Notes: generated by a model not told the origin, from the letters alone. Counted from the first letter of the stretch, positions 1 through 32,000 are shown. The stretch: 32,000 bases of DNA from Candidatus Omnitrophota bacterium (GCA_963662715.1 OY759724.1:2280001-2312000); one strand, 5' to 3'. Numbers and translations: made by a program.

Positions 1-1
1 A

Positions 2-1903
2 GAAGCTTTCCTGTCCAAGGAACTGGCTGTTTTAAATGAAGATATCCCTTTGGATTTTTGTGTCGAAGATATGAAAGTGACAGCCCCGGATCATGAAATG
101 CTGATCAAAATTTTTTCTGATCTGGAATTTAAACGGCTCGTGTTTGAGCTTATGGAACAGCATCCTTCCAAGGCCGTTACGAATATTCAGAAGATTCAGG
201 CGGAAGAGGAGTTGAAAGATGTCCTGGCCGCTATTGAGACGGCCGGAGAGTTTTCCTTTTTGTTTGATGAAAATGTGGAAGCAGACATCTGGCTGGCCGG
301 GACTTTGGTCGTTACCTGTCAGGAAAATCCTGTCTGGCAGATTCCGCAGGAATTTATCCCGGGGATGAAAGACGTTTTTGGGCAGAAGGATATCCGCAAG
401 AACACCTATGATTACAAGCATGCTTTAAAGCATCTTGACAGATTCGGCCTGACATTAAAAGGAGAGGTTTTTGATGTTAAGCTGGCGGCGTATCTTTTGT
501 CTCCTGCCCGGACAGCCGCGCAGATTTTTGATTTGGGCTGGCAGTATTTAAAAATTCCGCCGCAGAACACGCAGGAAGCTTCCGGACAGATCCGGATCGT
601 TCACCGGCTGTCTGAATGCCTGAGGACGGAACTTCGGACGTTTGACCTGCTGTCCCTTTGTTCGGAGGTGGAAATCCCCTTATCCATGGTTTTGTGGGCC
701 ATGGAACGGGAGGGGGTCAGTATAGACGTGGGCCTTTTGAAGAATTTATCGAAAGAGTGTGAAGCGAAGATCACTCAGCTTCATGCGGAATTGTTTGAAC
801 TGGCCGGGGAAGAATTCAATTTGAATTCTCCGAAACAGCTCAGCCGGGTGTTATTTGACAAACTTAATCTGCCGGTCATTAAGCGGACGAAAACCGGGTT
901 TTCCACGAATGAAGAGGTTTTAACGCGCCTGGCAAGCTTGCATCCGCTCCCGGCTTTGATTCTTGATTACCGGCAGCTGGCTAAGCTGAAATCCACATAT
1001 ATTGATGCTTTGCCGAAACTGGTGGACCCGCAGACACAAAGGATCCATGCAACGTTTAACCAGACGGGAACGGAAACGGGCCGTTTGAGTTCTTATAACC
1101 CCAATCTGCAGAATATCCCGATACGGACAGAGATGGGCCGGCGCATTCGCAAGGCCTTTGTCCCGTCTGCGCAAGACCGGATCATTATCTCTGCGGATTA
1201 TTCCCAGATTGAGCTCCGTATCTTGGCTCATTTGTCAAAAGACGAAAACCTGCTTTTTGCGTTTCAGAAAGACGAAGATATTCATACGTTTACAGCCGCG
1301 CAAGTTTTTGATGTCCCGGAGAAAGACGTTACGCAAGAAATGCGGATTTCGGCCAAAAGGGTGAATTTCGGTATTATTTACGGGATGAGCGCCTTTGGGT
1401 TGGCTAAAGATTTGAATATCTCGCAGGGAGAGGCCGCTGAATTTATTGACAGGTATTTTTTAAGATATCCCCGCGTGAAAGATTTTATGGATGCGCAGAT
1501 TAAAGAATGCGAAGCCAACGGATATGTGACCACGCTTCTTCACCGCAGGCGCTATATCCCTGATATCCAAAGCAGCAGTTTGTCGATCAGGCAGTTCGCT
1601 CAAAGGCAGGCGATCAACACTCCGGTTCAGGGGACCGCCGCGGACCTTATTAAGCTGGCCATGATCCGGATTTATGAGGCCATAAATAAAAATGATTTGC
1701 GTTCAAAGATGATTATCACCGTTCATGATGAGCTTGTCTTTGATGCGCTGCAGGATGAAAAGGACAGGCTTATCTCCCTGATTAAAGACCATATGGAGCA
1801 TACCTTGACCCTGGACGTGCCTATCAAAGTCAGTATTAAGACGGGGAAAAACTGGTTAGAGACCAAGAAAGTCAACGAAGCAGAGATCCCTTTGAAAAGC
1901 TGA
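2..1903 (+). CDS. polA: DNA polymerase I, C-terminal part. The 5' end lies upstream of the window; the frame is open from nt 2.
   Basis: Family A polymerase motifs are present: DYSQIELR (motif A), RISAKRVNFGIIYG (motif B) and VHDE (motif C). The reading frame has no stop between nt 2 and the TTG at 50 listed in the track. Confidence 0.95.
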   Translation, partial: EAFLSKELAVLNEDIPLDFCVEDMKVTAPDHEMLIKIFSDLEFKRLVFELMEQHPSKAVTNIQKIQAEEELKDVLAAIETAGEFSFLFDENVEADIWLAGTLVVTCQENPVWQIPQEFIPGMKDVFGQKDIRKNTYDYKHALKHLDRFGLTLKGEVFDVKLAAYLLSPARTAAQIFDLGWQYLKIPPQNTQEASGQIRIVHRLSECLRTELRTFDLLSLCSEVEIPLSMVLWAMEREGVSIDVGLLKNLSKECEAKITQLHAELFELAGEEFNLNSPKQLSRVLFDKLNLPVIKRTKTGFSTNEEVLTRLASLHPLPALILDYRQLAKLKSTYIDALPKLVDPQTQRIHATFNQTGTETGRLSSYNPNLQNIPIRTEMGRRIRKAFVPSAQDRIIISADYSQIELRILAHLSKDENLLFAFQKDEDIHTFTAAQVFDVPEKDVTQEMRISAKRVNFGIIYGMSAFGLAKDLNISQGEAAEFIDRYFLRYPRVKDFMDAQIKECEANGYVTTLLHRRRYIPDIQSSSLSIRQFAQRQAINTPVQGTAADLIKLAMIRIYEAINKNDLRSKMIITVHDELVFDALQDEKDRLISLIKDHMEHTLTLDVPIKVSIKTGKNWLETKKVNEAEIPLKS

Positions 1904-1976
1904 AGATATGACGGGGAAATTTTTCCCTGAATTGTTTCGTCCAGGCTGTTTAAAATATGCTCGGATAAAGGAAAAA

Positions 1977-2573
1977 ATGATTTTGATCGGCGTTACAGGG
2001 AGTTATGGGACGGGAAAGTCAACGGTGGCGGAATTTTTTAAGCGATTGGGAGCCAGGGTGATCGATGCCGATAAAATCGTCCACGATTTGTTTAGGCCCC
2101 GGACGCTTTGTTGCAAGAAAATTGTTAAGACTTTCGGGCCGGGAATTTTGACAGAGACGGGAGCTGTCGACCGAGGGAAATTGTCCGGACTGGTTTTTGA
2201 TTCCCCGAAGCGGCTGAAAACCTTGGAATCCCTGATTCATCCGGAAGTGATCCGGCAGATCAAAGGGCTTATCGCACAATATAGAAAAAATAAGAATGTC
2301 CGGGCGGTGGTCGTTGATGTCCCTTTGCTTTATGAGTCGGGGCTGAATGAACTTATGGATATTAATATTGTGGTTCGAGCCACTCAAAAGGATCAGTTGT
2401 CGCGGACAGCCTCAAGACCTGCCATGTCCCGGGCCGCGAAACTCAAAAGGATCAGGGCGCAGATACCTTTACTTAAAAAAATGGCCTGGGCGGATATTAT
2501 CATTGATAACCGAGGGGCCCTTAAAGACACACAGCGTCAGGTCCGGAAGGTTTGGCAGGAATATATAAAATAA
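1977..2573 (+). CDS. coaE: Dephospho-CoA kinase
   Basis: P-loop GVTGSYGTGKST lies right after M24 of the track ORF (MILIGVTG...), which is the typical CoaE N-terminus. polA-coaE synteny is common. The start is placed at ATG 1977 rather than 1908. Confidence 0.85.
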   Translation: MILIGVTGSYGTGKSTVAEFFKRLGARVIDADKIVHDLFRPRTLCCKKIVKTFGPGILTETGAVDRGKLSGLVFDSPKRLKTLESLIHPEVIRQIKGLIAQYRKNKNVRAVVVDVPLLYESGLNELMDINIVVRATQKDQLSRTASRPAMSRAAKLKRIRAQIPLLKKMAWADIIIDNRGALKDTQRQVRKVWQEYIK

Positions 2574-2737
2574 ACGGCCGTTATGAAATTTTTGTGTAAA
2601 GGAACGGTCAACAGAAGACACCGGTATCATTTATGCCCGGGAGGGGAAGCTTTCTCGAGGATATGGATGAAACAATGTCGTGGAAGAATCCAAAACCGAA
2701 AAGAAGAAATTAATAATACGATGAGGGGGTAAAGAGT

Positions 2738-4075
2738 ATGCAGAGAACATCAGCAAAATCAGGGGAGAAGGTCAAGCGGAAGGATGCCGCAGAAGAGAGT
2801 AAGCATTCCGCGGATCAGAATGAACAGCTTGATATCGGGAAGTTAAAGGATATGAAAGTATCAGAACTGAGCAAGCTGGCGCGGGAGATGTCCATAAACG
2901 GTATCAGCGGCAGTAAGAAACAGGATCTGATCTTTAAAATTTTACAAAAGAAGGCGGAAAAGGCCGGCCTGATGTACGGAGAAGGAACCCTGGAGATCCT
3001 TTCGGAAGGTTTTGGCTTTCTCAGAAGCGCCAATTACAACTATCTGCCCTGTCCGGACGACATTTATATTTCTCCGTCCCAGATCAGGCGGTTTGATCTG
3101 AAGACCGGGGATATCGTCAGCGGACATATCCGGCCGCCCAAGGAAGGCGAGAAATACTTCGCTCTTCTAAAGGTGGAAGCGGTCAATTATGAAAACCCTG
3201 AGAAATGCAAAGACAAAATCTTTTTTGATAATTTAACGCCTCTTTATCCTCATGAACGTATTCATTTAGAGACAGAACCCAAGGAGATTTCCATGCGGAT
3301 TATGGATTTGCTGACCCCTATCGGAAAAGGCCAGCGGGCCCTGATCGTTGCGCCTCCTTATAGCGGGAAAACGGTTCTGCTGCAGAAGATCGCGAATTCC
3401 ATTACCAAATCGAATCCGGATGTCATTCTGATCGTTCTTTTAATCGATGAGCGGCCGGAGGAAGTTACGGATATGCAGCGAAGCGTAAAAGGAGAAGTGA
3501 TCGCCTCGACATTTGATGAACCCGCTGAACGCCATGTGCAGATCGCAGAGATTGTTTTGGAGAAAGCTAAAAGACTGGTCGAACATAAGCGGGATGTGGT
3601 AATATTATTGGATAGTATCACCCGCTTAGCCCGGGCTTATAATACCGTTGTGCCGCATAGCGGGAAGATCCTCTCTGGCGGTGTGGATTCTAATGCTTTG
3701 CATAAACCCAAACGCTTTTTCGGGGCTGCCAGGGCGCTTGATGAGGGAGGCAGTCTGACGATTATTTCGACAGCCCTTGTTGATACGGGCAGCCGCATGG
3801 ACGAAGTTATTTTTGAAGAGTTTAAGGGCACGGGAAATATGGAGCTCCAGCTAGACCGGAACCTGTTTCAGCGGCGTATTTACCCGGCTATTGATATTAA
3901 GCGTTCTAATACGCGTCATGAAGAGTTGCTTTTGCCGGAAGATGTCCTGCAGAGGATATGGCTTCTGCGCAAAGCGATCAATGACCTGAATTCCGCTGAA
4001 TCCATGGAATTGTTGATTGAGAAGATATCAAAGTTTAAAACCAATGAGGAATTTCTGCAGAATATGAACAAATAA
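2738..4075 (+). CDS. rho: Transcription termination factor Rho
   Basis: Rho N-terminal and RNA-binding region (GFGFLR), Walker [13 protein letters not shown], and an overall Rho-like C-terminal ATPase domain. The SD-like GAGGGGG lies upstream. Confidence 0.95.
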
Positions 4076-4176
4076 ACCAGGGAGCGTGTCCTGTAGGCCG
4101 TCCGGCCCAAGATGGGCCGGCGATAAACGGAAGAATAGAAAGGCCGCATGATACCATTGAAGGAGGAAAAAGGAAA

Positions 4177-4383
4177 ATGAAAGAGAAGATTCACCCGGAA
4201 TACCATGAAACGACTGTCACGTGTGCTTGTGGCGAAGTGATCCATACGCGTTCAACAAAAAAGAATATTCGCGTCGAGATCTGTTCTCAATGCCATCCTT
4301 TCTTTACCGGTGAGAAGAAGTATGTTGACTCTGCCGGCCGAATCGAGCGTTTTAAGCAACGTTATAAAAAATTTAATAAGTAA
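4177..4383 (+). CDS. rpmE: 50S ribosomal protein L31 (Cys-containing, zinc-binding type)
   Basis: MKEKIHPEY..., CxC ... [10 protein letters not shown] signature. GGAGGA lies upstream of the ATG. Confidence 0.9.
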
Positions 4384-4433
4384 ATACACTTCCAAGGTCT
4401 TCAAACAAAACCCGGGTTCCAGGAGTGTATCCT

Positions 4434-5501
4434 ATGCAAGAGAAACTGAAAAAGATTGTTCAACGTTACCAGGAGTTAGAACAATTATTGGGGGATCCTG
4501 ATATTATCGCTGAACAGAGCCGGTATCAGAAAATCGCCAAGGAATTTTCTGATATCACTCCGCTGGTGGAAGCGCATCGCCTTCATTCCGATATCGCCCG
4601 GCAGATGACCGATCTGGAACATTTGCTTCAGGAAAAACATGATGCGGAATTTGAAGAACTGGCCCGGGCCGAACTGAAAGATTTGCGTGTCCGGCTGGAG
4701 GAATGTGAGACGAACCTGGATGAACTGCTCAATCCCCGCAAGGAGGAGGCTGACCGGGATTTAATCATAGAAATCCGGGCCGGGACAGGAGGCCAGGAGG
4801 CCAGTCTTTTTGCCGCAGATCTCTACCGCATGTATACAAAATATGCGGAGAAAAAGGGATGGAAACTGGAGCCGATGAGCTCGCATGAATCCGAGACAGG
4901 AGGCTTTAAAGAAGTCGTTTTCGGTATCAGCGGAAAAGGCGCCTCAAAATTGTTGAAGTTTGAAAGCGGCGCCCATCGCGTGCAGCGGGTTCCGGTGACA
5001 GAGGCCTCAGGCCGTATTCATACTTCGGCGGCGACAGTCGCTGTCCTTTTTGAGCCGCAGGAAGTGGAAGCTCAGATTGATCCTAAAGATTTAAAGATTG
5101 ATGTCTTCCGCTCATCCGGTCCCGGAGGCCAAAGCGTTAACACGACAGATTCAGCCATCCGCATTACGCATATCCCGAGCGGGATCGTGGTCATCTGTCA
5201 GGACGAACGTTCGCAGCTGAAGAATAAAATGAAGGCTATGCGAGTGTTGCGCGCCCGGCTTTTAGATAAGATTCAAAGGGAGAATATGGAGAAAGAAACC
5301 CAGGACCGGAAAGCCAAAGTCGGGACCGGAGACCGCAGTGAAAAAATCAGAACGTATAATTATCCGGACCGCCGGGTCACGGACCACCGCATCGGATTCA
5401 CGATTCATCAGCTGCCGAATGTGATGGATGGTGATTTGGACGCGATTCTTGACGCCCTGATCAAGGCCGAAGCTGATCTGGAAGGAGCAAGCCGTGAATG
5501 A
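4434..5501 (+). CDS. prfA: Peptide chain release factor 1
   Basis: GGQ motif (SGPGGQSVN) and the RF1-type PVT tripeptide (RVPVTEA). The start is set at ATG 4434, 8 nt after AGGAG at 4421-4425; the track start GTG 4425 overlaps the SD. Confidence 0.95.
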
Positions 5502-6297
5502 ACTGGAATTCATGAAGACATCCATTCTCGGCTGCCGCCGCATTGATCTTTATATGGATCCTCCTGTCATGTCTCCGGAGCAGAAAACGCTGCTGGAACG
5601 CATGAAACAGCGGCGGCTGAACGGAGAGCCGTTGCAATACATCCTGGGAGAAAGTCATTTTATGGGATTGAATTTGAACGTCACCCCGAATGTGTTAATT
5701 CCCCGCCCGGAAACGGAAATATTAGTTGAAACGGCCTTAGTGATGGCCAAGAGGATATCCCGCCGGCCGCTTCATATCTTGGACCTGGGAACAGGATCGG
5801 GCAATATCGCTGTCAGTTGTGCGGTCTTCCTGGATGATTGTCTGATCGACAGTGTGGATATCTCTCCGGAAGCCCTCCGGGTTGCCCTTTATAATGCCGA
5901 GCGCCATCAGGTTGAACAGAAGATTTGTTTTATGCACAAGGATATGTTTCTTGTCCTGGGGAGTGAAGATTTCCAAAGGACATATGATATCGTGATCGCC
6001 AACCCGCCGTACATTCCCAGGTCTGCGCTTTCGTCTTTGCCTCCGGATGTCCGGCATGAACCGCTCAGGGCTTTAGATGGAGGGGAGGACGGTTTGTCTT
6101 ATTTGAAGTTTATTATTGAAAACAGTCCGGCCCATATTAAAGAAGGCGGGCTGTTATTGCTGGAAATAGGAGACGGGCAGTCTAAAATCCTTGAAAAATA
6201 CCTTGAAATGAATGGACAATTTTGCGACTATGAATTTAAAAAAGACTACAGAAGGACCGACAGAATTCTGGTCGCCCGTAGGAATAATTATTCATAA
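5494..6297 (+). CDS. prmC: Release-factor glutamine N5-methyltransferase (PrmC/HemK)
   Basis: NPPY catalytic motif (VIANPPYIP), SAM-binding LDLGTGSG, and a position directly after prfA. The GTG start overlaps the prfA stop; ATG 5512 is an alternative start. Confidence 0.85.
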
Positions 6298-6321
6298 GCC
6301 GGAAATTTTGGGAAGACATTT

Positions 6322-7584
6322 ATGGAAAAGTTTATTATTGAGGGAAACAGGCCTTTAAAAGGCGAAGTCCGCATCAGCGGTTCAAAGAATGCGACTCTAC
6401 CGGTGCTGGCGGCAACCTTGTTGACCGATGAACCCTGTGTGATCAAAAATGTCCCGTGTCTCAGGGACACCCTGACGATGATTAAGCTTTTGAAAAGTCT
6501 GGGGAAGGACGTCAGCTTTTCAAACAATATCTTGACGATCAAAACGGCGGAGCCGTGTCAGGGGTTTGCCGATTATGCTCTTGTTTCAACCATGCGGGGA
6601 TCATTTTGTGTCTTGGGCCCGCTTCTCGCAAAACTTAAAGAAGCCAAAGTGTCCCTGCCGGGGGGATGTGTTATAGGAGTCAGGCCGGTTGACCTGCATC
6701 TGAAAGGGTTGAAGAGTCTGGGGGCTAAAATTGCCATTGAAAACGGTTATGTGTGTGCTCAAACCAAAGAGCTGCAGGGCCAGCATATTTATCTGGGAGG
6801 GGATTTCGGGCCGTCGGTTTTAGCCACGGCTAATGTTATGATGGCCGCGACTCTGGCCAAAGGCGAGACGGTTATCGCTTCGTCCGCCTGTGAACCGGAA
6901 ATGGAAGATTTGGCCAACTGCCTTATAGCTATGGGGGCGGATATTACCGGTGTGGGATCCCCTCGTCTGACCATCAGAGGCGTCAATCAACTGCACGGCG
7001 TTGAATATGAAATTATTCCTGACCGCATTGAAGCCGGAACCTACATGCTTCTGGCGGCCGCGACCAAAGGCAACCTGAGACTCCTTAATGTTAATGCGAG
7101 TCATCTTTTGGCTCTGATTGATAAACTCACCGAAGTGGGGGTGAAGTTTAAGATAGAAGGGGACTCGGTCTGGATCAGAAGCACGACATCTTACGAGCCG
7201 ACCTCTGTTACCACATATCCTTATCCGGGATTCCCGACAGATCTGCAGGCTCAGTTTATGACCTTGATGGCTTTGACGCACGGGGTGAGTATCATTACGG
7301 ACAAGGTTTTCCCTGACCGGTTTATTCACATCGCGGAATTAAACCGGATGGGGGCGAATATCCGCCGGGACGGCAATACGGCTATTATCGAAGGCGTTAA
7401 AACCTTGTACGGGGCTCCGGTTATGGCGTCCGACTTGCGGGCTTCGGCCGCTTTGGTCATCGCGGGGCTGGCCGCTAAAGGGAAGACAGAAATTCACCGC
7501 ATCTATCACCTGGACCGCGGATATGAAGACCTGGATCAGAAACTGTTGAATTTGGGAGCCAAAGTCTACCGCCAGCAGGATTAA
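6322..7584 (+). CDS. murA: UDP-N-acetylglucosamine 1-carboxyvinyltransferase
   Basis: N-terminus MEKFIIEGNRPLKGEVRISGSKNA and active-site loop PGGCVIGVRPVDLH. The length of 420 aa fits. Confidence 0.95.
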   Translation: MEKFIIEGNRPLKGEVRISGSKNATLPVLAATLLTDEPCVIKNVPCLRDTLTMIKLLKSLGKDVSFSNNILTIKTAEPCQGFADYALVSTMRGSFCVLGPLLAKLKEAKVSLPGGCVIGVRPVDLHLKGLKSLGAKIAIENGYVCAQTKELQGQHIYLGGDFGPSVLATANVMMAATLAKGETVIASSACEPEMEDLANCLIAMGADITGVGSPRLTIRGVNQLHGVEYEIIPDRIEAGTYMLLAAATKGNLRLLNVNASHLLALIDKLTEVGVKFKIEGDSVWIRSTTSYEPTSVTTYPYPGFPTDLQAQFMTLMALTHGVSIITDKVFPDRFIHIAELNRMGANIRRDGNTAIIEGVKTLYGAPVMASDLRASAALVIAGLAAKGKTEIHRIYHLDRGYEDLDQKLLNLGAKVYRQQD

Positions 7585-7603
7585 TCAAACAGGGGATTAT
7601 CAG

Positions 7604-8176
7604 ATGGTTTTAGTGATCGACAATTACGATTCCTTTACATATAACCTTGTACAGTATCTGGGGGCTTTAAAGACAAAGCTGGCCGTTCATCGGAATGATG
7701 CGTTGACGCTTGCCAGGATCAAAAAGATGAAACCGGAGAAGATCGTGATTTCTCCGGGACCTGGCCGGCCGGAAGATGCCGGTATTTCTGTTGATGTCAT
7801 TAAAGAATTCGCGGAGCAGATCCCGATTTTAGGTGTTTGTCTGGGGCATCAGGCGATCGGTTATGCCTACGGGGGAAAGATTATCCGGGCGAAAAGCCTG
7901 ATGCACGGAAAGACCTCAAGTATTACGCACAACGGGGAAGGGCTATTCAGAGATGTGGAAAACCCTTTTGAGGCGACACGTTATCATTCTCTCGTTATTG
8001 ATCCAAAATCATTCCCTGCTTGCCTGGAGATTACGGCCTGGTCTAAAGACCGGGACAAGGAAATCATGGCCTTGCGGCATAAGAAATTCCCGTTATGGGG
8101 CGTTCAGTTTCATCCGGAATCGATTTTGACCCAGTCCGGGAAACAAATATTAGCCAATTTCTTGAAAATCAAATGA
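7604..8176 (+). CDS. trpG: Anthranilate synthase component II (glutamine amidotransferase, TrpG/PabA type)
   Basis: Class I GATase motifs GVCLGHQ and VQFHPES. The stop overlaps the trpD start (ATGA at 8173-8176). Confidence 0.85.
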   Translation: MVLVIDNYDSFTYNLVQYLGALKTKLAVHRNDALTLARIKKMKPEKIVISPGPGRPEDAGISVDVIKEFAEQIPILGVCLGHQAIGYAYGGKIIRAKSLMHGKTSSITHNGEGLFRDVENPFEATRYHSLVIDPKSFPACLEITAWSKDRDKEIMALRHKKFPLWGVQFHPESILTQSGKQILANFLKIK

Positions 8177-9183
8177 AAGAATATATTGAAAAAATCCGCA
8201 GGAACGAAAATCTGAGCAGCCGGGAAATTGAAGCCGTCATGGGCCGTATTATGTCGGGAGAAGCTCCGGACAATCTGGTGGCGGATCTGCTCCTGGCCCT
8301 GAATCTGAAAGGCCCTACCATTGATGAAATCACCGGGGCGGCCCGTCTGCTGCAGAAGTTTTATCTGCCGGTCAAAACAAAACATCCTTTAGTCCTGGAT
8401 ACCTGCGGCACGGGAGGAGATAAAAAGAATACTTTTAACATCTCTACGATTACGGCTTTTGTCGTTGCCGGGGCGGGGGTTATCGTTGCGAAACACGGCA
8501 ACCGTTCGGTTTCCAGTAAATGCGGGAGTGCCGATATCCTGGAAGCTTTGGGGGTCAACCTGGACGTTCAGCATGACCGGTTAGGGACATGTCTGGATGA
8601 GGTCGGAATCGCCTTCCTGTTTGCTCAGAAACTGCACCCGGCCATGAAGAACGTGGCGTCCGTTCGTAAAACGTTGGGGGTTGAGACGATTTTTAATATT
8701 TTAGGGCCGCTTATCAACCCTGCCCGGGCGACGCATCAGCTTATGGGGGTCTATTCCCGGGACCTTGTTGAACCGCTTGCCAATGTCCTGAGAAATTTAG
8801 GTTTAAAAAAGGCGCTGGTGGTTCATGGCCATGACGGTCTGGATGAAGTTTCGACGACGGGACAGACCTTTGTCGCGGAGTGGAACGGCCGGGACATCCT
8901 GTCCTATGATATCTCTCCCGAAGATTTCGGGATACCCTTATCCAAAGATGAGGATTTAAAAGGAGGCGACCTTAAGACGAATCTGTTTATTGCTAAAGAA
9001 ATTCTGGATGGGGTGGGCGGTCCCAGACGGGATGTCGTTGTCTTTAATGCCGCCTATGCTCTCTATGCGGCGGAGAAAGTCCAAGATATTTCCGAAGGAA
9101 TTGCTTTAGCTGCGGAATCATTGGATTCCAGGAAAGCCAAGGCTAAATTAGAGACCTTGATCGAGTTTACGCAGAAACCGTGA
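8173..9183 (+). CDS. trpD: Anthranilate phosphoribosyltransferase
   Basis: DTCGTGGD and AKHGNRSVSSKCGSADILEALG motifs. The start is taken at M27 of the track ORF (ATG 8173, ATGA overlap with trpG). Confidence 0.9.
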   Translation: MKEYIEKIRRNENLSSREIEAVMGRIMSGEAPDNLVADLLLALNLKGPTIDEITGAARLLQKFYLPVKTKHPLVLDTCGTGGDKKNTFNISTITAFVVAGAGVIVAKHGNRSVSSKCGSADILEALGVNLDVQHDRLGTCLDEVGIAFLFAQKLHPAMKNVASVRKTLGVETIFNILGPLINPARATHQLMGVYSRDLVEPLANVLRNLGLKKALVVHGHDGLDEVSTTGQTFVAEWNGRDILSYDISPEDFGIPLSKDEDLKGGDLKTNLFIAKEILDGVGGPRRDVVVFNAAYALYAAEKVQDISEGIALAAESLDSRKAKAKLETLIEFTQKP

Positions 9184-9228
9184 GTGTGCCCCGGAAGGTA
9201 TTTCCCGGGAAGGGTGAAGGGCTAAAGA

Positions 9229-10017
9229 TTGAATGATTTTTTAGAAAAAATTGTCTTACATAAAAGAAGTCTTCTGCGGCGCAAGAAGGCTTTTTTTGAT
9301 GTTTTAAAAGCCAATGTCGGTTCTGCGAAGATGAACCGCTACGGATTATTTAAAGAACGGATTGCCCGGCCCGGACAAATCAACCTCATCGCCGAGATTA
9401 AGAAAGCATCGCCGTCCCAGGGGCTGATTCGTACGGATTTTAATGTCACTGAACTGGCGCGTATTTATGCGGCCCAGGGGGCTGCCGCCATTTCCGTGTT
9501 AACGGAAGATAAATATTTTCTGGGTCACCCCCGGTATGTGCGTCTTGTCAGTGAAAATTTTCCTGTCCCGGTCCTGACGAAAGATTTTATTATTGATGAC
9601 GTGCAGATTTACGAGGCATTTTTAAGCGGTACCAGCGCAATATTGCTGATTGTTGCCATATTGGAGGATGACCAGCTGGTGCGTCTCCAGAATGTGGCCG
9701 TGGAACTTGACCTGGATTGTTTGGTCGAAGTTCACAATCAGCAGGAGCTGGACAGGGCCCTGCAGGCCGGTGCCCAGATTGTCGGAATCAATCATCGCGA
9801 CCTGCATACGTTTGAAGTTGATCTGGGCGTCAGCCGGGAACTGGTGCCTCAAATTCCCGATCACTGTGTCATTGTGGCCGAGAGCGGTGTCCGGACACAT
9901 GAACATATCAAGATGCTGGAAGCTCTCGGTGTTCACGCTGTTTTGATCGGGGAGACCTTTATGCGGGCGGATGATGTCGGCGCCAAAATCAGGGAGGTTA
10001 TGACAGGGGCAGCATGA
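9229..10017 (+). CDS. trpC: Indole-3-glycerol phosphate synthase
   Basis: IAEIKKASPSQG and GINHRDL motifs. TTG 9229 is the first possible start after an in-frame TAA, and it is needed to include the conserved N-terminal helix (LEKIVLHKR). Confidence 0.9.
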   Translation: MNDFLEKIVLHKRSLLRRKKAFFDVLKANVGSAKMNRYGLFKERIARPGQINLIAEIKKASPSQGLIRTDFNVTELARIYAAQGAAAISVLTEDKYFLGHPRYVRLVSENFPVPVLTKDFIIDDVQIYEAFLSGTSAILLIVAILEDDQLVRLQNVAVELDLDCLVEVHNQQELDRALQAGAQIVGINHRDLHTFEVDLGVSRELVPQIPDHCVIVAESGVRTHEHIKMLEALGVHAVLIGETFMRADDVGAKIREVMTGAA

Positions 10018-10081
10018 TATCCTCCTGCGGTGCTCAAAGTCGAGGGGGGGAAGGGTTATAATTTCAGAGGGGAGAGATAAG

Positions 10082-10702
10082 ATGGTCCGAATTAAAATTT
10101 GTGGCATGACGAATTCAAAAGATGCCCTCCAGGCCGCTTCTTGCGGGGCCTGGGCCGTGGGTTTTATTTTTTACAAGAAAAGTCCCCGCTGCGTCGGAGC
10201 TTTTAAAGCGCAGAGAATTATTGATCAACTGCCGCCTTTTGTGACGCCTGTGGGGGTTTTCGTAAATCAGAAAGAGGGGGCGGTTAAAGAGATCGCCCAA
10301 TTTTGCGGAATTAAAACCCTGCAGTTCCACGGGGACGAAACGCCTGAATACTGCCGAAGGTTCAAGAAGGGATATAAAATTATTAAGGCCGTCCGGCTCG
10401 GAAATCAAATAGACTTGGATAACCTGAAAAAATATTCCGTTGACGCTCTTTTGTTTGATACTTACCAGGAAAAGACCTACGGAGGAACAGGCCAGACTTT
10501 CCCTTGGCGGTTAGCTAAGAAAGCCAAAGTTCTGGGTCTGCCGATTATTTTGTCCGGTGGGCTTGCCCCCCAGAATATCAGAGAAGCCATCGAAGACGTC
10601 AAGCCTTATGCGGTCGATGTCTGCAGCGGTGTCGAAAAAAGCCCTGGTCAGAAAAATAAACACGCCTTACAGGAATTTATTGATTTGGTCAAGCTGGCAT
10701 AA
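10082..10702 (+). CDS. trpF: N-(5'-phosphoribosyl)anthranilate isomerase
   Basis: IKICGMT, LQFHGDE and YGGTGQTFPW motifs. Confidence 0.9.
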   Translation: MVRIKICGMTNSKDALQAASCGAWAVGFIFYKKSPRCVGAFKAQRIIDQLPPFVTPVGVFVNQKEGAVKEIAQFCGIKTLQFHGDETPEYCRRFKKGYKIIKAVRLGNQIDLDNLKKYSVDALLFDTYQEKTYGGTGQTFPWRLAKKAKVLGLPIILSGGLAPQNIREAIEDVKPYAVDVCSGVEKSPGQKNKHALQEFIDLVKLA

Positions 10703-10735
10703 CGGACTGACGCTTAAAATTCATCCGTAAAAAAG

Positions 10736-10966
10736 CTATTTAATATAAACTCTAGCCAGTAAAGAACAGGCTAATATTTTAATAAAGCCATCCTTTTGTT
10801 TTAGGGCTTCACAGATTTTAATAGCTTCTGTCTTCGTGTAGTCGCTTTTATCCGGTAATCCCAAGGAATCAATAATTTCTTTAATAAGTTTTTGGGCGCC
10901 TTCAATCCCGATGCCTTGAGCATAGGCATTTACGAGTTCATTTTTTGTTAATGTCGGTTCATTCAT
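10736..10966 (-). CDS. Hypothetical 76-aa helical protein, apparently co-transcribed with the FIST gene
   Basis: GGAGA lies 7 nt upstream of the ATG, and the gap after the FIST stop is only 21 nt on the same strand. I recognise no family. Confidence 0.45.
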   Translation of the reverse strand: MNEPTLTKNELVNAYAQGIGIEGAQKLIKEIIDSLGLPDKSDYTKTEAIKICEALKQKDGFIKILACSLLARVYIK

Positions 10967-10987
10967 AAATAGATCTCCGGGACCGAA

Positions 10988-12178
10988 TTATTCAGGTATT
11001 AATAACACAACGGTCGTAGTATTGTGAAAGCCGCTTAATTGTCCGGGTATTAAGCCGATTTCCCCGTAAGTTTCAAACCCTATGATGGGAACGTCGCCAA
11101 TAACGTTTTTGACGGCTTTCACCCCTTCAAAGAAATCCTCTCCCAGAATCAAAGAACGGCAGACACAGTCAAAAACAAAAGCCCCGGCCAATTTTGCTCC
11201 TCCGCTGGATTTTAGCGCCAGTTCAGCGGCTATCTTGGCTGACTGAATCTGGTCCTCTTTCGGGCTTTTGCAGATCCTCAGCACAGATCCTTCAATCATC
11301 GTGCAGGCAAAATTAAGCGATCCGTCTTCATTGATTGATAAAGGCACGCGTATTTTGTAGTCGCTGCCGGTTTCTAGGCCTGCTTCAAAACGAATAAGAA
11401 ACGCGCCAATGTCTTCAGCCGTTTTGAGTTGATCGACATCAACGCCGATTTTTTTCGCTTCTTCTTTCACGGATTCTTTCCAGACATCAAAAGCTTTTCT
11501 CCCGTCGACTTCATAAACCACGTTCCCTTTGGCCTTTGTAATGGTCAGCGGTTCAGAGACCGGAGAGTGCCCGTGTTTGACTCCGATAGCGACAGGAGTT
11601 TTGGACGACACCATACAGACCGTCAGGGCATCGGTCACCGCTTGCTGATTGAGAAAGACTTTGGTCTCCTTGAATTGCAGGTCATCCCCGGCAGCACCCC
11701 CGCTTAACGTGACATCCGCTCCCAGTTCCGATAAGGCCGCCAGAGAAGCTTCTTCGCCGTTGCCGGCGAGCCCGTCAACATGAAGAATGGCCGATTTGTG
11801 GGGGAAGTCATCCGCTGCTTCCGAAAAAGAGGCTTTGGCTTTGCGGATAGCTTCAAGTTGGTCTTCCTTGAGCCCGGTTCCAAGTCCAGCCGAAAATTTA
11901 TGCGTATCAGAAGAAATCAGGCCGCAGACAATGCTTTCTTTGTCAGCTTTGGCTTCATTGAATTCTCCCGCCGAAGAACTTCCGATCAGGAGAGCATCTC
12001 CGACGACTTCTTTGACCCCTTTTAACACATTGTTATAGTTGTATTTGCTGGAAGCATAAACAACAGCTAAATCAATTTTGTCTGTCCCCAATTTGTCCAA
12101 GGCTTGCTGAGCGACTTGTTTACCGACCGTATAGCTTTCTTCCCCTTTTGCGATCGCAGTAGAAAATTTGGTGCCCAT
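10988..12178 (-). CDS. FIST (FIST_N + FIST_C) domain sensory protein with no attached output domain
   Basis: The N-terminus (...LGTDKIDLAVVYASSKYNYNNVLKGVKEVVGDALLIGSSSAGEF) matches the FIST_N pattern as I remember it. The 396-aa length fits FIST_N plus FIST_C only. AGGAGA lies upstream of the ATG. Confidence 0.75.
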   Translation of the reverse strand: MGTKFSTAIAKGEESYTVGKQVAQQALDKLGTDKIDLAVVYASSKYNYNNVLKGVKEVVGDALLIGSSSAGEFNEAKADKESIVCGLISSDTHKFSAGLGTGLKEDQLEAIRKAKASFSEAADDFPHKSAILHVDGLAGNGEEASLAALSELGADVTLSGGAAGDDLQFKETKVFLNQQAVTDALTVCMVSSKTPVAIGVKHGHSPVSEPLTITKAKGNVVYEVDGRKAFDVWKESVKEEAKKIGVDVDQLKTAEDIGAFLIRFEAGLETGSDYKIRVPLSINEDGSLNFACTMIEGSVLRICKSPKEDQIQSAKIAAELALKSSGGAKLAGAFVFDCVCRSLILGEDFFEGVKAVKNVIGDVPIIGFETYGEIGLIPGQLSGFHNTTTVVLLIPE

Positions 12179-12534
12179 GTAGTTCTCCTTGTAATAATTT
12201 GAAAATAAACGGATATCCTTCCTTTATTTTAGTAGATTCCTTTAAAAATAAAATATTTAATTGAATTATTTCTCGCGAATCCCGGGAGGGGGGAGGACGT
12301 TTTCTGCCAGCGGGAAGGATATGTTCCAAGGCCTGCCTGAAATTGAAAGAATTTAATATTTGCGATAGTTCTTCAGAAAATGAGTTGCTATTCTTATTCT
12401 CGAATGATTTAATAAACATTTAAGTCTTTGCCTGCCCAGAATGCGCATGCCGTATTTAAACATAAGTTTCGGCTTGTCCCGTCATGATTGCATGAGGAGA
12501 TGAGACGGCCGTCTTTATGAGGAGATGAACAAAA

Positions 12535-14037
12535 ATGAGTTCTTTTAACGTTATATGCCAGCGAGTTGACAGTTTCTTGAGAGATAAGACTTGTCATAAA
12601 CTCATTATCCTTGCAGGGATATTTTTCCGTTTGACCCAATATTTTTATAACCGCTCCTTATGGTTTGACGAAGCTTATGTCGCCAATAAGCTCATAAAAT
12701 TTTCTCTTTCAGAATTAATCCAGGGGCCTTTCCCGGAGAAATCCTTGGCTTACCCTTTTGGCTTTTCCTTTATAGAAAAAATAATGGTTGTTTTGTTCGG
12801 GAGCCACGAATATGTTTTTCGTTTTTTTCCTTTGTTTTACGGGGTGATATCCCTGATCCTTTTTTATGCCCTTATTATCCACGTCCTATCTCCCAGAGCC
12901 AGATTTGTTGCCTTATGCCTGTTTGCTTTTTCCCCTTCATTAATTCTGTATTCGACAGAGTTGAAACCTTATTCGGGGGATGTCGCCTTTGTGTTAATGT
13001 TTATGGTGGCTATAAAATGGTTCCTTGATAACAAATTAACAAAACGATCGGTGTCGTTCGTGAGCCTTTTAGGCGGTATTCTCATATGGTTCTCTCATCC
13101 CATAATATTTGTTTTGGCGGGGGCAGGGATAGTTCTGTCCATTATTAAAATAAAAGAGAGGAAGGAGCCGTTGTGGCGTCCTTTGGCCTTTGTCCTTTTT
13201 TCCTGGATGTCCAGTTTTGCCCTGAATTATTTCTTTGTCCTGAGGGTTTTCTCCCGGGGGGAGTATCTTACGGATTATTGGGCGAAGTTTTTTTTGCCCG
13301 TGTTTCCGGTAAAACTGGTCAACCTGATTTTTCATTACACCATTTTTCTTGATGTGTTCCGTTATCCGGTCAGCGCGAAATTCCCCTTTTTGTGTAGTAT
13401 TTTATTTCTTGCCGGTTGTGTGAAAATGTTTTACCGTGAACGGCGGGACTTTTTCCTTCTCATCAGCCCTATCGTGATCACTCTATTGGCATCGGTTCTG
13501 CACATATATCCTTTCTTTGAACGTTTAATATTGTTCCTTGTCCCTTTTTATATCCTCTTTGTTGCGGAAGGGGCTGACGGTGTTATCGAAAGAATTAAAT
13601 ATAAAAATATTTGCCCTCTGCTCATGTTGCTCTTTGTCCTGCCGGCATTTTTTACCGAATGTTCACGTGTGGGAGACCCTTCTTTTTATCGTTATGAGGA
13701 AAGCCGAGAGGTGGTCCGGTATATGGTGGAACATAAACAAGCGGGGGATTATTTTATTTTGCCGGATAAATCCCAAGCGGCTTTTCGATTTTATTCTGGC
13801 CGAATGAATTTCGTCCCGTCCGCCAGCGGCATTAAGGTGTTGTCCTGCACGCATGAACTGCAATCCGTAATTAAGTCTGTATCCGGCAGAGACCGCTTCT
13901 GGTTGTTTTTGGCCCATGTGGGCAAAAAGGATAAAGAATTTATGCTGGAGATGATGCATCATCATGCCGAACTTGTTGATTCCTTTTTTCAGTCGGGTGC
14001 CCGAGCTTACCTTTTTCAGATAGAACCCGATCCGTAA
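12535..14037 (+). CDS. Polytopic membrane protein, GT-C fold glycosyltransferase (family 39 / ArnT-PMT like)
   Basis: Many hydrophobic segments. The SLWFDEAY motif follows the first TM, as in ArnT/PMT_2-type enzymes. A roughly 120-aa soluble C-terminal domain follows. AGGAGA lies 9 nt upstream of the ATG. Confidence 0.6.
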   Translation: MSSFNVICQRVDSFLRDKTCHKLIILAGIFFRLTQYFYNRSLWFDEAYVANKLIKFSLSELIQGPFPEKSLAYPFGFSFIEKIMVVLFGSHEYVFRFFPLFYGVISLILFYALIIHVLSPRARFVALCLFAFSPSLILYSTELKPYSGDVAFVLMFMVAIKWFLDNKLTKRSVSFVSLLGGILIWFSHPIIFVLAGAGIVLSIIKIKERKEPLWRPLAFVLFSWMSSFALNYFFVLRVFSRGEYLTDYWAKFFLPVFPVKLVNLIFHYTIFLDVFRYPVSAKFPFLCSILFLAGCVKMFYRERRDFFLLISPIVITLLASVLHIYPFFERLILFLVPFYILFVAEGADGVIERIKYKNICPLLMLLFVLPAFFTECSRVGDPSFYRYEESREVVRYMVEHKQAGDYFILPDKSQAAFRFYSGRMNFVPSASGIKVLSCTHELQSVIKSVSGRDRFWLFLAHVGKKDKEFMLEMMHHHAELVDSFFQSGARAYLFQIEPDP

Positions 14038-14085
14038 TATTATCTGAGCGTTACGAATCAGCAGGTTTGAGAGTGCCCCGGCGTC

Positions 14086-14114
14086 TTGTCTCGGCCGGCA
14101 TTATATGTTATATT
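14086..14114 (+). promoter_or_regulatory. Sigma-70-like promoter: -35 TTGTCT, 17-nt spacer, extended -10 TGtTATATT
   Basis: TTGTCT at 14086-14091, TG at 14106-14107, TATATT at 14109-14114. The predicted start near 14121 coincides with the first base of the 12-bp closing helix of the downstream RNA. Confidence 0.5.
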
Positions 14115-14120
14115 TCAAGT

Positions 14121-14359
14121 AAGCCGATAAAGGTAAACTTGAGGAAACTCGAGGACACAAAACTCCAGACCTAAGTTATTCGAGAACCGGGAGGGCCCTG
14201 AAGTTCGGGGCAGGCGTAGACGGTGTGTGGTTATTAGGATGATAAGGTGGCTGAGTTGCCGTGAGCTGGTTGTGGGGTTAACATCCCGTCTTTATCGGCT
14301 TGTTTTCTTTAATACCAACCCTTATTGTTAAAACTCCGTTAACAGTAAGGGTTTTTTTT
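14121..14359 (+). ncRNA. Candidate structured small RNA of unknown class, bounded by a promoter and an intrinsic terminator
   Basis: The perfect 12-bp helix AAGCCGAUAAAG (14121-14132) / CUUUAUCGGCUU (14290-14301) encloses about 157 nt. Local hairpins inside it are CUUGAG-GAAA-CUCGAG (14138-14153) and GCCCUG-AAGUU-CGGGGC (14195-14211). A 7-bp long-range pairing AACUCCA (14161-14167) / UGGGGUU (14273-14279) is also possible. There is no plausible ORF. A terminator follows immediately. Confidence 0.5.
14319..14359 (+). terminator. Rho-independent terminator
   Basis: A 13-bp stem (14319-14331 / 14339-14351, one G-U pair) with a 7-nt loop is followed directly by eight T residues (14352-14359). 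Confidence 0.8.
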
Positions 14360-14564
14360 ATCCCGGATCCGCAAGGATTGAAGACGTCCGGGCATCAAAG
14401 GCGTGCTCTCGCTTCCATGGCAAACCCGTTGAATAACTTTGAGATAAGCCGTTTTTACGGGCGCCTGTCCTGTCCTCTGCCCGGCACCCGGACGCCATCA
14501 CGGAGCAAAGACAAGACTTTTTCGTCCAATCGTTAATGAAATCCTATCATATATAAAAAAATAT

Positions 14565-14572
14565 GTTATAAT
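14565..14572 (+). promoter_or_regulatory. Extended -10 element TGtTATAAT directly upstream of the Zn-ribbon ORF
   Basis: TG at 14565-14566 and TATAAT at 14567-14572. It shares the identical 10-mer ATATGTTATA with the promoter at 14103-14112. Only 10 nt separate the -10 from ATG 14583, and no SD is present. Confidence 0.4.
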
Positions 14573-14582
14573 ATCACCTCAA

Positions 14583-14888
14583 ATGAGCCAACAAAAACTA
14601 ATACGAGTTTATCAAGATCTCGATTTGAAAGATATAAAAGAGCATCTGCTTATTTACGGGGACTTGTCCGGGGCCTGCGCTAACTGCCAAACTGTTGATA
14701 TCAAATTGAACCAGGCCAAGTGTCCCGATTGCCAAACGGAATTCAAGTATATTGCCTTCCGAAACATTAAGAATCATTATCCTAAAGTCCATCATATAAA
14801 GACAGAGCGCCCGGATATCCTGATTGTTGATCATGATGACTACAAGCGTATGATGGGAGCTTTGAAAGCCGAGGAGTTTTTGAAATGA
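14583..14888 (+). CDS. Hypothetical 101-aa protein with a CxxC-x13-CxxC zinc-ribbon motif
   Basis: CANCQTVDIKLNQAKCPDCQ. The stop overlaps the start of the next gene (ATGA at 14885-14888). Confidence 0.55.
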   Translation: MSQQKLIRVYQDLDLKDIKEHLLIYGDLSGACANCQTVDIKLNQAKCPDCQTEFKYIAFRNIKNHYPKVHHIKTERPDILIVDHDDYKRMMGALKAEEFLK

Positions 14889-16030
14889 TTCATAAGGACC
14901 GGTTGGTCACGTTAACTCAAAAGGTCATAAGCATTAATTCTGAAAATCCCCCTGGGCGGGAACAAAAGTTGGCCAAATTTATCGCCCAGGATATGAAATC
15001 ATTGGGCCTGCAGGTTAAATGTGTGTCTTTTGCCTCCAAACGGCCTAACATCATTGCGACTTTGAAGGGAACCTGGCCGAGAAAAAAGGCCCGGCAGAAA
15101 GCCCTGCTTATCACGCCGCATTTTGATACGGTGCCTATCGGCCAGGGATGGACGCAGGATCCGCTGGGGGGGCGCATTATCCGTGGCCGGATTTATGGCC
15201 GGGGAGCCACGGACGATAAAGGGAACTTGGCGTGCTGTATGGAAGTCATGCGCAGTCTGGTCGAGGACCGTGTTAAGCTGAACCGGGATCTGGTCATGGC
15301 GGCAACGGTTGACGAAGAAACGGGCAGCCATCAGGGTATCGTGCCGCTGCTGGACAAGAAGATCCTTCAGCCGCATACGGCCGTGATCCTGGATTCTGAT
15401 GACTTTAACACCATTATTGCTCAGAAGGGGTTGTTGCATTGCCGGGTGCAGATTTTCGGGAAAAAGGCGCACGGGGCGTATAACTGGCAGGGAATCAATG
15501 CGATCGAGGTCGCCGCCAGAATTATTGTTAAGTTGAAAAAACACAAATTCAAATTTTCCAAGCATGTTCTGCTTCAGCCCCCGACTGTGAATGTCGGAAC
15601 GATCAGGGGCGGGGATAAAGTCAATATGGTCGCCGATCATTGTGAGTTGAGCCTGGATGTCCGTTTCCTCCCGGGCATGAAAAGCGCCGTGTTGTTGCAA
15701 GATATAAGGCACATGATACAGACGGAAACGAAACGGTTTAAAATTGTCGTGGACGACCTTCAGCAGCCCTATGAAATTGATGCCGCGCATCCTCTGGTAG
15801 ATACGTATGTGCAGACCGCCCGTTCTTTGGGCATCCGCACGTCCCTTAAGGGCAGTGAAGGAGCCACCGTGATTACGTTTTTTAAGAAACATAACATTCC
15901 GGCTTTCGCAACAGGGTACGGAGCTCAGGGGACAGCGCACACAACGGATGAGTACGCCAGAGTATCCACCCTCCATAAAGGGGCCCGCCTGCTGGAAAAA
16001 TTTATAAAGGACTTTGACCAGAAATTATGA
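14885..16030 (+). CDS. M20 family metallopeptidase (ArgE/DapE-like deacylase)
   Basis: Metal and catalytic motifs HFDTVP, GRGATDDKG and DEETGS. The 381-aa length fits. I cannot separate ArgE from DapE by eye. Confidence 0.85.
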   Translation: MIHKDRLVTLTQKVISINSENPPGREQKLAKFIAQDMKSLGLQVKCVSFASKRPNIIATLKGTWPRKKARQKALLITPHFDTVPIGQGWTQDPLGGRIIRGRIYGRGATDDKGNLACCMEVMRSLVEDRVKLNRDLVMAATVDEETGSHQGIVPLLDKKILQPHTAVILDSDDFNTIIAQKGLLHCRVQIFGKKAHGAYNWQGINAIEVAARIIVKLKKHKFKFSKHVLLQPPTVNVGTIRGGDKVNMVADHCELSLDVRFLPGMKSAVLLQDIRHMIQTETKRFKIVVDDLQQPYEIDAAHPLVDTYVQTARSLGIRTSLKGSEGATVITFFKKHNIPAFATGYGAQGTAHTTDEYARVSTLHKGARLLEKFIKDFDQKL

Positions 16031-16761
16031 TAAAAAGATATGAAATAATTTTCGGCGCACTGTTGCTGTTGATGCTTTTTAACCCGGGTTACGGACGGGG
16101 CGAAACGATGAAACCACTCCCTTTTAAGACGGGTGAAGAAATAAGATATAACGTTAAGAAATTTGGCGTCAAGGCCGGCACCGCGACATTGCGTTTCGAA
16201 GGGCAGACACAGTTGAACGGAAAGAGCGCCTATTTGATCGTTTTCACGGTCAAGGGCTTGAACTTTTTTGATGAGGAACGGATCTATGTCGATCCTTACA
16301 GCTTTTTGCCGATACAGGTGGACAGGGATGTTAATGTCTTCGGGAAAGAGGAAAAGATCACCGAGGTTTATGATCATCAGGCAGGACAGGTTGTTTTAAC
16401 AAAAAAGAAAGGCGACAGGGAAGTTCAGGAGACGATAGAAAAACAGGGTAAGATTGAGAATATTTACGGTTTTATCTACCGGTACAGAAGAGATGGTTCG
16501 TTCGGCGAAGGAGAGACAATAAAGTTATCTCTCCCCACGAAGGATATGTCTTTTCAACTGGAAGGCAAAGAGAAAATTTCGTTAGGGCGGAAACAATATG
16601 AGGCCTATATTATGGAGAGCCATCCCAGACAATTCCGGGTTTGGTTTGATGAAAGCCCCAAGAAGATTCCGTTAAGAATTGACGGGGCCATGGGGTTTGG
16701 CCAAACATCAATGGTTTTGGCTCAGTATGATGAAAGCCGGCCTGAACAGGTTAAAGAATAA
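16027..16761 (+). CDS. Secreted protein, DUF3108-like
   Basis: N-terminal signal peptide (IIFGALLLLMLFNPGYG). The FGVKAGTATLRF...GKSAYLIVFTVKG pattern resembles DUF3108 as I remember it. The start overlaps the M20 stop (ATGA). Confidence 0.5.
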   Translation: MIKRYEIIFGALLLLMLFNPGYGRGETMKPLPFKTGEEIRYNVKKFGVKAGTATLRFEGQTQLNGKSAYLIVFTVKGLNFFDEERIYVDPYSFLPIQVDRDVNVFGKEEKITEVYDHQAGQVVLTKKKGDREVQETIEKQGKIENIYGFIYRYRRDGSFGEGETIKLSLPTKDMSFQLEGKEKISLGRKQYEAYIMESHPRQFRVWFDESPKKIPLRIDGAMGFGQTSMVLAQYDESRPEQVKE

Positions 16762-16773
16762 AAGGAGAAGAAA

Positions 16774-17697
16774 ATGGATTTAAAAGGGACGATTGTTTTT
16801 TCTTCTGGCAAATCGGGGGATTACGATATCTTTACCTTGGACTTGGATTCCCAAAGAGTGGACCAGCTGACGACAGGGGATTGCTGGAACGATTGTCCCA
16901 AATGGTCTCCGGACGGCCAGCATATTGTTTTTATCTCCAACCGGACCGGCACTCCGGAAATCTGGGTCATGGATGCCGAAGGGAAGGATGAACGGCGTAT
17001 CACGCAACAGGACCGTTGGCATAACACCCCGGCCTGGTCACCGGACGGCAGGAAGATTGTTTTTTGCGCGAATTATGACGGCAATGTCAATATTTATACG
17101 ATGAGCCTGGACGGTTCGGAACGCCGGCAGATTACAAATTATGAAGCGATGGATTATACGCCGCAATTTTCTCCCGACGGCAGTAAAATTATCTTCACGT
17201 CAAAGAAATCCGGGAGCGCCGACATTTGGGCCTATCATTGTCCCTCCGGCCAGATCGATCAGCTGACGTCTTATGAAGGCCGTGATTATGCCCCGACGTA
17301 TTCGCCTGACGGGACAAGAATCGCTTTCATATCCGGCTTGCTGGGGGAGCAGGGAGAGGAAAATTTGGAAGTTTACCTTATGGACGCTCAAGGCGAAAAC
17401 GTGCAGCGTATTACCCGGAATCTCGGTTCCGAGCGTCACGTGACATGGTCCCCCTGTGGAAACTATCTCATTTATACCTCCAGCAAGAAGACATCTGCCG
17501 CAGAACGTCTTATGGTGGTTGATCTGGAGAAGATGAAAACCGAAGCTCTGAAATTCGACCGGGCAGAACTGGAAGCAGAAATTAAGTCCCCGCCGTTAGC
17601 CTACGGGATTTTTTCTTTATTGCCCGAGGGGATCCGGAGGAAATTCTACCCGGATTACTATTTCGGTTCAGAGCGTTTTCCTGATTGGAAATATTAG
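16774..17697 (+). CDS. PD40/TolB-like beta-propeller repeat protein with no detectable signal peptide
   Basis: Four SPDG and one SPCG repeat signatures occur at regular spacing (WSPDGQHIVF, WSPDGRKIVF, FSPDGSKIIF, YSPDGTRIAF, WSPCGNYLIY). AGGAG lies upstream of the ATG. Confidence 0.8.
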   Translation: MDLKGTIVFSSGKSGDYDIFTLDLDSQRVDQLTTGDCWNDCPKWSPDGQHIVFISNRTGTPEIWVMDAEGKDERRITQQDRWHNTPAWSPDGRKIVFCANYDGNVNIYTMSLDGSERRQITNYEAMDYTPQFSPDGSKIIFTSKKSGSADIWAYHCPSGQIDQLTSYEGRDYAPTYSPDGTRIAFISGLLGEQGEENLEVYLMDAQGENVQRITRNLGSERHVTWSPCGNYLIYTSSKKTSAAERLMVVDLEKMKTEALKFDRAELEAEIKSPPLAYGIFSLLPEGIRRKFYPDYYFGSERFPDWKY

Positions 17698-17741
17698 TCG
17701 TGTAAATAATTTATTATCAGGGTTGTGAACATAAGGAGAAT

Positions 17742-18278
17742 ATGATGGCTAATTTTAATCAAATTTTTCAGAAATTGAATGAAGATTATAACGTGACCAT
17801 GCAGAAAGACAGCGGCAATGCCTATAGCAAATTATCAACTATTTTTGAGGAATTAGACGCTTTCCTGCGGGAGTATGTCCAGGATTTAACCATGGACCAG
17901 ATGAAAGCTATTGTCAAGAAACTGGAAAGCGGCGAGACCCTGAGTCCTGATGAAAAAGAACAGATCCGTTTATGGATTGTCGGCGACGCGGACTATTATG
18001 CCAAAATGGAGAATAATGTGGAAGACTGGAAACAAGAGCTCAAAAGAATCATGGGAGAGATTGGTGCTCTACAAACCGAGAATCCGGACATTGTTACAGC
18101 CTGTAAACTGCGGGGGTTGTTCCGGGACGGCGCCCGGGTCATCGCGGATTTGTTTTTTTATGCCGAACAGCAGGACCGTTTGAACAAGTTTAACAACGCT
18201 ATTCAGGAGATAGACACGGAAGAGCGCGGGCTTTTGATCGGTTTGCTGGAGCAAAAGATGAAGTCGCCGGATTTCTAG
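17742..18278 (+). CDS. Hypothetical 178-aa predicted all-helical protein
   Basis: AAGGAGA lies upstream of the ATG. The gene is co-oriented with trpB and sits 45 nt upstream of it. I recognise no family. Confidence 0.5.
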   Translation: MMANFNQIFQKLNEDYNVTMQKDSGNAYSKLSTIFEELDAFLREYVQDLTMDQMKAIVKKLESGETLSPDEKEQIRLWIVGDADYYAKMENNVEDWKQELKRIMGEIGALQTENPDIVTACKLRGLFRDGARVIADLFFYAEQQDRLNKFNNAIQEIDTEERGLLIGLLEQKMKSPDF

Positions 18279-18323
18279 AGTCCTTCCTTTTAAAAATATA
18301 AAAAATTGTGAGCAGGACAAAAT

Positions 18324-19505
18324 ATGATGAAAAGCAAGACGAAAAAAGGATATTTTAATGCTTTCGGCGGGCAATATGTGCCGGAAACTTTAATGGCTTT
18401 GCTGGAGGATTTAGAGAAGACATACCGCCGTTTTAAAAAAGACCGGTCTTTTAAAAGAGAGTTTGCTTTTTTCTTGCGGGAATATGCCGGCCGGCCGACC
18501 AACCTCTACTATGCCCGGCGTTTGAGCGCTCATTTAAAAAAACTTAAAGTCTATCTCAAACGGGAAGATCTCCTTCACACGGGCGCGCATAAAATCAATA
18601 ACACTTTAGGGCAGATTCTGGTGGCCAAGGAGATGGGGAAGACCAGGATTATCGCCGAGACCGGAGCCGGGCAGCACGGCGTTGCCACTGCGACGGCCTC
18701 AGCGCTTTTTGGATTGAAGTGCGAAATTTATATGGGGGTGGAAGATATCCAGCGCCAGGCCCTGAATGTCTTTCGTATGCGTTTGCTGGGCGCGCAGGTT
18801 AACCCGGTTACGAGCGGTTCCCAAACCCTTAAAGACGCCATGAACGAAGCTATACGTGATTGGGTGACCAATGTCCATGATACGTTTTATATCATTGGTT
18901 CCGTTGCCGGGCCGCATCCGTATCCTGTGATGGTGAGAGATTTTCAGGCGGTAATCGGGCGTGAAGCCAAGCGGCAGTTTTGCAGGATGGAACAGGGTTT
19001 GCCGGATTATGTTTTGGCCTGCGTGGGCGGGGGCAGTAACGCTATGGGCCTGTTTCATGCTTTTTTTAAGGATAAGTCTGTTAAAATGATCGGAGTGGAG
19101 GCTGCCGGCCTGGGTATCCATTCCGGGCAGCATGCGGCCCCGTTATCCGAAGGAGCGGTCGGTGTTTTGCACGGCAGCAAGAGCGCTTTGCTGCAAACGA
19201 AAGACGGACAGATCAAGATCGCCCATTCTATTGCGGCCGGGTTGGATTATCCCGGAGTCGGGCCGGAACATGCTTATTATCAAAGTATCGGCCGGGCGCG
19301 GTATGAGGCTGTCGATGACGCCAAGGCGATCAAGGGGTTGAAGCTGTTGTCAGAGACAGAGGGGATTATTCCTGCTCTGGAAACGGCTCATGCCATCGGA
19401 TATCTGGAAACACTGGCGCGCCAGCAGAAAAAACAGGCGACCGTCATCGTATGTCTTTCCGGAAGAGGGGACAAGGATGTCGGGACAATTAAGGATCTTG
19501 TTTAG
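18324..19505 (+). CDS. trpB: Tryptophan synthase beta chain
   Basis: HTGAHKINN (PLP lysine), GGGSNA, and a canonical N-terminus ([10 protein letters not shown]). Confidence 0.95.
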
Positions 19506-19532
19506 CCCCTGTTCGGGGTTGGAGTATTCGGA

Positions 19533-20339
19533 ATGAACAGAATTGACCTGAAATTTCAAGAGTTGAAAAGAAACAAACAGAAAGCCTTTATCGCTTTTGT
19601 AACGGCGGGAGATCCGCATTTAAAGATAACGGAACAGCTTGTTTATGCTTTGGAAGACAGCGGTGTGGATATGATTGAGCTGGGCGTCCCGTTCTCTGAT
19701 CCTTTGGCAGACGGCCCGACCATTCAGGCCTCTTCGTACCGGTCCCTGCAGAAGGGCACGACGTTGAAGGGGATTTTTCAGTGTGTGTCACAGATCAGGA
19801 AACGGTCCGCGATCCCGATCGCGTTGATGACCTACTACAATCCGGTCTTTCATTTTGGGGAAAAAGCGTGTGTTCGCGCTTGCCAGGAGGCCGGAGTCGA
19901 TGGGCTGATTATTCCGGATCTTCCTCCTGAGGAAGCGGGCACTTTGCTCTCCGCGGCCCGTCCCGGCGGAATTTCAACGGTTTTTTTTGTCGCTCCGACC
20001 ACTCGTCCGGAACGCATGCGTATGATTGCCAAGGTGTCTACCGGATTCATATATTATGTTTCTGTGGCCGGAGTGACCGGGGCCCGTCAAATGCTGCCGC
20101 GCGACCTTATTGCCCACGTTCAGGCTGTCAAACAGACCAGCTGGAAACCGGTTTGTGTGGGGTTCGGGATTTCAACGGCGCAGCAGGTCCGGCAGATAAG
20201 CCGGATAGCTGATGGCGTGATTGTGGGGAGTGCTATTATTAAAGAAGTTGAAAAACATCAGGGGAAAAAGGATCTTGTCCCCAGGGTCAGCCGGATGGTT
20301 GCCGGTCTTACCGCCCCATTAAGGATAAAAAGGAGATAA
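19533..20339 (+). CDS. trpA: Tryptophan synthase alpha chain
   Basis: ELGVPFSDPLADGPTIQ signature. The 268-aa gene directly follows trpB. Confidence 0.95.
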   Translation: MNRIDLKFQELKRNKQKAFIAFVTAGDPHLKITEQLVYALEDSGVDMIELGVPFSDPLADGPTIQASSYRSLQKGTTLKGIFQCVSQIRKRSAIPIALMTYYNPVFHFGEKACVRACQEAGVDGLIIPDLPPEEAGTLLSAARPGGISTVFFVAPTTRPERMRMIAKVSTGFIYYVSVAGVTGARQMLPRDLIAHVQAVKQTSWKPVCVGFGISTAQQVRQISRIADGVIVGSAIIKEVEKHQGKKDLVPRVSRMVAGLTAPLRIKRR

Positions 20340-20346
20340 ATGAAAG

Positions 20347-21621
20347 ATGTATCAGAAGGATGTCTTAAAAAATGGTATACGCATTGCGACGCATGAGATG
20401 AAAGACCGAGAGAGCCTTTCGATTGGGGTGTGGATCGGCGTTGGCGGCCGTTACGAAGAAGATGCTGTTAAAGGGGCCGCGCATTTTTTGGAACATCTTG
20501 CGTTTAAGGGCAGCGCAGCTTATTCTTGCGAAGAAATCAAAGGGCGTATCGAGGGCGTCGGGGGGAGCCTGAACGCTTTTACGGCTGAAGAACAGACGTG
20601 TTACTATGCGAAAATTCCTGCCCGATACGTCGGCTCGACCCTGGATGTTCTCCTGGACATTGTCTTTCATCCCCGCATGAGAGCCCCGGATATCGAGCGG
20701 GAACGGACTGTCATCCTGGAAGAAATTAAGATGTACCGGGACCTGCCGCAGTATTTTGTCATCGACTTGCTGGAGGGTATGATGTGGCCCGGGCATCCAT
20801 TGGGGAAGAATCTGGCCGGCACCCCGGAATCGGTAACACAGATAACCCGTAAGCAACTTAGGGATTTTCATCGGCAACATTATGCCCCTTTGAATATCGT
20901 TGTCGCAGCCTGCGGAAAAGTTCAGCACGATTCTTTTGTCGATATGGTCCGGAAGAAACTTGCCTCCTGCCCTGAGGCGTCTAAAGTGCCCTGTTTAAAA
21001 GCTGAGGAGGGGCCGCGGCCTTCGGCGGTCACGTTCTTCGAACGGCCCATAGAGCAGATGCATTTAGCGCTGGGGATGCCGGGGTATTGCGATCATCATA
21101 AAGATAAATACGTTCTTAATTTGTTGCATGTGATTCTCGGAGGGAACATGTCGAGCCGTCTTTTTAATGAGGTGAGGGAAAAAAGAGGCTTGGCGTATTC
21201 GATATCGACGTCCGTTAAGACGCTTTCGGATACAGGAATGTTTATGGTCAGGGCCGGGGTTGACACCCAGAAACTCGTACAGGCTGTGAAGCTGATCGTC
21301 AGCGAGCTGGATAAATTGCGCCGCCGGGGCGTGTCTTTGCCCGAATTCCAGAGGGCCAAGGATTATTACAAAGGTCAGGTTCTGATCGGCCTGGAAGATA
21401 CTCTGGACCACATGATTTGGCTGGGGGAATCGGTTTGTACGCGTAACCGTATCCGGACGTTAAACGAAATTATGCGTAAGATCAATCGAATTAAGCCTGA
21501 AGACGTTAACCGCATTGCCAAAGATGTTCTAAATAAGCAGTCTTATAACCTGGCTTTGGTCGGCCCTATTTCAGAAGGACAAAAAGGGGAAATTACTCAT
21601 ATCATCGGTCCGGCTGTCTGA
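20347..21621 (+). CDS. M16 family (pitrilysin/insulinase-like) zinc peptidase
   Basis: Inverted zinc motif HFLEH followed by the conserved downstream glutamates (VILEEIKMY). Length 424 aa. Confidence 0.85.
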   Translation: MYQKDVLKNGIRIATHEMKDRESLSIGVWIGVGGRYEEDAVKGAAHFLEHLAFKGSAAYSCEEIKGRIEGVGGSLNAFTAEEQTCYYAKIPARYVGSTLDVLLDIVFHPRMRAPDIERERTVILEEIKMYRDLPQYFVIDLLEGMMWPGHPLGKNLAGTPESVTQITRKQLRDFHRQHYAPLNIVVAACGKVQHDSFVDMVRKKLASCPEASKVPCLKAEEGPRPSAVTFFERPIEQMHLALGMPGYCDHHKDKYVLNLLHVILGGNMSSRLFNEVREKRGLAYSISTSVKTLSDTGMFMVRAGVDTQKLVQAVKLIVSELDKLRRRGVSLPEFQRAKDYYKGQVLIGLEDTLDHMIWLGESVCTRNRIRTLNEIMRKINRIKPEDVNRIAKDVLNKQSYNLALVGPISEGQKGEITHIIGPAV

Positions 21622-21688
21622 AGCAGAAGGAATGCGGAGCCTTGATTGCGAGTTATCGTCCGGAGAAAGGGAAAAATCTTTTTTTGAT

Positions 21689-21717
21689 TTGACAACTTTT
21701 GTATTATCGGTTAGACT
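21689..21717 (+). promoter_or_regulatory. Sigma-70-like promoter: -35 TTGACA, 17-nt spacer, -10 TAGACT
   Basis: TTGACA at 21689-21694 and TAGACT at 21712-21717, about 40 nt upstream of the 57-aa ORF. Confidence 0.5.
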
Positions 21718-21758
21718 CATTCTAATTCTTAAACGTTACTAATTCCAAGGAGGTCAGC

Positions 21759-21932
21759 ATGGAAGAATTGTCTTTCTATGATGTCAAAACAAAGACGAAA
21801 TTCACTTCAAATGAGTATGATATTCGTGAGAAGAGCGGAAAATTCTTCGCCGTGACAAAATCCAAAGCCGGAACTCATGAATGCTGGCGTGTTCTTGGGA
21901 AAGACCAGGCTGAGAAGCTGAAGAATCAATAA
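21759..21932 (+). CDS. Small basic 57-aa protein, absent from the ORF track because it is under 60 aa
   Basis: My translation is MEELSFYDVKTKTKFTSNEYDIREKSGKFFAVTKSKAGTHECWRVLGKDQAEKLKNQ. AGGAGG lies 7 nt upstream of ATG 21759, with a consensus -35 promoter further upstream. The stop TAA is at 21930-21932. Confidence 0.55.
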   Translation: MEELSFYDVKTKTKFTSNEYDIREKSGKFFAVTKSKAGTHECWRVLGKDQAEKLKNQ

Positions 21933-21976
21933 AAGACAGCTTTGAGGTCCTTTGGAGCTTTATTAGAAAAGATATT

Positions 21977-22321
21977 GTGACACCTTTGAAATTAGCTAAG
22001 ACAGTCGCGGATTTGGCTTCTGATAAAAAAGCAGAGGATACGGTTATCCTCAATATGCGGAAAGTGGCGAATTTCTGCGATTTTTTTGTCATCTGTACTG
22101 GCAATTCAGACAGGCACGTTAAAGCTATTGCAGACGGAATTGATGATGGTCTTCATTTGCGGGGTATTAAAACAAGACGTGCCTCTGGCCGAAAAGATTC
22201 TAAATGGGTGATTCTTGATTTAGGCCATGTTGTGGTTCATATATTTGATCAAGATGCCCGTGAGTTTTATGGGTTGGATTATCTTTGGCACGAAGCGACA
22301 TCTGTTCCCTGGCCAGAATAG
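21977..22321 (+). CDS. rsfS: Ribosomal silencing factor RsfS (iojap-like)
   Basis: DTVILNMRKVANFCDFFVICTGNSDRHVKAIAD ... WVILDLGHVVVHIF pattern. GTG start. Confidence 0.85.
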   Translation: MTPLKLAKTVADLASDKKAEDTVILNMRKVANFCDFFVICTGNSDRHVKAIADGIDDGLHLRGIKTRRASGRKDSKWVILDLGHVVVHIFDQDAREFYGLDYLWHEATSVPWPE

Positions 22322-22427
22322 TATACCCTCCTTAATATCCCATTCTTCTTTTGTTTGTTCAAATGAGTTACCGTATTGAATGAAAAGATTTAATATAAGA
22401 ACAATATCTTTACCATATTCATAAAAA

Positions 22428-24107
22428 ATGTTACAGAACGTCAAAGAATGTATTGTTCAATGCGTCGCGGACAGCGTGAAATCATATTTCTCTGAGCAGG
22501 CGATGATCCCTTCCATTGAACTTGAAATTCCGCAAGATAAAAACCATGGCAATTTTTCTACAAATATCGCTCTCAAATCTGCCCGCGTTTTAAAGAAATC
22601 TCCTATGACACTGGCGCAGATGTTCACTGACGCGATTCAGCAGCAGTATGGGACCAGCGAATTAAGGGAAAAGATTGCCCGGATGGAAGTTAAAGCTCCG
22701 GGATTTATCAATTTCTTCCTTTCCGAAGAAGCCTACTACGATATTCTGGAACAGGTTTTTGTTCAGGGAGAAGATTACGGCCGCTCCGACATCGGAGGCG
22801 GTCGGCGCATTCAGATCGAATTCGTTTCCGCAAACCCCACCGGCCCTTTGAGTGTTGCTCATGCCCGGCAGGCTGCGGTCGGCGATTGTCTGGGAAATAT
22901 TCTTAAACATATTGGTTTTGAGGTTGTCAAAGAGTACTACGTTAATGATGAAGGCAACCAGATCAATATTTTAGGGCGTTCTATCCAGGGCCGGGCCCGC
23001 GAAATTTTAGGGGATCCGGATGTTGTTTTCCCGGAAGAGGGGTACCAGGGAGAATATGTGCGGGATATGGCGCGTGTTTTTTTAGAGCAGGAGGGCGTAG
23101 GCACGTTGGCAGAGGCCATGGCCCTGCCTGCAGAGAGCTATTCCCAGTTTGGAGTGGATACTCTTATGGCCATTATACAGAAGGAACTGGCCGACTTCGG
23201 GGTGTGTTTCGACCATTGGTCCTATCAGTCGCAAGTCGCATCTGATGCGCAGGTGCAGCAGACCCTGGAATTCTTGAAAAGTAAAGACTATTTATATGAT
23301 AAAGACGGGGCTTTGTGGTTTCGTTCAACCCGGTTCGGAGACGATAAGGACCGGGTTTTGAGAAAACGGGACGGCACGTATACGTATTTTGCCCCGGACA
23401 TCGCTTATCACCGGAATAAATATCAGCGGGGCTTTCATAAAATTATTAATATTTGGGGGCCGGACCATCACGGGTATATCCCGCGTATCACCGCGGCTGT
23501 TGAGGCTGTAGGGGAATCCCGGGAATCCTTTAAAGTCCTTATCGTTCAACTGGCCACAATATACCGGGACGGCCAACCCGTGTCCATGTCGACAAGGCGG
23601 GGGCAGTATATATCCCTGCAGGAGGTTATGGATGAAGTCGGGGTGGATGCCGCAAGGTTTTTTTTCCTCATGCGCAGTATCAAGGCCCATTTGGATTTTG
23701 ACCTGGAGCTGGCCAAAAAAGAAACGCCGGAGAACCCTGTATACTATATTCAGTATGCGCATGCCCGCATACATAGTATCGTTGCCAAAGCCCGGGAAGC
23801 CGGCCTGCAGGCTCAGAAACAGGGATTTCAAGCCTTGGTTCAAGACGAAGAGCAGATTCTTATGGAAATGATCGGCCGGTTCCCTGAGGTCTTATTCCTC
23901 TGTCATGAGCAATGGGATGTTTTTGCCCTCATCAGTTATTTGCTGGAACTTGCCACGGCTTTTCACCGTTTTTATGATAAACACCGCGTCGTTGATCCCG
24001 ATGCCCCTTCATTATCTTCAGAGAGGCTTGCTTTGATTGATGCCGTGCGCATCGTGATAGGCAATGGCTTGCGTCTGGTGGGAGTGAGCGCCCCTACAAG
24101 AATGTGA
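22428..24107 (+). CDS. argS: Arginine--tRNA ligase
   Basis: Class I signature region SANPTGPLSVAHAR, MSTRRG (the KMSKS-equivalent of ArgRS), and a C-terminal anticodon-binding domain ending in RM. Confidence 0.95.
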   Translation: MLQNVKECIVQCVADSVKSYFSEQAMIPSIELEIPQDKNHGNFSTNIALKSARVLKKSPMTLAQMFTDAIQQQYGTSELREKIARMEVKAPGFINFFLSEEAYYDILEQVFVQGEDYGRSDIGGGRRIQIEFVSANPTGPLSVAHARQAAVGDCLGNILKHIGFEVVKEYYVNDEGNQINILGRSIQGRAREILGDPDVVFPEEGYQGEYVRDMARVFLEQEGVGTLAEAMALPAESYSQFGVDTLMAIIQKELADFGVCFDHWSYQSQVASDAQVQQTLEFLKSKDYLYDKDGALWFRSTRFGDDKDRVLRKRDGTYTYFAPDIAYHRNKYQRGFHKIINIWGPDHHGYIPRITAAVEAVGESRESFKVLIVQLATIYRDGQPVSMSTRRGQYISLQEVMDEVGVDAARFFFLMRSIKAHLDFDLELAKKETPENPVYYIQYAHARIHSIVAKAREAGLQAQKQGFQALVQDEEQILMEMIGRFPEVLFLCHEQWDVFALISYLLELATAFHRFYDKHRVVDPDAPSLSSERLALIDAVRIVIGNGLRLVGVSAPTRM

Positions 24108-24203
24108 TGTTTGTCCCTGCGCGCTTTCTTTCTTGCAGCTTAGGGAAAGGCGTAGCCATTTTATTTTTTCAGAGGATTTTTTCAACAGGCTAAAGGAAAT
24201 GCA

Positions 24204-25904
24204 ATGCCGCAAATGATTTCGTCCAAACAGTGGAATATCCGTCATCCTGACTTGGCCAAACAAGACTGGCTGCGCAGCGAGTTGACCATAGATCCTATTA
24301 TCGCCCAGCTTCTCCTGAACCGGGGCATAGAGGATGTGCCCGAAGCAGATCAGTTCTTACACGCGGACCTGCAAAAGGTTCACGACCCGTTCCTTTTGAA
24401 AGATATGGATAAGGCTCTGGCCCGCATTTCCCAGGCGCGGCGGAATAAAGAACGGATTCTGATTTTCGGAGATTATGATGTCGACGGCGTTACTTCCACG
24501 GCTTTGCTGCACAAGGTTTTTAAAGAGGAGGGGATAGATGTTGTCACCCATATCCCTCACAGGATCAATGAGGGGTACGGCCTGAATGAACAGGCCGGAC
24601 AGATAGCCAGGGACAAAAACGCTTCCCTTGTTATTTCGGTGGATTGCGGTATCACCGCTTTCCGGGAAGTTGAGCTGCTTAAGCAAGACGGCTTGGATTG
24701 TATTATTATTGACCATCATGAGCCCGCAGAACGAGGCCTTCCGGAAGCTTTAGCCGTTATTGATCCCAAACGGAAAGATTGCCCGTATCCTTTTAAACAC
24801 CTGGCCGCCGTGGGGCTTGTGGCTAAGTTGTCTCATGCCCTGTCGGGCAGGGTCCGTGAGGAGGACTTGGATTTGGTGGCTTTGGGGACTATTGCCGATG
24901 TCGTCCAGCTGAGAGGAGAGAACCGCATTTTTGTTAAAGCCGGATTGCCCCGGATCGGGGCAACGAAAAATAAAGGTTTATCGGCCTTAATGGAGGTTTC
25001 GCGGATTAAAGGCAAGAAAATGAAGCCTTACCACGCGGGATTTATCCTGGGGCCGAGGATTAATGCCACGGGACGCATGGGGTCGGCTCAGAAATCCCTG
25101 GATCTTCTTCTGAGTGACGATTCTTATGTTGCGCAAAGTCTGGCCCGATCCTTGGAGGATTTGAATAATGAAAGGCAGCGTTTACAGCGGAATGTTGTGC
25201 AGGAAGCCTTGACACTGGTCGAACGGGAGGTTAACTTCCAAAACCATAAAATCATTGTGATCAGCAAGGAAGGCTGGCATAAGGGCGTTTTGGGCATTGT
25301 CGCCTCGAGGCTCGCGGAAACCTACTATCGTCCCACGATTGTCATTTCTTTAAAAGACGGCGTCGGCACCGCCTCCGCCAGATCCATCGCTGGATTTCAT
25401 TTGCATGAAGCCCTGGAATCGTGCTCGGAGATGCTTGAGAACTTCGGCGGCCATAAGCTGGCTGCGGGGCTGACGATTTTGGAACAGAATATCGAAAAGT
25501 TTAAGAAATCTATTAATGAATTTGCGCATAAATGTATTCCTGTCCCCAGGCTTGTCCCGACTCTCGAGATTGATCAGGAAATTCCTTTGTCGAGCCTCAG
25601 TCTTGAGCTCATCGAAACGATTGACCTTTTGGAGCCTTACGGGGAGGGGAATCCTGAGCCGGTTTTCTGTGCCAGAAATCTTATTGTGAAGAATCCCCCT
25701 GTTGTCCTTGGCCGGGAAACGTTGAAATTCTGGGTTACGGACGGAAGGGTGACCCTTTCGGCCGTGGGTTTTGGCTTAGCCAGGTTCCGGGACATTGTTG
25801 TCCCCGGAGGACGCATTGATATAGCTTTTCAGCCTATCGTTGATGACTGGAATAAAGCCCCGATGGTTCAGCTCAAGATTAAGGATTTGAAAACAAGTCA
25901 ATGA
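24204..25904 (+). CDS. recJ: Single-stranded-DNA-specific exonuclease RecJ
   Basis: DHH family motifs FGDYDVDGVTS and IIDHHEP, plus the GGH region (FGGHKLAAG). Confidence 0.9.
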   Translation: MPQMISSKQWNIRHPDLAKQDWLRSELTIDPIIAQLLLNRGIEDVPEADQFLHADLQKVHDPFLLKDMDKALARISQARRNKERILIFGDYDVDGVTSTALLHKVFKEEGIDVVTHIPHRINEGYGLNEQAGQIARDKNASLVISVDCGITAFREVELLKQDGLDCIIIDHHEPAERGLPEALAVIDPKRKDCPYPFKHLAAVGLVAKLSHALSGRVREEDLDLVALGTIADVVQLRGENRIFVKAGLPRIGATKNKGLSALMEVSRIKGKKMKPYHAGFILGPRINATGRMGSAQKSLDLLLSDDSYVAQSLARSLEDLNNERQRLQRNVVQEALTLVEREVNFQNHKIIVISKEGWHKGVLGIVASRLAETYYRPTIVISLKDGVGTASARSIAGFHLHEALESCSEMLENFGGHKLAAGLTILEQNIEKFKKSINEFAHKCIPVPRLVPTLEIDQEIPLSSLSLELIETIDLLEPYGEGNPEPVFCARNLIVKNPPVVLGRETLKFWVTDGRVTLSAVGFGLARFRDIVVPGGRIDIAFQPIVDDWNKAPMVQLKIKDLKTSQ

Positions 25905-25968
25905 TGGGAGACGAAGAGTATGCCCGGCCGTTGTGGTGAAGTCCGTGTAAGAGTTTTGGAGACGGTGC

Positions 25969-26196
25969 TTAGGCTTTTGTGATCTTGTCGGCTTTTAAGC
26001 ACTTTGTGCAGACGTGAATCTTTTTGGGTGTTCCCTTGAGAAGCACTTTGACTTTTTGAAGGTTAGGAAGAAATAAACGGGCAGACTTTCCTACGATTTT
26101 GGACCCGGCACCACCTTTGCGGCGGATCATACCACGTCTTTTATATTTTCGTCCTGCAACAGGACCTTTTCCGCAGATTTCGCATACTTTTGACAT
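25969..26196 (-). CDS. rpmB: 50S ribosomal protein L28 (long, Cys-containing type)
   Basis: MSKVCEICGKGP ... RRG..RKGGAGSK..GKS.R.FLPNLQKVKV. The layout matches the Thermus-type L28 sequence as I recall it. Confidence 0.88.
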   Translation of the reverse strand: MSKVCEICGKGPVAGRKYKRRGMIRRKGGAGSKIVGKSARLFLPNLQKVKVLLKGTPKKIHVCTKCLKADKITKA

Positions 26197-26256
26197 GATT
26201 TTAACCTGAATAATGGATGATGATTAATAAACTATTTTACGTGTAATTGAAAGATT

Positions 26257-26284
26257 AGTATATCGAATTTGACATATTTGTCAA
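26257..26284 (-). promoter_or_regulatory. rpmB promoter: -35 TTGACA, 16-nt spacer, -10 TATACT (read on the minus strand)
   Basis: The complement of 26279-26284 is TTGACA and the complement of 26257-26262 is TATACT. Confidence 0.5.
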
Positions 26285-26326
26285 GAATAATATTTTTTGG
26301 AAATTTAAATAAAAGAGGTCGTATTT

Positions 26327-28054
26327 ATGGAACAGACATTAATTGATTTTCGGACTCTTCCTTTTTATCAGGAGCGTCGCTTCATTCCCAAGGATGTGGA
26401 TTTGCAGTCTCCCCAATGCGTGCAGGAAATTTGTCATGCATTGCTGACCCAGGATATTCATTCCCCGGAAGACCTGGAAAAATGGATCCTGGCCCGGTCT
26501 GAATTGGAGGCGGCTTTAGATCAGGAAGCCGCTGTCCTGTATATCCGCATGACATGTTATACGGATCATGAAGATTTCGCGAAAGCCTATAAGAATTTCA
26601 TCGAAAACGTCGCTCCTGTTGTTAAACAGGCACAGCATGATTTGAACGTAAAGGCTTTACAGCAATGGGCTTTGTTCCCTTTTCCTGAACAGGGATATTC
26701 GGTCTATCAGAGGGCTGTCCAGGCGGACGTCGAGATATTCAGGAAAGAAAATATCGCTTTGTCAACCCAGGTTGAATTGCTGTCTCAGGAATATCAGTCG
26801 ATATGCGGGGCGATGACGGTCCACTTTGACGGGGAAGAAATGACCCTCCCGCAGATGAATCGCTATTTGTATGAACCTGACCGTCAGTTGCGGGAGAGGG
26901 CCTGGAAAGCGGTGGCGCAAAGACGTCTGCAGGAGAAAGACCGGTTCAATGATGTGTTCCAGACGATGTTGAAACTGCGGCATCAGAAAGCCCGAAATGC
27001 CGGCTTTAAAAAATTTACGGAATATCAGTTTAAGGCGTATCATCGTTTTGATTATGCCCCGCAGCAATGCAAAGACTATCATTGTATGGTGCAAAAGATT
27101 GTTGTCCCGGTATGGGAGAAAATCCTTCTCCGCCGGAAGAGCCGTATGTCATTGGATTCATTGCGGCCGTGGGACACGGAGGTCGATCCGTATCATCGCC
27201 CGGCATTGAAACCTTTTACAGAGGTGAGTCAATTGTTGGAAGGCGTTGCGCGTATTATGGGCCGGATCCATGATGATTTTAGCCGGGCCTTCCGGATGAT
27301 GATAGAGCAGGGATTGTTGGACCTGTCAAGCCGTAAAGGGAAAGCCCCGGGAGGATATCAACAGACGTTGGCCGAGTCGCGCAAACCTTTTATTTTTATG
27401 AACGCCGTTGGTTTGGATGGGGATGTCTGGACATTGCTTCATGAGGCCGGGCATTCTTTCCATGCCCTGGCATGCGCTCATCATGAATTGTACCCTTACC
27501 GTCATGCCCCTATGGAGTTTTGTGAAGTGGCTTCTATGAGCATGGAATTGTTGGGGGGGACGTACCTGTCAGAGTTTTATAAAGATGCCGATCAGCAACG
27601 GGCCCACCAAAAACACCTGGAAAGCATTGTTTATGTCCTGCTCTGGGTGGCTACGGTCGACGCATTTCAGCATTGGATTTACGAACATCCCGATCATTCG
27701 CCGCAAGAACGGAGTCAAGCCTGGCTCGAAACCCATAACCGTTTCGGAGGGTATCTGCTTGATTGGCAGGGCCTGGAGCCGTTGCGGGAAATTTTATGGC
27801 AGAGGCAGTTGCACATTTTTGAAGTGCCCTTCTACTATATTGAATATGCGATTGCCCAGATTGGGGCTCTGCAGATTTGGCTGAACTTCCGGAAGGATCC
27901 TGCGCGGACTTTACAGGCCTTTCAGTCAGCCCTGGCATTAGGGGGATCGAAGCCGTTGCCGGAACTTTTCCGGGCAGCGGGATTGAACTTTGACTTTACG
28001 TCGGTAACATTGACGCCGCTGATGGAAGAGATAGAACGAGAATTGGACTTGTGA
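26327..28054 (+). CDS. M3 family oligoendopeptidase (PepF-like)
   Basis: HEAGH zinc motif in the expected C-terminal half of a 575-aa protein with no signal peptide. Confidence 0.85.
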   Translation: MEQTLIDFRTLPFYQERRFIPKDVDLQSPQCVQEICHALLTQDIHSPEDLEKWILARSELEAALDQEAAVLYIRMTCYTDHEDFAKAYKNFIENVAPVVKQAQHDLNVKALQQWALFPFPEQGYSVYQRAVQADVEIFRKENIALSTQVELLSQEYQSICGAMTVHFDGEEMTLPQMNRYLYEPDRQLRERAWKAVAQRRLQEKDRFNDVFQTMLKLRHQKARNAGFKKFTEYQFKAYHRFDYAPQQCKDYHCMVQKIVVPVWEKILLRRKSRMSLDSLRPWDTEVDPYHRPALKPFTEVSQLLEGVARIMGRIHDDFSRAFRMMIEQGLLDLSSRKGKAPGGYQQTLAESRKPFIFMNAVGLDGDVWTLLHEAGHSFHALACAHHELYPYRHAPMEFCEVASMSMELLGGTYLSEFYKDADQQRAHQKHLESIVYVLLWVATVDAFQHWIYEHPDHSPQERSQAWLETHNRFGGYLLDWQGLEPLREILWQRQLHIFEVPFYYIEYAIAQIGALQIWLNFRKDPARTLQAFQSALALGGSKPLPELFRAAGLNFDFTSVTLTPLMEEIERELDL

Positions 28055-28086
28055 AGGATTTAGGATAAGAGAGTCTGAATAAAGAC

Positions 28087-28115
28087 TTGTCCATTATATA
28101 AATTGTGGTTAAAAT
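28087..28115 (+). promoter_or_regulatory. Possible promoter: -35 TTGTCC, 17-nt spacer, -10 TAAAAT
   Basis: Hexamers at 28087-28092 and 28110-28115, upstream of the 28164 ORF. The surrounding sequence is AT-rich, so false positives are likely. Confidence 0.3.
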
Positions 28116-28163
28116 ATTAAGAAAAGTCATGGGAGTTGCCTAAAACGAATACGGAGGATTTTA

Positions 28164-28769
28164 ATGAAAAGGATTTTTTTTACAGCTGTGTTTTGTGTGT
28201 TTTTCATTTTAGGTTTAACGGTCTTAATATCCGCGGATGAGTATACGGATCAGAAAATCGCCCAGATAGAAGCCAAGGTTGCGGCTTTAGAGCAGTATAT
28301 GGAAGACCTGGCCCCGCGACTGAACAACTTCTCGAAAGATCTCTATGATACAGTCGATCAGCGGATGAGATTCTCTTCGGATAAGGTTGTTGTTCTGAAC
28401 CCTATTTCCAAAAAGTTTGCCAAGATTGAAACCAATGCGGGCGATTTTTTGATTGCCGTGGAGAACATGACAAAAATTCGCAATGGGTATCGCTTAACAT
28501 TCCGTATCGGTAATCCCAACGCCGCGACGTTCTCGAACATTAAGCTGAAACTTCTTTGGGGGCGCCGGTGGAATCCCAAGAACGTCAAGCCGACGTATGA
28601 AGACTGGCGGAAATCCCTTGTGGGGGCAGAGTATAATTTTAACGGTGCGCTTGCCCCGAACCGCTGGACCCAGGTGAGCGTTGATGCCACTCCCGCGAAT
28701 ATCCGTCAATTTGATCACTTAGAATGTGAGTTGTCTATTGGGGCGGTGGAACTGCTGTCTGATGAATAA
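28164..28769 (+). CDS. Hypothetical secreted 201-aa protein (signal peptide, short coiled-coil, beta-rich C-terminal part)
   Basis: Hydrophobic N-terminus FFTAVFCVFFILGLTVLISA, heptad-like IAQIEAKVAALEQYMEDL, and GGAGGA upstream of the ATG. Confidence 0.5.
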   Translation: MKRIFFTAVFCVFFILGLTVLISADEYTDQKIAQIEAKVAALEQYMEDLAPRLNNFSKDLYDTVDQRMRFSSDKVVVLNPISKKFAKIETNAGDFLIAVENMTKIRNGYRLTFRIGNPNAATFSNIKLKLLWGRRWNPKNVKPTYEDWRKSLVGAEYNFNGALAPNRWTQVSVDATPANIRQFDHLECELSIGAVELLSDE

Positions 28770-28811
28770 TCTTAAAGGCTGCCGGATTTTCCCGGTGTTT
28801 GGGGAAACATT

Positions 28812-29126
28812 ATGACGAAATATGTTCTTGTTTTAATTCTTGCGGGTATCTTGATTCTGACTTGCGGAGCTTCCACGTCATTTGCGAGGGAAATCTTTTT
28901 GGGTTTAGACAGCAATACATACTATGATATTTACATCGGGGGACCCAATGAGAATACCAGTGTTATTAAAAACGTGCAAATCGTCGATATCCGGGAACAT
29001 GAAGACATCACATTTTTGATTATCCGGGCCGCCAGTTTCGGCGGGAAAGGGTCGGAGGGATTGGTCGTCCTTGAAAATATCAAAGCCATTTTGCCATCCC
29101 ATAAATTTATTATGACTCAAGGTTAG
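28812..29126 (+). CDS. Hypothetical secreted 104-aa protein
   Basis: Signal-peptide-like N-terminus YVLVLILAGILILTCGASTSFA. It is co-oriented with the previous ORF and lies 42 nt after it. Confidence 0.4.
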   Translation: MTKYVLVLILAGILILTCGASTSFAREIFLGLDSNTYYDIYIGGPNENTSVIKNVQIVDIREHEDITFLIIRAASFGGKGSEGLVVLENIKAILPSHKFIMTQG

Positions 29127-29140
29127 CTTGCCCATCTTCA

Positions 29141-29704
29141 GTGAAGGATCTGTTCTTGATATTAAAAAACCACCCCAAGGAAAAGATTTTAAAAGCCGGC
29201 CGGTATATCCATTTGCTTGTCCGGGACAGCTGGGAGTATGCCAGACGGATCAACTGCAGCGGCATTGTGGTGATCCTGGCCCAGACAGAGGATGCCCGTG
29301 TTATCTTTACCGAGCAGTACCGGGTTCCTGTCGGGAGGCCTGTCATTGAACTTCCGGCGGGATTGGTCAATGATCGCCCTGGAAAACGACGCGAAAGTTT
29401 TTCTGCCGCGGCCAAGCGTGAGTTATGGGAAGAAACGGGTTACCGGGCCAGAAAGATGGTCAAGCTCGTTGAGGGACCGGTGGCCTCCGGGTCTTCTGCC
29501 GATATGATGGTGTTTTTTAGAGCAGAAGGGTTGCGTAAAACCGGAGAGGGCGGGGGAGATGCTACCGAGCAGATATTTGTTCATGAAATTGCCCGGGATC
29601 AAGTTGAGTCCTGGCTGAGGCAGAAGCGTAAACAGGGGCGTTATATCGATCCCAAAATTTATGCTGGACTTTATTTTCTAAATCCATATAATAATCCCCA
29701 ATAA
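29141..29704 (+). CDS. Nudix hydrolase (ADP-ribose pyrophosphatase-like)
   Basis: Nudix box G..x..AAKRELWEETGY. GTG start with no clear SD, so the start is uncertain. Confidence 0.8.
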   Translation: MKDLFLILKNHPKEKILKAGRYIHLLVRDSWEYARRINCSGIVVILAQTEDARVIFTEQYRVPVGRPVIELPAGLVNDRPGKRRESFSAAAKRELWEETGYRARKMVKLVEGPVASGSSADMMVFFRAEGLRKTGEGGGDATEQIFVHEIARDQVESWLRQKRKQGRYIDPKIYAGLYFLNPYNNPQ

Positions 29705-29747
29705 TTGAAATTTCCATTTAGAATTTCTATAACTTAAGGAGTTGAAG

Positions 29748-30755
29748 ATGGTATCGTACAAAGAATTGGGTTTCGTTAATACGCGGGAGATGTTTCAAAA
29801 GGCCATTGGCGGCCAGTACGCTGTCCCGGCGTATAATTTCAATAATATGGAACAGCTTCAGGCTATCATCACCGCTTGTCTGGAAACCCAGTCTCCGGTT
29901 ATCCTGCAGGTTTCGAGCGGCGCCAGAAAATATGCCGACCAAACGTTGCTGCGATATTTGGGCCAGGGAGCCGTGGCCATGATGAAGGAGCATGCCAAAC
30001 AGAAAGGGTTGAAGGAAATTCCTGTCTCCCTGCACCTTGATCACGGCGATACGTTTGAATTATGTAAATCCTGTATCGAATCGGGATTCTCGTCCGTCAT
30101 GATCGACGGTTCGCATCACCCTTACGATAAAAATGTTGAACTGACAAAACAGGTGGTGGATTATGCTCATCAGTTTGATGTGACGGTGGAGGGAGAACTG
30201 GGTGTGCTGGCGGGCATCGAAGATGATGTCGTGGCTGAAAAATCGACATATACCCAGCCGGAGGAAGTTGAAGATTTTGTTAAAAAGACCGGGGTGGATT
30301 CCTTGGCTATTTCTATCGGCACGTCGCACGGGGCCAATAAATTTAAGCCGGAGCAATGTACAAGAAACGCGGACGGCGTTCTGATTCCCCCTGAACTGCG
30401 TTTTGATATCCTCGAAGAGATCGAAAAACGTATCCCGGGCTTTTCCATCGTTCTTCACGGATCTTCTTCAGTGCCGGTCGAGGCTGTGAAAATTATTAAT
30501 GAAAACGGAGGGGCTTTGAAAGACTCCATCGGCATCCCGGAGGACCAGCTGCGCAAAGCCACAAAATCGGCGGTTTGCAAGGTGAACATTGATTCCGACG
30601 GGAGACTTTGGATGACGGCGGCTGTTCGCAAGCATTTTAATGAGCATCCGGCTGATTTTGACCCGAGGAAATATTTAGGGCCGGCTCGTCAGGCTTTAAT
30701 CGAAATGTATAAACATAAGAATGAGAATGTTCTCGGATCGGCCGGAAAGGCTTGA
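29748..30755 (+). CDS. fba: Class II fructose-bisphosphate aldolase
   Basis: LHLDHG, IGTSHG and VLHGSSS motifs. The start is set at ATG 29748 with AAGGAG upstream; the track TTG 29742 lies inside the SD. Confidence 0.9.
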   Translation: MVSYKELGFVNTREMFQKAIGGQYAVPAYNFNNMEQLQAIITACLETQSPVILQVSSGARKYADQTLLRYLGQGAVAMMKEHAKQKGLKEIPVSLHLDHGDTFELCKSCIESGFSSVMIDGSHHPYDKNVELTKQVVDYAHQFDVTVEGELGVLAGIEDDVVAEKSTYTQPEEVEDFVKKTGVDSLAISIGTSHGANKFKPEQCTRNADGVLIPPELRFDILEEIEKRIPGFSIVLHGSSSVPVEAVKIINENGGALKDSIGIPEDQLRKATKSAVCKVNIDSDGRLWMTAAVRKHFNEHPADFDPRKYLGPARQALIEMYKHKNENVLGSAGKA

Positions 30756-30836
30756 TCCCGGAACGGTTTCGTTCGGAGTCATAAAAAGGACTTCTGCGGT
30801 CAGGAATGACGGTGAGTCCATATGAGGAGACATATC

Positions 30837-31787
30837 ATGTACCGGGAACAGATTAAAGTATTGGATTGCACGATTCGTGACGGAGGGTTGATTAATAATC
30901 ATCAGTTTGATGAACGGTTTGTCCGTGCGGTTTTTCAGGCCGTATCATCCGCAGGCGTCGATTACATGGAGATCGGCTACAAAAATTCTCCGGAATTGTT
31001 TTCTCCTCAGGAATATGGCCTATGGAAATTCTGTGATGACGATGCGATCCGCCGCATCGTCGAGGGGACAGAAACTCAGACAAAACTTTCCGTCATGGTC
31101 GATGTCGGACGGGTGAACCTCGATGACGTGAAACCTAAGGACGAGAGCCCGTTAGACATGATCCGGGTCGCCTCTTATGTCAAGGATATTGATAAAGCCA
31201 TCTTGATGGTGAATCATTTCCATGATAAAGGTTATGAAACGACAATCAATATCATGGCGATTTCCCGTGACCAGGGCACGGAACTGGAGGAGGCGCTTCA
31301 CCAAATCGAAAGCGAGAGTAAGGCGGCCGTCGTCTATATCGTTGACAGTTACGGCAACCTTTATCAGGAAACCGTGGAATATCTCGTGAAATTGTTTAGA
31401 GGGATCCTGAAAACGAAAGAAGTCGGGTATCACGGGCATAATCATCAGCAGCTGGCTTTCGGCAACACGATTGAGGCTATTATTCATGATGCGAATTATC
31501 TTGACGCCACGGTTTACGGTATCGGACGGGCGGCGGGCAACTGTCCTCTGGAGCTTTTGATCGGTTTCCTGAAAAATCCTAAATTTGATCTGCGCCCTGT
31601 TCTTGATTTGATCTCCCGGGAATTTATCCCTCTCCGGGAAAAAATCGAATGGGGATACATCATCCCTTATGCCATCGCCGGAATGTTAAATGAACATCCC
31701 CGGGCAGCCATGGCCCTTCGTAAGAGCGAGAAAAAAGAAGACTATCGCGAATTTTACGAAAGTCTCGTCAACACAGAACTCGAATAA
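30837..31787 (+). CDS. DRE-TIM metallolyase / HMGL-like aldolase family protein (pyruvate carboxyltransferase domain)
   Basis: VLDCTIRDGG near the N-terminus and the HGHNH metal motif. The start is set at ATG 30837, 7 nt after the GAGGAGA at 30823-30829. Confidence 0.7.
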   Translation: MYREQIKVLDCTIRDGGLINNHQFDERFVRAVFQAVSSAGVDYMEIGYKNSPELFSPQEYGLWKFCDDDAIRRIVEGTETQTKLSVMVDVGRVNLDDVKPKDESPLDMIRVASYVKDIDKAILMVNHFHDKGYETTINIMAISRDQGTELEEALHQIESESKAAVVYIVDSYGNLYQETVEYLVKLFRGILKTKEVGYHGHNHQQLAFGNTIEAIIHDANYLDATVYGIGRAAGNCPLELLIGFLKNPKFDLRPVLDLISREFIPLREKIEWGYIIPYAIAGMLNEHPRAAMALRKSEKKEDYREFYESLVNTELE

Positions 31788-31791
31788 ATTT

Positions 31792-32000
31792 ATGGATATT
31801 CAGCAATTTCAGCGACTCCCGGTCATGGGGATTTTGCGGGGCGTACGGAAGGACATCCTTTCGTCATTAACCGAGACCGTGATCAGGGCGGGATTGAAGA
31901 CCGTTGAAATCACGATGAATACCCCGTCTGCCGGGGATTTGATCCGGAGCATGACCGATATCTCCGGGGGACGACTTGCGGTCGGAGCCGGAACGGTTTT
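31792..32000 (+). CDS. eda: KDPG / 4-hydroxy-2-oxoglutarate aldolase (Eda family), N-terminal part; continues past the window
   Basis: My translation is MDIQQFQRLPVMGILRGV...GLKTVEITMNTPSAGDLI...LAVGAGTV, which fits the Eda pattern (ILRG, EIT.NTP, GAGTV). Confidence 0.7.
   Translation, partial: MDIQQFQRLPVMGILRGVRKDILSSLTETVIRAGLKTVEITMNTPSAGDLIRSMTDISGGRLAVGAGTV

Follow-up and report, generated by a model that had tools for sequence, protein, structure and literature searches.

Genomic context of the RNA unit

The window analysed here is a stretch of 32,000 nucleotides from a Candidatus Omnitrophota bacterium (GCA_963662715.1 OY759724.1:2280001-2312000). Positions are counted from its first letter, and all features described below lie on the + strand. 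The longest gap of the window between ORFs of at least 90 aa (14038-14582), recognised as such in an earlier reading of this DNA (hereafter the original prediction), contains a promoter, a structured RNA, terminator signals and a second promoter, and is followed by the gene of a conserved 101-aa zinc-ribbon protein (14583-14888). This gene heads a tightly packed run of + strand genes extending to 21621 and encoding an M20 deacylase, a DUF3108 protein, a TolB-like protein, and the trpB and trpA products. The 101-aa protein has two CxxC pairs and 54 homologues of about 100 aa, all of them from Candidatus Omnitrophota metagenome bins where a source is named. Searches in Pfam and NCBIfam, a PDB sequence search and a Foldseek comparison of its AlphaFold model (pLDDT 87) with the PDB gave no significant match.

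The promoter of the RNA (14086-14114) was detected by a consensus scan and is of the sigma-70 type, with a -35 box TTGTCT (14086-14091), a 17-nt spacer and an extended -10 box TGtTATATT (14106-14114). It shows 9 of 12 hexamer matches in addition to the TG extension, and its predicted start (about 14121) falls on the first base of a long helix closing the RNA, as had been proposed. Among 46 related units, TAnnnT stands 5-9 nt before the sequence GCCGA in 45, the TG extension is present in 36 and TTG is found at the -35 spacing in 43. At the other end, an intrinsic terminator (T2, 14317-14359), already described as a stem followed by T8, was returned by a terminator scan as a 15-pair stem (14317-14353) with U8 and a loop of 7 nt; compensatory changes preserve it in the related loci L001-L003. 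Promoter and terminator signals, by which an RNA gene of its own would be recognised, are both present and conserved as sequence signals. The general picture drawn by the original prediction, of a structured RNA with its own conserved promoter, closed by a long helix at the predicted start and ending at intrinsic terminators, is upheld by these data.

Assignment to the c-di-GMP-I family

With gathering thresholds, an Rfam search of the entire window gave one match only, RF01051 (c-di-GMP-I, GEMM-I), at 14122-14263, with 63 bits and an E-value of 2.9e-10 (gathering score 35) and an alignment covering model positions 1-87 of 87, i.e. the full length of the model. A second, permissive scan of positions 13950-14650 again gave this match, and the additional matches obtained there were weak and all located on the terminator region; a trpB motif match (26 bits vs 59) and similarly weak RybB and microRNA models were judged to be due to chance. 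Homologous loci score between 35 and 72 bits with RF01051. The structured RNA is almost certainly a c-di-GMP class I (GEMM-I) riboswitch, with c-di-GMP as its predicted ligand.

The c-di-GMP-I-GGC variant (RF03167) was set aside, the clan match retained in the window being RF01051; the threshold of RF03167 (59) is touched only by the loci L003 (59.1) and L039 (61.5). A cGAMP riboswitch (GEMM-Ib) was likewise rejected. Such riboswitches reportedly have A instead of G at position 20; the window and each of the 20 aligned relatives have G there, and it is for this reason that c-di-GMP is the predicted ligand.

The original prediction had found no family for this RNA, had proposed an undescribed class, and had listed c-di-GMP among the signatures checked by eye and judged absent. 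Neither the novelty nor the absence of the signatures can be maintained: the cmscan search suggested at that time gives a significant match to a known family, from one end of the model to the other, and the relatives match the same family. The match was probably overlooked by eye because of a 58-nt insertion in the tip of the second hairpin. This 58-nt branch, an extra hairpin and the long closing helix are outside the Rfam consensus and could be taken as marks of a new class, but the match is full-length and high-scoring, every signature position is present, the extras are peripheral additions to the GEMM-I fold, and related loci have aptamers of canonical size with the same closing helix. 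A membership in an undescribed class is considered extremely improbable. The family is known, and this RNA is, by its alignment, a further member of it from an uncultivated Omnitrophota bacterium, with unusual extras.

Aptamer architecture and ligand pocket

In the Rfam alignment, the aptamer consists of a 6-bp P2 hairpin (14138-14153, also in the MFE fold) capped by a GAAA tetraloop (14144-14147), a P3 stem (14161-14257, with 14161-14180 pairing with 14239-14257) which carries the tetraloop receptor (CCUAAG, 14170-14175, and UAAGG, 14243-14247), and a 3' tail GCCGUG (14258-14263; see also PMC11705072). Tetraloop and receptor are taken to play the roles described for the type 1 architecture (PMC11705072). 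The numbering of Vc2 was transferred by adding 9 to the model position in the Rfam alignment, and was checked against statements in PMC11705072, according to which A33 of Vc2 lies in the GAAA loop, C44 pairs with G83, and G21, G42 and G45 belong to the first hairpin. With this numbering, the equivalents of Vc2 G20, A47 and C92 are G14132, A14159 and C14259, those of C93 and G94 are C14260 and G14261, and the C44-G83 pair corresponds to C14156 and G14250. In Vc2, G20 and C92 contact the ligand, and the pair G14-C93 stacks beneath the pair formed by the ligand with C92 (PMC11705072). The G20 equivalent and the CC are invariant in the 20 aligned relatives, and the A47 equivalent (alignment column 41, not traceable in the list of invariant columns) is A in 20 of 20 aligned rows.

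Structure counts performed on 20 sequences gave 97.7% of cells paired, with changes on both sides in 19 of 37 pairs; the observed values were attained by none of 500 shuffles, and slid controls dropped to 31-48% paired. Covariation on these sequences is strong in P2, P3 and distal P3, with double changes in 5 of the 6 pairs of P2 and covariation in 4 of 10 proximal and 7 of 7 distal pairs of P3. The GAAA-capped hairpin (14138-14153) and the GC-rich hairpin (14195-14211) of the original prediction are both found in the MFE fold. A 7-bp pairing that had been proposed together with them (14161-14167 with 14273-14279) is complementary in the window but is probably not real, its partner not being conserved in the relatives. 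Positions 14161-14164 form the 5' strand of the covarying P3, where they pair with 14254-14257, and the 7-bp pairing was rejected because it competes with this stem.

Only two pairs of a canonical local P1 are possible in the window (G14126-C14260 and C14125-G14261). The domain is closed instead by the 12-bp long-range helix, which overlaps the pocket strand. Binding of the ligand by a GEMM-I RNA without P1 has been described for Cd1 (PMC9262584).

Lineage-specific additions

The unusual extras of this family member are an additional branch, a long closing helix, and a promoter and terminators of its own. Beyond the tetraloop receptor, P3 runs over 6-7 further covarying pairs and then opens into a lineage-specific branch of 58 nt in its tip (14181-14238), which appears as an insertion in the Rfam alignment. 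The branch contains a short helix AACCG/UGGUU (14185-14189 and 14228-14232) and the GC-rich hairpin (14195-14211). Elsewhere the short helix is GGCCG/UGGUC, GCCG/CGGC or GCUU/GAGC. The hairpin of the branch is variable and closed by GCCC/GGGC; the unpaired motifs GAGA, GGGA(A/G)GG, AGAC and UAG are conserved in the branch. The alignment of the branch over 20 loci was too poor for formal covariation counts, and the comparison was restricted to per-sequence folds, which predict a similar branched fold with differing sequences in most of the 20 relatives. As a guess, the branch could be a peripheral stabiliser.

Some relatives have further hairpins in the P2-P3 junction, with Rfam scores of only 35-41 bits. 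These junction insertions push the scores down to the threshold, and such variants may therefore be under-annotated. The MFE fold has one more small hairpin (GGGG UUAACAU CCC, 14274-14287), placed after the aptamer and before the distal strand of the closing helix; most of 47 units also have a hairpin there, with another sequence.

Closing helix and termination signals

The 5' strand of the closing helix (AAGCCGAUAAAG, 14121-14132) includes G14132 and the junction A-run, the latter being conserved throughout the family. Its 3' strand (CUUUAUCGGCUU, 14290-14301), called here the distal strand, has directly on its 3' side a U-rich tract (UUGUUUUCUUUA, 14300-14311) which is a candidate first termination site (T1). 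The perfect 12-bp helix announced by the original prediction can be read directly from these strands, and has 13 bp in the MFE fold of positions 14121-14359 (z-score -3.7; none of 200 shuffles folds as well). On 20 sequences, the 12 pairs of the helix are 97.5% paired and both strands are nearly invariant. Covariation is seen in 2 of the 12 pairs, with a change of the outermost pair from A-U to G-C and one compensated variant in the locus L018 (GAGCCGAAAGG / CCUUUUGGCUC), and the proposed pairing is supported mainly by the conservation of both strands together with this variant. Aptamers of canonical size with the same closing helix exist in units of 124-136 nt (e.g. L072 and L104), and the helix is therefore not tied to the insertion.

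A second partner for the CGGC of the distal strand is available in the aptamer tail, whose GCCG (14258-14261) contains the C92 equivalent. When the RNA from the aptamer GCCG through the distal strand is folded in isolation, 38 of 44 units give a closed hairpin (-9 to -24 kcal/mol) whose end lies at the U tract. In the window, where GCCGUG replaces GCCGAAG, this local pairing is weaker than in most relatives, and the MFE fold of the isolated segment uses positions 14265-14270 (GCUGGU) instead. The U-rich tract has a mean of 7.6 U in its first 12 nt over 46 units, and the 13 units that lack a second terminator have more (8.5 of 12). T1, i.e. the closing helix or the local hairpin followed by 14300-14311, resembles a terminator in form only, and is outside the loop limit of the terminator scan.

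The long closing duplex has a free energy of -17.7 kcal/mol. About 14.6 kcal/mol is needed to force the pocket into a holo-like state, a cost that would be within reach of what nanomolar binding can pay; an affinity of roughly 1 nM is cited in PMC3627812. An alternative partner of the 5' strand was sought by folding transcripts cut just before the distal strand, and the 5' strand was essentially free in these folds. An antiterminator of T2 was sought in 19 loci as the best duplex of the T2 5' half with all upstream RNA, in comparison with shuffles; z-scores ranged from -2.3 to +1.8 and positions were scattered. In the window and in L001, the T2 5' half seemed to match the 3' strand of P3; this match was dropped because the pairing was neither significant nor at a consistent position over the 19 loci. 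As no antiterminator was detectable, T2 was treated as ligand-independent, and it probably acts independently of the ligand.

Conservation of the unit across related loci

At least 45 loci of Omnitrophota and related metagenomes share this conserved unit. A profile-guided scan using one genome per species returned 41 loci, 40 of which were scanned with Rfam; the c-di-GMP-I aptamer was present in 17 of these 40 homologous Omnitrophota loci, spanning 140-188 nt, and 14 of the 17 aptamers were situated just upstream of the zinc-ribbon gene. Three further units with extra insertions were found by a pattern search. In an unbiased metagenome scan with the 17-mer AGCCGATAAAGGYAAAC, about one third of the 120 matches corresponded to GEMM-I units with the same closing helix; the others, about two thirds, were chance occurrences in coding DNA and were discarded.

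The common layout begins with a promoter -10 box ending 5-9 nt before GCCGA, followed by the 5' strand AGCCGAUAAAGG and the aptamer, whose tail is usually GCCGAAG. A variable small hairpin, the distal strand (U/C)CUUUAUCGGCU and the U-rich tract come next, and a hairpin terminator is present 10-70 nt beyond the U-rich tract in about three quarters of the units. Promoter, helix, U tract and hairpins recur in register in 46 independent loci, and this recurrence is far beyond chance.

Downstream genes and their promoter

A second promoter with an extended -10 box (TGTTATAAT, 14564-14572) is found 10 nt before the ATG of the zinc-ribbon gene, in agreement with the original prediction that the next ORF has a -10 element of its own; at this distance, the zinc-ribbon mRNA looks to be of the leaderless type. 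This ATG (14583) has no Shine-Dalgarno sequence, and the gene that follows (14885) has one (GAGGAG). A comparable second-promoter arrangement is present in most of 41 related loci. The motif TGnTATAAT was observed before nearly every zinc-ribbon gene, whether the riboswitch is present or not, either 35-125 nt before an ATG with a Shine-Dalgarno sequence or 7-10 nt before the ATG, the latter position implying a leaderless mRNA. The DNA between the terminator and the second promoter is not conserved, even among the closest relatives. Since the zinc-ribbon gene has its own promoter, the riboswitch would constitute a separate upstream transcription unit, in tandem with the promoter of the gene.

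In 38 of the 41 units with a callable ORF, the downstream ORF is co-oriented with the RNA, usually within 30-500 nt, and the ORFs of the three others look spurious. The zinc-ribbon gene follows in 20 of 20 units taken from genomes and in 4 that were located solely by DNA pattern; in Omnitrophota, an RsmE-like methyltransferase gene, a DAHP synthase gene and a small Cys-rich ORF sometimes precede it. This co-orientation bias favours a cis-regulator over a free-standing RNA gene, and the reading preferred here, to which a probability of about 0.5 is given, is that the unit is a c-di-GMP-sensing transcription attenuator served by its own promoter.

It is rather doubtful that the unit is a stand-alone small RNA which binds c-di-GMP and exerts no read-through control on the downstream gene. 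Such an RNA would always be terminated at T1 or T2, with a product of 185-240 nt whose ends would be clamped in the 12-bp helix, and its possible roles would be those of a buffer or sponge for c-di-GMP, of a trans-acting RNA dependent on the ligand, or of an insulator before the next promoter. A conserved promoter with its start on the first base of the clamp, the presence of one or more terminator signals at the end of every unit, a T2 with no detectable antiterminator, and a separate promoter between unit and gene in nearly all loci, with a non-conserved spacer, would all be consistent with this view, for which the Bdellovibrio merRNA (PMC3627812) and small RNAs containing Vc2 (bioRxiv 10.1101/617340) are precedents. 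However, co-orientation and close spacing in 38 of 41 units are what would be predicted of a cis-regulator and would not be needed by a free-standing RNA gene, and the distal strand, being complementary to the pocket strands and placed beside a U tract, looks like a switching element.

Proposed switching mechanism

For the attenuator, a mechanism with an ON-type T1 and a ligand-independent T2 is put forward tentatively, at slightly less than even odds. Transcription would start at about 14121, P2 (by its GAAA tetraloop) and P3 (by its receptor) would fold and dock, and G14132, A14159 and C14259 would hold c-di-GMP. The distal strand (14290-14301) could pair perfectly with 14121-14132 and partly with GCCG (14258-14261), each of these being one half of the pocket, and either pairing would abut the U-rich tract (14300-14311) and create the terminator-like structure T1. 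Without ligand, T1 would form and transcription would stop near 14305-14311; with c-di-GMP, both partners of the distal strand would be occupied, T1 would be weakened and the polymerase would run on, as expected of an ON switch. A polymerase past T1 would then meet the strong T2 (14317-14359), which would scale the output down, and the read-through fraction would enter the zinc-ribbon/M20/DUF3108/TolB-like/trpBA run. Two serial terminators would keep the fold change and lower the level. Since G20 and C92 of Vc2 contact the ligand and G14-C93 stacks beneath it, neither the inner part of the long helix nor the local hairpin should be compatible with the bound pocket, and since the distal strand can pair with either pocket half and abuts the U tract, ligand binding should suppress T1.

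Several points speak against this ON logic. The outer 5-6 bp of the helix could form beside the U tract in the bound state, and T1 might terminate regardless of the ligand. Covariation is nearly absent from the closing helix (2 of 12 pairs), and the local pairing of tail and distal strand is weaker in the window than in most relatives. The effect of read-through would be reduced both by a strong unconditional T2 and by the promoter that stands before the gene, and a read-through transcript would carry its first ATG internally, with no Shine-Dalgarno sequence.

A switch of the OFF type, in which the ligand would stabilise the outer closing helix and thereby termination, or an effectively locked one, in which tandem terminators would stop transcription regardless, is considered unlikely. 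Ligand binding does stabilise P1 in Vc2 (PMC9262584, PMC11705072), Bc1 has two terminators 28 bp apart with a ligand-insensitive T2 and no response in vivo (PMC11218506), and T2 of the window combines a 15-pair stem and U8 with no antiterminator. On the other hand, the 12-bp helix (-17.7 kcal/mol) forms without ligand, so that ligand-promoted termination would add little; about one quarter of the units have no T2, so that T1 alone must be functional there; and the ligand-contacting bases are intact phylum-wide, which argues against a dead switch.

The internal position of the first ATG in a read-through transcript also bears on a reading, held to be improbable, in which the unit would be a self-contained c-di-GMP-binding RNA placed directly upstream of a leaderless-mRNA promoter. 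In that case, c-di-GMP would pick a short (T1) or a long (T2) isoform or would set the stability of the RNA, and the RNA, or its termination on top of the next promoter, would control this promoter or act in trans. The reasoning is that a read-through transcript could not offer an AUG at its 5' end, and the arrangement of an RNA upstream of a separate promoter is conserved across Omnitrophota and a second uncultivated lineage. If true, genes lacking a leader could in this way be brought under riboswitch control.

Comparison with known GEMM-I systems

The attenuator proposed here was compared with described members of the family. With Vc2 (Vibrio cholerae tfoY), the RNA shares two adjacent hairpins joined by a GGYAAAC...GACRCAAA junction, a GAAA tetraloop on a receptor of the CCUAAG/UAUGG type, the equivalents of G20, A47 and C92, and a helix closing the junction. 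In the Vc2/tfoY locus, too, promoters flank the riboswitch, and small RNAs end just after it (bioRxiv 10.1101/617340). In contrast to Vc2, the RNA of the window has a 58-nt branched extension of P3, and its C92 is separated from the 3' strand of the closing helix by an extra hairpin; only 2 bp of the local P1 are left, and a 12-bp long-range helix, in which the junction A-run and G20 are paired, takes its place; and the RNA is associated with intrinsic terminators, whereas Vc2 works by masking of the ribosome-binding site.

Bc1 (Bacillus cereus group / Bacillus thuringiensis) resembles the attenuator proposed for the window in having two serial termination signals after the aptamer (PMC11218506), of which the upstream one changes with the ligand and the downstream one is ligand-independent and dominant (PMC11218506). 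The T1 of Bc1 is an ordinary separate hairpin, whereas the first signal of the window would be built from the strand that closes the aptamer. The leader of the gene controlled by Bc1 is of the ordinary kind, with a ribosome-binding site, and no promoter has been described between riboswitch and gene (PMC11218506). The mutually exclusive aptamer and terminator folds proposed here, with the ligand preventing termination, would correspond to those of the pilM-type riboswitch of Geobacter and other ON-type GEMM-I RNAs (PMC9262584). The pilM riboswitch differs in that it senses cGAMP through A20, position 20 of the window being G, and in that its terminator is made of the aptamer 3' strand and a downstream strand, whereas the downstream strand of the window has two possible partners, the 5' and the 3' pocket strands.

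As in the merRNA of Bdellovibrio bacteriovorus (PMC3627812), a GEMM-I aptamer is contained in a discrete non-coding unit with its own promoter, which for the window is known from sequence signals. The merRNA has no conserved downstream ORF and occurs in Bdellovibrio only, whereas the unit of the window is phylum-wide and has a co-oriented gene in 38 of 41 cases. Cd1 (Clostridioides difficile) is similar in that aptamer and downstream terminator can coexist, in its little or absent canonical P1 and in its long distance to the regulated gene (PMC9262584), and dissimilar in having a defined antiterminator in competition with the aptamer, by which it is an OFF switch; for T2 of the window, the search over 19 loci revealed none.

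The assignment to RF01051 removes a false lead, and places the RNA in one of the best-known riboswitch classes. From this RNA, c-di-GMP signalling is predicted for Omnitrophota, a phylum of which nearly all knowledge comes from metagenomes. Within the family, the unit brings a conserved design in which one downstream strand, set against a U tract, is able to pair with either half of the pocket, as well as large lineage-specific extensions of P3, joined in some relatives by insertions in the P2-P3 junction. The position of a riboswitch upstream of a separately promoted and apparently leaderless gene raises the question of how read-through could regulate this gene. The genes predicted to be regulated are unlike the usual motility and biofilm set, and comprise the zinc-ribbon protein, the M20 deacylase and neighbours among the genes of aromatic amino acids. 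In the second lineage, the gene downstream of the unit encodes a GH1 glycosidase.

Genes downstream of the riboswitch

The gene that follows the c-di-GMP-I riboswitch (GEMM-I, RF01051; aptamer at 14122-14263) encodes a 101-aa zinc-ribbon protein with two CxxC pairs (14583-14888, plus strand), the conservation of which spans Omnitrophota. AlphaFold predicts its structure confidently (pLDDT 87), and searches of Pfam, NCBIfam, PDB sequences and PDB folds gave no match. Two other units of the Omnitrophota type (L071 and L134) precede instead a gene for a large protein of over 690 aa with an N-terminal hydrophobic segment, for which Pfam gave no match; in Omnitrophota, therefore, the zinc-ribbon gene is not the only one that the riboswitch serves. 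At locus L022, a region directly upstream of the zinc-ribbon gene (2227-2338) matches the Rfam group II intron D1-D4 model, and this match occupies the site of the riboswitch in other loci.

A second set of metagenome units (L049, L059, L060, L068, L078, L081, L094, L119, L129, L147 and L149) has the same promoter and closing helix as the other riboswitch units. A nearly identical terminator, AAUCCCAAC...GUUGGGAUUUUUU, is present in most but not all of them, and the majority of these terminator-bearing units have a TGnTATAAT promoter within 10-15 nt after it. Every unit of the set is located upstream of an ORF of about 405-440 aa; these ORFs align closely, and that of L119, the single member scanned, is a GH1 glycosidase.

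Promoter of the zinc-ribbon gene

In the window, the zinc-ribbon gene is preceded by a TGnTATAAT promoter (14564-14572) and has no Shine-Dalgarno sequence (region 14564-14585). The distance from the end of this element to the ATG is 7-10 nt, both here and, likewise without Shine-Dalgarno, in most of the related loci (upstream regions of L001-L041). A few of them differ, with the promoter 35-125 nt upstream and a Shine-Dalgarno sequence present. The prevailing arrangement, short spacing and no Shine-Dalgarno sequence, suggests widespread use of leaderless mRNAs in Omnitrophota.

Aromatic and tryptophan gene neighbourhood

Aromatic and tryptophan genes of the window are arranged in two blocks, aroA-trpG-trpD-trpC-trpF (6322-10702) and trpB-trpA (18324-20339), about 7.6 kb apart. 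Between them lie, in addition to the riboswitch, a minus-strand gene for a FIST/NosP-like sensor, a gene for a GT39-like membrane protein, and the zinc-ribbon, M20, DUF3108 and TolB-like genes. At two related loci (L031 and L041) a DAHP synthase gene comes after the riboswitch and before the zinc-ribbon gene; at L128 a DAHP synthase gene follows the riboswitch on a contig that stops before any zinc-ribbon gene.

The Rfam trpB ncRNA motif aligned to 14241-14362 by pairing GAUAAGG (14241-14247) with CUUUAUC (14290-14296) and including the hairpin of the second terminator. This weak match is below threshold (26 bits against 59, E 0.26) and was judged to be due to chance. In this alignment, GAUAAGG appears as a third, purine-rich possible partner of the distal strand of the closing helix (14290-14301). 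The trpB gene itself is part of the gene run downstream of the riboswitch.

Aptamers with junction insertions

Eight GEMM-I aptamers (L011, L017, L023, L025, L041, L059, L078 and L118) have one or two additional hairpins within the junction between the P2 and P3 hairpins, inserted after GACG and before CAAAG. Among the ones that were run against Rfam, the score was only 35-41 bits, which is at the gathering threshold, or there was no hit at all; GEMM-I variants with such insertions may be under-annotated.
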